From assembly GCA_963760795.1 (NCBI GenBank), contig CAVXEP010000015.1, forward strand, positions 64,001-128,000: a stretch of 64,000 nucleotides of DNA, given 5' to 3'. A program made the position numbers and the translations under genes. Shown here piece by piece: positions 1 through 64,000 of the stretch. The notes below the pieces were generated by a model. The model ran no database searches and was not told the origin of the DNA. It saw nothing but the letters and a program-made list of their open reading frames with translations. The stretch comes from an uncultured delta proteobacterium (lineage in GTDB: Bacteria; Desulfobacterota; Binatia; UBA9968). The stretch's first letter is position 1; every line of letters begins with the position of its first letter.

Positions 1-1091
<1,091 letters not shown>

Positions 1092-1297
1092 CTTAGCCCT
1101 CCTTGTTGGATCGACGCATACTCATCTCGGGATCAATTTGGCCAAAAAGCCGGGCCGCAAACGGGTCTCACGGACGGCAACCTCTCGGCACGCTCTTCGG
1201 TACCCTGACCCTCGGAAAAAAACGCCGCTAGGCTACAAAAGTCGCTGGCCGCTTGTCAAATCTTTTGGCTCTTCCAGGTTTACTGTGAAGACGGGTT

Positions 1298-1420
1298 AAC
1301 CACGAAGACGCCAAGGACACGAAGGTTTTCGTAGGGCGGGCTTCGCGGACCGGTCGGTCTCGGATTGTCTCGCGCTAGGCATGTCCTGAGCGAGGTCGAA
1401 GAGGCGCTATTGCCACAAAG
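1298..1420. repeat. Composite intergenic repeat: nonamer array, GTAG-type REP half and a nested 24-nt CCTGAG-N4-GTCGAAG element (1378-1401)
   Basis: cacgaagac-gccaaggac-acgaagg; gtagggcgggc; tctcgcgcta[ggcatgtcctgagcgaggtcgaag]aggcgcta. Confidence 0.6.
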
Positions 1421-1490
1421 GGATTGAACTCAAAGGTTACCGTCGTCTTGCCGCAGCCAGCAGTCTAGGCTAGATACTTGCGAGAATCCC

Positions 1491-1783
1491 ATGACCAATC
1501 CACTGGAAAAAAGTTCCGTCCATCTCAATATCTCGGGCCGGGTTCAGGGCGTGTATTACCGCGCCTCAATGTTACAGGAAGCACAGCGGTTGGGCCTCAC
1601 CGGTTGGGTGATGAATCGCCCCGACGGTTCGGTGGAAGCGGTGGCGGAAGGTTGGAAAGCGAAAATAGAAGAACTCATCGCCTGGTGCCGTCAAGGACCG
1701 CAAGGCGCACGGGTGGCTGGTGTCGAAGTATATGGCAAAAGCCGGAGAATAGTTTTTTCGGCTTCGCGATTCGGCGCGTGTAA
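1491..1783 (+). CDS. acyP: Acylphosphatase (frameshift near 1730)
   Basis: [29 protein letters not shown]; the C-terminus [16 protein letters not shown] lies in another frame. Confidence 0.92.
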
Positions 1784-1786
1784 TGC

Positions 1787-2630
1787 TCACTTGGCGAGCT
1801 TGGAACCCTTGAGATCGAGCGCCAGCTTATAGACTTCCTTCTTCGCCAGTCCGTAGCGCTCACCGAGCAACTCCGCGATCTCCTTCACGCCCATGCCGGT
1901 GCCGGCGAGTTGGCGGATCGTCCCGTGCAGTTCCTCGTCGGACACCCGCGCCTCGCCGCTGGTGCCATGAACCATAATCACGATTTCGCCTTTAATGTCG
2001 CGGTCGGCGAGCGCGCGAACAACTTCGCTTAGCTTGCCGCGTCGGAACTCTTCGTGAACCTTGGTCAGCTCGCGGGCCACAGCGATCTCCCGGTCGCCGA
2101 AGATCTTGAGCATTTCGGCGAGCGAGTCCAAGAGCCGGTGCGGCGCCTCGTAAAAAACCAATGTCGCCGACTGCGTCGCGCAGGCTTTGCAATTTGGTTT
2201 TTCGCTCCTGGGTCCTGGCCGGCAGAAAACCTTCGAACAAGAAGCGGTCCGTCGGCAAACCGCTGGCACTGAGCGCCGTGGTCAATGCCGATGCGCCGGG
2301 CAACGGAACGACCTGAATCCCGGCCTGAATCGCATCGACGACAATGCGATAACCCGGATCGGAAATCGCCGGCGTGCCGGCGTCGGACACTAGCGCGATG
2401 CTGGCGCCGCTCTTCAGGCGCTCCACCAGAGTCCGTGCTTTGCCGCGTTCGTTATGGTCGTGATAGCTGGTCAGCGCCGTATTGATGCCAAAGTGCGCGA
2501 GCAAGTGCTGCGTGTGCCGGGTGTCCTCTGCGGCGATCAATTCGACTTCTTTGAGAACCCGCAGCGCGCGCAAAGTGATGTCTTCGAGATTGCCGATGGG
2601 AGTTGGAACGATGTAGAGGGTCCCGGCCAT
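1787..2630 (-). CDS. rsmI: 16S rRNA (cytidine(1402)-2'-O)-methyltransferase (frameshift near 2178)
   Basis: [40 protein letters not shown]; the second frame gives FYEAPHRL and RELTKVHEE. Confidence 0.95.
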
Positions 2631-2650
2631 TCAATCCACCCCAAGCGGGC

Positions 2651-2713
2651 CGAGGATGGATAGTGGAGGATAGAAAATGGCGCGCTGCTCTATCCTCGAC
2701 CCTCCATCCTCGA
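2651..2713. repeat. Short-period inverted (foldback) array, GAGGATRG type
   Basis: cgaggatgg..gaggatag on the left and ctatcctcg..ccatcctcg on the right, between nadE and rsmI. Confidence 0.6.
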
Positions 2714-2716
2714 CCA

Positions 2717-3539
2717 TCATTTCCCCCAGTCTCTAGAATAGCGGAAGTCGCGGTCGATGGTGCGCTGCGACACCTTGGCGATCACCGGCAGGCGCCGTTT
2801 GAATTGGGAATTCATGATCCGCGCGGCGATGTCGTCGATGAAGCGTTCGGGAAATCCCGCTGGCGACCAGCTCAGCTTTGGTGTAGCGCTGGTCGACCAT
2901 CAAGTAGAGCAGCTTGTCTACTTCGCGGTAGGTAAAACCCAACTCACCCTCGTCGGTCTGGCCGCTCCACAGATCCGCCGACGGCTCTTTCTGGACGATG
3001 ACTTGGGGCACGCCGATCGCCTCGGAGAGCGCCCACACTTGGGTCTTGTAGAGATCGCCCAGCGGATTGATCGCCGACGCCGTGTCGCCGTGCAGCGTAC
3101 CATAGCCCAACAAAAGTTCGGTCTTGTTGCTGGTGCCGAGAACTAAAGCGCTCCAGCGCATCGATTGGTCATAAAGAATCGTCATGCGCTCGCGCGCCAT
3201 CTTGTTGCCACGCCGGCGCGCGTCGGCATCGGGGAAGCCAGCAAAATAACCGTCGATCTGCGCCGTGATCTCGACCAACATCGACTCGATACCGCTTTTT
3301 TGCACGACCATTTCGGCATGGGCCCGGCTATCCGAATTGGAGCTCTTGTAAGGCATCAAGACGCCCAATACGTTTTGCCGCCCTAGAGCCTCAGCAGCCA
3401 ACATCGCGCTCAGCGCCGAATCCACCCCGCCGGAAAGACCGACCACCACGCGCGCCAGCCCGGTCTTGCGCACTTCATTGCGAATAAAAGCGACGAGAAT
3501 CTGGCGCAGCAAAGCAGCGTTGGTCGGTATTTGCGTCAT
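2717..3539 (-). CDS. nadE: NAD+ synthetase, synthetase subunit (frameshift near 2856)
   Basis: [43 protein letters not shown]; true C-terminus SQFKRRLP...[11 protein letters not shown] is in the shifted frame. Confidence 0.95.
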
Positions 3540-3547
3540 GCGGCAGG

Positions 3548-4462
3548 TTATTTCTTCTTGGCGCTTCTCCGGCCTTGAACTTTTGAACCCTTGAACCCTT
3601 GAACGATTTTAGCCCCCGGCCGCTCGCGGATGCGCATCAGCTCGTTGATCGTCAGATCCAAATCTTCGTCGCGCAACAGCGGCGACATGGTGCGTTTGCG
3701 CCGCACCGCTTCGAAGCTAGCGTCGACGGCGATGAAGTCCTCGTCATAGTAGCGCGCTTTAGCGAGCCGCTCGCCGAAGGGATCGACGATCTCGGAGCCG
3801 CCCCAGAAGCCGACGCCGTCTTCAAAACCGCAGCGGTTGCCGTAGATCATGAACAGGCTGAAGGTTTCGGCATAGACGCGATTGAGCATTTCCCAGTAGC
3901 GCGCGTTGTCGTCCTGGCTCTGCTGGTCGACGATGCCGCGGAGTGGGCTCGCCGACGGACAGAGCACCGCCAGGGCGCCGTCCAAGGCGGCTAAGTAAAT
4001 CGTCGACGGGTGCCAGAGATCTTCACAAATCAACAGCGCCATACGGCCGAACTTGGAGTCGAAGGCGCGTACCCGGTCGCCGCGGGCGAAGTAGCGCTGC
4101 TCATCGAACATGCCATAGGTCGGCAGATAGACTTTGCGGTGCACATGGCGAATCTCGCCATCTTCGAAATAGACTGCCGAGTTGAAAAACCTATGATCGG
4201 CGCTCTCTTCCACCAGGCCGGCGACGAAGGACAGCTTGCGGCTGAGTGCCATGAGCTGCTTGATTTCCGGCGCGTTGAGCGTCAGCGCCACCGTCGGCAC
4301 GGTATCGCGCAGCATGTAACCGGTGAGACTCAATTCGGGGAATAACAACAATTGGGTTTTGTCAGCGGCGGCGTGGCCGATGCGTTCTTCATACACGGCC
4401 AGGTTGGCCTGGAGGTCGCCAAGTCTTGGGTTGACCTGACCGATAGCGATGCGGATAGACAC
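3548..4462 (-). CDS. Carbon-nitrogen hydrolase (nitrilase family), probable glutaminase subunit of NAD synthetase
   Basis: E-K-C triad FPEL / HRKVYLP / ICEDLW; [10 protein letters not shown]; 8 nt upstream of nadE. Confidence 0.9.
3573..3604 (-). repeat. 4 x octamer GTTCAANN array inside the nitrilase 3' end
   Basis: ccttgaac ttttgaac ccttgaac ccttgaac, encoding [11 protein letters not shown]. Confidence 0.8.
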
Positions 4463-4530
4463 GGGAAAATCTCCGTCTGCGAGCCAGCTAGAAATAAATT
4501 CTCACGAAACTAACATAGGCCTAACCACAC

Positions 4531-4559
4531 TTGCAATTTCCCCCAGTCGCGCTTACCTT
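4531..4559 (+). promoter_or_regulatory. Possible sigma70 promoter for the selenoprotein gene
   Basis: TTGCAA-N17-TACCTT about 50 nt upstream of ATG 4608. Confidence 0.3.
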
Positions 4560-4607
4560 GATTGTATCGACGAAACCAAGCGTAACCGGCCATCCAGCCG
4601 CAAAACC

Positions 4608-4832
4608 ATGGCAGAAAACGTTACTATTTACGGCCAAGATCTGTGAGCTTTTACTTCGGGAGCCCGTGCGGACTTCACCCGGCGCAAAGTGCCATTCGAG
4701 TATGTCAACGTCTTGGAAGACGGCGCCGGCCTTGAGCGCATGAGACAGCTCACCAATGGCCGGCGCAAGATTCCGGTGATCGTCCAAGACGGTAAGGTCA
4801 GCGTCGGCTTCGGCGGCACCTGAGAAGTCTGA
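4608..4832 (+). CDS. UXX-star family glutaredoxin-like selenoprotein, 74 aa, with Sec at codons 13 and 72
   Basis: MAENVTIYGQDLUAFTSGARADFTRRKVPFEYVNVLEDGAGLERMRQLTNGRRKIPVIVQDGKVSVGFGGTUEV*; TGA at 4644-46 sits at the Trx-fold UxxT site and TGA at 4821-23 gives U-E-V-stop; cis-Pro motif KIPVI. Confidence 0.9.
4659..4676 (+). promoter_or_regulatory. Putative bacterial SECIS for Sec13
   Basis: GGAG-C-CC[GTGC]GG-A-CTTC hairpin starting 12 nt after the TGA, with G first in the loop. Confidence 0.6.
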
Positions 4833-4834
4833 AC

Positions 4835-4851
4835 TGCCGGCGGTGTCGGCA
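4835..4851 (+). promoter_or_regulatory. Putative bacterial SECIS for Sec72
   Basis: TGCCGGC[GGT]GTCGGCA hairpin starting 11 nt after the TGA, with a G-rich loop. Confidence 0.7.
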
Positions 4852-4906
4852 CCAATACGAGAGCGCCCAGGCGAAAATTACCCTTAGCCAAACTCCAAAT
4901 CCACCC

Positions 4907-5983
4907 TTGGTTGCATCCATCGATCAACTAATTGCCGAGAAAGTCGGCTTGCTTTTCGGCCGCAACACCGCCGTAACCGGCGTCACCGCCTTACCCGGCG
5001 ACGCCTCGACGCGGCGCTATTATCGCGTCCACCTAAACGGATCCGGCACGCCGCCGTCGCTGATGTCGATGCAATTGCCCGCCGGCAGCGGACTGCCGAT
5101 CTCCAGCGAAGAGCTGGCGGTCTTCCCAGACGCTCCCAAGGAACTGCCGTTTTTAAACGTACACCGTTTCCTCGATCGCGTCGGCGTCAGAGTGCCAATT
5201 ATCTACGGCCATTGGGAAGCCGAGGGCCTGCTGCTACTCGAAGATCTGGGCAATGTCGCTTTGTGGGACCGGGTGCAAGGTTTATCCGAAGCCGAAGTCG
5301 TCGCGTGGTACAAAAAGGCCATCGACGAGCTTCTACGATTACAAATTGCCGGCACCGAACACCGTGACGACTCCTGCATCGCTTTTCAGCAACGTTTCGA
5401 CGAGAAACTCTACGTCTGGGAATTCGAGCATTTTATCGAATGGGGTTTGAAAAAACGGCCTGGCGCAAAGATCTCAACCACTACGCTCGCGACGCTGCGC
5501 GAAACCTTTGCCGCCATCGCGCAGACGCTCGACCGCCAACCGCCCTGTCTCAATCACCGTGATTACCATAGCTGGAATCTGATGATCCACAACGAGGCGG
5601 TATGCGTCATCGACTTTCAAGACGCCCTGCTCGCGCCGGCGCAATACGATCTCGCCTCGCTGTTAAACGATCGCATCACTGACGCCGTCATCCAACCGCA
5701 TATTGAACCGCAGCTGGTCGAGTATTATCGCGAAAGAGCCATTGAGCTATCGGGTCGCGCCATCTCGCGCCAGGAATTTTTGGATATCTACCGGCTGTCG
5801 GCGATCCAACGCGACTTAAAAGTCGTCGGCCGCTTCTACTATCTCGATCTGGTCAAAGGCAAACCGGGCTATATGAAATTCGTCCCGCCCACCGTGCGCC
5901 GGCTCCAGCGCAATCTCGCCCATGTGGCGCAGACTGAGATAATCCTGCCGCTGTTGCGCGAACATTTTGAGGCGATGCTGTGA
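4907..5983 (+). CDS. amgK: Anomeric MurNAc/GlcNAc kinase-like protein (APH family)
   Basis: GDASTRRYYR, LLLEDLG, HRDYHSWNLM, IDFQDA, YDLASLL, QRDLKVVGRF; coupled to an NTP transferase. Confidence 0.8.
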   Translation: MVASIDQLIAEKVGLLFGRNTAVTGVTALPGDASTRRYYRVHLNGSGTPPSLMSMQLPAGSGLPISSEELAVFPDAPKELPFLNVHRFLDRVGVRVPIIYGHWEAEGLLLLEDLGNVALWDRVQGLSEAEVVAWYKKAIDELLRLQIAGTEHRDDSCIAFQQRFDEKLYVWEFEHFIEWGLKKRPGAKISTTTLATLRETFAAIAQTLDRQPPCLNHRDYHSWNLMIHNEAVCVIDFQDALLAPAQYDLASLLNDRITDAVIQPHIEPQLVEYYRERAIELSGRAISRQEFLDIYRLSAIQRDLKVVGRFYYLDLVKGKPGYMKFVPPTVRRLQRNLAHVAQTEIILPLLREHFEAML

Positions 5984-6720
5984 AAGCGATGGTGCTGGCC
6001 GCCGGCCAAGGCACACGCCTGCGACCGATCACTGACGGCATGCCCAAAGCGCTGGTGCCGGTGGCCGGCCGGCCGATGATCGAGTTTGTCGTGCTGCTGC
6101 TGCGCCGTTACGGTGTCCGCGATATCGTCATTAATCTGCATCATTTCGGTGCGCAGATCGAAAAACAGCTGGGCGATGGCCAACGCTTCGACGTAAACAT
6201 CTGCTATTCAAACGAGCCCGAGCTCTTAGACACCGGCGGCGGACTGTTGAAAACCAAGGCGTTTTTACAGGATGGCACGTTCATCGTCATCAACACCGAC
6301 GCCCTGATCGACGTTGACCTAGCAGCGGTGCTGAACGACCATCGAAAGAATAATGCGGCAGCCACGCTGGTGCTGCGCCCCGATGCCGACGCCGACCGCT
6401 ATGGCTCCATCGATATCGGCGCCGACGGCCGCATCTGCCGCTTTCTCCAGCACCGATCTCCGGAACCGCCGGTTGGCGCAGTGAGAAAATTGATGTTCAC
6501 CGGCGTGCAAATTCTCGAACCGCGGATCTTCGACTACATGGATGGCGGCTTAAAAAAATTCAGCACCACCAGGGAGACCTATCCGCGCATGTTGGGCGCC
6601 GGGGAGATGCTCTACGGCTATTGTTTCGACGGCTTCTGGCAAGATCTCGGCACCCAAGAACGGATCGCGGAAGCCGAACGGCAGCTCCGCGGCGGTCAGG
6701 CACGGCTGCATTATCTGTGA
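5980..6720 (+). CDS. murU: Nucleotidyltransferase, MurNAc-1-P uridylyltransferase-like
   Basis: MKAMVLAAGQGTRLRPIT..PKAL, LDTGGGL, WQDLGT; GTGA overlap with amgK. Confidence 0.8.
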   Translation: MKAMVLAAGQGTRLRPITDGMPKALVPVAGRPMIEFVVLLLRRYGVRDIVINLHHFGAQIEKQLGDGQRFDVNICYSNEPELLDTGGGLLKTKAFLQDGTFIVINTDALIDVDLAAVLNDHRKNNAAATLVLRPDADADRYGSIDIGADGRICRFLQHRSPEPPVGAVRKLMFTGVQILEPRIFDYMDGGLKKFSTTRETYPRMLGAGEMLYGYCFDGFWQDLGTQERIAEAERQLRGGQARLHYL

Positions 6721-6901
6721 ATTGTAGAACGAAAATCGCGGAACCTGGACATTGCCACGTTGCGCGCTAACCGATTTGGCAGATTTAGCGCAAGGCAGCC
6801 CAACATGTTCGCTGCTTTGCCGGTAAATCTTGCCAATCTTTCTGGCTGAAAACTTGCTACAATTTTCAGACAGTCAACACTTGAACCGTAACCCACTAGC
6901 G

Positions 6902-7804
6902 ATGCTCGACCGAATCATCATCGACCTGCTGCAAAACCAAAACCCGGATGGCGGTTGGGGCGCGCTACGCGGCAAGCGCAGCAACACCGAGGCAACCTCC
7001 TTAGCCGTCGCCGCGCTGAAAGCGCTAGCGGACAACGAACTGGCGGAAAACCGCAAACGCGGCGTCGCTTGGTTGGTGCGACAACAAAACCAAGACCATA
7101 GCTGGCCGCTCAATGAGACAGTCAAAGAAGGCTCTTGGACAACCGCTTTGGCGATCACGGCGCTCGGCGATATCGCGGAGAACAGCGAACGTGTGCTCGC
7201 CGCGGCGCGTTGGCTACTGCAACAAGCGGGAAGCAAGCCGGGCATTCTCGCTGAGATCATCCTGTGGGCCACCGGCAAATCGGGCGCCAACAAACTCAAC
7301 AAAGATCTCATCGGCTGGTCCTGGGTACCGAGCTCATTTAGCTGGGTGGAGCCGACCAGCTATGCGCTGATTGCGCTGAAAAAACAGCGTGGCCGTCTCG
7401 CCGGCACCAACGTTGACGAGCGCATTCGCCAAGCCGATGCGATGATCTACGATCGCATGTGCACCGGCGGCGGTTGGAATTATGGCAACTCCAAGGTTCT
7501 AGACTATGCGCTTTGGCCCTACCCGGATATCACCGCGCTGGCATTGATCGCCATGCAAGATCATGCGAACGAGAAAGCCAATCAAGAAAGTCTGCAAGTC
7601 CTAAGCAAGATCGCCCTTGAAACCGATTCCGGGTTTGGCCTCTGTTGGGCGGCTATCTGTCTAAACCTTTACGGCCGAGATCATTCGCAGTTTCACAAAC
7701 GGATCGAAAAACGTTTCGCCGCCACGGCATTCTTGGGTGAGACTAAGACTCTCGCTCTGGCTTTGATCGCGCTGCGGGCCAAGTCCAATCCTTTTCAGAT
7801 TTAG
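6902..7804 (+). CDS. Prenyltransferase/squalene-oxidase repeat (alpha/alpha barrel) protein
   Basis: QNPDGGWG, QNQDHSW and GGGWNYGN repeats; WSW..SWVEPTSYAL. Confidence 0.8.
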   Translation: MLDRIIIDLLQNQNPDGGWGALRGKRSNTEATSLAVAALKALADNELAENRKRGVAWLVRQQNQDHSWPLNETVKEGSWTTALAITALGDIAENSERVLAAARWLLQQAGSKPGILAEIILWATGKSGANKLNKDLIGWSWVPSSFSWVEPTSYALIALKKQRGRLAGTNVDERIRQADAMIYDRMCTGGGWNYGNSKVLDYALWPYPDITALALIAMQDHANEKANQESLQVLSKIALETDSGFGLCWAAICLNLYGRDHSQFHKRIEKRFAATAFLGETKTLALALIALRAKSNPFQI

Positions 7805-7813
7805 GGTCAAACG

Positions 7814-8806
7814 ATGCGTCGCCGAGAATTTCTTAAATACACCGCCCTGGGCTCGCTCAGCACGACACTCGCCAGTTGCCAATCGACTGGGCGCTGGCAG
7901 CCTGTGGCGTTTCGCAAGAAATCCTCCTCGCGCGTCGCCATCTTGGCGGCCAAGTCCTACGACCAACCGCTCAAGGACGTGATACTGAGAGGTATCAAAC
8001 TTTGCGGTTTGCAGGTCACAGGAAAAAAAATCGTCCTCAAACCGAACCTGGTCGAATTCGATCCCAAAGGCGTCATCAACACCAATCCGGCGGTCATCGA
8101 GGCGACCATCGATGCCTTTCGCACTCTCGGCGCCGCCGAAGTGATCGTCGCCGAAGGGCCGGGCCATCGGCGCGACAACGAATATTTGCTCTCGGCCTCG
8201 GGACTTTACGACGTTATACGCGAGCATAAGGTCCGCTACGTCGATCTCAACTCCGACGACGTCCGCGCCACACCGGTGCGCAGCAGCTATACCAGCTTCA
8301 AACAACTGTACCTGCCGGAGACACTGTTCAACGCCGACCTGCTGGTCTCCATGCCCAAGTTGAAGACCCATCATTGGGCCGGCGTGACACTGTCGATGAA
8401 AAACCTGTTCGGCATCATTCCCGGGACGGTTTACGGCTGGCCAAAAAATATTCTCCACTGGCAAGGCATCGATAACAGCATCTTGGATATCAACAGCTCG
8501 CTGCCGTTGCCGCAGTTCGCCATCGTCGACGGCATCGTCGGCATGGAAGGCAACGGTCCGCTGCAAGGCCAAGCGAAGAACGCTGGCGTGCTGATCTTCG
8601 GCGACGATTTCGTGTCGGTGGACGCCAGCGCGGCGCGCCTGATGAAACTCGAACCGCGCAAAGTCATTCACCTCGCCAAGGCCGATGAATTTCTCGGCAA
8701 CTTAGCCTACGAAAAAATCGAACAAATCGGCGAGAAGTTGGAAAGTCTTCAGCAGGACTTCGACATCATCGAAGACTTACAAGATTTGAAAAAATTCAAG
8801 GGTTAA
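7814..8806 (+). CDS. DUF362-domain protein, predicted Tat lipoprotein
   Basis: MRRREFLK twin-arginine signal plus LASC lipobox; LKPNLV, PKLKTHHWAGVTLSMKNLFG, DGIVGMEGNGP. Confidence 0.88.
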   Translation: MRRREFLKYTALGSLSTTLASCQSTGRWQPVAFRKKSSSRVAILAAKSYDQPLKDVILRGIKLCGLQVTGKKIVLKPNLVEFDPKGVINTNPAVIEATIDAFRTLGAAEVIVAEGPGHRRDNEYLLSASGLYDVIREHKVRYVDLNSDDVRATPVRSSYTSFKQLYLPETLFNADLLVSMPKLKTHHWAGVTLSMKNLFGIIPGTVYGWPKNILHWQGIDNSILDINSSLPLPQFAIVDGIVGMEGNGPLQGQAKNAGVLIFGDDFVSVDASAARLMKLEPRKVIHLAKADEFLGNLAYEKIEQIGEKLESLQQDFDIIEDLQDLKKFKG

Positions 8807-8850
8807 AGCCGTCTTGGCAAAGCGCAATTAAGCCGCGCGGCAGCGCAACA

Positions 8851-9411
8851 TTAGTTGCGCGCAGCAATCACACCGCAGGCAGCGCGGTCGCCGGCGTTTC
8901 CCGTCGGATCGGTGGTGTCATCGTCAACGCCGGCATGTACGACCAAGGCACTGCCATCGGCGTCAAAGACTGAGTTTGGCCCGGCCCCAAGGGTGACAGC
9001 GTCGGTCAGAGCTTCAAAACGGCCGGCGCCATCCTTCGCAACCAGCATGTTCGGCAAATCGCCGGCGTGGGCGCCATCCGGGTTCCGGTAGCCATGTTTC
9101 TTCTGCGTTGGGTTAAAATGTCCGCCCGCGCTGGTAAACGCCGGCCCGTCACATTTGCCAACCGCATGGATATGCACCGCATGGAGACCGGCGCTGAGCC
9201 TTTTGACCTCCGCTCTAACCCGCACACCGTCGCCGACCTCGATAAACGATGCCATGCCGATCGTCTTGCCATCTTTGTCCTTGAGTTCGGCGGTCGCTCG
9301 TTCGCCTGGGCCGACTAGTGCGCAACCCGCTCCGGCAACGAACGACAAGGCGCAAAAAGTTACGATAGCTATCCAGCCATGAAGGTCTTTGAAGCAGCGG
9401 CAATATTGCAT
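8851..9411 (-). CDS. sodC: Cu/Zn superoxide dismutase (probable lipoprotein; start uncertain)
   Basis: HAVHIH, SAGGHFNP, HAGDLPN, VHAGVDD, GNAGDRAACGVI. Confidence 0.93.
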   Translation of the reverse strand: MQYCRCFKDLHGWIAIVTFCALSFVAGAGCALVGPGERATAELKDKDGKTIGMASFIEVGDGVRVRAEVKRLSAGLHAVHIHAVGKCDGPAFTSAGGHFNPTQKKHGYRNPDGAHAGDLPNMLVAKDGAGRFEALTDAVTLGAGPNSVFDADGSALVVHAGVDDDTTDPTGNAGDRAACGVIAARN

Positions 9412-9539
9412 AGGGAATTCGATACCATCGATCGAATTGGCTAGCAACCAATTCATGACAAATTGGTGCAAAGGTGGCGTCTATTTACCCGCTGATTGCG
9501 ACGCATCCGGGCCTATGCTAGCGTTCGACGTTATTCGTC

Positions 9540-10259
9540 ATGTCCGCTCTAGCGATATATTTGCCGACGGTGGTTTTCGTCTCCTTGCTCGGCGGCTTCT
9601 TGCCATTGATGCGGGCGTTGTCCCAGCGGGCCCTCGCCCTACTGCTCAGTTTTAGCGCCGGTGTCCTGCTCGGCGCGGTGTTTTTTCACATGTTGCCGGA
9701 GACCGGTAAAGTCCTTGGCGAAAACGTCGGCCTACCGGTGCTGGCTGGCTTCCTGCTGATCTTCGTCATGGAACGGTTTGTCTTCATCCATGCCTGCGAA
9801 GAACATGACTGCGACATCCATCAAATGGGTCTTCCAGCGTTTCTCGGTATTTCGCTGCACAGTCTACTCGACGGCATCGCCCTCGGTGCCGGTCTGATTC
9901 TGCCACAGATTGGCCCGATGGTGTTACTCGCCGTGATCATTCACAAGATGCCCGACAGCATGTCGATCTCGTCGATCCTGCTCTCCGCCGGCTGGGAACG
10001 CCATAAAGTCGGCAAGCTCAATTTGCTGTTTTCCCTCACCACCCCCATCGGCGCGCTGCTGGCCTTTTTCAGCTTCCGTGTGCTCTCTCCGGAGAATGTC
10101 GCCGTCGCCATCGGCTTATCCGCCGGCACTTTCCTGGCCATCGCCACCGCCGACATCTTGCCCCATGTGCACCGCATCGAGCAGCGCAATCCGATGACTC
10201 TTGCTTTTCTGGCCATTGGCCTAGCGGTCAGTTGGATGGGCACGCTGTTGGTCCACTGA
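9540..10259 (+). CDS. ZIP family metal transporter
   Basis: FSAGVLLG, HSLLDG, HKMPD; His/Cys loop HACEEHDCDIH. Confidence 0.9.
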   Translation: MSALAIYLPTVVFVSLLGGFLPLMRALSQRALALLLSFSAGVLLGAVFFHMLPETGKVLGENVGLPVLAGFLLIFVMERFVFIHACEEHDCDIHQMGLPAFLGISLHSLLDGIALGAGLILPQIGPMVLLAVIIHKMPDSMSISSILLSAGWERHKVGKLNLLFSLTTPIGALLAFFSFRVLSPENVAVAIGLSAGTFLAIATADILPHVHRIEQRNPMTLAFLAIGLAVSWMGTLLVH

Positions 10260-10287
10260 GCCGGTTGCGGCGAGTCTCACTCGACCT

Positions 10288-11031
10288 TCACAACCGATAC
10301 TTTCCACTTAACAGATTACGCCGCACGGTGAAGGTATCGCCCAGGACATGGAAATAGTCTGACAATTTTACATGGCTGCGGTCGTCGTTGAGCCAACGCG
10401 CCGAAATGACGCCGATTTTGTAGCCCAGCCGTTGCGCCAGCGCCAGCACTTCGATATCGAATCCCCAGCCGTCGATGGTCGTCTGCGCGAAGATCCGCTC
10501 CGCCGCTTCGGCCCGAAAGGCCTTAAAGCCGCACTGGGTATCCCAGATTCCCGGCACCACGGCGATCTGCACAATCCGATTGCCGAGCCGGCCAATGGCG
10601 CGCTTGTACCAGGCCTGGGAAATCACTTGCAGCGCCTCGGGTACGTCCTTAGCATTGCGCGACGCGATGACAACATCGTAGCCCTGGTCGAACAGCGGCT
10701 TCATTTTGTCAAAGTGAGCAATATCCGTAGAGTTGTCCGCATCGCAGAATAACCGGACCTCGCCTTTGGCAGCGAGCATGCCTTCTTTGACGGTGTAGCC
10801 TTTACCGCGATTGTCTTTGCGATCAAGGATCTTTAGTTGAGGCACATCGCGTGCCACGCTGCGCACGATATCGAGCGTTGCATCAGTTGGGCCATCGAGA
10901 ACAACTATGATCTCGGAACTGAATGGACGCTGCAACAAATATTCCTGCATACGTTGAAGGGTGTTCGGTAATCTCGCCGCCTCATTGTACGCGGGAACGA
11001 CTATCGACAAATAAGCTCCGGGTTGTGTCAA
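10288..11031 (-). CDS. GT2 dolichyl/polyprenyl-phosphate glycosyltransferase (ALG5-like)
   Basis: SIVVPAYNEA, NRGKG, DAD, DTQCGFKAF, GWGFDIEVL. Confidence 0.9.
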   Translation of the reverse strand: MTQPGAYLSIVVPAYNEAARLPNTLQRMQEYLLQRPFSSEIIVVLDGPTDATLDIVRSVARDVPQLKILDRKDNRGKGYTVKEGMLAAKGEVRLFCDADNSTDIAHFDKMKPLFDQGYDVVIASRNAKDVPEALQVISQAWYKRAIGRLGNRIVQIAVVPGIWDTQCGFKAFRAEAAERIFAQTTIDGWGFDIEVLALAQRLGYKIGVISARWLNDDRSHVKLSDYFHVLGDTFTVRRNLLSGKYRL

Positions 11032-11188
11032 TTATGCATCCTGACTGACTCGGCCTTGGCCAAACACCGAAACCTTAATGACTTAACCTTTCGTCTCCTC
11101 GACCCGCCAGAACGGCGGTCGGTCTTGGCAGTGAACCGCTTGGCGGATCATCGTCACAAACTGTCTATGCCGCAGTACAGTAACGTGC

Positions 11189-13213
11189 TTATCTGGCGGT
11201 CGGACTGGAGCGCAAAATGCGCAACGATTCGGCTAAATGTTTGGCGCCCTCTTCTTTGTTTCCAAGTTCCAACTGACCGCGACCAAGGCTCTCGTGAGCT
11301 TCGGCATCATGAGGCAAGAGCCTCGTCGCTTCGCGAAAGTAATTTACCGCATCGTTAAGTTTCCCTTGCGCCGCTAAAACCCGCCCCATTTGCAAGAGAA
11401 TTCGCCCGTCATGTGGATCTTTTTTTGCGGCAATAGCCAAGACCTGCGCCGCCTCGTCAAGGCGGCCTTCGACAGCCAAGATCATTCCCAGTTTGACCCG
11501 TGCTAGGTTGCGTTCGGGCGCTAATTCTATGACTTTTCGTAAGTGTTCAACAGCTTCTCGGGTCTGCGCTTGGTTGACTAAAGCGGTAGCCAGATTTTCT
11601 CGAGCTTCGATGCTGTTTGGATTGAATTGAACAAACACCCGGTAGTGTTCGAGCGCTTCGGCCATCTTTCCTTGTTTATACAGTAACGCGCCCGCACGTT
11701 CGTGGGCATCCCAATGTTCCGGGTTGAGCTCGAGCGCGCGGCGGTATGACGAAACTGCGTCGCCGTAATTTCCTTGTGACTCGGACAGCATCGCGAGATT
11801 GTAATAAGCTGAGCTGGTAGGATTCATCGCAGCAGCATTTCTCCATAGAGTCTCAGCGTTTTGCCACAGCGGAATTTGCCGCCAAGTGAGCACCCCTAAA
11901 GTGGTTAACCCGGCTACAATGATGGATGCACAGGAAACCAACACCGGGGTTCGCATTCCTCGCACCGCAACAACATAGAGACCGCGTTCAGCACAGGCGC
12001 CGATCAACAGCGTCCAGGGCAGCGCGGCAAGATAGGTGAACCGATCGGCGAAGACCTGCTCGACCGGAAATCCGTCCCGGAAAACCGGCAGCAATAGCAA
12101 TATATAACAGAGCCACAACGGGACTAATGCAGGCCACTTGTGACGCAGGACAACAACGAGTGCGCCGAGAACCATGCTCGCCGCGATAAATAACGCCATA
12201 GACGATGCCGTTAACTCGTAAGCCGGCGTCAAACCGATCGGCAATATTGCGTTCCACAAATAAAGCGCCGGTGCGGCAAGCTGATCGAGCGCCCAATGGA
12301 GTACATTTCCTCGGTGGGTGGTCAGCTGAGACGGATCCTCATAACGACCGGCAATGACCGCCACGACCGCATACGCACCCGACAGGAGTATATAGGGCGA
12401 CTGATCTCTTAACGACCGTCCTACGCTACCCGGCATATCGTTTTTCGGACTGCCATCCGCCCTTGCGGCAAAGTGGTGCATGATCGATAAGATCGCAGGC
12501 AAAAAAAATCCACTCGGTCCGGCTAAAAGACTAAGCAAAAATGTCGCCAGCGAGGCAAATCTCCAGGCCGCGCTCATTACACCACCTGCCGCGCCGGCGA
12601 TTGCCTTGAGATAAATTAACAGACTCAAGAGAAAAAACATTGAAGCGATGAGTTCGCCTCGTGTAGACGCCCATGCCACAGATTCGACCCGGAGCGGATG
12701 GAGCGCGAAGCTAAGAGCAGCAACCGCAGCGGGCAAACCAAACCATTTCACGCCTGGGTATGCATCGCCCCTTTGCCAGTGAACAAACAGCGCCACAGCG
12801 ATGTGATAGAAGATCACTGCGTTGACGATATGGACAGACAAATTTATTAAGTGATAGCCAAACGGGTCGGTCCACCAAAACACATGGTTGATACCGAGAC
12901 TCAACCAGGCGACTGGCTGGAACTGACCGAAGTGAAAGCCCGTGAACATCCATTGAAGCTGGACCCAGCCGAGCCCACGATAGCCCAGGTTTTCGACAAG
13001 CAGCCGCGTGTCGGAATCAACAAAACCATTGTTGAGTACCGGTAAAAACACCAAAAAGGTGACCCCAATAATGATCGACGGAAAAACACTCGGCCCCGAT
13101 AGAATTCGGCAACCGCTGAGGAAAGTCTGCAGCTGTGCCGCAGACGATGGATCAGTCACCGGAGCCGTTCGAGAAACCGCCGGTATGCGGCGCCGAGTTT
13201 GCTTCGCCTTCAT
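11189..13213 (-). CDS. TMTC-like GT-C membrane protein with C-terminal TPRs
   Basis: PFGYHLINL..H, FALHPLRVESVAW, ADRFTYL, W.NAETLW followed by several TPRs. Confidence 0.85.
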   Translation of the reverse strand: MKAKQTRRRIPAVSRTAPVTDPSSAAQLQTFLSGCRILSGPSVFPSIIIGVTFLVFLPVLNNGFVDSDTRLLVENLGYRGLGWVQLQWMFTGFHFGQFQPVAWLSLGINHVFWWTDPFGYHLINLSVHIVNAVIFYHIAVALFVHWQRGDAYPGVKWFGLPAAVAALSFALHPLRVESVAWASTRGELIASMFFLLSLLIYLKAIAGAAGGVMSAAWRFASLATFLLSLLAGPSGFFLPAILSIMHHFAARADGSPKNDMPGSVGRSLRDQSPYILLSGAYAVVAVIAGRYEDPSQLTTHRGNVLHWALDQLAAPALYLWNAILPIGLTPAYELTASSMALFIAASMVLGALVVVLRHKWPALVPLWLCYILLLLPVFRDGFPVEQVFADRFTYLAALPWTLLIGACAERGLYVVAVRGMRTPVLVSCASIIVAGLTTLGVLTWRQIPLWQNAETLWRNAAAMNPTSSAYYNLAMLSESQGNYGDAVSSYRRALELNPEHWDAHERAGALLYKQGKMAEALEHYRVFVQFNPNSIEARENLATALVNQAQTREAVEHLRKVIELAPERNLARVKLGMILAVEGRLDEAAQVLAIAAKKDPHDGRILLQMGRVLAAQGKLNDAVNYFREATRLLPHDAEAHESLGRGQLELGNKEEGAKHLAESLRILRSSPTAR

Positions 13214-13268
13214 CTAATTTGTCGAACTGTGATCGAACGATCGAGCGGACGCTTGCCCGCGCCGGTGG

Positions 13269-14780
13269 TTATTTTTTTTTGCCGGACTTGCGCGACGCCG
13301 CCGCCACCGCGAGTTTATTATTCTGCCGGTCTCTCTGGCGCGAGCCGCGCGCATTTCCAGAGACCACGGCTCCCTTCCTTTGGGAAAACACCTGAAAGAT
13401 CGTTTCTCCCAGTATCCCGGCGACTAGTGCCAACCAAAATAGCCTTTGGTGAAAATCGCCGTAATCAGCCATGACTCGCTGCTTGAGTGTCCACACGTTC
13501 GGCGCCATAACGCCTTGCACTCCGTAATTTGTCGCCGCCACCGCGAATACTACGCTATAGAATAGAGTGCAAAAGACCAGCCCGCGGGCGACCTTTCCTG
13601 GCCAACCCGCGACATGAAAGAATGCCGGCAGCCCCAACGCGAGAATTGCATACAAAGGCAGAAAAAAACGGCCCATGCCCCAACCCACTGACCCATGATG
13701 CTCCATAGTAACAATAAACAAAAAATGGACTGCCGCTAAAAGTATCAACATATGCCGCACGCGGGGTTTGAGGGGTGCGCCGAGCATGAGGCCGATGGCC
13801 CCTAAAAAAAACACCGGAAACGTCCATAGTAAGCCGTACTCCGACTGCCATAGGTAAAATCCAATTTTCTCCCAGGCATTAGACAGGTTAAGGGGCGATG
13901 GAAAATTCTGGTCGAACCCGCCGGCCGAATAACCGGTAGCGAAAGGCGATCCAAAAACCGTCGCGTTTGAGATCGGCAGAATCGATAGTGTCGGCAAGAA
14001 CGCCAACGTGAAACAAACCATGGAGCGGCGCGACGGGCGGCTGACAATTAGGTACACGCAAATCAGCAAAACGATCGGCAGCACCAAATAAGTCGTCACC
14101 ACGGCGAATGCGAGGAGAAAACCAACAGCCAGCGCACAGAGGGATGCGCCAAGGCCATTGTCGGTTGATCGGCACTGCCAGATAACTAGGCCAAGGAGAA
14201 TCAGCGCGACCGCCAGACTGTCATGATAGAGCACTCCAGACGCAGCCCACCACGGACTCGAGAAGGCAACCGTCATGCTGGCGAAAGCCGCAGCCAGCCA
14301 TGGAATTTCCCAGTACCGTCCCAGGACAAAAAGCGCCATGACTCCGAGCGCGCCCAGTGGCGCGGTTAAGCTCCAGACCAAGATTTTCCACACCAGTGGC
14401 TCGTGTGTCTCGAATCGCCATCCCAAATGCACGCATACGGCATACCATGGCGCCGCCAGAAGAAATTGTCCGGGGGCATGATTCACATAGTACCTGCCGC
14501 CGTAGGGGAAAATATTGAAAAGTTCACGGAAGGCAGCAGTCTTCGTGTCGAAGTTTTCGAACACCCGTTCATTGTTGGCTTCCTTGATGTTGCCATGAAC
14601 AAAGTGCAACCGACCGCGCTCCACCAGGGCTTCGACCACGGCACCCTGCAGCGCAAACGGACGCTGCTCGACCGTTGCAAACAATACCCAACAAACCAGG
14701 AATATGCCGACCGCGGTCCACCGGTCACGCTGTTGCCACTGGACTAAAGAGCCCGCAGGAGAATTCATCGTATCGGCCAA
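13269..14780 (-). CDS. Polytopic membrane protein, probable GT-C fold
   Basis: About 10-11 hydrophobic segments, N-terminal loop, PFATGY and GWGMGRFFLP motifs, basic tail; glycosylation context. Confidence 0.65.
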   Translation of the reverse strand: MADTMNSPAGSLVQWQQRDRWTAVGIFLVCWVLFATVEQRPFALQGAVVEALVERGRLHFVHGNIKEANNERVFENFDTKTAAFRELFNIFPYGGRYYVNHAPGQFLLAAPWYAVCVHLGWRFETHEPLVWKILVWSLTAPLGALGVMALFVLGRYWEIPWLAAAFASMTVAFSSPWWAASGVLYHDSLAVALILLGLVIWQCRSTDNGLGASLCALAVGFLLAFAVVTTYLVLPIVLLICVYLIVSRPSRRSMVCFTLAFLPTLSILPISNATVFGSPFATGYSAGGFDQNFPSPLNLSNAWEKIGFYLWQSEYGLLWTFPVFFLGAIGLMLGAPLKPRVRHMLILLAAVHFLFIVTMEHHGSVGWGMGRFFLPLYAILALGLPAFFHVAGWPGKVARGLVFCTLFYSVVFAVAATNYGVQGVMAPNVWTLKQRVMADYGDFHQRLFWLALVAGILGETIFQVFSQRKGAVVSGNARGSRQRDRQNNKLAVAAASRKSGKKK

Positions 14781-15292
14781 GACGCTAATCGAATTACTGA
14801 TACTGCCAAACCTTTTCGCCGGTTTGTCGCATGTGATTTTTCACGAGCCAAGTGAAAATCAGCAGCGCTGCGCATGAAAGTTCGCGTTTCTTCGTCGTCA
14901 ATCTGCTACAGCCTGCCAAGCTTCGTCTTGTCTCGAGAGATGCTCAAACAGAACATACTATTAAATCGCGTTCAAACCCTATTCTCACGTGTCGGCGGTT
15001 ATCCGCGCCGACTTCATGCTTGTACATGGCCGCGCTTGCGGGTATTTTTGCACAGGGCAAGCCAACTCGTCGGTCGATTTACCAATACGCTGCATGAGTC
15101 TTATTGACAATTTTTTGCCGCTTCGGAATGATCTGTGCAGCGTTCATGGGCTGCTCACTGTCCCCAAGATGTTATCCCTGAGGCCTCTCGATTTAACTCT
15201 TCATGGGAGGCAAGTTATCGCTCAAGCCGCTTGGTTGTGATCAAAACATCAACACCGAGGGCGTTAGCGCATAACTGTAAAGCCAATCACCG

Positions 15293-17378
15293 ATGCTAGA
15301 AACTTCTCGGTATCCCGGCTTACGACCGAACTTGACCGGCATCATGCTAGCCTGGTGCATTTTGGTGTTTATCGAGTTTACTTTTTTCGTATTGATTTCG
15401 CGTAGCGCGTTTCATAGTCGCGAATTGCCTCTTGGCGCTCTCCTTCTTCTTTTCAGCGAGTCGGTCACGCTACTTACAATCGTGACTTTTGTCATCGGCG
15501 CCGCGCTGGCAACCGGGGGCATCGCTATTCAAAGATATTTCTCCCCTGGGCCTCGGACAATTTGGATCATCCGCTTCCTGGGCACATCGCTAGTTTGGCT
15601 AGGCCTCATAGTCTATGGCGCAAGCTGGAGTCTATTCTGGCAAACCGGCAGCTTTATCGGCAAACAAGTGTTCATCTTTTTAGCGCCCCATCCGCTGCAG
15701 GTTTTCCATTGGGTCGACTTCGATATAGCCTGTGCCATAGTCGCGGTCGCCGGGGTCGGCGCGTTTGTCCTCACCGTGGCGATTCCGCAGCTGGGTCGCG
15801 GCGCATTCGTCAACGGTTCAGCTCCAGTTATTGCGAAGCGGCAACCGAGCGATAGTTGTTTTTGCCATCGGCGCGCTGCTCGGCTTCGTGTACAGCCAAG
15901 GCGGCGATCGCAAATCCACAAAGGCTGGGATCGTCTATACTAGAATCCGCGAAAATATCTCCGGCCCGTGGTCTTTTGCGTTCGCCGAATTTGTCAAACC
16001 GACAAGTGATTCGGTAACGGGACTGCCCATCGACAAGAGTTTTCGGATATCGCAACGGCCGCTCATGCCGGTCGATCGATACACCGCTATGGCTCGGCAA
16101 AAACCCCACCACCAATGGAATGTCGTGCTGCTGACCGTCGAATCGCTTCGCGCCGATCAATTGCGCGCTTATGGCGGTGGTCGAGAGGTCATGCCGGCTC
16201 TAGACCAGCTCGCCAGCGAGGCGCGGGTCTTCCTGAACAGCTACACCCAGTCCAGCCACACCAATTACGCTACGATCGTGCCGCTGTCGTCGCATTATCC
16301 GTTACGCTCGGCAACCATGTATAGCTACCCGAAAAATCCGACTTATCCACGAGTCTTGATCTACGACTTGCTTAAGGCACTCGGTTATCGCACCGCGATC
16401 TTCTCTTCATCGAATGAAAATTGGAGCGGCATGAACAATTATTTAGAAACTGGAAACCTCGATCGATTTATTCATGCCGCCAATTCAAAGAAGCCCACCT
16501 ATCTCATGCCAGGAGACGCCGGATTCGCCACGTGGGCTCGAGACTCCAATCATGCCGGGAGCCTCGATGACCGCACGACCGTCGATGAAGCCCTTGAATG
16601 GCTTGATGGCCTTGGTAACGAACCCTTCTTTGTGGCACTGAATTTTCAGAACAGCCATCTCCCTTACCCCATCCCGCCGGACTTTCCGCGACGATTCGGA
16701 CCAGCGAAACTCGACTTCACGATTCGCTTCGCCCACTTCCCGAAGGACAAGGTAGAGATCGTCAAAGATGTGTATGCGGATAGCCTGGCGTACGTTGATT
16801 CTCAGATTCAGCGTTTTATTCAACATCTCAAACTCAAGAACAAGTGGGACAACACCCTGGTGATTATCACCGGCGACCACGGCCAGGCTTTTTATGAACA
16901 TGGGTTTGCCTCTCATGCGAGTGCAATCTTCGACGAAGTCATGCGCGTTCCCTTGATCGTCCGTGCGCCCGGACTCAAAGCTGGGCGTGAGAATCGCCTC
17001 GCCCAGCATGTCGATATCGCGCCGTCGATCACTGGACTGCTTGGCCTGCCCAATCATCCAAGCTTCCAAGGAATCGATCTCTTCGCCACGCCGGAGAACC
17101 CCAGCCGAGCCGCGTACATGGTTGCCCAAACACCGGATGCCTATCAATACGGTATCGTGCGCGCAGGCTTCAAACTCATCTTTGATGAAAGACTGCGAGT
17201 ACATCGGCTCTTCAACCTTGAAACGGATCCTGGCGAGAAACAGGATGTAGCCACCACCGAGCCAGTGATTGTGAAGGAACTGGCAACCCGTCTAAACACC
17301 TGGCGTAAACTCCAAATCGATTATTATTCGGACCCCACGGTCCAAAAGCGCGAGTACCCACCGATACTCAACGATTAG
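15293..17378 (+). CDS. Membrane-anchored sulfatase/LTA-synthase-like alkaline phosphatase superfamily protein (frameshift near 15800)
   Basis: N-terminal TM part in ORF 15293-15943; NVVLLTVESLRAD, SSHT, SHLPY, TGDHG and VPLIV in ORF 15765-17378. Confidence 0.82.
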
Positions 17379-17411
17379 CTGGTCGATCCCATCCCAAAGC
17401 GCTGGTGCACC

Positions 17412-19376
17412 TTGGCAAAAAGCCGGCATCAAAGAAAAAAACCAACCAACGACCGACCGGCAGCGACGCGCTCACGTTTGCATCGCGGCTCGACGGCCGA
17501 ACACAATTACCATTTCCCCAGATGGGCCGGTGTAGTGTTTATACTCCATGCCTTTGCCCTCGCGCTGAGCTTTGAAACAATCTACGCGCTATTTGGCAAC
17601 CAGCCGCTGATCGACCAGGACTGGGGGCTGCACTTCCATCATCTGAAATCACTGGAAGCTTTCTGGCGCGATAGCGCTGGTTTGTCGGGCTACAACCCCT
17701 ACTTCATGGCCGGCTATCCATCGAACACGATCCAAGATTTGAGCGTCAAATTTTTCGAATTCGCTTCGCTGGGACTCGCGACCATCGGATTAGCGCCGGC
17801 CCAAGGGTTCAAGATCACCGCATTCCTGGCCATGGCCAGCGTACCAGGGCTGAGCTATTTTGCCGGGCGTAATTTTTTCTATAACCACGAGTCAAGGGAC
17901 ATGATCGCCCTCGGCTCTGCCTCGTTGGGCGCCCTCTATTGGTGGAACTCCTTGCCGCGGGAAATGTTTTTCTACGGCATGATCGGCTTTCCCGTGGCAG
18001 CCTATTTCAGCGTCTGGGGAGTGTCCTTGTTCTACCGCTTGGTCATGGAGTCGCCGAAACCGGGGCTACTCCATGTTGGCTGGCTCTTGTTCGCGGCAGT
18101 GATTCTCCCATTGCATGTCCAGTCGCTGGTTATTTTCGCGCCGTCGATGATCGCGCTATTGATCGTCCAGCCAAGACGAATGACAGCAATGTTATTTTTT
18201 TGGCTGGTTGCAGCGCTGGCGCTTTGCGCCCTGGTAAACTTCCCATGGCTCATAACCGCGTTCAATCACCGTCACGACGACGTTTCTTCAGCCATCGTCG
18301 CGCAGCTGCCGCTGTTTGCCAGCAGCGATCCGTTGACGTTCTTGATCGACTATCTCGGCGCCAAGGGGTATTGGACGTTTCGTCCATCGTTTGTCGAAAA
18401 AGGCTTTCGCCTCATGCTGTTGATTTTGGGCGTGCTTGGAACCATTGAGTTAATCAAGAAAGGCAACCGCCCTGTCGGCATTGCGCTCACTGCGGGGCTG
18501 TTGAGCCTGTTCGTATTAACCTACTTCGGCGCCTTCATTCCTGGTCTGGCGGCTTGGCAGCCGTTGCGTTTCAAGGTCCCGTTCGATCTTTTCCTGGTGA
18601 TTGGCGCGGCGTATTGCCTCAACCAATGGCTTACCGGTCAGAAAGCGTGGCGCTTTCATCTCGTTCCGGCAACGTTCGCGCTGGGCGGCTTGGCCTTCGC
18701 GATCAATCTTGTTCAGACAGAGTCGATGGGCAAGCTGCAACTGCGTACCCGCATGGTTCCGGAAATCACGGCGATTGTCGACTGGGTTGGCCGTGAAACG
18801 CCGCGCGACGCCCGAGTGCTGTTCGAAGAATCCGGCGATGAAACCGGCTTTGTCTACGACGGCATCTATCTGTCATCTTTTCTGCCGCACTTGAGCGACC
18901 GGCAGTTGATCGGCGGCCCGATCAATATCTACAATGATCGCCACCATTTCGCCGAGTTTCATTCGGGCCAGCTTTTTAAGCGCGACATTGGCACCATTTC
19001 TGACGATGACCTGCGTAACTATTTGCGACTGTACAACATCGGCGCGGTAGTCGCTTTTCATCCGGCTTCGATTAAAAAGCTGCTGTCGATACCTGGTCTC
19101 GTGACTGTCGATCGGCGCATCGGACCGATCCATCTAATGAAAGTAAATCAGCCGCTGAGCTGGTTTGTGGAGGGTGACGGAAAAGTGCAAGCCGGCGCCA
19201 ATCGTTTAGAGCTTCACGACCTGAAAGGCAGTGAAATCGTGCTTAAATATCATTGGGTCGCCGGCCTTAACAGCGAGCCTGCCGCAAAGATCGAAGCGGT
19301 CAAACTAGCCGACGATCCGATTCCGTTCATTAAACTCATCGACCCACCGTCGTCATTGGTCTTGCGCGTCCAATAG
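17412..19376 (+). CDS. Polytopic membrane protein, probable GT-C glycosyltransferase with C-terminal soluble domain
   Basis: First loop DQDWGLH...GYNPYFMAGYP; more than 10 TM segments; L..YNIG.V motif. Confidence 0.65.
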   Translation: MAKSRHQRKKPTNDRPAATRSRLHRGSTAEHNYHFPRWAGVVFILHAFALALSFETIYALFGNQPLIDQDWGLHFHHLKSLEAFWRDSAGLSGYNPYFMAGYPSNTIQDLSVKFFEFASLGLATIGLAPAQGFKITAFLAMASVPGLSYFAGRNFFYNHESRDMIALGSASLGALYWWNSLPREMFFYGMIGFPVAAYFSVWGVSLFYRLVMESPKPGLLHVGWLLFAAVILPLHVQSLVIFAPSMIALLIVQPRRMTAMLFFWLVAALALCALVNFPWLITAFNHRHDDVSSAIVAQLPLFASSDPLTFLIDYLGAKGYWTFRPSFVEKGFRLMLLILGVLGTIELIKKGNRPVGIALTAGLLSLFVLTYFGAFIPGLAAWQPLRFKVPFDLFLVIGAAYCLNQWLTGQKAWRFHLVPATFALGGLAFAINLVQTESMGKLQLRTRMVPEITAIVDWVGRETPRDARVLFEESGDETGFVYDGIYLSSFLPHLSDRQLIGGPINIYNDRHHFAEFHSGQLFKRDIGTISDDDLRNYLRLYNIGAVVAFHPASIKKLLSIPGLVTVDRRIGPIHLMKVNQPLSWFVEGDGKVQAGANRLELHDLKGSEIVLKYHWVAGLNSEPAAKIEAVKLADDPIPFIKLIDPPSSLVLRVQ

Positions 19377-19434
19377 CTCCCGGCATGTCGTCAAGCGCTT
19401 ACCACTTGGAACCGCGCCATGTTACATCGAGATA

Positions 19435-21438
19435 CTATCTAGCCGGCGAATTCGAGCCGCTTTGCTGCATCAAGCGAACTGCTTCCTGATGGTGCTGCAT
19501 CGCCTGCGCTTTTTTCCCTTGAAGCGCTAGCAGCTGCGCCAAGCTCTGATGGGCCGGGGCAAAATCGGCGCGCCGTTGCAGCGCTTGGGTAAACGCCGCC
19601 TCCGCCTCGGCGTAACGATTCTGCGCCGCGTAGACGCTGCCCAGATAGTAAATCGGCTCGGCGGCCTCCGGACTAAGCGCTGCCGCCTGTTGCAGCGGGG
19701 CAACCGCCTCATCCATCCGACCGTTTTTTGCCAAGGCGACGCCAAGATTGAGCTGCGCCCGGCTCACCGACGGATCGAGCGTGATCGCCTTTTGGAAATG
19801 TTCCATGCCGGTAGCGAGATCGCCGCCCTCGGCGAGAAGTTGGCCATAGTTGCTATGAGCTTCGGCATAGTTGGGCAATAACCGGAGTGAGTCTTCAAAA
19901 TGGCGCCGTGCCAGATCGGATCGGCCCTTCTGCATGTACAGATTGCCAAGGTTATAGTGGGCCACTCCATAGTCCGGTTGAATCTCCAGGGCACGCAAGG
20001 CGGCGTCGATCGCGTCATCGACGTTACCCTGCTTCGCATAAGCATTGGCCAAGTTATTATAGCCGGCGGCGCCTGGCCCGGATGGACCGCCAAGGGGCCA
20101 GTTTACCAACCCGGCTGTGATTGCCAGAACTATCGACGCCGTGATTGCTTGGGACCAATTCTTTTGGCGCAATAGCCGGACAAACTCGACAATCGCTACC
20201 CCGGCAAACAATGCTAAAAACGGCACCAGCGGATAACGATATCGGCCAAAGACATAAAACAGCGCCACACTGCCGGCGAGCGCCAAGATCATCGCATGGA
20301 GGAGCCACAGCCGGCGCCACTCGCGCCAGGTAAAAAACATCCCGGCAGCGGCAAGCGGCGCAAGTACACCGAAGTGAGCGAGCCACGCCAAAAGTGCCAG
20401 CGGCGCCGAGAACTGGCGGTAGATGTAAAAATCATCGGAGTCCTCGATCTCGCGCGCATGCCAAACCAACAACCACTTCCGCCCCAAGAGACTCAGCCAT
20501 CGACCCGGTTGCGCTTCGATAAAAGCGATCGACTGGCGCAACCAGTAACTGGAAACCTCGCCGGGCGTCAGTGAGTGGCCGGTCGCTCTTTCAGCCAGGC
20601 GCTTAGCGTCCGGACCTTCCAGCTGAACCTCTTTGATGAGTTGCCTAACCGATCCGTAGGTTCCGTCGGCAACCGGATTATTGCCGATAAAGAAGTTCGG
20701 CCCCAGCTGCGAGGTGGTGAGCTTGAACTCGCCGCCAACGATCAAGTTGCGGATTCCGACGGGGACCAGGACGAATAACAAACCAGCCAGGAAGCAGCCC
20801 AGCCAGCGCGCGCGGACCGCCGGCGGTTCGCGAGGAAGCTCAACAAATATCCATATCGCGACAAGCGGAGCCAAGATCAGGGCATTCTCGCGCGACAGGC
20901 CCAGAAGTCCCAGCAGCGAACCCACGCCGAGCCATTTCATCAGGTAGTGGGTTCGACCAACATCCACCAGGAGGTAGAGCATCAGACAGAGCAACGTCAA
21001 GTCAAGAATACTTTTTTCAATCAACGCGTCGAAAAATATCGCCGGCGCATAAATAGCCAGCACCAAGCCAGCGGCGATGCCCGCCGAACGAGAAAACAAT
21101 TTATCACCGACAAGAAATAGCAAGGCGCAAGACAACGCCCCGAGGAGGATCTGCAAGAAACGAATCAGCCAGAGGTTGTGGCCAAAAACAAATTGCCAGA
21201 CGGCGAGAAAATAGGGATATAACGGCGCTTGGTAAAATACCCCGCTGCCAAGCCAGTCACCCGCGGCGATTCGCTGCGCCCACTCGTCGTAAGTCCGGCC
21301 GTCGCCGGCGAGGTTGTCGAACAGCGGCATCGCCTCGATCTGCCAAAGGTGAACAAATCGCAGTAGCAGCGCGATCGCAAAGATCGTACTGAACCACAGG
21401 GCGGTTGTCTTGGGCGCGAAGCTATCAGCCGCGCGCAC
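19435..21438 (-). CDS. GT39/PMT_2-like glycosyltransferase with C-terminal TPRs
   Basis: GDGRTYDEWA, FYQAPLYPYFLA, RENAL, NFFIGNNP, RYRYP; AYNNLA/AHYNLG TPRs. Confidence 0.85.
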   Translation of the reverse strand: MRAADSFAPKTTALWFSTIFAIALLLRFVHLWQIEAMPLFDNLAGDGRTYDEWAQRIAAGDWLGSGVFYQAPLYPYFLAVWQFVFGHNLWLIRFLQILLGALSCALLFLVGDKLFSRSAGIAAGLVLAIYAPAIFFDALIEKSILDLTLLCLMLYLLVDVGRTHYLMKWLGVGSLLGLLGLSRENALILAPLVAIWIFVELPREPPAVRARWLGCFLAGLLFVLVPVGIRNLIVGGEFKLTTSQLGPNFFIGNNPVADGTYGSVRQLIKEVQLEGPDAKRLAERATGHSLTPGEVSSYWLRQSIAFIEAQPGRWLSLLGRKWLLVWHAREIEDSDDFYIYRQFSAPLALLAWLAHFGVLAPLAAAGMFFTWREWRRLWLLHAMILALAGSVALFYVFGRYRYPLVPFLALFAGVAIVEFVRLLRQKNWSQAITASIVLAITAGLVNWPLGGPSGPGAAGYNNLANAYAKQGNVDDAIDAALRALEIQPDYGVAHYNLGNLYMQKGRSDLARRHFEDSLRLLPNYAEAHSNYGQLLAEGGDLATGMEHFQKAITLDPSVSRAQLNLGVALAKNGRMDEAVAPLQQAAALSPEAAEPIYYLGSVYAAQNRYAEAEAAFTQALQRRADFAPAHQSLAQLLALQGKKAQAMQHHQEAVRLMQQSGSNSPAR

Positions 21439-21620
21439 TCGGTTCGCGACGGCGTTGGGCCCGCGTCCTGTCAGCCAATCGATCTGATCGCTGACCCATG
21501 GCCCAATCGTTTTTTGCCGGCGGACTGCGTGACTCGCCTAGTTGACCTGATCATGGACATCGTGCAATCGGCTTGCTTTTTAGCGGATTATTGCGTTTCA
21601 TTGAGAATTCGAGTTCAACT

Positions 21621-23066
21621 ATGGCATATAACAGCCTGCAAGATTTCCTTCAAGTTTTGGAGCGTGAGGGCGAGTTGAAGCGGATATCCCATCCCGGTCA
21701 AGGCCGAGTTGGAAATCACCGAGATCGCCGATCGCGTGATGAAATCCGCCGGGCCGGCGTTGCTCTTTGAAAACGTCGTCGGCAAAAACATCCCGGTGTT
21801 GATCAACGCCTTCGGTTCGACCAAGAGGATGGCGTTGGCGTTGGGTGTGAAGGACATCGAGGAGATCGCCGCCGAGATCGCCAAGCTAATCCAAACCCGC
21901 CCGCCAAAGTCGTTCAAAGACAAACTGCAGCTACTCGGCGAACTGGTGAAACTGGCGGGTATCCCGCCGAAGATGGTCAAAGAAGCGGCTTGCCAGGAAG
22001 TCGTCAATCGCGATCCTGATCTGAACCTGCTGCCGGTGCTGACCTGCTGGCCCGGCGACGCCGGGCCGTTTATCACTCTGCCGATGGTTTTTTCCAAAGA
22101 TGCCGTGAAAGGCACGAGAAATGTCGGGCTCTATCGCATGCAGATCTTCGATCAAGCGCACCACCGGCATGCATTGGCATCTGCACAAAGTCGGCGCCAG
22201 ACATTTTCAGCAACAGAAAGAAAACAAGGGTAAGTTGGAGCTGGCGGTCTGCCTCGGCGGCGATCCGGCGATGATCTACGCCGCCACCGCGCCGCTGCCG
22301 CCGCAGATCGATGAGATCCTCTTCACTGGCTTCTTGCGCAAAAAAGGCGTCGAGTTAATTAAATGCCTAACCGTCGACATCGAAGTGCCGGCCAACTCGG
22401 ACATCGTCATCGAAGGCTACGTCGATCCAGCGGAGCCGCTGCGGCGTGAAGGCCCCTTCGGCGATCACACGGGTTTCTATTCGCTGGCCGATGATTATCC
22501 GGTGTTTCACGTGACCTGCATCACCCAGCGGAAAAATCCGATTTATCCAACCACCATCGTCGGCCGTCCGCCGATGGAAGACGCCTTTCTTGGCAAAGCC
22601 ACTGAACGACTGTTTCTGCCGCTCTTGCGCGTCACCCTGCCCGAGATCGTCGACATGAACCTGCCCGTGCATGGGGTGTTTCATAACCTGGCGATCATCT
22701 CGATCAAGAAAGAATATCCGGCCCACGGGCGCAAAGTCATGCACGCTCTATGGGGCTTGGGGCAGATGATGTTCACCAAGACCCTGATCGTCGTCGATCA
22801 CGACGTCAATGTGCATGATCTCGCCGAAGTCACCTGGGTAGTCGGTAATAATATCGAACCCAAACGCGACACTATCTTCGTCCGACGGCCCGGTCGACGT
22901 CCTCGATCATGCCGCGCCGGTGCTCGGCTATGGCTCTAAGCTCGGTCTCGATGCCACGCGCAAGTGGCGCAGCGAGGGTTTCGAGCGGGAATGGCCCGAC
23001 GCCATCGTCATGGACGAGAAAACCAAAAAACACATCGACGCAATCTGGGAAAAACTGGGACTATGA
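21621..23066 (+). CDS. mqnL: UbiD-family menaquinone biosynthesis decarboxylase (three +1 frameshifts near 21696, 22155 and 22881)
   Basis: MAYNSLQDFL, LEITEIADR, RNVGLYRMQ, GMHWHLHK, EGPFGDHTGFY, GRPPMED, GPVDVLDHA, DATRKW; ATGA overlap with a UbiA gene. Confidence 0.88.
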
Positions 23067-23995
23067 AAGCCGATACCGTTCGCCAATCCAAATTTATAAA
23101 CCTAAAAACTAAAATCGCCGCCTACGGCAGCCTTGTGCGCTTTTCTCACACCGTCTTTGCGCTCCCCTTCGCCATGGCGTCGCTCGCCCTGGCTTGGCCG
23201 CGACATCCGGTGTCGCTACGCAGTTTGCTTTGGATACTGGTCGCCATGGTCGGCGCGCGCACCGCGGCGATGGGATTTAACCGCCTGGCGGATCGTAAGT
23301 TCGACGCCTTGAATCCGCGCACGAAGAACTGGGAGATACCCCAGGGCAAAGTGAAGGTCGGTGAAGCCGTACTGCTCACAGCCCTGGCTTCGGCACTCTT
23401 TATTTTCGCCGCCTATCAGCTCAACTGGGTTTGTTTTGTCCTATCCCCCGTTGCTTTGGCGATTGTGTTCTTTTACTCGCTCACCAAGAGGTTTACTTGG
23501 GCGGCCCATCTGTTTCTCGGCCTCGCCCTGGCTATCGCTCCGATAGGCGCTTGGTTAGCCGTCGCGCGCCCGCCGTTCGACATCGCCGAACTGCAAATCC
23601 CGATTTATCTTGGTCTCGCCGTGGTCTTTTGGCTCGCCGGCTTCGACATCATCTACTCGCTGCAAGACCGGGAGTTTGACGGCAAGATCGGCCTCCATTC
23701 GATCCCAGTGCGATTCGGCGTCGCCGGCGCGCTAAGATTGTCGAGCGCCTTTCATTGCGGCACGGTTTTGTTTCTCGCCCTCGTCGGCAGCGCGGCTGCG
23801 ATGGGGGCTTTTTACTGGCTCGGGTTTCTGGCGGTCACCGCAGTTTTAGTCTGGGAGCATCGCATCGTCACACCTACCGATCTATCGCGCATTGATAAAG
23901 CTTTCTTCGACCTCAATGCCTATGTCAGCCTAGGCTATTTTCTTTTCACCCTCGCCGATATTCTGCTGATCTCGAAAAACGGGATCGGTGCATGA
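23063..23995 (+). CDS. mqnP: UbiA-family polyprenyltransferase (futalosine pathway type)
   Basis: FSHTVFALPFA, GARTAAMGFNRLADRKFDALNPRT, YSLTKRFT, GFDIIYSLQD. Confidence 0.88.
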   Translation: MKADTVRQSKFINLKTKIAAYGSLVRFSHTVFALPFAMASLALAWPRHPVSLRSLLWILVAMVGARTAAMGFNRLADRKFDALNPRTKNWEIPQGKVKVGEAVLLTALASALFIFAAYQLNWVCFVLSPVALAIVFFYSLTKRFTWAAHLFLGLALAIAPIGAWLAVARPPFDIAELQIPIYLGLAVVFWLAGFDIIYSLQDREFDGKIGLHSIPVRFGVAGALRLSSAFHCGTVLFLALVGSAAAMGAFYWLGFLAVTAVLVWEHRIVTPTDLSRIDKAFFDLNAYVSLGYFLFTLADILLISKNGIGA

Positions 23996-24777
23996 GTTTC
24001 TCGCTGATCGCACTCCTGGCGTCGTTGGGCGCCTTGGGTGGCTTTGCCGCTGGGCTGCTCGGTGTCGGCGGCGGCGTCGTGATGTTTCCGCTGCTCTATT
24101 ACGTACCGCCGCTTTTCGGTTTGACGCCGCTCGATGCCAAAACGGTTGCGGCAGTCGTCAGTAGCCAAGTGTTCTTTTCCGCTCTGTTCGGAGGCTGGGC
24201 GCATTTGCGCAGGGGGCAAGTTGAGAGTGGCATCACCATCACAGCTGGAGTCGCATCCGCGGCCGGTGCCTTGCTCGGCGCCGTGGCGTCTAAATGGGTA
24301 TCCGAAGGATTTCTGCTGGTTCTTTTCGGATTGATGACCACAACTGCCGGGCTGGCGATGTCTCTGCCAATGCCTCACCGCAGCGGCAACGAAGCATCGG
24401 CGCAATATCTCCCAGTCGCCAAGCTCCCACTAGCCGCTGCCTCCATCTCGGCAGGGGTCGTGATCGGCTTTCTTGGAGCGGGTAATTTTGCTTTCGTGCC
24501 GTTGCTCATATACGCCTTCAAGGTTCCCACCCGAGTCGCTATCGGCAGCACACTGGTAATCGGCTTGATGAATGGCACCTTGGGATTCATCGGCAAATTG
24601 GCAACCAAGCAAGTGCCGCTGCTGGCTGCAAGCGTCGTCGTCACGGCAGCCGCGCTAAGCGCGCTCGCCGGTGCAAGAGTGCATCGAGAAATAACCATCG
24701 GGGTCCTACGGAAAATCTACGCGGTGCTGGTGAGCCTGATCGCGCTCACGGTGTGGATCACCGCGTGGCGTAGGTAG
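23992..24777 (+). CDS. TauE/SafE sulfite exporter family protein
   Basis: GLLGVGGGVV..P, AIGSTL; 8 TM segments. Confidence 0.85.
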   Translation: MSFSLIALLASLGALGGFAAGLLGVGGGVVMFPLLYYVPPLFGLTPLDAKTVAAVVSSQVFFSALFGGWAHLRRGQVESGITITAGVASAAGALLGAVASKWVSEGFLLVLFGLMTTTAGLAMSLPMPHRSGNEASAQYLPVAKLPLAAASISAGVVIGFLGAGNFAFVPLLIYAFKVPTRVAIGSTLVIGLMNGTLGFIGKLATKQVPLLAASVVVTAAALSALAGARVHREITIGVLRKIYAVLVSLIALTVWITAWRR

Positions 24778-24920
24778 CAAACCCCTGGAGAGAACCAGCC
24801 CGCACACGAAATGTTGTAATTTCGAATCACGAGCGCTCAGCGATGGTCGAATTTCACACATTGAATTCGATAATCCGTCGGCGTATGCTCAAGCGTAAAA
24901 TCATCATAGGGAGGGGTCTG

Positions 24921-25565
24921 ATGAAAACTAGATACTCGCTTGGATTGTTTCTTATGGTGGCCCTCATTGGCGGCTGCGCCAGCCTTCAGATTGGCACTGA
25001 TTTCCAAGCTGGCCGTAACGCGCTCATAACCGGCAAAAGCGAAGTCGCGCTGTCCTACTTCCAGAGCGTAGCTGAGAAAGACCCTGGGTATCGTTACGGC
25101 ACCGCGTACCGGCAAGGCGTTTTGAGTTATCTCGGCCGCGCCGAATATTTCGTCGGCCAGCTGCCGCAAGCGCAGAAGACGCTCGAGCGCGCGATCGCCG
25201 CCAACCGCGACGAAGATCTAGCCCGCCTCTATTTAGGCCTAACACTTACCCGCACAGGAGAGCGCCAGCGCGGCGTGAGCGAGATTGAGAACGGCATGAA
25301 GGGGATTAACGGCTTCTTGGAGTATGTTACCGAAGCCCATCGCTTCTCGTTCGGTCGCTTCTGGGACCCGGCACGCGCCATCCGATCGGCGATTCAGAGC
25401 GACTTGGCGATGATTTCTCGCCGGGAATTCGATGTCGAACGGTTAATCGTTTCGGCTGAAGCGATCGGCAAACAGATGGAAGACGAGGTCGATCGCGCCC
25501 GTCAAGACGAAACCCGCGAGCTCTCGCGCCAAAACGACGGCGGCTCAGGCAGCAGCCAACCTTAA
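24921..25565 (+). CDS. TPR lipoprotein
   Basis: Lipobox IGGC; LSYLGRAEY and ARLYLGLTL TPR helices; GGAGG RBS. Confidence 0.75.
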   Translation: MKTRYSLGLFLMVALIGGCASLQIGTDFQAGRNALITGKSEVALSYFQSVAEKDPGYRYGTAYRQGVLSYLGRAEYFVGQLPQAQKTLERAIAANRDEDLARLYLGLTLTRTGERQRGVSEIENGMKGINGFLEYVTEAHRFSFGRFWDPARAIRSAIQSDLAMISRREFDVERLIVSAEAIGKQMEDEVDRARQDETRELSRQNDGGSGSSQP

Positions 25566-25583
25566 TACTTTAGCGAGCGGCAC

Positions 25584-25625
25584 CCACGGCCAAATCGGCA
25601 ATTGCGATTGCCGATTTGGCCGTGG
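25584..25625. terminator. Perfect 19-bp inverted repeat between convergent TPR genes
   Basis: ccacggccaaatcggcaat-tgcg-attgccgatttggccgtgg; no U-tract. Confidence 0.6.
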
Positions 25626-25660
25626 AACGATTCGCCGCTACCCCAGAGTTCAGCTATGGT

Positions 25661-26293
25661 TTATTGACCGTAGAAGGGCCGCAGGTTTTGCTGTCTGGTG
25701 TTTCTTTGAAAGTTGTCTTCTTCGTCGACAATCGCCAATAACCGATCGGTAGCTTCGATAATATTGCTTTTCTCCTCGGCCCCTTTCGTCAACAGGAACG
25801 CAGACCGCCGGAGCGCCGCGCGGATCAGACCGCGGGTATCCCAGTAAACATAGTTCTTGTAGCCGTCCACCATCACCTTGTTGGCCAAGGTGATTCCACC
25901 CTTGAGAGTTTCCACGCCTTTATCATTTTCGCCCAAGCGAAGTTGAGTAACTCCGAACGCGATCCAGGCGATCTCATCGTCCTTGTTCACCACCAGGGCG
26001 CGCTGCAATATGGCGTGGGCATCTTGAAACCGCGCTTTGCGATAGTACGCCCGGCCCAGATAGGTCAGGCTGTCTTTATAGGTCGGATCTTGGCTTACGA
26101 CGTTTTCCAAGGCGACCACCGCAGTATCCATGTCGCCGGCGCGGCCGCGAAGGAATTGCTCGCGCCCCTCTTCGTATCGCCCACCCATGCCAAAGCGTGG
26201 AATACTGTGGCTGCAAGCTAGATTCATGATGACTATCATGATCAGCGCGCTGGCGGCCGCGAGCCAACGCCGATAAAATTGCCGTCCAATCAT
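25661..26293 (-). CDS. TPR lipoprotein, paralog of 24921-25565
   Basis: Lipobox NLAC; DPTYKDSLTYLGRAYY, NKDDEIAW. Confidence 0.75.
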   Translation of the reverse strand: MIGRQFYRRWLAAASALIMIVIMNLACSHSIPRFGMGGRYEEGREQFLRGRAGDMDTAVVALENVVSQDPTYKDSLTYLGRAYYRKARFQDAHAILQRALVVNKDDEIAWIAFGVTQLRLGENDKGVETLKGGITLANKVMVDGYKNYVYWDTRGLIRAALRRSAFLLTKGAEEKSNIIEATDRLLAIVDEEDNFQRNTRQQNLRPFYGQ

Positions 26294-26500
26294 AACCAGA
26301 CTCCCTAAATCGATGGCTGAAACCTTCTGACTTGACAAAATGCGACTGTAAAAATCGCGCTATCGGTTATTTAGCATATCCAAGTGGCAACTCAATGACA
26401 GGTCCACGCCAACACCCAGCCTTAGCCTTACATCATTCAGAGATTCTGACGATAACCCGTAGCAGCCAAACCCACTGCTTTTGCATGCCTGGCCGACAAT

Positions 26501-26533
26501 AAAAAGGGGGAGTCATTGCTGACTCCCCCTTTT
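26501..26533 (-). terminator. Intrinsic terminator of the porin gene (potentially bidirectional)
   Basis: GGGGGAGTCA-GCAA-TGACTCCCCC followed by a T-tract on the minus strand. Confidence 0.88.
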
Positions 26534-26559
26534 GCTTGAAACGTCTGTAAGCTATGCGC

Positions 26560-28065
26560 TTAGAACGTGTAGCGCCAGTTCAAGAACCACTCCATCCAGT
26601 CGCCGCCCTTGCCGTTGCGGCAGTTGGCAGGAGCATTCGGACACACGTCAAGATTATGCGCCGGTTGGTTACGCGCATTTTGCAGGTTGGATGCTTCGGT
26701 CCACAGGATGTTGATACCCACGCTCATGCGCGGCGCGATGAAGTACCACAGATCCCACTCGTTGAGCCTGATCGCGCTGCGGTGAAAGTCGCCGCTGTTG
26801 AGCGTCGCCGGGCAGGTTATGCCCGTGCTGCCATTACAACCCACCGACAAGTCGGTGCGCTCAAAGTGGTAGCCGAACAAGATCGAGCCAGGCGTCGTCG
26901 ACGACCCGGTCAACCAGCCCTTGGGACTCCACAGATACATATCGTGACCGATCAGGAATACATTGGCTTTCTTTTGGCCTTGGCCATTGGCTGCGTTGCC
27001 GATGCCGGTGCCCCGATCCTCGGATCGTTGCCAGGCGTACATCGACCGTAAGGTATACGGGCCGACGTTCCACACCAAACCGGGACCCTGTTGGATCGTC
27101 AGGCCGTCACCCACCGAGTTGGCGCCGGTGCTAAACAGCGTCTGCCGGCCGCCACGGGCGTTGGTCTGGATGCGGTACTGGTTGCAACCGTTCGCCACTG
27201 CGCGGTTGTCCGAGTTACAGAACCACGCGCCATACTCGAGGGTTAAACCACTGATCCATTTGTTCTTGACCTGCGAGAACGGCGAAATGTTGAGGTAGGA
27301 GTGGAAGTCTTTGCGGTCGGTGTTGAGCTGCGTGCCGTCGCCGCCTTCGCCGTAGGAGTTCATGCCGACTTGGAAGCGGCCGATGCGGCCGGGGATGCCG
27401 ATGCTCGACAACGATCGGTCATCCCAGGTAAGGGTGATGCCGGAGCTGGCGCTGCCGGTGTTGAAGCCCAAAGCCTGGGTCAACATGTCGTACTCGGCCT
27501 GCGCGCCCGTGGCGCCCGAGCCCTGGCGCGCCAAGCTGACCGGACCCGAGTTGGTCGTGTCCATGCCGAACTGCACACTGGGCAGCCAGGGATTGAGCTG
27601 GTCGGCATTGAAATAGATTACGCCGCGCTGCAACGGCGTGTTGCCGCCGAAGCCGTCCAAGTCCAGGCGCCAGTCGATCTGCCATAGGCAGTTGTTGACG
27701 CACAGATAAAACTCCGGCCGGAAGCGCCGCCCTTCCAACTCGCCCATGCTGCGGCCGACCTGGTCGCGCCCTTGCTCGAAATTGTAGCGCATATGCGCTT
27801 CGAACGAATGACGGAACGACCACGACTTGTCGGCCGCTTCGATCATCATGCCGTTGCCGGGACGATACGAAAACGAGGGCATCGCCGCCGCTGCCGCGGT
27901 CGCCTCTTTCTTCAACTCGATCTGCGATTCTTTTAGCTGCTGGAGTTCCTGCTCGAGCGCGCTGATCTTGTCACTCACACTCTGCGCTTGAACCGTTCCC
28001 GCCGCTAGAAGGAACGCAGCTAGCAAACTCGCTAACCACATACTCTTCTTCTTCATAATACCCAT
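26560..28065 (-). CDS. Outer-membrane porin-like beta-barrel (OprO/P-like) with N-terminal coiled coil
   Basis: Signal peptide ending VQA; coiled coil; amphipathic strands; C-terminal WRYTF beta-signal. Confidence 0.75.
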   Translation of the reverse strand: MGIMKKKSMWLASLLAAFLLAAGTVQAQSVSDKISALEQELQQLKESQIELKKEATAAAAAMPSFSYRPGNGMMIEAADKSWSFRHSFEAHMRYNFEQGRDQVGRSMGELEGRRFRPEFYLCVNNCLWQIDWRLDLDGFGGNTPLQRGVIYFNADQLNPWLPSVQFGMDTTNSGPVSLARQGSGATGAQAEYDMLTQALGFNTGSASSGITLTWDDRSLSSIGIPGRIGRFQVGMNSYGEGGDGTQLNTDRKDFHSYLNISPFSQVKNKWISGLTLEYGAWFCNSDNRAVANGCNQYRIQTNARGGRQTLFSTGANSVGDGLTIQQGPGLVWNVGPYTLRSMYAWQRSEDRGTGIGNAANGQGQKKANVFLIGHDMYLWSPKGWLTGSSTTPGSILFGYHFERTDLSVGCNGSTGITCPATLNSGDFHRSAIRLNEWDLWYFIAPRMSVGINILWTEASNLQNARNQPAHNLDVCPNAPANCRNGKGGDWMEWFLNWRYTF

Positions 28066-28422
28066 TGCCTCCTTTTGCCTCCCTTAAAATAGCTACCGTT
28101 ACTTCGTTTGAAAGCGAAATTGCCAGGAAATGACCTGGAAATTGCGACTGTTCTCAAAGGTTTTACTCGAATTATCCCTTATCCGACAATAGGACGTTGG
28201 CCTGATTTTCCTCTTGAGCTCGCGGTTAATTCCAAAAATACTAATACCTAAGTACTATAATCTTGGTGAAAGGCTTTATTTTAAAGCCATTCTAGCGATG
28301 AAGAGGCTCAAACGAGCCGCCTTTTGACGCATTTTCCCATGGCTGCACGTGCGGTATAGAGCTTGGAATTTGTTTATTTTTATGCGACTTAACGAATTAA
28401 ATGGTGAACCGTTAAAAATCTC

Positions 28423-28893
28423 ATGATTAGCAATAACCACAAAAATTTCTTAGCAGCGCGATGGCTGGCGATGGGATTGTGTTTTTTATCCGCGTCCTGC
28501 GCGCCGCGGATAGTTGAAATGCAGCCGCTCAAGGGGTTCCCCGGCGACACCGTTAGCTTGTCGTTCGAATATTTAGTCGGTTGGCCGCGCGTCGAGATCG
28601 GCAACGTGATGATGGACTGGCCGCAGCTCAGGCTTCAAGCCAGCGATCCGACTCGGCGAGACGTTCCTGGGGAAGAACTCATTTGGATCGAAGATAAAAT
28701 TCTCCATTTCAAGATCCCGGAGCTAGCTCCCGGCGATTATCAAGTCACCATCCACGACGATAAGGGGCCTCCCGGCGATTGGATTTATTCCTTCCTTGAG
28801 ACCACTGCTTACCTGGTGTTTCCGCCGGTATGGCCCTTCGTCTTGCGCTCTAATCAAGTGCAGGTTGGATTACACGTATTGCCGAAAAACTAA
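28423..28893 (+). CDS. Hypothetical lipoprotein, Ig-like/IPT-like
   Basis: SASC lipobox; P.GFPGDTV, F.IPELAPGDYQVTI. Confidence 0.6.
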   Translation: MISNNHKNFLAARWLAMGLCFLSASCAPRIVEMQPLKGFPGDTVSLSFEYLVGWPRVEIGNVMMDWPQLRLQASDPTRRDVPGEELIWIEDKILHFKIPELAPGDYQVTIHDDKGPPGDWIYSFLETTAYLVFPPVWPFVLRSNQVQVGLHVLPKN

Positions 28894-28949
28894 CCCACAC
28901 CTGACTGCCATTCCACTCATGGCAGTCGACAGCGGCACCGAGAATAAGC

Positions 28950-28977
28950 TTGACTCAGATACTCGTGCATGTATGCT
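28950..28977 (+). promoter_or_regulatory. Possible sigma70 promoter of bamD
   Basis: TTGACT-N16-TATGCT. Confidence 0.3.
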
Positions 28978-29011
28978 AAAAAGAATCTCACGAAATATCG
29001 GGGCTGAATCT

Positions 29012-30829
29012 ATGCCGAAGATAACCATTACACTAATTTTAGTGCTATGCGTGATGTTGCCCGCATGCTCGTCGGTTTCATTGCCGTCTCTGCCATGGTC
29101 CGGTTCGGCGGCGAAGGCCGACCCCACGGCGGAAGCGCTCTTCGACGAGGGCACGCGCAATTTCAACGACAAGAAATATGTGCGCGCCATCGATAGTTTC
29201 ACGAAAATCAAGACCGATCATCCGTTCAGCCCGCTGGTCACCCAGGCCGAACTGATGGTTGCCGACGCTCACTATCTCAATGAACAGTTTCCCGAGGCGA
29301 TCAATCTGTTTAAGGAGTTCCAGGAGCTGCATCCGACCAGCGAGCATCTTCCCTTCATCACGTTGCGCCTCGGCCAAGCCCACTTCGACCAGTTCACCGC
29401 CGTCGACCGCGAACAGAAAAATACTGAACTCGCTAAGGGATATTTTGAAGCGGTGATCACCAAATATCCGAAGTCGCCGCAAGCGGCCATCGCCAAGACC
29501 AAACTCGCGCAGACCGTCGAGTACCTGGCCGAGCATGAATTCAGCGCCGCCGAATTTTATTTCAAACAGCAAAAATTTGCCGCCGCGCGCGACCGCTTCG
29601 AGGAGATCGTGCGCAAGTACCGAGACACGCCGACGGCGGTCAAGAGCCTGTACTTCTTGGGTGAATGCTATCGCCAGGAGAAAAATAGCCCGCGCGCGAC
29701 GCTGGCCTATGAAGCGCTGATCCAGCGCTATCCGCAAAGTAAGTACGCCGCCGATGCGCGCACCCAACTAGCCCTGGTCGAGAAAGAAAAAGGCGATCCA
29801 CTGGATATTTTGTTGATGCGCGACCGCCGCCCCGGCGCCGCTCCCGCTCCTGAAGTGAAGGAAGACCCGGCGCTGGCCAAGCTCAAGGATCTCAACCTGG
29901 TGGCCAAGAACGAAGTCGTTTACGAGGAGCCCGGCGCGGAAAAAGGATTTTTCCGCCGCGTCACCGAGAAAATCAACCCTTTTTCGTCTTCGTCAAGCTC
30001 GAATTCAAGCGAACCTAAGCCCCAGTCGGCCTTGGATCTAATGGTAAAGAAAACCGAAGCAGCCGCCAAGAGCAACGAGCCCAAAGCCAGCGGTCTTGTC
30101 GCTGGTGTCGATCAGTCGTTGCAACAAAGGGGCATCGACAGCCAGTCGCGCCAGGCGACGCTGAAAGCTCCAGCCGCGGATCTACCCAAACCGGATGCTG
30201 CGCCGGCGCCGCCAACCGATACCCGCGCGCTCTTGGGTTCCATCGACGTCAATCTGCAAAAGAGCGGGACAAATCCCAACCAAATGCCAAATGCACCGGC
30301 AGCGGCCGCAGCATTCAACGACAGCGCAATTGTGCAAGCCGCGGTGGCTCAAGCCGCCACGGCAAATCAGAAACCCCAAAGCGCTCCAGTTAATGACGTT
30401 TTGAGCAGCATCGATCAGAAGTTACGCGCTAGAGGGGTCGAACCGGCAAAGTTTGAAGCTGCGCCATCCCCGGCGCAGGTGAAGGAAGCCACGGTTGCCA
30501 AACCACAACCGCCGACCGTCGAATTGGAACCCAAGCTCGTCCTGGAAAAAGGGCCGTTGTATTTGAGTCCGAGCGAAACCCAACCGAGCGCCAGCGCTGA
30601 ACCGGTGCCAAGCGGTGCTCCGTCTCCGGCTAGCGAGCCCAAGCAAGAAAACGCCTCCAGATTGCTGGTGAAGGGACCGGTACAGGCGCAAGCCCAAGTG
30701 CCGGGCCAAAAGCCAGCCACTGCGAGAACCCCTGGGGCTGGGCAAGACGATACGCCACCGAGCGCATTCGGACAGATTCAGCAGGATCTCGAGAAGGCCA
30801 GCAAGATTCTCAATCCGTTCAACTGGTAA
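29012..30829 (+). CDS. bamD: Outer membrane protein assembly factor BamD with a long C-terminal extension
   Basis: LPAC lipobox; HPFSP, F.ELHPTSE, DREQ..T..A, LAEHEF..AEFY, AA..RF; then more than 300 aa of Pro/Ala-rich tail. Confidence 0.85.
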   Translation: MPKITITLILVLCVMLPACSSVSLPSLPWSGSAAKADPTAEALFDEGTRNFNDKKYVRAIDSFTKIKTDHPFSPLVTQAELMVADAHYLNEQFPEAINLFKEFQELHPTSEHLPFITLRLGQAHFDQFTAVDREQKNTELAKGYFEAVITKYPKSPQAAIAKTKLAQTVEYLAEHEFSAAEFYFKQQKFAAARDRFEEIVRKYRDTPTAVKSLYFLGECYRQEKNSPRATLAYEALIQRYPQSKYAADARTQLALVEKEKGDPLDILLMRDRRPGAAPAPEVKEDPALAKLKDLNLVAKNEVVYEEPGAEKGFFRRVTEKINPFSSSSSSNSSEPKPQSALDLMVKKTEAAAKSNEPKASGLVAGVDQSLQQRGIDSQSRQATLKAPAADLPKPDAAPAPPTDTRALLGSIDVNLQKSGTNPNQMPNAPAAAAAFNDSAIVQAAVAQAATANQKPQSAPVNDVLSSIDQKLRARGVEPAKFEAAPSPAQVKEATVAKPQPPTVELEPKLVLEKGPLYLSPSETQPSASAEPVPSGAPSPASEPKQENASRLLVKGPVQAQAQVPGQKPATARTPGAGQDDTPPSAFGQIQQDLEKASKILNPFNW

Positions 30830-30885
30830 CCATCCGCGACGAACCCAATCCCATCGTAACTCCCCGGCGCCATCGACTCTGACGG

Positions 30886-32016
30886 TCATTTCGCCGTTGG
30901 CGCCGGGCGCACGCGCACACCTTCTGTGATTTCGCTAAGCCGCTCGGCAATCACTCTATCGCCGGCATTCAAGCCGTCGCGAATCGCCACTGGGTCGGCG
31001 CTCTCGTCGGCGAGTTGCACCGCGCGCCGCGCGGCACGACCGTCGATTATTAAATAGACAAAATACTGGTCGGCCAGCGATTGCAGCGCCGACCGGGGAA
31101 TCGACAATACCAGCTCTTGATGCGCCAGAGTTAGAGCAACATCGACGACGGTACCGATGGGCAGGGCGCGATCGCGATTGTCGACGCTGATTTCTAGCTG
31201 AATCTCCTCGGCGGCGGCGCTGCCTTCTAGGCGCACCACTTTCCCCGCGCGCGCCCCGGCGGGCAATTCCCGGGGGGAAACTTGCGCGGTTATGCCGTCA
31301 CCAATGAGATCTTTGAATCTCGCCGGCGCTGCGCCAACCAGCTTCAACCTATCGATCTGCGCGATGGCAAGAATCGCGCGCGCCGCAGTGACCGGGGCGC
31401 CCGGCGATAATGCACCCACGACCAAACCGCTCACCGGCGCGACGATATGCGCCAGTTGTTGCAGTTTGCGCGCCTGGAGCAACATCGCTTCCTCTTGGGC
31501 AATTTGGGCACGCGCCAACTCAAGCTGCGCTGTCGCCGTAGCGGCTTGAATCTCAGCCTGTTCGACGTCGCGCCGGGCAATCAAGTCTCGACGATAAAGC
31601 TCCTGGTGGCGCGACAGCTGTTTGTCCGCTTCCGCGGCCTCCTGTTGCCTTTCCTGGAACTGCTTTCTGGTGGCGATGAGTCCGGATTCAACTAGGCGGG
31701 TGCGCTCAACGATCTCACCAGAAGACACTGACGCCACCACCGCGCCGGCGGTGACAGTTTCGCCGGTTTTGAATCTAACCTCGGTCAACCTGCCGGCAAG
31801 CCGCGATACCACATCGACTTCGGCGCTCGGCTGAAGCTCACCGCTCATGCGTAGGACCACCGGCCGCGACTCTGGCTTGACCTCGGCAACGGCAACGACA
31901 ATTTCCTTGGCATCGGTAAACCGCTGCCAAGGAATCAGCCCGAAGCGGAATAAACCAAGAGCAAGCAGCGCCAGAGAGCCAGAGACAGCGATAACCGGCC
32001 AACGTGGCGGTTTCAT
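30886..32016 (-). CDS. RND efflux periplasmic adaptor (second MFP)
   Basis: SRLAGRLTEV..KTGETV, IVAPVSG, IPRSAL, GLNAGDRVI. Confidence 0.85.
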   Translation of the reverse strand: MKPPRWPVIAVSGSLALLALGLFRFGLIPWQRFTDAKEIVVAVAEVKPESRPVVLRMSGELQPSAEVDVVSRLAGRLTEVRFKTGETVTAGAVVASVSSGEIVERTRLVESGLIATRKQFQERQQEAAEADKQLSRHQELYRRDLIARRDVEQAEIQAATATAQLELARAQIAQEEAMLLQARKLQQLAHIVAPVSGLVVGALSPGAPVTAARAILAIAQIDRLKLVGAAPARFKDLIGDGITAQVSPRELPAGARAGKVVRLEGSAAAEEIQLEISVDNRDRALPIGTVVDVALTLAHQELVLSIPRSALQSLADQYFVYLIIDGRAARRAVQLADESADPVAIRDGLNAGDRVIAERLSEITEGVRVRPAPTAK

Positions 32017-32176
32017 CGGTGCTCGCCCGCTAAACCCGACGGCGGCGGGTTGGCGATCTGGCAGCGAAATAAACTTGGCTTTGGACGAAGGTTCACGGCT
32101 ACAGCATACGCCAAAAGGCCACCGTCTGTTGCCAGACGATGGCCTGTGACGTTCATTGCTTTGGTCCGGCGAGCGC

Positions 32177-35100
32177 CTACGAAACTTTATGCGTGGTGGG
32201 GTTGTCGACGCCGAGATTCGCCGTCATGCCAGCCGCTGGCACAACGCTGGATTTGCCGCGCAAGCGCGCCGGCAGGCCGGTTGCGAGCGTCAGGAGTTTC
32301 TCCATGTAAAGATAGACCACCGGAGTGATGTAGAGCGTTAGGATTTGCGAAATGACCAAGCCGCCGACCACCGCGATACCGAGTGGCTGGCGCGCTTCGG
32401 CGCCGGCGCCCCAACCGACCGCAATGGGCACGGCGCCGACGATCGCCGCCATGGTGGTCATCATGATCGGCCGAAAACGCACCAAGGCCCCTTCGTAAAT
32501 CGCCTGGGCCGGCGCTTTACCGTCGTTGCGCTGGGCGTCGAGGGCAAAGTCGATCATCATGATGGCGTTTTTCTTGACGATGCCGATCAACATGATCAAG
32601 CCGACGAAGGCATAAATACTCAGGTCCATATTAAAAAGATAAAGTGCGATCAAAGCGCCGAGACCGGCGGAGGGTAGGCCGGAAAGTATCGTTAGCGGAT
32701 GGATAAAGCTCTCATAGAGAATCCCCAAGACCAAGTAAACGACGAACACCGCGAGCGCTAAGAGAACCCATAAGCTCTTGAGGGACGATTGAAATTCCTG
32801 AGCCGTGCCTTGAAAAGTGGTGCTGATCGTACCCGGCAGATTTTCACGCGCAAGCTTGTTGATGGTCGCCACTCCGTCTCCCAAGGCGACCCCCTCGCGC
32901 AAGTTAAAAGAGATAGTCACCGAAGGGAGCTGGCCGGAGTGATTAACCGTAAGCGGTCCCACAGTATACTTGAGGGTAGCCAGAGAACCTAAAGGAACCA
33001 TCGGTTGCGCCGTCGCGGCTTGGCCGGTTGTCGAGCGTATATAGAGCATCGATAGCGCCGATGGGTCGTTTTGAAATTTCGGATCCAGCTCCAAAATCAC
33101 CTGGTATTGGTTGTTGGGCGTATTGATCGTCGAGACTTGCCGCGTCGCATAAGCGTTCCAGAAAGCCTCTTCGACCTGCCTTGGTGAAATTCCTTGCGCC
33201 GTAATCCCCATGGTCGCCATTTTGTCGCGGTCAATCACGACCTGCAACTGCGGATTCTTCAGCTGTAAATCGCTGCCGACATCTTGAAAATCCGGCAACG
33301 CTTTGATTTTTTCTTCGAATAACGCGGCGTTGCGGTAAAGTTCCGCTGCGTCCGGACTCTGCAGGGTAAACTGGTAAAGACTGCGGCTGAGTCGTCCGCC
33401 GACACGGATCACCGGCGGGTTCTGCAATGAAACGCGAATTCCCGGCACACGCGCCAGCTTGGGTCGCAATTCTCGAATCAGCTGATCGGCATTGAGTGGC
33501 TGGCAGGATTTACCCCATGCCCTCTCGGAGCAGACCACCGGCCGCTCTGAGCGCGCCTTGAGTTTCATAAAAATACGGCCGGTATTGCCGGTGAGTCCCA
33601 CACCGCCAACGCCGACGCTGGAGAAAAATGACTCGACATTGGGATCCTTGGCGACGATGGCGGCCAGCTGCTGCTGGTACCCGACCATTTGTTCATAGGA
33701 AACGCCTTGCGCCGCCTCGGTGTTGATCAGCAGTTGACCGGTATCTTCGCTCGGAATAAATCCCTTGGGCACCAAGCCAAACATATAGACGGTCGCAACC
33801 AATACCAGCAGCGAGACCACCATAGTCGTGACGTGGTGGCGCATCACCCAGCCGAGTGAACTTCCATAGCCATTATTCATCAGGTCCAAGCCGCGGCCGA
33901 GCAGATGATACAACCAACCATGCTTCTGATTATGCGCAGGACGGAGGTAACGGCTGGCGAGCATGGGAGTTAAACTTAACGAGATGAACCCCGAAACCAG
34001 AATCGCGACGCAGATAGTGACGGAAAATTCCCGCAGGATTCGTCCGAGCATGCCGCTCATAAACAGCACCGGGATGAAAACGCTCACCAGCGATATCGTC
34101 ATCGTGACGATCGTAAAGCCGATTTCCTGGGCGCCTTTGACCGCAGCTTCGTAGGGTGGCTCTCCCAACTCCATATGGCGGACGATGTTTTCGAGAACGA
34201 CGATGGCGTCGTCCACGACGAAACCAACGGCCAGGGTCAGCGCCATCAGCGACAGGTTGTCCAGGCTGTAATCGAGCAGATACATTACGGCAAACGTGCC
34301 GATGATCGACATCGGCAGGGCCAAGCTGGGAATAATCGTGGCGGACACGTTGCGTAGAAACAAGAAGATGACGAGGATGACCAGAAAGATCGTGCCGATC
34401 ATTGTCAATTGCACGTCGTGCACCGATTCGCGAATCGAAACGGTGCGGTCAAAAAAGACCTCCAATTTGATCGACTGCGGAATTTGCGCGCGCAAAGCCG
34501 GGAGAATATCCTTGACGGCATCGACGACTTCGACAACGTTGGCGCCCGGTTGCCGCTGTATTCCGAGGATGACGGCCCTTTTATCGTTGAACCAGCTGCC
34601 GACTCTGCTGTTCTCCACGCTATCGATCGCCGTGCCGACGTCTTGAATGCGCACCGCCGCGCCGTTGCGATAGGTGACGACCATCGGCCGATAAGCTTGC
34701 GCATTCGTCAGCTGCGCGTCTGAAACTAAGGTGTAGGCACGGGTGGGGGCATTCAACGTTCCCACCGGCAGGTCGACGTTACCGCGCAGCACGGCGGCGA
34801 CCACATCGTCGATGCCAACCTGGCGGGCGGCCAGCTGATTGGGATCGAGCTGGATCCGCACCGCGTATTTTTGCGAGCCGATGACATCGACCTGGGCAAC
34901 GCCGCTCACCATCGAGATCCGCTGCGCTAAAATCGTCTGGGCAAATTCATCGACGGTCGACAAAGGCAGTGTCGGCGAGGTCAACGCCAATAGCAAAATG
35001 GAATTGTTCGCCGGATTGACCTTCCGGTAAGATGGCGGAGTCGGCATATTGGGCGGCAGGTCGCGCGCCGAACGGGCGATCATCGCCTGCACGTCTTGAG

Positions 35101-35413
35101 CCGCGGCATCGACGTTGCGGCTCAAACTAAACTGCAGAGTTATTTGCGTCCGGCCCAAACTGCTGGTCGAACTCATGGAATCGAGGCCGGCAATGGTCGA
35201 GAAGTTTTTTTCCAGCGGCGTTGCCACCCCCGATGCCATGGTTTCGGCGCTTGCCCCGGGCAGATTGGCGTTGACCGTAATGGTCGGAAAATCCACCGTC
35301 GGAAGATCGCTTACCGGCAGCGACCTGTAACCCAAAGTGCCGAAGATCAGAATGCCAATCATGATCAGCGTGGTGGTTACCGGACGGCGTATGAATATTG
35401 CGGAGATGTTCAT
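32177..35413 (-). CDS. RND efflux permease, MdtB/MdtC-like
   Basis: FIRRPVTTTL, LPVSDLPTVDFPTI, GFVVDDAIVVLENI, GIVKKNAIMMIDF, RFRPIMMTT. Confidence 0.96.
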   Translation of the reverse strand: MNISAIFIRRPVTTTLIMIGILIFGTLGYRSLPVSDLPTVDFPTITVNANLPGASAETMASGVATPLEKNFSTIAGLDSMSSTSSLGRTQITLQFSLSRNVDAAAQDVQAMIARSARDLPPNMPTPPSYRKVNPANNSILLLALTSPTLPLSTVDEFAQTILAQRISMVSGVAQVDVIGSQKYAVRIQLDPNQLAARQVGIDDVVAAVLRGNVDLPVGTLNAPTRAYTLVSDAQLTNAQAYRPMVVTYRNGAAVRIQDVGTAIDSVENSRVGSWFNDKRAVILGIQRQPGANVVEVVDAVKDILPALRAQIPQSIKLEVFFDRTVSIRESVHDVQLTMIGTIFLVILVIFLFLRNVSATIIPSLALPMSIIGTFAVMYLLDYSLDNLSLMALTLAVGFVVDDAIVVLENIVRHMELGEPPYEAAVKGAQEIGFTIVTMTISLVSVFIPVLFMSGMLGRILREFSVTICVAILVSGFISLSLTPMLASRYLRPAHNQKHGWLYHLLGRGLDLMNNGYGSSLGWVMRHHVTTMVVSLLVLVATVYMFGLVPKGFIPSEDTGQLLINTEAAQGVSYEQMVGYQQQLAAIVAKDPNVESFFSSVGVGGVGLTGNTGRIFMKLKARSERPVVCSERAWGKSCQPLNADQLIRELRPKLARVPGIRVSLQNPPVIRVGGRLSRSLYQFTLQSPDAAELYRNAALFEEKIKALPDFQDVGSDLQLKNPQLQVVIDRDKMATMGITAQGISPRQVEEAFWNAYATRQVSTINTPNNQYQVILELDPKFQNDPSALSMLYIRSTTGQAATAQPMVPLGSLATLKYTVGPLTVNHSGQLPSVTISFNLREGVALGDGVATINKLARENLPGTISTTFQGTAQEFQSSLKSLWVLLALAVFVVYLVLGILYESFIHPLTILSGLPSAGLGALIALYLFNMDLSIYAFVGLIMLIGIVKKNAIMMIDFALDAQRNDGKAPAQAIYEGALVRFRPIMMTTMAAIVGAVPIAVGWGAGAEARQPLGIAVVGGLVISQILTLYITPVVYLYMEKLLTLATGLPARLRGKSSVVPAAGMTANLGVDNPTTHKVS

Positions 35414-36699
35414 GATGCTCCTCTTTTTTCTTCCGCCTTAGCTTTGTCTCTCTTGCCTCGGTTGGCGCCACCCTTCTTCGTCTCCGCCGTGGTTTTCTCT
35501 GCCGCGCCGCTCTGGTCCTTGATGTCCACGCGCGATTCCGGGCCCAGCAAAAACTGCCCTTCACGCACGACTTGTTCACCGACGGCCAGGCCTTTAGCGA
35601 TGATCGCTAGACCTTCGCTCGAGCTGCCCATCGTCACCGGTCTAACCTCGACCCGTTTGTCTTCTTTGACCACGAAAACATACTGGCCGTCCTGACCGAC
35701 TTGGACCGCCTCGGCGGGAATGACTACCGCATCCCCTTGCGTCTCCAACGTCAGCGCTACGTTAACGAATTGACCGGGCCAAAGCCGTCTTTCCTGATTC
35801 ATGAACTCGGCCTTCAGCTTAACGGTGCCTGTGGACCGATCAACGGCATTATCGACAAATGCCAATACGCCCTGTTCCGGCCGGCCTTCATCCGATTGGA
35901 ATCTCGCCTCCGCCTTTAATTTACCGCCAGCCATATGCCTTTTGAGATCGGCCAAATTCTGTTCGGGCACAGCGAACGTGACATTGATAGGATTGATTTG
36001 GTTGATGACTACCAGCGGCGCGCCGTCATTGAGCCGAATCAAGTTTCCTTCATTGATCAACAGGCTGCCGATGCGACCAGTGACGGGTGAATAAATGTAG
36101 CAGTAGCTAAGCTGTACTTTGGCGTTATCGACAACGGCTCTGTCCGCATCGACCACCGCTTCCGCGGCATCCGCATTGGCTTTGATTTGATCGTATTGTT
36201 CGCGCGAGACATATTGCTTATCGACTAACTCGCTATAGCGTTTTAGCTGCTCGCGCATGTTCCTTAACTGCGCGCTGTCGCGCGCCAAAGCCGCCTCGGC
36301 CTGTTTGAGCGCTGCTTCGAGCGGGCGTGGATCTACGGTAAAGAGCAATTGTCCGTCTTTGACGTCCTGACCTTCCTTAAAATGAGCTTTCTGAAGCACC
36401 CCGGTGACTTGGCTCTTGATCGAAACGGTGGTGTAAGCTTCGACATTGCCAACGGCGCGAAGTTGAATCGGCACTGATTTTTGCATCGCCGTCGCGACCA
36501 GCACCGGCACTCCTTCGCGGCCTGGGCCTCGACCACCACCGCCAGCGCTCCGGCCTTGCCCCTGGCCGGCGCCACCTTGGGGTTTTGCCGTCGCGTCGTC
36601 TTGGGGTTTCTTATTGAGCGACCAGGATTGATACTGTTGGAAGCCGGCAAAGCCGCCGACTACGATAAGCAATGCTAGGATCCAAAGAGTGCGTTTCAT
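35410..36699 (-). CDS. RND efflux periplasmic adaptor, MdtA-like
   Basis: FKEGQDVK.GQLLF.VDPRP, IYSPVTGRIG, DNAVDRSTGTVKLKA, LWPGQF. Confidence 0.93.
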   Translation of the reverse strand: MKRTLWILALLIVVGGFAGFQQYQSWSLNKKPQDDATAKPQGGAGQGQGRSAGGGGRGPGREGVPVLVATAMQKSVPIQLRAVGNVEAYTTVSIKSQVTGVLQKAHFKEGQDVKDGQLLFTVDPRPLEAALKQAEAALARDSAQLRNMREQLKRYSELVDKQYVSREQYDQIKANADAAEAVVDADRAVVDNAKVQLSYCYIYSPVTGRIGSLLINEGNLIRLNDGAPLVVINQINPINVTFAVPEQNLADLKRHMAGGKLKAEARFQSDEGRPEQGVLAFVDNAVDRSTGTVKLKAEFMNQERRLWPGQFVNVALTLETQGDAVVIPAEAVQVGQDGQYVFVVKEDKRVEVRPVTMGSSSEGLAIIAKGLAVGEQVVREGQFLLGPESRVDIKDQSGAAEKTTAETKKGGANRGKRDKAKAEEKRGAS

Positions 36700-36733
36700 A
36701 GGGTTACTAGTATACCCCTTTCTGACGTTGGAC

Positions 36734-38155
36734 CTATTTGATCGAGTTCTGTTTCAAGACGCCGACCCGGGTATCGCCCATGGCGCGCGCCAGCTGCGCG
36801 TCGGCAATCTTGTACTCATAAATGGTGCGTACATACGTGGTTTGCGCGTCCGTGTAAAGGGTCTCGGCATCGGTTACTTCGATAATCGACCCGACCCCAA
36901 CCTGGTAGCGGCCTTGAGCGAGATCGAGGTTCTCCTTGGACGCCCTGGCCGCCGACTCCGTGGCTCTGATGCGCTCCTGGGTTTCCACCACTCTGAGGTA
37001 GCTCTGCTCCACCTCCAAGGCGATCAGCTGCCGTCGGTCCTCTTCCTGGGCTTTTACGTTGTAATAATTGTGGAGCGTCTCTTCGACCCTTTGCGTAGTG
37101 CGAAAACCGTCGAAGATCGGGATGTTAAGGCTTAACTGAACGAACCAAGCGGGCTGCAACGGAAAGGTGTTGAGATGACGGTGTGGACCACCGGTAGGCC
37201 CTTCCACTTCATTGCTTATATGTCGTCTTCCGTAACTGGAGTCAAAAATTAGATCAGGCAGATGGCCACGCCGGGCTGCGGCGATCAATTGGTCAGATGC
37301 CTTGCGTTGCGCCTCGAAGCTTTTTAATTCGGTGCGCGTATCGAATGCGACATTTCGAGCACCCGCTAGATTTATGGAAAACTCCACTTCGGGAGAATCT
37401 TCGGCCACCGGCTGTTCTGGCAAGCGTGGCGATCCCATCGCGTTGCGCAGAGTGACCCAAGCGACTTTAACCGCATTTTCGGTGGCGATGAGGTCGGCTT
37501 GCGCCGTGTAAAGGTTGGCTTCCGCCCGCGCGACATCGATCTTGGCCCGCGTACCCACCTCAAAGAAGCCTGTGGCCTGGCGCACCAGCAGCTCTCGGCT
37601 CCGCACGGTTTCCTGGCGCACCTTGACGAGCGCTTGTGCCCCCAAGTAAACATAATAAGCCTGCTTGACCGAAAGAACGATATCCTGAGTCGTCGTCGCG
37701 TAGTCCTGTTGCACCGCGCCCAAGGTTTCGCGCGATGCTTGCACGTTGGCCTCGCGCTTGCCGAAATTGTAAAGCGTCATGTTGAAGTTCGCTACGCTGG
37801 TGATCGTGTCGGACGCCGACGCGCCGGGAACCGCTGTACCGGTATAAGCAGCTCTGTATAGGTTAGCGAAGGTAACCGTCGGGTAATAAGCGGCCATTTG
37901 TTGGCCGACAACCGCCTGCTGGGACAAGATACGTTCATTGGCCGATTTGATCCTCGGATGGTTATCCAAACCGATCCGCACCGCGTCTTCGATGGTCAGC
38001 AGTTTTCCAGTTGGTGATAGTGCAGCTTGCGCTCCTGGTACCGCCTGAACCTGTAGCTGAATCTCGGCCGCTTGGGCAACCGCTGCGAGCCCTGCCGACT
38101 GCGTCAATGCAAAAGCAATCAGCCATGTTGTAAGATTTTTGGTACGCCCGGTCAT
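36734..38155 (-). CDS. TolC family outer membrane efflux protein
   Basis: Signal peptide; YYPTV, VKQAYY, IPIFDGF, RYQVGVGSIIEVTDAE. Confidence 0.92.
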   Translation of the reverse strand: MTGRTKNLTTWLIAFALTQSAGLAAVAQAAEIQLQVQAVPGAQAALSPTGKLLTIEDAVRIGLDNHPRIKSANERILSQQAVVGQQMAAYYPTVTFANLYRAAYTGTAVPGASASDTITSVANFNMTLYNFGKREANVQASRETLGAVQQDYATTTQDIVLSVKQAYYVYLGAQALVKVRQETVRSRELLVRQATGFFEVGTRAKIDVARAEANLYTAQADLIATENAVKVAWVTLRNAMGSPRLPEQPVAEDSPEVEFSINLAGARNVAFDTRTELKSFEAQRKASDQLIAAARRGHLPDLIFDSSYGRRHISNEVEGPTGGPHRHLNTFPLQPAWFVQLSLNIPIFDGFRTTQRVEETLHNYYNVKAQEEDRRQLIALEVEQSYLRVVETQERIRATESAARASKENLDLAQGRYQVGVGSIIEVTDAETLYTDAQTTYVRTIYEYKIADAQLARAMGDTRVGVLKQNSIK

Positions 38156-38275
38156 ACTTTTCCCCCTTACTTAAGCGCGCTAAATTCTATCGGTTTTACC
38201 GTTCTTATGCAAAATCAAATCAAAGTGCTAGAGCCCCGTCCACGAGCCATAGAGACACCCTACGCCGAACCCAAT

Positions 38276-39046
38276 TTAGGGCAGGATAGCGAAGATTCGC
38301 AGCGGCGCGCCGCTGCCGCCTTTGATTTTCATGGGAATGGCGTAAATCGTCGCGTTTTTTGCCGGCAGGCGGTCCAGGTTAGCGACGTTTTCCAAGATCG
38401 ACAGATTCGCCGCGCCAAGTATCTGATGCGTGGGGAATTCCTGCGACGGTCCGTGATCGATGCTCGGGGTATCGATACCGACGGCTTTGATACGCCTCTG
38501 TTTGACCAGGAATTCGGCTGCCTCTTTAGAAAGCCCGGGGAAATGGAGATTGTCGGTGTCGCCCGGGGTGTCGGTACCGAAGTAGCGTTTGCGGTCGCCC
38601 CAGAATTTGCCCCAACCCGAACGAATCAACAAGATCGCGCCGATGGGAATGCGCCCATGAGCTTTTTCCCAAGCGCCAATGTCGCTCAGCTGCAATTTGT
38701 AATCGGCATCTTTCCCAACCTGTCGGCTCACATCGATGACGACTCCAGGTCCAATGAGTTGCGACAGTGGAATCTGCTCGGCGGTCCTTTTGCCCTCGGC
38801 GAAATGAAACGGCGCGTCCAAGTGCGTACCGACATGCTCCGAGCCGCCGTAGTTATAGGACGAATACCAGAAGCCGCCCGGGGTTTTGCCTTCCGCGACT
38901 TTTTCGAGGTGAAAGGGTTTCGCCGTCGGCCAATGATGAGTTTCAGCACTGAACTCGTAGGTCAGATCGACCAGTTTTTTCTCATCGAGCGCGTGCGCCG
39001 GGTATGCCATCATCAGCGCGAACGTCATCGCGATTAGCTTAGTCAT
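38276..39046 (-). CDS. Cyclase family (kynurenine formamidase-like) metal hydrolase, secreted
   Basis: EHVGTHLDAPFHF, GIDTPSID, ENVANL, GGSGAPLR; signal peptide ending AHA. Confidence 0.9.
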   Translation of the reverse strand: MTKLIAMTFALMMAYPAHALDEKKLVDLTYEFSAETHHWPTAKPFHLEKVAEGKTPGGFWYSSYNYGGSEHVGTHLDAPFHFAEGKRTAEQIPLSQLIGPGVVIDVSRQVGKDADYKLQLSDIGAWEKAHGRIPIGAILLIRSGWGKFWGDRKRYFGTDTPGDTDNLHFPGLSKEAAEFLVKQRRIKAVGIDTPSIDHGPSQEFPTHQILGAANLSILENVANLDRLPAKNATIYAIPMKIKGGSGAPLRIFAILP

Positions 39047-39124
39047 GACAGAACCTCCCAAAGTTTGATAAGTCTGGCGCGAGGAACTGCTTAGAGATGA
39101 GCCGTTGAAAATTTGGCCAAGCAA

Positions 39125-39585
39125 TTAGCGACTGCCACGCAGACTGTCCAACTGACGGCGCGCTTCGGCAAAACCAGGATTGATCTTGAGCGCGGCACTG
39201 CGAATTCCTGTTCCGCTTCACCGCGCCGGCCGGCATCGACAAACGCGCGCCCAAGCTCGTAATGCGCCACGTCGTCATCGGGACACAGCTGTAATCCCTG
39301 CTGATATAGCGAAATCTGTTCGTCGCGGTTTGTCGACAGCTGGGCCTTTTCGAAGTAGTCGCGGAAGGCGCGGTTGCATTGATCTGAAATCTGCTTCCCC
39401 TGCCTCATGGCTTCGAGTTCTGCCCGTTGCCTGGCCATCTCCGCGTTCTGCTCCTTAATCTGTTCCTGTTGCTTCTTTAGGTCTTCCTCCAGATAACGGG
39501 TGAGACAGGAGGACAATGGCGCGATACTCAATAGTAACAAGACGACACAAGCCAGCGTGGATTTGTTTCGCGGCAACCTTTTCAT
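39125..39585 (-). CDS. TPR lipoprotein with coiled coil (frameshift near 39200)
   Basis: LSSC lipobox; PDDDVAHYELGRA; C-terminus ALKINPGFAEARRQL in the shifted frame. Confidence 0.75.
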
Positions 39586-39629
39586 GATCTGCTCCAATTT
39601 GCCTGAATAACTCGCAAGTCGAGAGACTC

Positions 39630-41974
39630 TTACGATTGGCTTTCTGCTAGCGCAAGAAAAATCTTTTCCGCCTTGATCGGCAGATCCTTGATGCGCACAC
39701 CGACGGCGTCGTAAATCGCGTTGGCGATGGCGGGAGCGACCGGGATCAGCGCGCTTTCACCGATGCCCTTGGCGCCAAAGGGGCCGTTGCGGTCCGGCAC
39801 TTCGACGGCGATCGAATCGATCACCGCCGGCATGTCGCCCAGCGAGGGCAGGACATAATCGACTAAATTGGGATTGATCAACTGGCCGTTGTCGTAGGCG
39901 ATCTCTTCGAACATCGCCTGGCCCATGCCGGTAATCGCCGCGCCGGCCAACTGCTGTTGACAGCCGAGCGGATTGAGCGCCTTGCCGACATCGACGGCGC
40001 TGGCGTATTTCAATAATTTGAATTTGCCGGTGTCAATGTCGACTTCCACTTCGGCGGCGCCGGCGGCGAGAAACCAAAACGCCGAGGTGCTCTTTTCGCC
40101 GAACTCGTCTTTAGTCGAAGTCTTCACCTGCCCTTCGCCGACCAAGGTGCCGCCCTGCATGCCAAAGCGCTTGAACATCACCTCGGCATAATCGAGCTGC
40201 GCTTCCGGCAGACGAATCTTGCCGTCGGCGAAATCGATTTTGTCTTCCGGCACGTCGTATTCCTTGACAACGATCTGCTTGAGTTGGCGCTTGATATCCT
40301 GGGCGGCCAGCTGCACCGCTTTGCCCATGTGAAAGGTCGAACGGCTCGACGAAGTGGTCAAATCGTACGGCACCACGTCGGTGTCGACGCCGAGCACTTG
40401 AATGGTCGGCATCGGAATACCCAACTCCTTGCCGGCAATCTGCGCCAGCACGGTCTCCGATCCCTGCCCCATCTCCACGGTCCCGCTATATATAGATAGG
40501 CTCGCGTCTTCGTTCAGTTTCACCACCGCGCAGGAAATCGACGGCGTAATCGTCGCCTTGATCATGCAGGCCAACCCTTTGCCGCGACGCAAGTCCCTCC
40601 GGTTGAACCCTTCGACGGACTCAGGGCAGGCTCTTGAACCGTTGAACCCTTGAACTTATTCGAATCCCACCCGATCGACTTCGCCACTTCGTCAATACAC
40701 TCTTTCAATCCCACCGCTCGCAGCGTCTCTTCGGTAACGAACTTATCGCCCTCGTTGTAGCCGTTGTGCTTGCGCAGCTCCACCGGGTCCATCTTAAGCG
40801 CCGCGGCGATGATGTCCATCTGCGACTCCACCGCCCACGCCGACTGCGATACGCCGAAGCCGCGGAACGCGCCGGCCGGCGGCTTGTTGGTGTAGACCGA
40901 ATAGGAATCGATTTTTAAGTTGGCAATCTTATACGGTCCCGCCGCCGTGTAGCCGGATTTTTTCGCCACCCGCGGGCCGATCTCGGCATAGGCGCCGGTG
41001 TCGAGATGAATCTCGCACTCGCGCGCGATCAGCGTGCCGTCGTTTTTAACGCCGGTCTTCATGCGGATCACCGCCGCATGCTTGGTGATGGTGTAAAAAA
41101 CTTCTTCGCGGGAAAGCACCAAGCGCACCGGCCGGCCGGCTTTCTGCGACAACGCCACGGTGATCGGTTCGACCTTAGGATAGACTTTGCCGCCGTAGCC
41201 GCCGCCGAGGTAAGGCACGATCACGCGCACCTTTGCCACCGGAACTTTGAAAATATTCGCCAGCTGGGTGCGCACCACGAACGGATTCTGCGTCGTCGCC
41301 CAGACGGTGATGCGTCCGCCGGGCTCGACGGACGCGATGCAGGCGTGGGTCTCAAGAAAACAATGCTGCGTCGCCGGCAGCGTGAAGGTATCTTCGAAAA
41401 CATGATCCGCTTCGGCGAAACCTTTGTCGATGTCGCCGCGATTGAGGCGGAAGTGGGTGCAAAGGTTAGTGCCGTCGATGGGCTTCAAGTCGGCGAGATC
41501 GGCAAAACCGGAAGCCGGCAGCTTGACCGAGTCGTGAACCAGCATCGCGCCGGGCTTGAGCGCGTCGTCAATGTTGAGCACCGCCGGCAGCTCTTCATAA
41601 TCGACTTCGATCAGCTTGAGCGCCGCTTCGGCGGCATCGATGGTCAATGCCGCCACCGCCGCCACCGGATCGCCGACATGGCGTACCTTCTCCGTCGCGA
41701 CGATGGTCTGATCCTTGAACACCGGCCCGTAAAACGGCTCGATGCCTTGGTCGTGCAAAATGTCATCGCGCGTCAGCACCGCCATGACGCCGGGAACTTT
41801 CTCAGCCTTGGTGGCGTCGATACGTGTAATCCGCGCATGCGGGTAAGGGCTGCGCAAAATCTTGCCATGCAACATCCCCGGCACGCTCATGTCCGCCAGA
41901 TACTGCGCCCGTCCGGTCACTTTGGTTTCGTAATCCAGCCGGCGATAGGATTTGCCGATTTCAGTGGATTCCAT
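39630..41974 (-). CDS. Xanthine dehydrogenase family molybdopterin-binding subunit, split by a frameshift at a repeat insertion near 40600
   Basis: KVTGRAQY, LRSPYPHA, TQNP, GGGYGGK, AFRGFG (N-half); EMGQG, SSRST, DVGKALNP, GAKGIGE (C-half). Confidence 0.9.
40601..40655 (-). repeat. Octamer GTTCAANN array with nested 23-nt CCTGAG-N3-GTCGAAG element, inside the Mo-subunit gene
   Basis: Minus strand: GTTCAAGG GTTCAACG GTTCAAG[AGCCTGCCCTGAGTCCGTCGAAG]G GTTCAACC. Confidence 0.8.
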
Positions 41975-42018
41975 TTTTGTTCTCTACAACCTTGATACTC
42001 GTGTCCTAAATTCCGTCC

Positions 42019-42483
42019 TTACGCCTCACCCCTAACGTTCTTCACCGCCTGCATAATCTCCTGATAGCAACCGCAGCGGCAGAAGTTGCCCGCCAGATAA
42101 TCGCGAATCTCCTGATCGGATGGCTGCGGACACTCATCGAGCAGCGCTTTGGCGGTTAAAATAAAGCCGGACGTACAGTAACCGCACTGCAGCGCGCCAA
42201 ACTCCATGAACGCTTCTTGAAGCGGATGGAGTTTGTCCTTGCTACTCAAACCTTCGATGGTCTCGATCGCGCAACCGTCCACGTCGACAGCTAACATCGA
42301 ACAAGCGCTCACCGGCTTGCCATCGACCAACAACGTGCACGCACCGCAAACTTGGATATCGCAGCCCAACTTCGCGCCGGTGAGCCCAAACTGCTCCCGC
42401 ACTAAGTCCAGCAGCGTCGTGCGCGCTTCGACTTCCACGCTACGCTCGCTGCCGTTAACTTTGAGTGAAATAGTTTTTTTCAT
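42019..42483 (-). CDS. (2Fe-2S)-binding subunit, CoxS/XdhC-like
   Basis: GCDIQVCGAC...C; QCGYC...CRCG. Confidence 0.95.
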   Translation of the reverse strand: MKKTISLKVNGSERSVEVEARTTLLDLVREQFGLTGAKLGCDIQVCGACTLLVDGKPVSACSMLAVDVDGCAIETIEGLSSKDKLHPLQEAFMEFGALQCGYCTSGFILTAKALLDECPQPSDQEIRDYLAGNFCRCGCYQEIMQAVKNVRGEA

Positions 42484-42492
42484 GATTTCGAA

Positions 42493-43365
42493 TCAAATTT
42501 GTGAAGCACCTTCATTCGCTTTCATCGCCGCGCGCTTCACTAACGTCTTCACGATCGCGCGCTTGTAATGCTCCGAGCCGCGCAGATCGCTCGTGGGGCT
42601 GCATTCTTGCGACGCGAGCGAACCTGCTTCTTCCGCTAACTGCGGCGTGAGTTTTTTTCCATTGATCAACGCCTCGGCATTGCGCGCGCGCACCGGCGTC
42701 GCGCCGACACAGCCAAGCACGATGCGCGCGGTCTGAATCGTCGCATCCGAATTCACTGTCAGCCGCACCGCCACGCCTGCGCACGGCTTGTCGACCACCG
42801 AGCTGCTGGAGAAGCGAATGTATTCGATGCCCGAACGCGCAGGCAGCGGCGGCAACACAACATGGGTAAGAATCTCGTCTTCTGCCAAGCTGGTCGTGTA
42901 AAAGTCGAGAAACAGTTCTTCAACCGCAATCGTTCTCGGTCCATTGGGACCGGCAATTTTAACCTTGCCGTCGAGGGCGATAAAGATTTGCGCTAGATCC
43001 GTCAGCGCCTCGCCGGAAGCGAGATTGCCGCCCACCGTGCCCATGTTGCGCACGCGGATGTTGGCGACTTCCCGTTCCGCCGCGCACAGCACGGGACATT
43101 GTTCTTGCACCAGCGCGGAAGTTTCGAGCTCGCGGTGGGTCACCAGCGCGCCGATGGCCAAGCCTTCACTTGCATCGAAGCGGATGCCTTTAAGCTCGGC
43201 AATCTTTTTGATGTTGATTAGTGACGCCGGTTCCAACAATCCCTGCTTCATGAGAATGGTCAGATGCGCGCCGCCGGCAAAGACTTTCGCGTCACTGCCA
43301 TGCTGCTTGAGCAGCGCACACGCCTCGGCTACAGTCTGCGGTTCCAGGTAGTCGAAGTTTTTCAT
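42493..43365 (-). CDS. FAD-binding subunit, CoxM-like
   Basis: FDYLEP, AGGAHL, VRNMGTVGGNL, DLRGSEHYKR. Confidence 0.93.
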   Translation of the reverse strand: MKNFDYLEPQTVAEACALLKQHGSDAKVFAGGAHLTILMKQGLLEPASLINIKKIAELKGIRFDASEGLAIGALVTHRELETSALVQEQCPVLCAAEREVANIRVRNMGTVGGNLASGEALTDLAQIFIALDGKVKIAGPNGPRTIAVEELFLDFYTTSLAEDEILTHVVLPPLPARSGIEYIRFSSSSVVDKPCAGVAVRLTVNSDATIQTARIVLGCVGATPVRARNAEALINGKKLTPQLAEEAGSLASQECSPTSDLRGSEHYKRAIVKTLVKRAAMKANEGASQI

Positions 43366-43390
43366 TGATGGTCAGTCGGATTAAGATCAT

Positions 43391-43480
43391 CTCTCGCAAA
43401 GGCACCAAGGCGCGAAGTCATAACGAAGAATAATTTTTGCTAGTTTTCCGACCTTGGCGTCTTTGCGTCTTTGGCGAGAG
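43391..43480. repeat. Nonamer-type foldback repeat
   Basis: ctctcgcaaaggcaccaaggcgcgaag ... ccttggcgtctttgcgtctttggcgagag. Confidence 0.7.
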
Positions 43481-43497
43481 TAATTCCTTTTCCGATA

Positions 43498-44844
43498 TTA
43501 TATATACTTCACCTGATCGACGCCGGGGATCTCGACCTTCTCGAAGCGCCAGTGTTCTTTCAACGGCGCGGTGGCGTCGATGCCCATGCCCGCGGTGACC
43601 CGCGCTTCGGGGCAGGATGGGTCGAGGGTCGAGCAGGCGATGCGCGGGATGACGATTAAATCCTTATCCGCCTGAAAGCGCGTCGCCATCGCCCAGTCGA
43701 CTTGCATCGGATCGAAGGGATCGATGTCGTCGTCGACGACGATCACTTGCTTCAAACCGATGCCCATGGACAACAGCGCGAGAATGACGTTGCGCCCTTC
43801 GTTCTCCGCGCGCTTCTTGATCGCCACCACGACATGATGGCGAAACGTCCCGCCCGGCGTCATGTTGACGCCTTTGACTTCCGGGACGATTTTTTTCACT
43901 TCACGATGGACCACCGCGGCGTTGCCGTATTCGATCAGCGTGTGGTTTTCCGTCACCGGCATGCCGGTGAGCGCGGTCTGCCAGATCGGCTGCTTGCGCA
44001 TGGTGATCGCGGTCACCTTCAACACTGGCGCCTGCTTGGCGTCGCTATAACAGCCGGGATACTCACCGTAAGGACCGTCCGGCACGCGCTCGCCGGGGAT
44101 CGTCACGCCTTCGATGATCACCTCCGCCATGGCCGGCACTTCGACATCGATGGTTTCGCATTTCACCAGCTTCACCGCGCCGCCGCGCAGGCCACCGGCG
44201 ACGTGAAATTCGTCGATGCCGTAGGGCACCCGTGCTTGCGACGCAACGACGATCGACGGCTCCACCCCCACTGCGGTGGCGACCGCCAATCCCTTGCCAT
44301 TTTCCTCGGCCTTCAAAATCATCCGGCCGAGATGGTGGTCGGCCGGCGCCCAGAGCGATAACTTGTCTTTGCCCAACACCAGCATGCGGTGGACGGAAAG
44401 ATTGCGAATGCCGGTGTCAGGATCTTTGCCGATCTGCATGCCGATGGTGACGTAGGGGCCGCAGTCTTTGGTCGCGTGGGTGACGATGGGGAGCTTGGTC
44501 AGGTCGATTTGCTCGCCGGTCCATTTGATTTCCTTGCACGGACCGGTGGCAACGATCTCAGGCGGGATGCGCTTGTCTTCCAAGGTCATATAGCGCTCGA
44601 GCAGCTCGTCCTGCGGCACGCCGAGACCAAGAGCAACGAGTTTGCGCGTCGCGAACAAACCGCCGAGCACGCGCCAGTCGGGATAGTTTTTCACGTTTTC
44701 GAACAGCAGCGCCGGCCCTTCGATGTCCGAGGTCTTGCGCATGCCCGCGGCGATCTCATGCTTGACGCTGACCTCGTCTTTAACCAGCTTCAACTGCCCC
44801 AAGTCTTCCAGGTGGGCGAGAAAGCTTCTTAGATCTTCAAACAT
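43498..44844 (-). CDS. UbiD family prFMN-dependent (de)carboxylase
   Basis: GPALLFENV, RNLSVHR, DGPYGEYPGCY, VVDDDIDPF, WAMATRFQA, GIDAT. Confidence 0.93.
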   Translation of the reverse strand: MFEDLRSFLAHLEDLGQLKLVKDEVSVKHEIAAGMRKTSDIEGPALLFENVKNYPDWRVLGGLFATRKLVALGLGVPQDELLERYMTLEDKRIPPEIVATGPCKEIKWTGEQIDLTKLPIVTHATKDCGPYVTIGMQIGKDPDTGIRNLSVHRMLVLGKDKLSLWAPADHHLGRMILKAEENGKGLAVATAVGVEPSIVVASQARVPYGIDEFHVAGGLRGGAVKLVKCETIDVEVPAMAEVIIEGVTIPGERVPDGPYGEYPGCYSDAKQAPVLKVTAITMRKQPIWQTALTGMPVTENHTLIEYGNAAVVHREVKKIVPEVKGVNMTPGGTFRHHVVVAIKKRAENEGRNVILALLSMGIGLKQVIVVDDDIDPFDPMQVDWAMATRFQADKDLIVIPRIACSTLDPSCPEARVTAGMGIDATAPLKEHWRFEKVEIPGVDQVKYI

Positions 44845-44866
44845 GGAAACCCCTCAAACTTCCAAA

Positions 44867-44954
44867 TTGGAGTGGTGGAGTATTGGAGTGATGGAATGTT
44901 GGGTAGGAAATCCGGAACCCATTACTCCAACACTCCAGTACTCCATTACTCCAA
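44867..44954. repeat. Octamer foldback array TGGAGTRN / NYACTCCA
   Basis: ttggagtggtggagtattggagtgatggaatgttggg ... cccattactccaacactccagtactccattactccaa. Confidence 0.85.
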
Positions 44955-44957
44955 CCT

Positions 44958-45941
44958 TCAGCCCATCCGCAACAGCGGCAGCACTTCGTCGACAAATCGC
45001 TTCACCTGCCCCGGCTGATCCTGAGCGGTGAAACGCAGCACCGGCGTGGTGATACCCATGTCGAGCCATTGTTGGATTAATTTCGCGCAATCTTTCGGCG
45101 CACCGTGAGCGAGCCAGACCTTGATCAGGCTATCCGGCGGATAGTTCGGACCGTAATAATGATTGAAGTAATCCTTGGACTGCTGATAAGCCAATGCCCT
45201 GTCGTCGTTGATGTTGACCATGCCGTGGATGGCAACTTCAAAGTTGGACAAATCCTTGCCAATCTCCTGGGCAGTCTGCTCAATAACTATCAGACGCTTG
45301 GCCAATTCTTCGGCAGTGACGCCCATGGTAATGTAACCGTCGGCGAGGCGACCGACGCGACGCATCGCTTGATCAACGATGCTGTCGCCCACCTGCTCAC
45401 GGTCGGGACTGACAGCGATCCAGATCGGCGGCGGCTTTTGTACCGGCTTGGGCACGATGTTGTAGTCGTCGAGAGTGTAATACTTGCCGTGAAACGAAGT
45501 ATTCCGGTCGCTCCAAATCTGCCGCAACAGCTCGATCCCTTCGCGCATGCGGCCGACCCGTTCTTCTTTTTTCACGCCGAAAGCGCGCAGCTCGCCGTCA
45601 TGACCGCCGCCGATGCAGACACCGAGCAGCGAGCGGCCTTGAGAGAGCTGGTCCAACGACGCCCACTGAATCGCCAACAAGACCGGATGACGCACCGGGA
45701 ACGACGCCATGCAAATGGTGCCGAGCCGAACCTTCTTGGTATGGGTCGCCACCGCCGCGAGCATGGTAATTGCTTCAAGCCGTGGTTTATGAATCAAACT
45801 ATCGCCAAACCATACCGACTCGAAGACACCGGATTGCTCAGCCAGGACCGCAGTGTGAATCAGTTCCTCGACGTCGGTGAGACCGAACAGCGCGCCACGG
45901 TTGGGCAGGCTGATGCCCCATTTCACCGGCAGCTTAACCAT
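44958..45941 (-). CDS. LLM class flavin/F420-dependent oxidoreductase
   Basis: SVWFGDS, RHPVLLA..WASLDQLSQGR, PKPVQKPPPIW, GRLADG. Confidence 0.92.
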   Translation of the reverse strand: MVKLPVKWGISLPNRGALFGLTDVEELIHTAVLAEQSGVFESVWFGDSLIHKPRLEAITMLAAVATHTKKVRLGTICMASFPVRHPVLLAIQWASLDQLSQGRSLLGVCIGGGHDGELRAFGVKKEERVGRMREGIELLRQIWSDRNTSFHGKYYTLDDYNIVPKPVQKPPPIWIAVSPDREQVGDSIVDQAMRRVGRLADGYITMGVTAEELAKRLIVIEQTAQEIGKDLSNFEVAIHGMVNINDDRALAYQQSKDYFNHYYGPNYPPDSLIKVWLAHGAPKDCAKLIQQWLDMGITTPVLRFTAQDQPGQVKRFVDEVLPLLRMG

Positions 45942-46085
45942 GGCTTTGTGTTAGAAGAACCGTCACAGGGAGTCAAGCCAATCTTGGCTTGACAGAAACA
46001 GACATTTGCGAGCATAGCATACTCAGCGCGCTCGCCCGCGACGGCCAGCGTTCAGCGATTTTCACCTCAAGAAACCGGAGGTTCA

Positions 46086-47524
46086 TGGCCATGTCAAAAG
46101 ATCTGCGCAGTTATCTCGATGAGTTGTTGGAGAAGCGTCCCAAGGATGTCGTCGTCGTCGACAAGGAAGTCGATCCGGTTTACGAAGTCACCGCCATCGT
46201 CGAAAAATTTGAACGTGAGAATAAATTCCCCTTGGTGTTTTTCAAAAACGTCAAGGGTTCCAAGATCCCGGCGATCGTCAACCTCGGCGCCACCTACGAG
46301 CGCTTGGCCTTGGCGCTCGGTTCGCCCAACGTGCCGCAAATGGTCCGAGACCTGGCCCATCGGGAACATAACCCGCGGCCGGTAAAAGAAGTCGCCGCCA
46401 AGGACGCTCCTTGTAAAGAAGTAATCCTCAAAGGCGATCAAGTCGACCTCGATCTGTTCCCCGTCTTGACCCATAACGAAGGCGATGCCGGCGCCTACAT
46501 CAACGCCGCGGCGTTGATCTGCAAAGAACGTGGCACCGGCGCGGTGAACGTCGGCATCTATCGCCATCAAAAACAGGGCAAACGACAACTCGGCTTGATG
46601 GTCAATCCGGCCAACCATGCCAACTACGTGCGCGCCGAATACGAAGATCACAACGAGCCGATGGAAGTCGCGCTCTGCATCGGCCACCATCCGGCGCTCA
46701 ACATGGCGGCGGTCAGCAAGCAAGCCGGCGTCGGTTCCGAACTGGAGATCGCCGGCGCATTCCTCGGTGAGCCCTTGGAAGTCGTTAAAGCCGAGACCGT
46801 CAATCTGCTGGTGCCGGCCCATTGCGAGATCATCATCGAAGGCATCGTGCCGCCCAAGAAGCGCCATTACGAAGGCCCATTCGGTGAATGGCCGCACTAC
46901 TATTACAAGGAGGGCGAGCAGCCCTACATCGAGGTGACCGCCATCACCATGAAGAAAAATCCGATCTACCAGAGCATTCACAGCGCCCACATCGAACACA
47001 ACATCATCGGCGCCGCGCCGCGGCTCGGCAGTCTGCTCAAACGGGTGCAAGAAGTCGTGCCCAGCACCACTGCGGTCAACCTGCCGATCTCCGGCGCCGC
47101 CCGCTCGCATTGCTACATCTCGGTGAAAAAACGCGCCGAGGGGGATCCCAAGCAAGCAGCCCTGGGCGCCATCGTCACCGATCCGAATATCAAACATGTC
47201 ATCGTCGTCGACGACGATGTCGATGTCTTCAACGAAAACCAAGTGCTGTGGGCATTGGCGATGCGGTTCCAAGCCGACCGCGACTTGGTGATCATCCCGA
47301 ACATCATCGGCTCGCACTTGAACCCCACCGCCTACGGCTACAACCGTATGGAGCGCGGCCCGATGGAGACCAAACTAATTTTCGACGCCACCAAACCGCT
47401 GCCGCCCTACGACTTCCCCAAAGAAGCCCAGGCGCCTGACGCGGTATTGAACAAGATCGATCTTAATCGCGACACCCGCCCCTACGAGCCGGGCAAGGAC
47501 GACAAAATCATCACGGGCAAGTAG
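46086..47524 (+). CDS. UbiD family prFMN-dependent (de)carboxylase
   Basis: KDLRSYL, NVGIYR, EGPFGEWPHYY, VVDDDVDVF, DATKP; GGAGG RBS. Confidence 0.93.
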
Positions 47525-47544
47525 CAGCCGAGTCAATGATCGGT

Positions 47545-47624
47545 ATTCCAAATTACAGATTACAAATTCCAAAAGCAGAATCTGGAATATGGAGTCTGGA
47601 ATATGGAATGTGAAATTTGCAATT
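47545..47624. repeat. Heptamer foldback array ATTMCAR / TGGAAT
   Basis: attccaa attacag attacaa attccaa ... atctgga atatgga gtctgga atatgga atgtgaa atttgca. Confidence 0.85.
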
Positions 47625-47643
47625 CCCTGCGCAGCGAGGACGC

Positions 47644-48432
47644 ATGGTAGAAATCGAGCGGGTCTCGAAAAGTTTTCACAAGACCGTCAAGGAGCACACC
47701 ACCGAGGTAAAAGCTCTGGCGGAAGTGAATCTTTCGATCCGCGCAAACGAGTTTTTGAGCATCATCGGTCCGAGCGGCTGCGGCAAGACGACGCTGCTCA
47801 AGATGATCGACGGTCTGATTCCCTACGACAGCGGCAAGATTTCCATCGCTGGCAAGCTAGTCACCGCGCCCGGTCCGGACCGCGCCGTAGTCTTTCAAAC
47901 CTTCGCGCTACTGCCATGGCGCACGGTGTTGGCTAATGTCGAGTTCAGTCTCGAGCTGCGCCAGATCGGCGCCCAGGAACGCACCGAGATCGCCCGCGAT
48001 TGCTTGCAGCGCGTCGGCTTGAGCGATTTTGAAACCCACTATCCCCACGAGCTCTCCGGCGGCATGCAGCAGCGCGCCGGTCTCGCCCGCGCCCTGGCGG
48101 TCAATCCGTCGATCTTGTTGATGGACGAGCCCTTCGGCGCCGTCGACGCCCAGACCCGCCAGTTATTACAGGAAGAGTTGCTCGAACTCTGGCAGCGCGA
48201 GCGCAAGACCGTGATCTTCATCACTCACAGCATGGACGAAGCGGTCTACCTATCCGACCGCGTCGTCGTCATGACGCCGCGGCCAGGCCATGTCGCCGAA
48301 GTCCTCGATGTCCCGCTGGCGCGTCCGCGCAGCGCCGAAGCAGTCCGGCGCGAGCCCAAGTTCGTCGAGTTGACCAATTACATCTGGGATAGCCTCAAGA
48401 AAGCGATGGAGAATGGCCATGCAAGCACGTGA
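47644..48432 (+). CDS. NitT/TauT ABC transporter ATP-binding protein
   Basis: GPSGCGKTT, LSGGMQQR, LMDEPFGA, FITH. Confidence 0.95.
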   Translation: MVEIERVSKSFHKTVKEHTTEVKALAEVNLSIRANEFLSIIGPSGCGKTTLLKMIDGLIPYDSGKISIAGKLVTAPGPDRAVVFQTFALLPWRTVLANVEFSLELRQIGAQERTEIARDCLQRVGLSDFETHYPHELSGGMQQRAGLARALAVNPSILLMDEPFGAVDAQTRQLLQEELLELWQRERKTVIFITHSMDEAVYLSDRVVVMTPRPGHVAEVLDVPLARPRSAEAVRREPKFVELTNYIWDSLKKAMENGHAST

Positions 48433-48495
48433 CGCTCGCTGCCGTCACGAAGGTAAGATTCTGAACCTATGGCGCAATTCGCAAAAGTCCGATTG

Positions 48496-48652
48496 CTGCC
48501 ATCCCGAGCAGGCGAGGGATCTCGTCTTTTCTGCCACTTACGAAGACGAGATTCCTCGGCGGAGTTTATCCTGAGCAACGTCGAAGGGCCTCGGAAGGAC
48601 AGTTGCGACACAGTCTCTTGCGGGAGAAGGTGAGGATGAGGGTACGACCAAT
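48496..48652. repeat. Palindromic repeat with nested 24-nt CCTGAG-N4-GTCGAAG element (48563-48586), followed by a GGGAGAAGGTGAGGATGAGGG unit
   Basis: ctgccatcccgag..cgagggatctcgtctt pairs with aagacgagattcctcgg..ctcggaaggacag. Confidence 0.7.
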
Positions 48653-48666
48653 GAGGGGTAAGGCAA

Positions 48667-49422
48667 TTGCATAGCCAATTCAAAATGAATGCGCTGTCGA
48701 TCCTCTCCCTCGCCGCGGTTTGGGAAATCGCCGGGCGCATGGCCGACTCGACGCTGATCCCGCCGCTAACGCAAATCGCCGCAGCCTGGTACAAACTATT
48801 GCTTGGCGGCAAGCTCCTGCCCAATCTCGGCGCCAGCCTCTGGACCATGGTCGTCGGCTTTGTCCTGGCGGTCTTAGTCGGCATCGTCATCGGCCTGCTC
48901 ATGGGCCGCTTCCGCGCCGTCGAGCATTTTCTCGATCTTTATGTCAACGCCCTGATGTCGGCGCCCACCACCGCCTTCGTGCCCGTGCTGATCCTCTGGT
49001 TCGGTCTCGGCGTGCAATCGCGCATCGCCGTGGTCTTTCTCTTCGCCGTGTTCGTCGTCATCATCAACACCATGACCGGCGTCAAACAGGTCGACCGTGT
49101 GCTGCTTGAGATGGCGCGTTCCTTCGGCGCCAGGGAGAAAGAAACGTTTTTAAAAATCATTCTGCCCGCCGCCATGCCGGCGATCATGGCCGGTGTCCGC
49201 CTCGCCATGGGACGCGCGGTCAAAGGCATCGTCACCGCGGAGATGCTGCTGACCCTCACCGGCATCGGCGCCATGATCATGCAATATGGCTCGGCCTTCG
49301 CCACCGACGCGCTGTTCGCCGTGATCTTGACGATTTTAATCGTCGCCATGATCGCCATGAAGCTGGTCCAATTGCTCGATCGTCGTCTCACCGGCTGGAA
49401 AGTCGAAGTCGCCATTGAATAG
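48667..49422 (+). CDS. NitT/TauT ABC permease
   Basis: EAA loop LLEMARSFGA..KIILPAAMP; VTAEM. Confidence 0.93.
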   Translation: MHSQFKMNALSILSLAAVWEIAGRMADSTLIPPLTQIAAAWYKLLLGGKLLPNLGASLWTMVVGFVLAVLVGIVIGLLMGRFRAVEHFLDLYVNALMSAPTTAFVPVLILWFGLGVQSRIAVVFLFAVFVVIINTMTGVKQVDRVLLEMARSFGAREKETFLKIILPAAMPAIMAGVRLAMGRAVKGIVTAEMLLTLTGIGAMIMQYGSAFATDALFAVILTILIVAMIAMKLVQLLDRRLTGWKVEVAIE

Positions 49423-49446
49423 TCGATTAAACCAGGAGGGATTCCT

Positions 49447-50430
49447 ATGACCAGGTCACTCGTAAGATTATCCGCCCTACTGATCGTGCTTGCCGTCGGA
49501 GTCGCGATGACCGGACCGGCACAAGCGCAGAAAAAAGTCCGCTTCGCTTACCCATCGTCGGCCGACATGGGTGACGTACCGTCACTGCTCGCTTGGGAAC
49601 AGCTCAAGAAACAGGGCATCGAAGTGGTGCCGGTTTTTTTCCCGAGAACCGATCTCGCCGTCCAAGCGGTGGTCGCCGGCGAAGCCGATATTGGCTCCGC
49701 CGCCGGCATCGCCGTCATCAAGGCGGTGGAAAGCGGCATGAACGTCAGGGTAATCGGCGAACAAGTGCGCAACGAATGGCAACTGGTAACGCCGGTGTCG
49801 ATCAAAGACCCCAAGCAGCTCGACGGCAAGCGGGTCGGTTACCATGCGCCGATCACCGTCACCGAGGCGCTGGTCAAATGGATGGCGCAGCACTACAAGA
49901 TCGCGCCCAACTGGCTGATTATTCCCGGCTCGGATGTGCGCGCCGAAGCGATCATGCGCGGCCAGCTCGACGCCACCCCGGCGGAGATCGTCGACGTGCT
50001 GAATATTTTGAACGCCAAGCCCGGCCAGTTTCATGTCTTAATCTCTTACGCCAAGATCTTCCCGCAACTGATCGGCTCCATGTACTTTGCCCGCGCCGAT
50101 TACTTGCAAAAAGAAAGCGCCGCCGTCGATAGCGTGATGGAAGCGCTCCTGCGCGCCCACCGCAACGCCGAAGAACGGCCGGCGTCGGTGCGCGAAAACG
50201 CGCTCAGGCTGCTGCCCGAGACCAAACCTGAACTGATCGACGCCATCGCTGCGAATTACAAAGACCTGCGCATCTGGGATATCAACGGCGGCGCCGGTAA
50301 AGAGCGCGGCGATGCCAGCATCAAGTTTTTCGAGGATGCCGGACTGCTGAAGAAAGGCGCGGTGAGCTTCGCGCAATCCTTCGACACCGGCTCCCTCGAC
50401 CGCGTGCTCAAGAAGATCGGCCGAAAATAA
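49447..50430 (+). CDS. NitT/TauT (NMT1/SsuA-like) substrate-binding protein
   Basis: Signal peptide ending AQA; AVVAGEADI, LDGKRVG, GQLDA. Confidence 0.9.
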   Translation: MTRSLVRLSALLIVLAVGVAMTGPAQAQKKVRFAYPSSADMGDVPSLLAWEQLKKQGIEVVPVFFPRTDLAVQAVVAGEADIGSAAGIAVIKAVESGMNVRVIGEQVRNEWQLVTPVSIKDPKQLDGKRVGYHAPITVTEALVKWMAQHYKIAPNWLIIPGSDVRAEAIMRGQLDATPAEIVDVLNILNAKPGQFHVLISYAKIFPQLIGSMYFARADYLQKESAAVDSVMEALLRAHRNAEERPASVRENALRLLPETKPELIDAIAANYKDLRIWDINGGAGKERGDASIKFFEDAGLLKKGAVSFAQSFDTGSLDRVLKKIGRK

Positions 50431-50467
50431 ACGCTCGCATCGATTCACGACCGCATGTGACGCATTC

Positions 50468-50496
50468 GCAAGGGCGGGTTTGAAACCCGCCCTTGC
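50468..50496. repeat. REP-like palindrome (GTAG-family variant)
   Basis: gcaagggcgggtt-tga-aacccgcccttgc, perfect 13-bp stem. Confidence 0.75.
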
Positions 50497-50511
50497 ATGG
50501 GCGACGACGAA

Positions 50512-51255
50512 ATGAAACCCAACACGCTCAGACTGCTCTCCCTCATCACCCTTGGCGCGGCCTGGGAGATCGCCGGCCGCACCGGCAACGCCCGCTTGCT
50601 GCCGCCGATCTCGAAAGTCCTGAGCGCGTGGTTCGACCTGCTCGTCTCCGGCCAACTCTTTCAAGCCCTCGGCGTAAGCTTGCAGGCGCTCACCATCGGT
50701 TTCGTTCTCTCGGTACTGTTCGGTGTCCCGCTGGGGTTGCTCATGGGCCGCTACCGCCGGCTCGAAGCTTTTCTCGATATCTACATGACCGCCCTGCTCA
50801 CGGTGCCGATGATTTCGTTCATCCCATTTTTAGTCATCGCCTTCGGCCTCGGCCTCCACTCGCGAGTCTGGATCGTTTTTCTGTTCGCCTTCGTCATCAT
50901 CGCCATCAACACCACCGCCGGCGTGCGCAACGTCGATCCGACGCTGACCGAAATGGCCAAGTCCTTCGGCGCCAAAGAGAGTGAGCTATTTTTAAAAATT
51001 ATCCTGCCCGCCGCTCTGCCGATGATCATGGCCGGAATTCGTCTCGGCATGGGACGCGCGGTGTTGGGCATGGTCACCAGCGAAATGATTCTCGCCGTGG
51101 TCGGCTTTGGCGCCATGCTGATGACTTTTAGCGCGTCGTTCAATTCGGCGGCGCTGTTTGCGACGATTCTGACGATTGTCCTGCTCGCCGTGGCATTGTT
51201 GGCATTGATTCAAAACCTCGACCGCCGTTTAACGCCCTGGCGTGCGGCCGCGTGA
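50512..51255 (+). CDS. NitT/TauT ABC permease, paralog of 48667-49422
   Basis: LTEMAKSFGA..KIILPAALP; closely parallel sequence. Confidence 0.93.
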   Translation: MKPNTLRLLSLITLGAAWEIAGRTGNARLLPPISKVLSAWFDLLVSGQLFQALGVSLQALTIGFVLSVLFGVPLGLLMGRYRRLEAFLDIYMTALLTVPMISFIPFLVIAFGLGLHSRVWIVFLFAFVIIAINTTAGVRNVDPTLTEMAKSFGAKESELFLKIILPAALPMIMAGIRLGMGRAVLGMVTSEMILAVVGFGAMLMTFSASFNSAALFATILTIVLLAVALLALIQNLDRRLTPWRAAA

Positions 51256-51350
51256 GGCTTTTTAAATCCGCCGACTTGGGTTACAGATGCACCGAGGCCA
51301 CGGGCCGGCGTTTACCGGTGAATCAGCCCATCCCTGGAGATTATTTCGTG

Positions 51351-52358
51351 ATGAAAAATCGCATCTTGAATAGACCGCTCTCGCTCCTTTGCGCATTCAT
51401 GGCAATTTCGCTGGCGCATTCTCATGCCGGGGCGCAAACGCCAATGGAGAAACTGCGCGTCGCCTACACCGTCATCGCGCCGACCCAGGCGACCGTCTGG
51501 ACCGCCAAAGACCTGGGCCTGTTTGCCAAGCACGGACTCGACGTAGATTTGGTCCTGCTCGTCGGCGCGCCGCTGGCCATCGCCGCCCTGGTCTCGGGGG
51601 AAACACCGATCGTCCATGCCGGAGCTTCCGCAGTGGTCACCAGCAACCTGCAAGGGTCCGGCACCGTGCTGGTTGCGGGCGGGGCCAATCGCTTTCCCTA
51701 CGTGCTTTTCGTCACCGACGAGATCAAACGAGTGGAAGACCTGAGAGGCAAGAAATTTGGCGTCAGCCGCATCGGCAGCGCCGATCACGCCGCGGCAACT
51801 ACCGTTTTCGACAAGCTCGGCGTCAAGGAGACGGAAATCACCTACGTGCAAGCCGGCAATATTCCAGCGCGCCTGGCCGCCATGCAGGGGAACGCGCTGC
51901 AGGCGAGCTTGCTGCAAGCACCGGAAACGCTCAAGGCCAAAGAGCTTGGCTTTCGCGCCCTGCTCGATTTCACCAAGCTCGACGTCGAATGGCAGCAAAA
52001 CGGCGTCGCCGTCACCCGCGACTACATCAAAAAAAGGCCCGACACCGTGCGCCGCTTCTTGCGAGCTTACGTCGAGGGCAGCCATTACAATCTGACCAAT
52101 GCCAGGGGCGCACAGAAAATCCTGCAAAAATATCTGGCGATCAAAGACGAAAAGTCCGTCGAAGAAGCTTACAATGAAATCGTCGTCAAGCTGACCAGAC
52201 GCGTGCCCTATCCGACCGAGCCCGGCATCCAGCTCTTTCTCGACCAACTAAAAGTGAAAAACCCCAAAGCCGGCCAGGCCAAACCGAGTGATTTTACCGA
52301 CGTAAGTTTTTTGAAGGAACTCGAGTCCAGCGGCTACATCGACAAGCTGTATAAGTAG
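51351..52358 (+). CDS. NitT/TauT substrate-binding protein
   Basis: Signal peptide; GLFAKHGLDV, DLRGKKFGVSRIGS, FLKELESSGYIDKLY. Confidence 0.9.
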   Translation: MKNRILNRPLSLLCAFMAISLAHSHAGAQTPMEKLRVAYTVIAPTQATVWTAKDLGLFAKHGLDVDLVLLVGAPLAIAALVSGETPIVHAGASAVVTSNLQGSGTVLVAGGANRFPYVLFVTDEIKRVEDLRGKKFGVSRIGSADHAAATTVFDKLGVKETEITYVQAGNIPARLAAMQGNALQASLLQAPETLKAKELGFRALLDFTKLDVEWQQNGVAVTRDYIKKRPDTVRRFLRAYVEGSHYNLTNARGAQKILQKYLAIKDEKSVEEAYNEIVVKLTRRVPYPTEPGIQLFLDQLKVKNPKAGQAKPSDFTDVSFLKELESSGYIDKLYK

Positions 52359-52363
52359 AATAC

Positions 52364-52436
52364 GCTCAAGTAGTTCAAACCGTCCGAATCTTTCGCAACG
52401 ATTTGAACGCCTTGAAAGTTTTGAACGGCTTGAACG
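52364..52436. repeat. Nonamer foldback array with GTTCAA/TTGAAC core between convergent genes
   Basis: gctcaagta gttcaaacc gtccgaatc ... tttgaacgc cttgaaagt tttgaacgg cttgaacg. Confidence 0.7.
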
Positions 52437-52477
52437 AAAACCGTGCAAACGTAAAGCCGTTTGCGAATCCACCAAGG

Positions 52478-53113
52478 CTACGGTTTGTAGATAACGATCC
52501 GCAAATCCCTCCCCCGCCCGCCTTCCGGACAAGCGCTGATGGCGACCAAGCAGTCCATTTCCGAGCGGAAGTCGACCCTATCGCCCTCCGGCCGCGGCCG
52601 GGTCATCGAGTAGCGCATGCTGCCGCTCTTGGCGTTGATCACCATGGTTTGAAACACGTTGAGCGGGCTCGGCACATCTTCTTTCGCCACGCCGTGGGGC
52701 TTGAGCGCCTTGGCAAGATTCTCCCAGCAGCCATGCTTGGGCGCGACGACTTTTTTTCTACCCAATTTTTTCCACACGCCGCCGTAAATTTTGAAAATCT
52801 CCTCGCCCCATTTCTTGTAGAAAGACGTGCTGCACATGCCTTTCTCCATATCATGGCTGCCTTTGTAGGTGTCTTTGACGATGGTCTGCATGACGTTGTT
52901 GAATTTGGAAATGAGCACGTCGCCAGTCGACACGTAAATTTTCCCCTGGTCGACCTTGGTCCGCGCCTGATCGAATCGCTCTTTGACGTTGTGCAGATTG
53001 AACACGGTGTAGTCGGCGGTCGAATGCCCCATCACGCTAATGATCCGGCCTTTCTTGACGGCAAAGGTCGCGCCGCTATTGCTCTTAATGATCGACTCAC
53101 TGACGATTTTCAC
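52478..53113 (-). CDS. DUF1989 (urea carboxylase-associated family) protein
   Basis: ERFDQART, GSHDM..MC, HGCWENL, PLNVFQ, AISACP; GGAGG RBS before GTG. Confidence 0.88.
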   Translation of the reverse strand: MKIVSESIIKSNSGATFAVKKGRIISVMGHSTADYTVFNLHNVKERFDQARTKVDQGKIYVSTGDVLISKFNNVMQTIVKDTYKGSHDMEKGMCSTSFYKKWGEEIFKIYGGVWKKLGRKKVVAPKHGCWENLAKALKPHGVAKEDVPSPLNVFQTMVINAKSGSMRYSMTRPRPEGDRVDFRSEMDCLVAISACPEGGRGRDLRIVIYKP

Positions 53114-53260
53114 GCTCGCCTCCTCGGTGAAACGAAAATAATTTTTTGTAAGTTACCGACTGGTCCCGTCAAAAGCAAGTTAATCCCGCGCCGCGCTGGC
53201 AGTTTGATTGACTCTACCGTGGGCTCGTGGATAAATACGCGGCAAGTTGAGCGCAAACCC

Positions 53261-54095
53261 ATGAGCGATCCATCGGCAATCAACCCGTCATCCTCATCCG
53301 TCATCCAGGTCGAGAACGTTTCCAAAACCTTTCAGACTTCCGACGAAGACAAAATCGCCGCTCTCGAAAACATCTCACTCGAAATTCATCCCGGCGAGTT
53401 TGTCACCGTGGTCGGCCCGAGCGGTTGCGGCAAGTCGACTTTGATAAAATTAATCGCCGGCCTGGTCGGTTTGAGCGCCGGGCGGATTATCTGCCAGGGC
53501 GAAGAAGTGCGCGGTCTGAATACCAAGGTCGGCTACGTGCCGCAGGAAAGTAAACTGTTCCCCTGGCTCACCGTGGAAGAAAATGTCGCCTTCGGCCTCG
53601 ACAGCAAAGGCTATTCGAAAGAAGAGCGCACGCGAGCGAGTGCGCCATTACATTCAACTGGCCGGGCTGGCGGGTTTTGAGAAACGTTATCCCTCGCAGC
53701 TCTCCGGCGGCATGGCCAAGCGCGCCTCCATCGTCCGCGCGCTCGCCTACGATCCCACGGTGATATTGATGGACGAACCCTTCGGCCCGCTGGACGCCCA
53801 GACGCGCATGATCCTGCAAGACGAGCTGTTAAAAATCTGGGAGCAAAAGCGCCAAACGATCATCTTCGTGACGCACGATCTCGTCGAAGCCGTGGCGCTG
53901 GCCGACCGCGTCGTGGTGCTGACGCACCGGCCGGGAAAAATCCGCGACGTCATCACCGTGGCGATGCGCCGGCCGCGCAATATTTTCGAAATCCACCGGC
54001 AAGATGGTTTTGACGAAGCCCATGCCCGGCTATGGAATATTTTCCGCCATGAGCTCAATGTGCGGGATAACGGCGCCAACCCGACAACTGAATAG
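53261..54095 (+). CDS. NitT/TauT ABC ATP-binding protein (frameshift near 53630)
   Basis: GPSGCGKST in ORF 52403-53680; LSGGMAKR, MDEPFG and VTHD in ORF 53583-54095. Confidence 0.92.
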
Positions 54096-54099
54096 TGAC

Positions 54100-54936
54100 A
54101 TGAGCACCGATCGACAATCCCAAGTCCGCCGCACGCCGACACTGTCACAGCCTGGCTGGCGCCGGAACTTAATGATTCACGCCATTCGCATCTTCGTCGT
54201 CGGCGGTTTCTTCCTGCTCTGGGAAGTCGCCTCGGGCCGCTGGATCGAAGCGTTCTTGATCAGCAGCCCGAGCAAGATCTGGAAGGCGTTTTTGCAGGCC
54301 TTTCAATCCGGCGATCTGATCAATAATACCTGGGTGACCTTTCAGGAGATCGGCATCGGCTTTCCCATCGGCGCCTTGACCGGCATCTGGACCGGCTATA
54401 TTTTCGGCAGGAGCAAAGCGTTGGCTGAGATCTTCGAGCCAATCATCATCGCGCTCTACGGCGTGCCGCGCACGGCGCTGGCGCCGCTGTTCATCGTCTG
54501 GTTAGGCATCGGCATCTGGTCCAAGGTCGGCGTCGTCTTCATCCTGGTTTTCTTTCTGAATTTTTTTAACACCTACGCCGGCATGAAACAGCTCGATCAA
54601 GAGTTCGTCGATCTGGCGCGGCTGATGGGCGCCAACCGCTGGCGCTTGTCCTTTCGCGTCATCCTGCCGGCGGTGTCGCCGTACATTATCACCGGCTTCA
54701 AAACCAGCATCCCGTTCTCGGTCATCGGCGCCATCACCGGCGAATTCATCGCCGCCACCGAAGGGCTGGGCTATTACATCCGCGCCGCCGCCGGTGTGTT
54801 TAGAACCGCCGACGTGTTTGTCGGCATCGCCGTCTTGATGATAATCGTGATCCTAATGAACAAAGTTGCCGATCTGATCGAACGGCGCGTGTTGCGCTGG
54901 CAGACTCAGACCGAAAGCGTCCAGGTCCAAGGATAA
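54100..54936 (+). CDS. NitT/TauT ABC permease
   Basis: PRTALAPLF, DLARLMGA, GAITGEF. Confidence 0.93.
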   Translation: MSTDRQSQVRRTPTLSQPGWRRNLMIHAIRIFVVGGFFLLWEVASGRWIEAFLISSPSKIWKAFLQAFQSGDLINNTWVTFQEIGIGFPIGALTGIWTGYIFGRSKALAEIFEPIIIALYGVPRTALAPLFIVWLGIGIWSKVGVVFILVFFLNFFNTYAGMKQLDQEFVDLARLMGANRWRLSFRVILPAVSPYIITGFKTSIPFSVIGAITGEFIAATEGLGYYIRAAAGVFRTADVFVGIAVLMIIVILMNKVADLIERRVLRWQTQTESVQVQG

Positions 54937-54946
54937 GGAGGTTTCG

Positions 54947-55984
54947 ATGAATAAAAAGCTATGCGCGCTGGCCATCGCCGTCATGGCCTGGGACGCCGTC
55001 CCCGTCGGCGCTCAGCAAAAAGAAGAAATTACTATCACCACGGCGGTTTCCAACCTGGCTTTCTCGGCGGTCTGGGTCGCCGAGCAATTGAAATATTTCG
55101 ACCAGGAGGGCGTGCGCGCCAAAGTCGTCGCCGCCGGCGGCGGCTCGCAATGCCAGAGCGCGGTGGTCGGCCGTTCGGCGCAGTTCTGCGCCTCGTCGTC
55201 GGAAGGTTTGATCCTTGCCTACGCCGAAGGCGCGCCGTTGATCGCCGTGCAGTCGCATAACCGTAACATGACCCTCACAGTCGGCGTGCGCAAAGCGATC
55301 GTCGATAAATTAAAGCTCACGCGCAAAAGTCCGCTGCAGGAGCGCATGCAGGTGGTGACTCACCTTGGCACCATCGGCACCACCGGCCCCGGCGCGGTGT
55401 CGGAGCAAATCTTTCGCTTCATGGCCAACAAGGCCAAAGGCGCCGACCCGAGCAAGTTAAAATTCGCCGCCCTCGGCGGCAATGAACTGGTGCCGGCGCT
55501 GATGAACAACGTCATCGATGGCTTCGCCCAATCACCGCCATCGGTGGAGATCACCGAAGCCGCCGGCAAAGGCTACGCGCTGATCCCGTTGGGGCTCGGC
55601 GAGATAGCGGAATTCACCGACTATCACTACGAAGTCTTGATGGCCCGCCCCGACTACGCCGAGGCCAACCGCGCCACCACCACCGCGGTATCCCGCGCGA
55701 TCTCCCGCGCCGGCGCGCTCTACCACAGCAAACCCAATGAGTTCAAAGCCGCCCTGCGCGCCCATAAATTTTCCGACAAATCGAAGCTGGAAGACGATGT
55801 TTTCAACCTGGCCTACAGCATGGTCGCCCCGGCGATGCCCAAGTGGGGCAATATGACCGTCGAAGGGTGGAACAAGGTCATCAACTTCGCCGCCGGCGCC
55901 GGCATGTTGAAAGACCGCGCGAAGATCCCGACAGCCACCGAAGGATTGTTGTGGACCAACAAATTCATTGGCAAAGCGCCGTAG
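54947..55984 (+). CDS. NitT/TauT substrate-binding protein
   Basis: Signal peptide; YFDQEGV, GTTGPGA, WTNKF; AGGAGG RBS. Confidence 0.88.
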   Translation: MNKKLCALAIAVMAWDAVPVGAQQKEEITITTAVSNLAFSAVWVAEQLKYFDQEGVRAKVVAAGGGSQCQSAVVGRSAQFCASSSEGLILAYAEGAPLIAVQSHNRNMTLTVGVRKAIVDKLKLTRKSPLQERMQVVTHLGTIGTTGPGAVSEQIFRFMANKAKGADPSKLKFAALGGNELVPALMNNVIDGFAQSPPSVEITEAAGKGYALIPLGLGEIAEFTDYHYEVLMARPDYAEANRATTTAVSRAISRAGALYHSKPNEFKAALRAHKFSDKSKLEDDVFNLAYSMVAPAMPKWGNMTVEGWNKVINFAAGAGMLKDRAKIPTATEGLLWTNKFIGKAP

Positions 55985-56001
55985 CCTCGCGGCGCTCGGC
56001 C

Positions 56002-56195
56002 TTCCAGATTACAAATTCAAAATTCCATATTAGGAGACCGCGGCCGTGCGATCCGGCAATCTGGAATATGGAATTTGCAATTTGGCATTCGTTGAGCGCC
56101 GGCAAAATTTCAAATTACAGATTCCAAATTCCAGATTGGGAATTTGCCACTGATCGCAGCCCGGCTATTGAATCTGGAATTTGTAATCGGGAATT
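56002..56195. repeat. Double heptamer foldback array between convergent genes
   Basis: Two successive pairs of (ttccaga/ttacaaa/ttcaaaa)n and (atctgga/atatgga/atttgca)n arms. Confidence 0.85.
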
Positions 56196-56212
56196 CGCTG
56201 AGCGCGCAGCGC

Positions 56213-56887
56213 TCAGCGATACCCCATCGCCGCCAGGAATTGTTTCAGCGAGCCAAATCTTAAATAGGGATTGGTCTTCTTCTGCTCGCCGATGGTGGCT
56301 TGCTTGAGCGCCGCATAGTTGTGGCCGGGGAACAGAATCGTGTCTTCCGGCAGCGCCATCAGCTTTTGCGTCAGGCTGTAATACATCTGCTCGGCGTTGC
56401 CGCCGGGGAAATCCACGCGGCCGCAGGCGTCGATGAACATCGTGTCGCCCGAAACCACCCGCCCATCGACCAAAAAGCACTGCGAACCGGGCGTGTGGCC
56501 GGGGGTGTGCATGAGTTCGATCTCGATACCGCCGACGTCGATCTTGTCGCCGTGATCGGTTTTAACCAGGTCCGACGCTACCAAGCCTTTGAGAAACTCC
56601 GCCTCGGCCTTATGCACCACCACTTTGGCTTTGCACTTCTCCAACAATTCACTCACGCCGGCGATCTCGACGCCGGCGAACGCGCCGCCGACATGATCCG
56701 GGTGGGTGTGGGTGACGAAAGCGTGAGTAATCTCCATGTCGTCCTGGGCCGCGGTTTTGACAATCGTGTCGATCTCCCACGCCGCATCGACCACCGCGAC
56801 TTTGCGGGTCTCGGTGGAACCGATGAGATAGACGTAGTTCTGCATCGGGCCGATTTCGAGCTGTTTAAAATAAAGCGAAGGATTCAT
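56213..56887 (-). CDS. MBL-fold metallo-hydrolase (glyoxalase II / persulfide dioxygenase-like)
   Basis: THTHPDHVG, HTPGHTPGS, SGDTMF..CGRVDF, FPGHNY. Confidence 0.9.
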   Translation of the reverse strand: MNPSLYFKQLEIGPMQNYVYLIGSTETRKVAVVDAAWEIDTIVKTAAQDDMEITHAFVTHTHPDHVGGAFAGVEIAGVSELLEKCKAKVVVHKAEAEFLKGLVASDLVKTDHGDKIDVGGIEIELMHTPGHTPGSQCFLVDGRVVSGDTMFIDACGRVDFPGGNAEQMYYSLTQKLMALPEDTILFPGHNYAALKQATIGEQKKTNPYLRFGSLKQFLAAMGYR

Positions 56888-56910
56888 GAGAGCACTGTAG
56901 CAATGGCTGC

Positions 56911-56944
56911 GGAATTTGTAATGTGAAATTTGCTATATGGAATT
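56911..56944. repeat. Heptamer array, single arm
   Basis: ggaattt gtaatgt gaaattt gctatat ggaatt. Confidence 0.6.
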
Positions 56945-56949
56945 CGCTT

Positions 56950-57396
56950 TCAGCGTCCTTTCGCTGAAAGCGATTGGTAGCTAACCCCGTCGCCATTATC
57001 ACTACTCACCGGCAGCCCCGACGCCGACCAGCCCGGCGCGATGACCGTTCCAGATTGGTCGCGCATGCCGCCGAAGCCGCCGAGTAAGTTGGAAATGTCC
57101 TGATAACCGGCTTCTAACAGCATACCCGCCGCCCTAGTGGAGCGCGGACCTGCCTGGCAACCGACGATGATTTTCTTGTCTTTGGCAAAGTTTTTATCGA
57201 CGACGTTGACGAAGTTCTCATTCAACACCATGCCGCGCGCCGGATCGGCAAACGCCACGGGAATATTCACCGCGCCGGCCGGATGGCCATTGGCAAACTC
57301 CTGCGCCGTGCGCACGTCGATGTAGACGACGCTCTTATCGGCGCTTAGAGTTTCGTGCGCCTGTTGTGGTGTGATCTCTTTGATCGCCATAGTCAT
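56950..57396 (-). CDS. Rhodanese-like domain protein
   Basis: IDVRT..EF..GHP.GAVNIP; active loop CQAGPRS; GGFGG. Confidence 0.93.
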   Translation of the reverse strand: MTMAIKEITPQQAHETLSADKSVVYIDVRTAQEFANGHPAGAVNIPVAFADPARGMVLNENFVNVVDKNFAKDKKIIVGCQAGPRSTRAAGMLLEAGYQDISNLLGGFGGMRDQSGTVIAPGWSASGLPVSSDNGDGVSYQSLSAKGR

Positions 57397-57413
57397 AATC
57401 CATTTCCAAGTTC

Positions 57414-57441
57414 GTTGAACTTTGAACCTTGAACGTTGAAC
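57414..57441 (-). repeat. 4 x heptamer GTTCAAN array
   Basis: gttgaac tttgaac cttgaac gttgaac. Confidence 0.8.
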
Positions 57442-57456
57442 CGCGCGGTGCGCGCG

Positions 57457-58228
57457 CTACATCCCCATAATATTGTAGCCGGCGTCGACATGCACGACTT
57501 CGCCGGTCACGGCGCTGCCCCAGTCGCTGCATAGATATAGCGCGGTTTTGCCGACTTCTTCGGCGTCGATGTTGCGCTTCAGCGGCGCGCGCTCGGCGAC
57601 GTGGTGCAGCATGGATTTGAAGTCGGAAATGCCAGCCGCCGCAAGGGTTCGCAGCGGCCCGGCGGATATCGCGTTGACGCGAATGCCCTTTCGGTCCGAG
57701 ATCATGGGCCAGATAACGCACGCTCGCTTCCAACGCGGCTTTGGCTACGCCCATGACATTGTAGTTGGGAATGACTTTTTCCGAACCCATGTAGGTCAGC
57801 GTCAAGACCGCACCGTTGCGCCCTTCCATCAGCGGCGCGGCGTGGCGCGTCAGTGAAACCAGTGAATAGGCGCTGACATCCATCGCCAGATGAAATCCCG
57901 CCCGGCTGGTCTGCACATAGGGATTGGCCAGGTCTTCTTTATTAGCGAAGGCGATGGCGTGGATCAAGATGTCGAGACCGCCCCATTCCTGCTTGAGCGT
58001 CGCGAAAACTTTCTCGACCTCTTCGTCCTTGGTCACGTCGCAGGGCAAGATAATTTTCGCGCCGATTCCCTCGGCCAACGGCCGCACGCGCTTCTCCAAA
58101 ATCTCGCCGGCGAAGGTAAAGGCCAACTCCGCCCCCTCGGCATGAAACGCCTCCGCGATCGCCCAAGCGATGCTCCGCTCATTGGCCACGCCAAAGATCG
58201 CCGCCTTTTTCCCCTCCAACAGTTTCAT
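57457..58228 (-). CDS. fabI: Enoyl-ACP reductase (frameshift near 57686)
   Basis: GVANERSIAWAIA, SAYSL, YNVMGVAKAALEASVRYLA, RVNAISAGPLRTLAA, TGEVVHVDAG. Confidence 0.95.
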
Positions 58229-58244
58229 GAACGCCTCCCCGCCT

Positions 58245-58275
58245 ATTTTGGATTTTGGATTTTCGATTTTAGATT
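58245..58275 (-). repeat. Heptamer AATCYAA/AATCGAA array
   Basis: attttgg attttgg attttcg attttag att, just upstream of the fabI RBS. Confidence 0.8.
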
Positions 58276-58383
58276 GTCGGACAGAGAATCCAGAACTCGG
58301 AGCCAAGAATTTTCATCCACGCGTGTACTTCCTAATCCAAATCCGTCCGAGTCGCCTTACTCCTCACTATTCACTCCTAACAG

Positions 58384-59446
58384 TCACCTGATGATTCTAC
58401 TCGCCCGCGCCAACACTTCGGGTGGTATCGTCATGCCGAGCTGCTTTGCCGTCTTCAGGTTGATGACCAAATCGAACTTCTTGGGCCGTTCCACGGGTAT
58501 GTCAGCGGGTTTTGTCCCTTTGAGAATCATATCGACGATCTCAGCGGCGCGCCGAAACATCTCTGCACGATCCTCCCCGTAAGACATCAATCCACCTGCC
58601 TCAACAAACCGCTCGACAATATACATTGCTGGAAGCCGATTCTTTGTCGCCAGATCTATGATCCGTTTCTCGTGAAAGGCGAAGAACCCGCCGCCTCCCA
58701 GCATAAGCGCCTGAGCCCGCTTTTTGGTTGCGGCTTGAAATGCCCCTTCGAAGTCGTCAGGCCCTTTCACCTCTATGGATTGAAGCCCTATCCGTAAAAA
58801 CCGAGCTACAGGCTCCACCTCCTTCAACTCATCGTCCGCGTTGGGATTGGTCGGACTCCAGAGAAAAGCCACTCGCGCGAGCTTGGGAACCGTTTCTTTT
58901 AATAGCTCGAGCCGTTTGCCGTATAGCTCGGCGCCAGCATTGGTCATCCCCGTTATGTTTCCACCCGGATGCGCGAGGTCGGCGACAATACCACGCCTTA
59001 CGGCATCCGCGCCGAATGCCATGACAACGGGGATCGTCTTGATCACGTCCTTGGCAGTCTGCGCCGCTTCAGTTCCTTGGGTAACGATGACACCACAGTT
59101 GAGACGGACGAACTCGGCGGCAAAGTTTTGGAGGCGGTCAACATTGCCCTCCCAATACCGATAATCGATTGTGAGGTTCTGCCCCTCGACATAGCCGAGC
59201 TCCCGTAAACGTTGTTGAAATGGCTTTATGATTTCCGCTGTAGCAGAAACGGTGTTCCCTAGATAACATACGCGTGCAACTTTCTTAGGGTGCTGCGCGT
59301 CGACCATTACCATCACCACAGCGCAAGACGTGATAGCGATCGGCGACAAGCCCAACCCATTTTGGATTTTGGTCCGCGTGGCCGCTTTTAGATTTTGGAT
59401 TACCGGAACAAGAATTCCGGACTGAATTCCAAAGTCTGTGTGTCAT
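58384..59446 (-). CDS. ABC_sub_bind-type substrate-binding protein (frameshift near 59341)
   Basis: LRELGYVEGQN, LAHPGGNITG, GKRLELLKE, GGLMSYG, PADIPVERP.KF.LVINLKTAK; upstream frame MTHRLWNS..NPKSK..QNPKWVGLVA supplies the leader. Confidence 0.88.
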
Positions 59447-59463
59447 CGATTTGCCCTAGTTCA

Positions 59464-59544
59464 ATCCAAAATCGAAAATCCAAAATTACTAGCGCTTCCT
59501 CGGCTTTTCTTTTTCCCTTTGCCTTTTTACTTTTTACTTTTGCC
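59464..59544. repeat. Heptamer arrays: AATCCAA-type (59464-59487) and AAAAGKA-type overlapping the PduO stop (59504-59544)
   Basis: aatccaa aatcgaa aatccaa aatt; minus strand aaaagta aaaagta aaaaggc aaaggga aaaagaa. Confidence 0.7.
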
Positions 59545-60138
59545 TTGGCCGCGCAATCCGCGCTGCCAAAGATACTCCGGTTCGCCCATTTGATGACTGA
59601 TCCAGCGCGCTAGGACGAAAAACAAATCGCTCAGCCGGTTAAGATATTTAATCACGTCGTCGTTGATCATTTCCTCGCGCGATAGGCGCAAGACATCCCG
59701 TTCGACGCGCCGGCACACCGTGCGGCACTGGTGCAAGTAGGCGCCGATGCGGCCGCCGCCGGGCAGGATGAAGGACTGCAACGGTTCGAGATCTTTCTGG
59801 CACTGGTCGATCCATTTTTCCAGCCGCTTGATTTCATCCGCGCCGACGCGGTACATGCCCGCTTGGAAAAACTCCGGCGGCGTCGCCAGCTCGCTGCCGA
59901 TATCGAACAGCTCGTCTTGTATCTGGCACAGGACTTCGTCGAGAAACCGATGCCCTTCACCCGATTCGCGATCTTCTTCGTTGAAAACCCGCGCCACGCC
60001 GACAACCGAGTTCAGCTCATCGACGGCGCCATAGGCCTCGACCCGCAGCGAGTCCTTGGCGACGCGCTTGCCGCCGACCAGCCCGGTCTCGCCCCGGTCG
60101 CCTGTGCGTGTGTAAACTTTAGTGATGCGAACAGCCAT
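59527..60138 (-). CDS. PduO-type cob(I)alamin adenosyltransferase
   Basis: KVYTRTGDRGETGL, AYGAVDELNS, FILPGG, RTVCRRVER, YLNRLSDLFF. Confidence 0.95.
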   Translation of the reverse strand: MAVRITKVYTRTGDRGETGLVGGKRVAKDSLRVEAYGAVDELNSVVGVARVFNEEDRESGEGHRFLDEVLCQIQDELFDIGSELATPPEFFQAGMYRVGADEIKRLEKWIDQCQKDLEPLQSFILPGGGRIGAYLHQCRTVCRRVERDVLRLSREEMINDDVIKYLNRLSDLFFVLARWISHQMGEPEYLWQRGLRGQGKSKK

Positions 60139-60156
60139 GGATCTCAATTCAATTGA

Positions 60157-60268
60157 GAATGAAAAGTGCAGAATGCAAAATTCAAAATTAAGACAATCGA
60201 AACAGCTCCAAATCTATTCCTAAATTTTGCATTCTGCATTCTATCTGCACTTTTCATTTTGCATTCTG
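60157..60268. repeat. Heptamer foldback array AATGCAR / YTGCATT
   Basis: gaatgaa aagtgca gaatgca aaattca aaatt ... ttttgca ttctgca ttct..tgcactt ttcattt tgcattc. Confidence 0.85.
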
Positions 60269-60271
60269 TCT

Positions 60272-61642
60272 TCAGCTCTTCGCCGCCCGCTTGCGCCAGA
60301 TCAAATAAGCCGGAATGCCCAGGCAAACGATGGCGAGACCGATCAGCGAATCTTTCGGTTTTTCGGTCACCGAGCCCCAGACGATCCACAGGTGAACCAG
60401 GACAAAGAGTATCGGCACCAGCGGATAGCCCCAGAGCCGATAGGGCCGTTTGAGTTCCGGCCGCTTGATACGAAGCACGATCACCGAGCCTACCGTGAAA
60501 GCGGAGAAAAGTGTGATGACCACGCTGACATAGGTAAACAAAGTGCCCCAAGTATTGGTGAGAATCAGCAGACAACACCACAAGGCCTGGAGCAGAATCG
60601 CCTTGGTCGGCGTGCCGAAGCTCGGGTGAACGTAGGTGAGCTGGTGAAAGAAGACACCGTCCTTCGCCATCGCATAATAGATGCGTGGCCCGATCATCGT
60701 CACCACGTTGAGCGCGCCGAGAATCGACACCGTGATGATTGCGGTGATCCAGGCTGAGGTCTTGTAGCCGAACAGCGCCGTGGTCGCGACTTCCGACATG
60801 CGCAGCGCGCCTTTCATCTCGGTCACCGGCACGGCATAGATATAGACGGCGTTAATCGCCAAGTAGAGCGCGATAACTATAAGCACGCCGTACATCAGCG
60901 CCCGTGGCAGGTTCCTATCGGGATCTTCCACTTCGCCGGCAATGTAGGTCACCGCGTTCCAGCCCGAGTAAGCAAAGATCACCGGAATGAAGGCCGCGCC
61001 GAACAAACTTGAGTTGCCGATCTTACTCCAGTCGAACAGCGGTTGGAAGTGGCTCGTGTTGCCGTTGCCGAAGAATATGCCGAGTAGAATGATCCCCAGG
61101 AGCGCGCCGATCTTCAAGATCGTCAAGATATTCTGCGTCACAGTTCCTTGCCGGACGCCCATACAGTGGAGTCCGGACAAGAGCAACACGACCCCGATGG
61201 AAAACAGCGTGCCAATTTTGACGGTGATCGGTATCAACGGTAGAGACAGAGAAAAGATCACTTCTTCCGAACCCAAGATAGGGAAAAAGAATGACATAAA
61301 GCCGTTCAAGATGACCGAGAGAAATGCGATGGCGCCGGAAAAAGTTACCAGAAACGAAGACCAGCCGGAGAGAAATCCCATCAGTCTGCCGTAAGCCTCG
61401 CGGATGTAAATGTAATCGCCGCCAGCGTAGGGCAGGCTTGCGGCCAATTCGGCGCAAGTCAGCGCGCCGGCAAGAGCCAGCAAGCCGCCAAAAAGCCAGA
61501 CGAGCAAGACACCGCCGGGGGACGGCAAGGTCTCCGCGATCGCCCCAGTAGAGATAAAAATTCCCGTGCCGATCATATCGCCGGCGATCAGCATCACCGC
61601 TGAAAACAACCCGATTTGCCGCTTGAGTTCAGTTTGCGCCAT
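60272..61642 (-). CDS. APC family amino acid permease
   Basis: GDMIGTGIF, AELAASLP.AGGDY, FAYSGWN, RPYRLWGYP. Confidence 0.93.
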   Translation of the reverse strand: MAQTELKRQIGLFSAVMLIAGDMIGTGIFISTGAIAETLPSPGGVLLVWLFGGLLALAGALTCAELAASLPYAGGDYIYIREAYGRLMGFLSGWSSFLVTFSGAIAFLSVILNGFMSFFFPILGSEEVIFSLSLPLIPITVKIGTLFSIGVVLLLSGLHCMGVRQGTVTQNILTILKIGALLGIILLGIFFGNGNTSHFQPLFDWSKIGNSSLFGAAFIPVIFAYSGWNAVTYIAGEVEDPDRNLPRALMYGVLIVIALYLAINAVYIYAVPVTEMKGALRMSEVATTALFGYKTSAWITAIITVSILGALNVVTMIGPRIYYAMAKDGVFFHQLTYVHPSFGTPTKAILLQALWCCLLILTNTWGTLFTYVSVVITLFSAFTVGSVIVLRIKRPELKRPYRLWGYPLVPILFVLVHLWIVWGSVTEKPKDSLIGLAIVCLGIPAYLIWRKRAAKS

Positions 61643-61747
61643 AGCGATTAGAAATACAGGGAAACGGCAAAACAGGCAACGTCGAATCGTAATTTCTGCA
61701 GCGAGAAGCATTCATAAGAACTCGCAACAGACAGAACGGGGTAGGCC

Positions 61748-62188
61748 TTAGCGACATTTAAGCACGGGCGGTTCGCCCGGTGCTAATTTAGATCGATTTA
61801 TCTTCCCCTCGGTCGGCGCCACACAGCCGCACCGCCCGGCAGAAGCCGCATCAGGTTTTTGCACGGTGACGCCTCGGTGGCAAAACAGCTGCAGCAAACG
61901 TTTCAGGGTTACATTTTGAGTTTTAGATTGGCGCCGATAGAGTGCCGCCAACACTCGTTGGCCGAGCGCTTGTATGTAGTTTCTATCCCCCGCGTAGAGA
62001 GTGACCAGGTGGCGGCGATAGCGCAGATTCGTCGGATCCAATGCCACACAATAACGAGCTTCAGACAGAGCATCCTGCATGCGGCCGTTTTGCGCCAAAA
62101 GTTTGCTGAATTGAAACCTGAGCCTTGGTTCAAGCGTCTTCCAACCTGCGTTACCGCCGATAGACTTGCACTCACGGGATGATATCAT
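61748..62188 (-). CDS. Hypothetical protein with a single TPR-like hairpin
   Basis: GRMQDALSEARYCVALDPTNLRYRRHL; fills the gap between divergent genes. Confidence 0.4.
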   Translation of the reverse strand: MISSRECKSIGGNAGWKTLEPRLRFQFSKLLAQNGRMQDALSEARYCVALDPTNLRYRRHLVTLYAGDRNYIQALGQRVLAALYRRQSKTQNVTLKRLLQLFCHRGVTVQKPDAASAGRCGCVAPTEGKINRSKLAPGEPPVLKCR

Positions 62189-62283
62189 CGGGAAACAATG
62201 CAATGCCAATCTACTCAACGCAAGTGAAACATGGATCGGCGCAGTCCAACTCGCTAATATCAAGTAAAAGAGGGCGCTTTATC

Positions 62284-62961
62284 ATGACACAATCGTGGTT
62301 ATCTCTATCACTGCTATTTCTGGCGTTCATATCGACGAACGGCGACGCCCAAGACGCAGCCAAGCGCGATCATCAACGAATGGATCGCCTGCACAATGAT
62401 CCCAAAGCGTACATGAAAGCTTTGGAGGACCCCAAGCGCGATGAATATCAGAAACCTCATGAGGTCCTGAGCGCGCTCAACATCAAGCCCGGCGAAACCA
62501 TCGCCGATATCGGCGCCGGCACGGGCTATTTCACATTCCGCCTGGCCCATCATGTCGGCGACAAAGGCAAAGTCTACGCCGTCGACGTCAGCGCCGACAT
62601 GGTCCGCCACATCAACCGGCGCATCCGCGAAACCAAATCGGCCAACGTCGTCTCCATCCTCGCCGACCTGGACGATCCGCTGCTGCCGGACCAATCGGTC
62701 AATCGCTTCTTCATCTGCGACGTCTGGCACCATGTCGAGAATCAAACGAAATATCTCTCGCTGATGAAGAAGATGCTCAAACCCGGCGGCGAGATCGTCA
62801 TGATCGACTTTCACAAAAAAGAACTCCCCTTCGGCCCGCCGCTGCAAATGAAAATCGCCCGCGAGGATTTGATCAGACAGATGGAAGCCAACGGCTTACG
62901 ACTCAGCAAAGAACACACCTTCCTGCCGCACCAATATTTTCTGGTCTTCATGGTGAAATAA
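62284..62961 (+). CDS. Class I SAM-dependent methyltransferase with signal peptide
   Basis: QKPHEVL, IADIGAGTGYF, VYAVD, LKPGG, FLPHQYFLVF. Confidence 0.9.
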   Translation: MTQSWLSLSLLFLAFISTNGDAQDAAKRDHQRMDRLHNDPKAYMKALEDPKRDEYQKPHEVLSALNIKPGETIADIGAGTGYFTFRLAHHVGDKGKVYAVDVSADMVRHINRRIRETKSANVVSILADLDDPLLPDQSVNRFFICDVWHHVENQTKYLSLMKKMLKPGGEIVMIDFHKKELPFGPPLQMKIAREDLIRQMEANGLRLSKEHTFLPHQYFLVFMVK

Positions 62962-62966
62962 CCGAC

Positions 62967-63015
62967 GGGCGCAGCATGCAGCGCCCCGACAGTTCTCGCA
63001 GGGGCGATTTGCATG
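62967..63015. repeat. Degenerate GTAG-type REP units between convergent genes
   Basis: gggcgcagcatgcagcgccccgac and gcaggggcg.. Confidence 0.45.
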
Positions 63016-63074
63016 CGTTCTCTTCTCTGCGTGCCATATGCCCTGAACGCCCTGAGCGCCGTCGAAGGATGCGG

Positions 63075-64000
63075 CTATTTCTCCCTGATTCCGTAGAATT
63101 GGATCGCATTCTCATACAAGATCGCGCCTTTTTCCGCTTCCGACAGTTCGCCATTTTCAATCAACTCGTTCAACTCTTTCTTGCAGGTCGCGGCGTTGAC
63201 CTCATGTGGAAAGTCGCTCGAATACATGAATGGCTCGTTGCCGACCATCTGCACTGCTTTACCGATTAACGGCTCGCCGCCTTCGCAGCCGACGAAGATG
63301 CGCCGCGCTTTGACATGGCGGATGATGTAGTCGCTGACTTTCTCACCGGGCTGTAGTCTTAAATAACTGCCGCGCAAATCGCGCATCACATGAGTATCGT
63401 AGGATCGATCGAAGCGTTCCAGGCAGAAAAGCAACCAGGCGACGCCGCCTTCGAGAAAGCCGAAACGAATCTTCGGGAACCTCTCCAGGACTCCGTTGAA
63501 GACCAGCGACGCCAGCGAGATCATTTGTCCCAACGGATGGCCAATGGCGTGTACCGCCGCGTAGGGATCGAGGCCGTCCATACCCATGTTGCCATGCACA
63601 CCGCCATGGATGGCGACGCAGCAACCGAGTTCATTGGCAGCTTGATAAACCGGGAAATAGGTCGGCGTACCCAGCGGCGGCGCGTGCAAACTATTCGACG
63701 GCAGCACTGCGCCGCACATGCCGAGCTTGATCACAGCACGGCTAAGCTCATCGGCCGCCGCGCGCGCATTGATCAGCGATTGCGGCAAGAGCGCTAGACC
63801 GCAAAAACGCGGACTATGCTGTAAATAGGTCTCGTACATCCAATCGTTGTATGCCCGCGTAGCATCGACCGCCCAGTCGGGATTGACGATATTCGCCGAG
63901 GCCACGCCCGCGGTCGGATAGAGCACCGTCGTGTCGATGCCGACTTCGTCCAAGAACGCCAACCACTCCTGCGGCCCGACTTTGCGGTTAAACGCCCCCG
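63075..64000 (-). CDS. Amidohydrolase_2 family protein; 5' truncated by the window
   Basis: VLYPT, AYNDW, IHGG, GVLERFP.IRFGFLEGG..W, YSSDFPHE. Confidence 0.92.
   Translation of the reverse strand, partial: GAFNRKVGPQEWLAFLDEVGIDTTVLYPTAGVASANIVNPDWAVDATRAYNDWMYETYLQHSPRFCGLALLPQSLINARAAADELSRAVIKLGMCGAVLPSNSLHAPPLGTPTYFPVYQAANELGCCVAIHGGVHGNMGMDGLDPYAAVHAIGHPLGQMISLASLVFNGVLERFPKIRFGFLEGGVAWLLFCLERFDRSYDTHVMRDLRGSYLRLQPGEKVSDYIIRHVKARRIFVGCEGGEPLIGKAVQMVGNEPFMYSSDFPHEVNAATCKKELNELIENGELSEAEKGAILYENAIQFYGIREK

Follow-up and report, generated by a model that had tools for sequence, protein, structure and literature searches.

The protein described here, encoded in the window (the whole 64-kb stretch of DNA that was analysed), can be set beside two unrelated selenoproteins that serve as analogies of function only. 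Mammalian thioredoxin reductase carries a C-terminal Gly-Cys-Sec-Gly tail, in which the partner of the selenocysteine (Sec) is the adjacent Cys and the electrons come from the flavin site. Selenoprotein L is a thioredoxin-fold protein with a UxxU diselenide, both Sec residues being part of one motif. The window protein would resemble the former in having a Sec near the C-terminus that acts with a second chalcogen residue, and the latter in having a natural Se-Se redox couple within a thioredoxin-fold protein. Different from both, its two partners are 59 residues apart in a single domain of 74 aa. Much closer to it are the UXX-star families, which appear to be described in a 2025 article by Haft and Tolstoy in mSystems.

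UXX-star selenoprotein family 1 is represented in NCBIfam by the equivalog model NF041114, with a cut-off of 72 bits. In the 2026 review PMC13188914, the NF041114 family is given as "Distant Grx-like protein 1", with the motif UxxT and two Sec residues, and UXX-star family 2 is given a single Sec and the motif GxGU. The term "distant Grx" does not occur in the main text of the GOS paper, which the review cites for the family.

A member of family 1 is encoded on the forward strand of the window, with the following features:

4608..4829, plus strand: coding sequence of the predicted UXX-star family 1 selenoprotein, 74 aa, with Sec13 and Sec72 (TGA=U translation; matches to NF041114 and PF00462)
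4644..4646, plus strand: UGA codon 13, predicted Sec, the first position of U-x-x-T, aligned with the first Cys of the glutaredoxin CxxC
4821..4823, plus strand: UGA codon 72, predicted Sec, the U of the C-terminal U-E-V-stop; TGA in the genes of 50/50 distinct relatives
4830..4832, plus strand: TGA codon 75, assigned as the true stop; any stop codon occurs at the same position in relatives

Translated with TGA as U, the product reads MAENVTIYGQDLUAFTSGARADFTRRKVPFEYVNVLEDGAGLERMRQLTNGRRKIPVIVQDGKVSVGFGGTUEV and is followed by TGA. It scored 98.6 bits against NF041114, with residues 5–74 covering positions 1–70 of the 70 in the profile, which bears out the UXX-star layout proposed in the earlier note. 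A six-frame search of the whole genome with the same model gave 84 bits, above the cut-off, with two TGAs. The broader model NF041212 (84.2 bits, cut-off 66) and Pfam PF00462, Glutaredoxin (37.3 bits, cut-off 22.9), were matched as well. Both hallmarks of the family are present, namely a C-terminal Sec with just two residues between it and the stop (U72-E73-V74-TGA) and a UxxT at the glutaredoxin active-site position (U13-A-F-T16). The clade of the window ends in U-E-V, whereas the protein of most other families of the phylum ends in U-G-V/I, and its UxxT motif contains A-F instead of P-Y; no other difference from UXX-star family 1 was found when HMM match, motif, Sec count and fold were compared.

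UXX-star families 2 and 3 and the HUGP/GUXX-star fusion share the fold and the C-terminal Sec-x-x-stop with the window protein. Partial matches to NF041211 (52.2 bits), NF047338 (45.4 bits) and NF045501 (54.7 bits) remained below the respective cut-offs of 100, 97 and 325. No HUGP domain was detected in the window's genome beyond the Grx part, and a HUGP acting as a separate partner protein was rejected, none being present in this genome. The protein also stayed below the cut-offs of the dithiol glutaredoxin and NrdH models TIGR02181 (28.6 against 90 bits) and TIGR02194 (25 against 85.75), and likewise of TIGR02200 (30.4 against 89.5) and TIGR02196 (35.7 against 88.55); it was far under the thresholds of the YruB, mycoredoxin, Grx3 and NrdH models. 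The classical CxxC site is absent, its second position being Thr16. Judged by its sequence, the locus is a typical member of the curated and published UXX-star family 1, a kind of protein already known. As an explanation of the whole, we consider it very probable that the gene encodes a genuine NF041114 protein of 74 residues with two Sec and a minimal glutaredoxin fold.

Reading frame and codon pattern among relatives

The gene starts with ATG at 4608–4610, and its last sense codon, GTC, extends to 4829. The start and the TGAs at 4644, 4821 and 4830 (codons 13, 72 and 75) were found exactly where the earlier note had placed them. In the table-11 list of open reading frames, the frame is broken at 4646, matching the interruption at TGA 4644 that had been noticed before, and only a 44-aa piece (4689..4823) follows downstream, so the gene is hidden from ordinary ORF calling. 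Upstream of ATG 4608 the frame stays open as far as ATG 4449. In-frame stops located at most 60 nt upstream of the conserved ATG in 30 of the 50 distinct relatives, together with upstream peptides that are unrelated and show no conservation among relatives, indicate that ATG 4608 is the start. At the other end, no protein-level conservation was observed among relatives beyond TGA 4830.

Two sets of loci were read, 30 from 40 related genomes and 25 from public MAGs, and removal of duplicates left 50 distinct genes, the window's included. The counts take in one locus (L027) from a genome flagged as unpublished (G004), on which no claim rests. All 50 distinct genes have TGA at codon 72, never TAA or TAG, and in each of them precisely two sense codons come after it, whereas codon 75 is TAG in 30, TAA in 10 and TGA in 10. 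An ordinary stop position varies among TAA, TAG and TGA, as is seen at codon 75, which argues that codon 72 is not a plain stop; the variation at codon 75 also agrees with the earlier proposal that the last TGA terminates the protein. Codon 13 is TGA in 25, TGC in 18 and TGT in 7 of the 50 genes, the Cys-13 state of the public-MAG set being given by construction, since these loci were retrieved with a pattern requiring Cys at 13. Read in this way, codon 13 is a case of the classic Sec/Cys alternation.

Distant homologues were sought by a profile search of 1.84 billion representatives, in which Cys/Cys homologues ending in C-x-x were found (P0005 and P0126). The homologues with Cys or TGA at the two positions that the earlier note had pointed to exist in several forms, with Cys at both, with TGA or Cys at codon 13, and with TGA at codon 72. 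Two alignments show nothing but U or C at position 13. T16 does not vary among the 30 relatives and reaches at least 90% conservation in a 41-sequence phylum-wide set, and the positions invariant in that phylum-wide alignment are I7, U/C13, A19, M45, P56, G67, G70 and U72. Two lower-scoring paralogues from other genomes (L110 and L111) keep the C-terminal Sec and have Tyr13 (with Cys16) or Gly13.

The earlier note had considered that reads might carry TGC or TGG instead of TGA. On the contrary, contigs from three DNA metagenome runs belonging to three studies cover the gene with all three TGAs unchanged. Metatranscriptome contigs from one RNA run cover 4486–4660 and 4747–4894, again with TGA 4644 and TGA 4821 unchanged; these contigs give neither strand nor level, and the RNA library may contain DNA.

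Candidate SECIS hairpins and decoding of the two UGAs

Two hairpins were assigned to the two UGA codons:

4835..4851, plus strand: predicted 3'-UTR SECIS hairpin for UGA 4821, 7 bp with a GGU loop, assigned from recurrence and covariation
4656..4682, plus strand: putative internal SECIS hairpin with a bulged stem and a GUGC loop, inside the coding sequence, 9–10 nt after TGA 4644

The minimal SECIS of Escherichia coli fdhF follows a spacing rule of roughly 11 nt. In the window, TGA 4821 is followed by GAAGTC, the stop TGA and "AC", and then by UGCCGGC-GGU-GUCGGCA (4835–4851), so that the hairpin starts 11 nt after TGA 4821, in agreement with this rule, and 2 nt after TGA 4830. It folds with −10 kcal/mol, a stability reached by 10 of 200 shuffles. 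All 50 distinct Binatia-type sequences contain a G+C-rich hairpin of 4–8 bp located 8–14 nt past the UGA (mode 10–12), with GGUC (18 sequences), GGC (12) and GGU (11) as loops; tested against single-sequence shuffles, the median p was 0.03, and 30 of the 50 fell below 0.05. When pairs are numbered from the loop towards the base of the stem, numbers 2, 3, 5, 6 and 7 each occur in at least two Watson–Crick types. Other families of the phylum show a hairpin with a stem of 5 bp or more, at 8–15 nt, in 27 of 29 loci, and the stems found across the phylum are unrelated in sequence, for example GACUCAUC/GAUGAGUC and GCACACC/GGUGUGC.

RNAalifold on a plain MAFFT alignment yielded no consensus structure for the 3' region, which is attributed to a register shift between clades, and this approach was replaced by a per-sequence hairpin search and a covariance-model alignment. 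The covariance model R1, built on the 3' structure, has its sole match in the 64-kb window at 4821–4868 (E 1.6e-08). In the R1 alignment of 59 matches (about nine of them weak, with E above 0.05, three on the opposite strand), 79.9% of cells pair, compared with 72.9% in shuffled alignments and 30–42% when partners are slid. Both-sided changes are present in 6 of 7 pairs, and the observed values were reached by 0 of 500 shuffles in all five measures, for an alignment that was fitted to the structure and leans towards it and for sequences that are interrelated. An Rfam scan of 4400–5000 returned only chance-level matches and no SECIS family for either hairpin. Recurrence throughout the phylum with compensatory changes argues for a 3'-UTR SECIS, and the reading of 4835–4851 as a genuine SECIS located wholly behind the stop codon is strongly supported by these comparisons. 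UGA 72 would thus be decoded three codons before the stop by way of a minimal SECIS wholly in the 3' UTR. TGA 4830 is too near the stem to be served by it and is replaced by TAA or TAG in 40 of 50 relatives, both of which mark it as the stop.

The internal hairpin folds with −7.8 kcal/mol, and 169 of 200 dinucleotide shuffles fold at least as well; among synonymous-codon shuffles, 21% were as good (p 0.21). The unconstrained minimum free energy of the internal region gave no signal against synonymous shuffles (mean z −0.34), Sec-13 and Cys-13 forms were alike under unconstrained folding (p=0.42), and RNAalifold on the plain MAFFT alignment detected only 2 invariant pairs in this region. When the hairpin was forced over the same three columns, the mean energy was −9.9 kcal/mol for TGA-13 genes (n=24) and −6.8 kcal/mol for Cys-13 genes (n=22), a difference with a Mann–Whitney p=0.003 for sequences that are interrelated and not independent. 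On balance, 4656–4682 is somewhat more probably than not a functional element for UGA 4644. The earlier note had assigned to each recodable TGA a hairpin of SECIS geometry 11–12 nt downstream. This description holds for TGA 4821 (11 nt, GGU loop) and has to be corrected for TGA 4644, where the distance is 9–10 nt; likewise, folding of the two regions yielded a covarying hairpin on the 3' side and an internal one that is no better than shuffles and weaker than had been implied.

The weakness of the internal SECIS might be taken to favour a different situation, in which UGA 4644 alone is recoded and TGA 4821 is the stop of a 71-aa protein, or in which neither is recoded and the locus represents a dead gene or an assembly error. 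Many database gene calls are compatible with this, since they end at profile position 71 (for example P0002, P0003 and P0007) or begin past position 13 (P0027), but such calls are what a standard gene caller yields. We judge this explanation very improbable, because codon 72 is TGA without exception whereas codon 75 drifts (30/10/10), and because it is followed by exactly two sense codons, a stop and, at the distance typical of a SECIS, a covarying hairpin. Homologues with a Cys-x-x-end also exist, the TGAs are kept in three independent assemblies, and the reading frame continues in conserved form past TGA 4644, a site where half of the relatives have Cys.

The genome of the window comprises 6.58 Mb in 35 contigs (completeness 89%, contamination 6%). 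Three genes of the Sec pathway, selA (612 bits), selB (410 bits) and selD (378 bits), score above their cut-offs and are clustered on contig C11, and a tRNA-Sec with anticodon tca lies on contig C13, these contigs being other than the window's. The selD on C11 itself has one in-frame TGA. The Sec machinery that the earlier note had proposed to look for is accordingly present as a full set in the same genome.

Another possibility is that TGA specifies a standard amino acid (Trp or Gly, as in NCBI tables 4 or 25) and that no selenocysteine is involved. Some database homologues (P0012, P0045, P0054 and P0059) have W at positions 13, 72 and 75, as this would predict, but since one W falls on the stop position too, these residues come most simply from gene calls made with a TGA=W table. 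Of the 11 ORFs in the window with family support, 4 end in TGA, which indicates that TGA is an ordinary stop in this genome. Neither a lack of TGA stops nor a loss of release factor 2 is apparent within the window. The alternative to TGA at codon 13 is Cys and never a Trp or Gly codon in the 50 genes, and the Sec pathway of the genome is complete, so that a reassigned code has a negligible probability here. Reading of both UGAs (4644 and 4821) as Sec is strongly supported, on a basis that is wholly comparative.

Predicted fold and redox chemistry

Two AF2 models, one from the 30-sequence and one from the 41-sequence alignment and both with Cys in place of Sec, gave the same minimal fold (pLDDT 89.3 and 88.2). 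The elements are beta 5–9, helix 14–25, beta 30–34, helix 39–48, beta 57–60 and beta 63–66 with no further helix, a predicted order of beta1-alpha1-beta2-alpha2-beta3-beta4 plus a short tail. The top Foldseek matches are glutaredoxins, including 3ic4, GSH-bound cGrx2 (4tr1) and Synechocystis GrxA (3qmx), with a TMq (query-normalised TM-score) of 0.78–0.81 and E 2e-4. Together with the PF00462 match, these models support the glutaredoxin-like fold read from the letters in the earlier note. The nearest solved chain by sequence is cGrx1 (7c12, 26.9 bits), in which residue 13 aligns with the first Cys of CPHC, Thr16 with the second Cys and Pro56 with the VP motif; in the 7c10/7c12 sequences, residue 13 corresponds to the Cys of CPHC/CPHS. 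We take Pro56 as the cis-Pro that is conserved among thioredoxin-fold proteins.

The window protein shares the common thioredoxin/glutaredoxin fold with cGrx1 and the classical and NrdH glutaredoxins (7c10/7c12, 4tr1, 3qmx and 1h75; TMq 0.74–0.81). Different from these, it has Thr in place of the second Cys of CxxC, it is predicted to lack the last helix and to end after beta4 with a 6-residue tail, and its second redox residue would be supplied by that C-terminal tail.

DSSP assigned two isolated two-residue bridges in both AF2 models, at 54–55 and 72–73. The simplest reading, deduced from the DSSP string alone, is that these two bridges pair with each other. In complexes of glutaredoxins with glutathione, backbone hydrogen bonds from the residues immediately preceding the cis-Pro hold the cysteinyl part. 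The tail G-G-T-U-E-V may form a beta-bridge against residues 54–55, just before Pro56; this pairing and the position of the glutathione cysteinyl site before the cis-Pro suggest that the tail could occupy the substrate groove in cis, which would bring Sec72 beside Sec13. Sec13 and Sec72 would then cycle between selenolates and an intramolecular selenenylselenide. We give an even chance to this model-based picture of a tail docked by the cis-Pro and a Sec13–Sec72 selenenylselenide/diselenol couple.

As for the roles of the two residues, Sec72 is more likely the attacking residue that contacts the substrate and residue 13 the resolving one, as suggested by the invariance of Sec72 while position 13 swaps with Cys. 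The Tyr13 or Gly13 of the paralogues L110 and L111 shows that a 13–72 bond cannot be common to all members of the UXX-star group in its wider sense. At position 13, half of the relatives have Sec and half Cys, and some paralogues have neither. On this basis the protein could be regarded as an inverted glutaredoxin, with an obligate catalytic Sec at the C-terminus, a tail that lies in the glutathione groove in cis, and position 13 as a replaceable resolving partner, a proposal that we put forward tentatively and consider rather doubtful in its entirety.

Genomic neighbourhood and distribution

The genes flanking the selenoprotein gene in the window are as follows:

2733–3539, divergent, upstream: NAD synthase
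3548–4462, divergent, upstream: nitrilase-like glutaminase
start TTG 4907, plus strand, 74 nt downstream: AmgK-like kinase, followed by a MurU-like nucleotidyltransferase

The earlier note had placed amgK-murU 74 nt downstream. The gap is indeed 74 nt when TTG 4907 is taken as the start, but the two genes can only be called AmgK-like (104.4 bits against an NCBIfam cut-off of 550) and MurU-like (174.8 against 250). No terminator was detected by a scan between the gene and the next ORF, and no promoter was found in a scan for the sigma-70-like type. The RNA contig stops at 4894 and does not bridge to 4907.

The order with AmgK/MurU-like genes is kept in 21 of 30 short loci. These genes are absent from all eight short loci of genus g3 of family f3, a clade in which the selenoprotein gene is located elsewhere and adjoins an ABC transporter. 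Of 24 longer Binatia-type loci, 17 have them on the downstream side, and in four of these 17 a metallophosphoesterase-like gene on the opposite strand is inserted between. Across 33 phylum-wide loci, no neighbour is common to more than five, and AmgK/MurU-like genes are not among the shared clusters; the largest of these, in 5 of 33 loci, comprises NDK and a protoglobin-PsiE protein. Adjacency to AmgK/MurU as a functional link was rejected because of its absence from the f3/g3 clade and from the phylum-wide shared clusters, and it is best read as synteny of a lineage, not as a family-wide partnership.

A divergent subclade near the cut-off (L098, L102, L106 and L108) has neighbour clusters in common. 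The two annotated loci of this subclade, L098 and L106, encode an Acr3-type SBF, an ArsP permease and a Thioredoxin_3 protein, and L106 additionally a rhodanese and a cation-efflux protein. This neighbourhood looks like an arsenic island, so that a role connected with metalloids deserves consideration for that subclade. The clusters shared there, with arsenic-type genes in these two loci, and the existence of paralogues with the C-terminal Sec alone would fit a function in which the two Sec (or Sec and Cys) ligate As, Hg, Cu or a similar soft metal or metalloid, the protein being a chaperone or resistance factor. However, the window's gene and the main clade lack metal or arsenic neighbours; the actual neighbours are parts of NAD synthase and AmgK/MurU-like genes, with NDK, protoglobin and RlmN in other families. 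The context of Thr16, Pro56 and G-x-G-G is, moreover, that of a redox-active thioredoxin-fold site, and we consider metal ligation unlikely as the general role and favour the redox reading of the window protein.

Among 41 related genomes, 36 have a gene over the NF041114 cut-off, of which 29 contain two TGAs and seven contain one.

Since NCBIfam already curates the family and the 2026 review PMC13188914 lists it, the locus brings little new biology. It illustrates that a gene with two recoded codons, which standard ORF calling cuts into pieces, can be recognised by reading the raw sequence and nothing else. The analysis makes some modest additions to what is known of the family. There is no conserved neighbour, and adjacency to AmgK/MurU is no clue to function. 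Within this clade the C-terminal UGA is never exchanged for Cys, and the active-site UGA often is. The gene also appears to provide a well-supported natural case of a bacterial SECIS located after the stop codon. This small selenoprotein is widespread, with 70 of the 301 sampled genomes of the phylum over the family cut-off.

Selenocysteine machinery and further candidate selenoproteins in the same genome

Genes for the selenocysteine (Sec) machinery, selD, selB and selA, are clustered on one strand in the genome that carries the window (G000:C11:1948-7514). Because this selD contains one in-frame TGA, its product is probably itself a Sec-containing SelD. In two additional thioredoxin-fold ORFs of the genome, the active-site position is occupied by an in-frame TGA. 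Both probably encode additional selenoproteins:

G000:C34:24696-24887 (L014), glutaredoxin/NrdH-like, with the motif U-G-P-C
G000:C32:474038-474208 (L015), resembling a glutathione S-transferase N-terminal domain, with the motif U-P-Y-A

Split genes and metal-related genes in the window

The following genes and gene parts are also present in the window:

1787-2630, minus strand, rsmI (16S rRNA C1402 2'-O-methyltransferase), as two ORFs in different frames
2733-4462, minus strand, glutamine-dependent NAD synthetase, as two ORFs with 8 nt between them
3548-4462, minus strand, nitrilase-like part of the NAD synthetase, a separate ORF
2733-3539, minus strand, synthetase part of the NAD synthetase, a separate ORF
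8851-10259, divergent pair, SodC-like Cu-Zn superoxide dismutase and ZIP-family zinc transporter

The ORF at 1992-2630 matches positions 2-152 of the rsmI profile, and positions 142-272 are matched by a second ORF at 1787-2269 that overlaps the first. The break in rsmI is a frameshift, which may be either genuine or an assembly error of the metagenome-assembled genome (MAG). The two-gene arrangement of the NAD synthetase is also present in relatives. The SodC-like dismutase scored 127.7 bits, under the cut-off of 250, and neighbour clustering (cluster 2) together with Pfam annotation indicated that, in relatives, a ZIP transporter often lies on the downstream side of the MurU-like gene.

Variants of the UXX-star family and their gene calls

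Paralogues present as second copies in other genomes (L110 and L111) retain the C-terminal Sec-x-x tail, and in place of Sec13 they carry either Tyr, accompanied by Cys at +3, or Gly. The tail Sec is evidently able to occur in proteins that lack the canonical active-site residue.

Four loci from other genomes of the phylum (L098, L102, L106 and L108) form a divergent branch with scores close to the cut-off of NF041114, the NCBIfam model of UXX-star family 1. Three of the four (L102, L106 and L108) have an insertion ahead of the C-terminal Sec, and certain neighbour gene clusters are common to all four. At L098 and L106, the two loci with annotated neighbours, the shared clusters correspond to genes for an Acr3-type SBF protein, an ArsP permease and a Thioredoxin_3 protein, with additional rhodanese and cation-efflux genes at L106; this context looks like arsenic or metalloid resistance.

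Four family members of the public protein library (P0012, P0045, P0054 and P0059) have W at positions 13 and 72 and at the stop position, and extend past the stop into non-coding sequence. These proteins were apparently called under a TGA=Trp code, and such calls of UXX-star members are an annotation artefact to guard against in metagenome protein sets.
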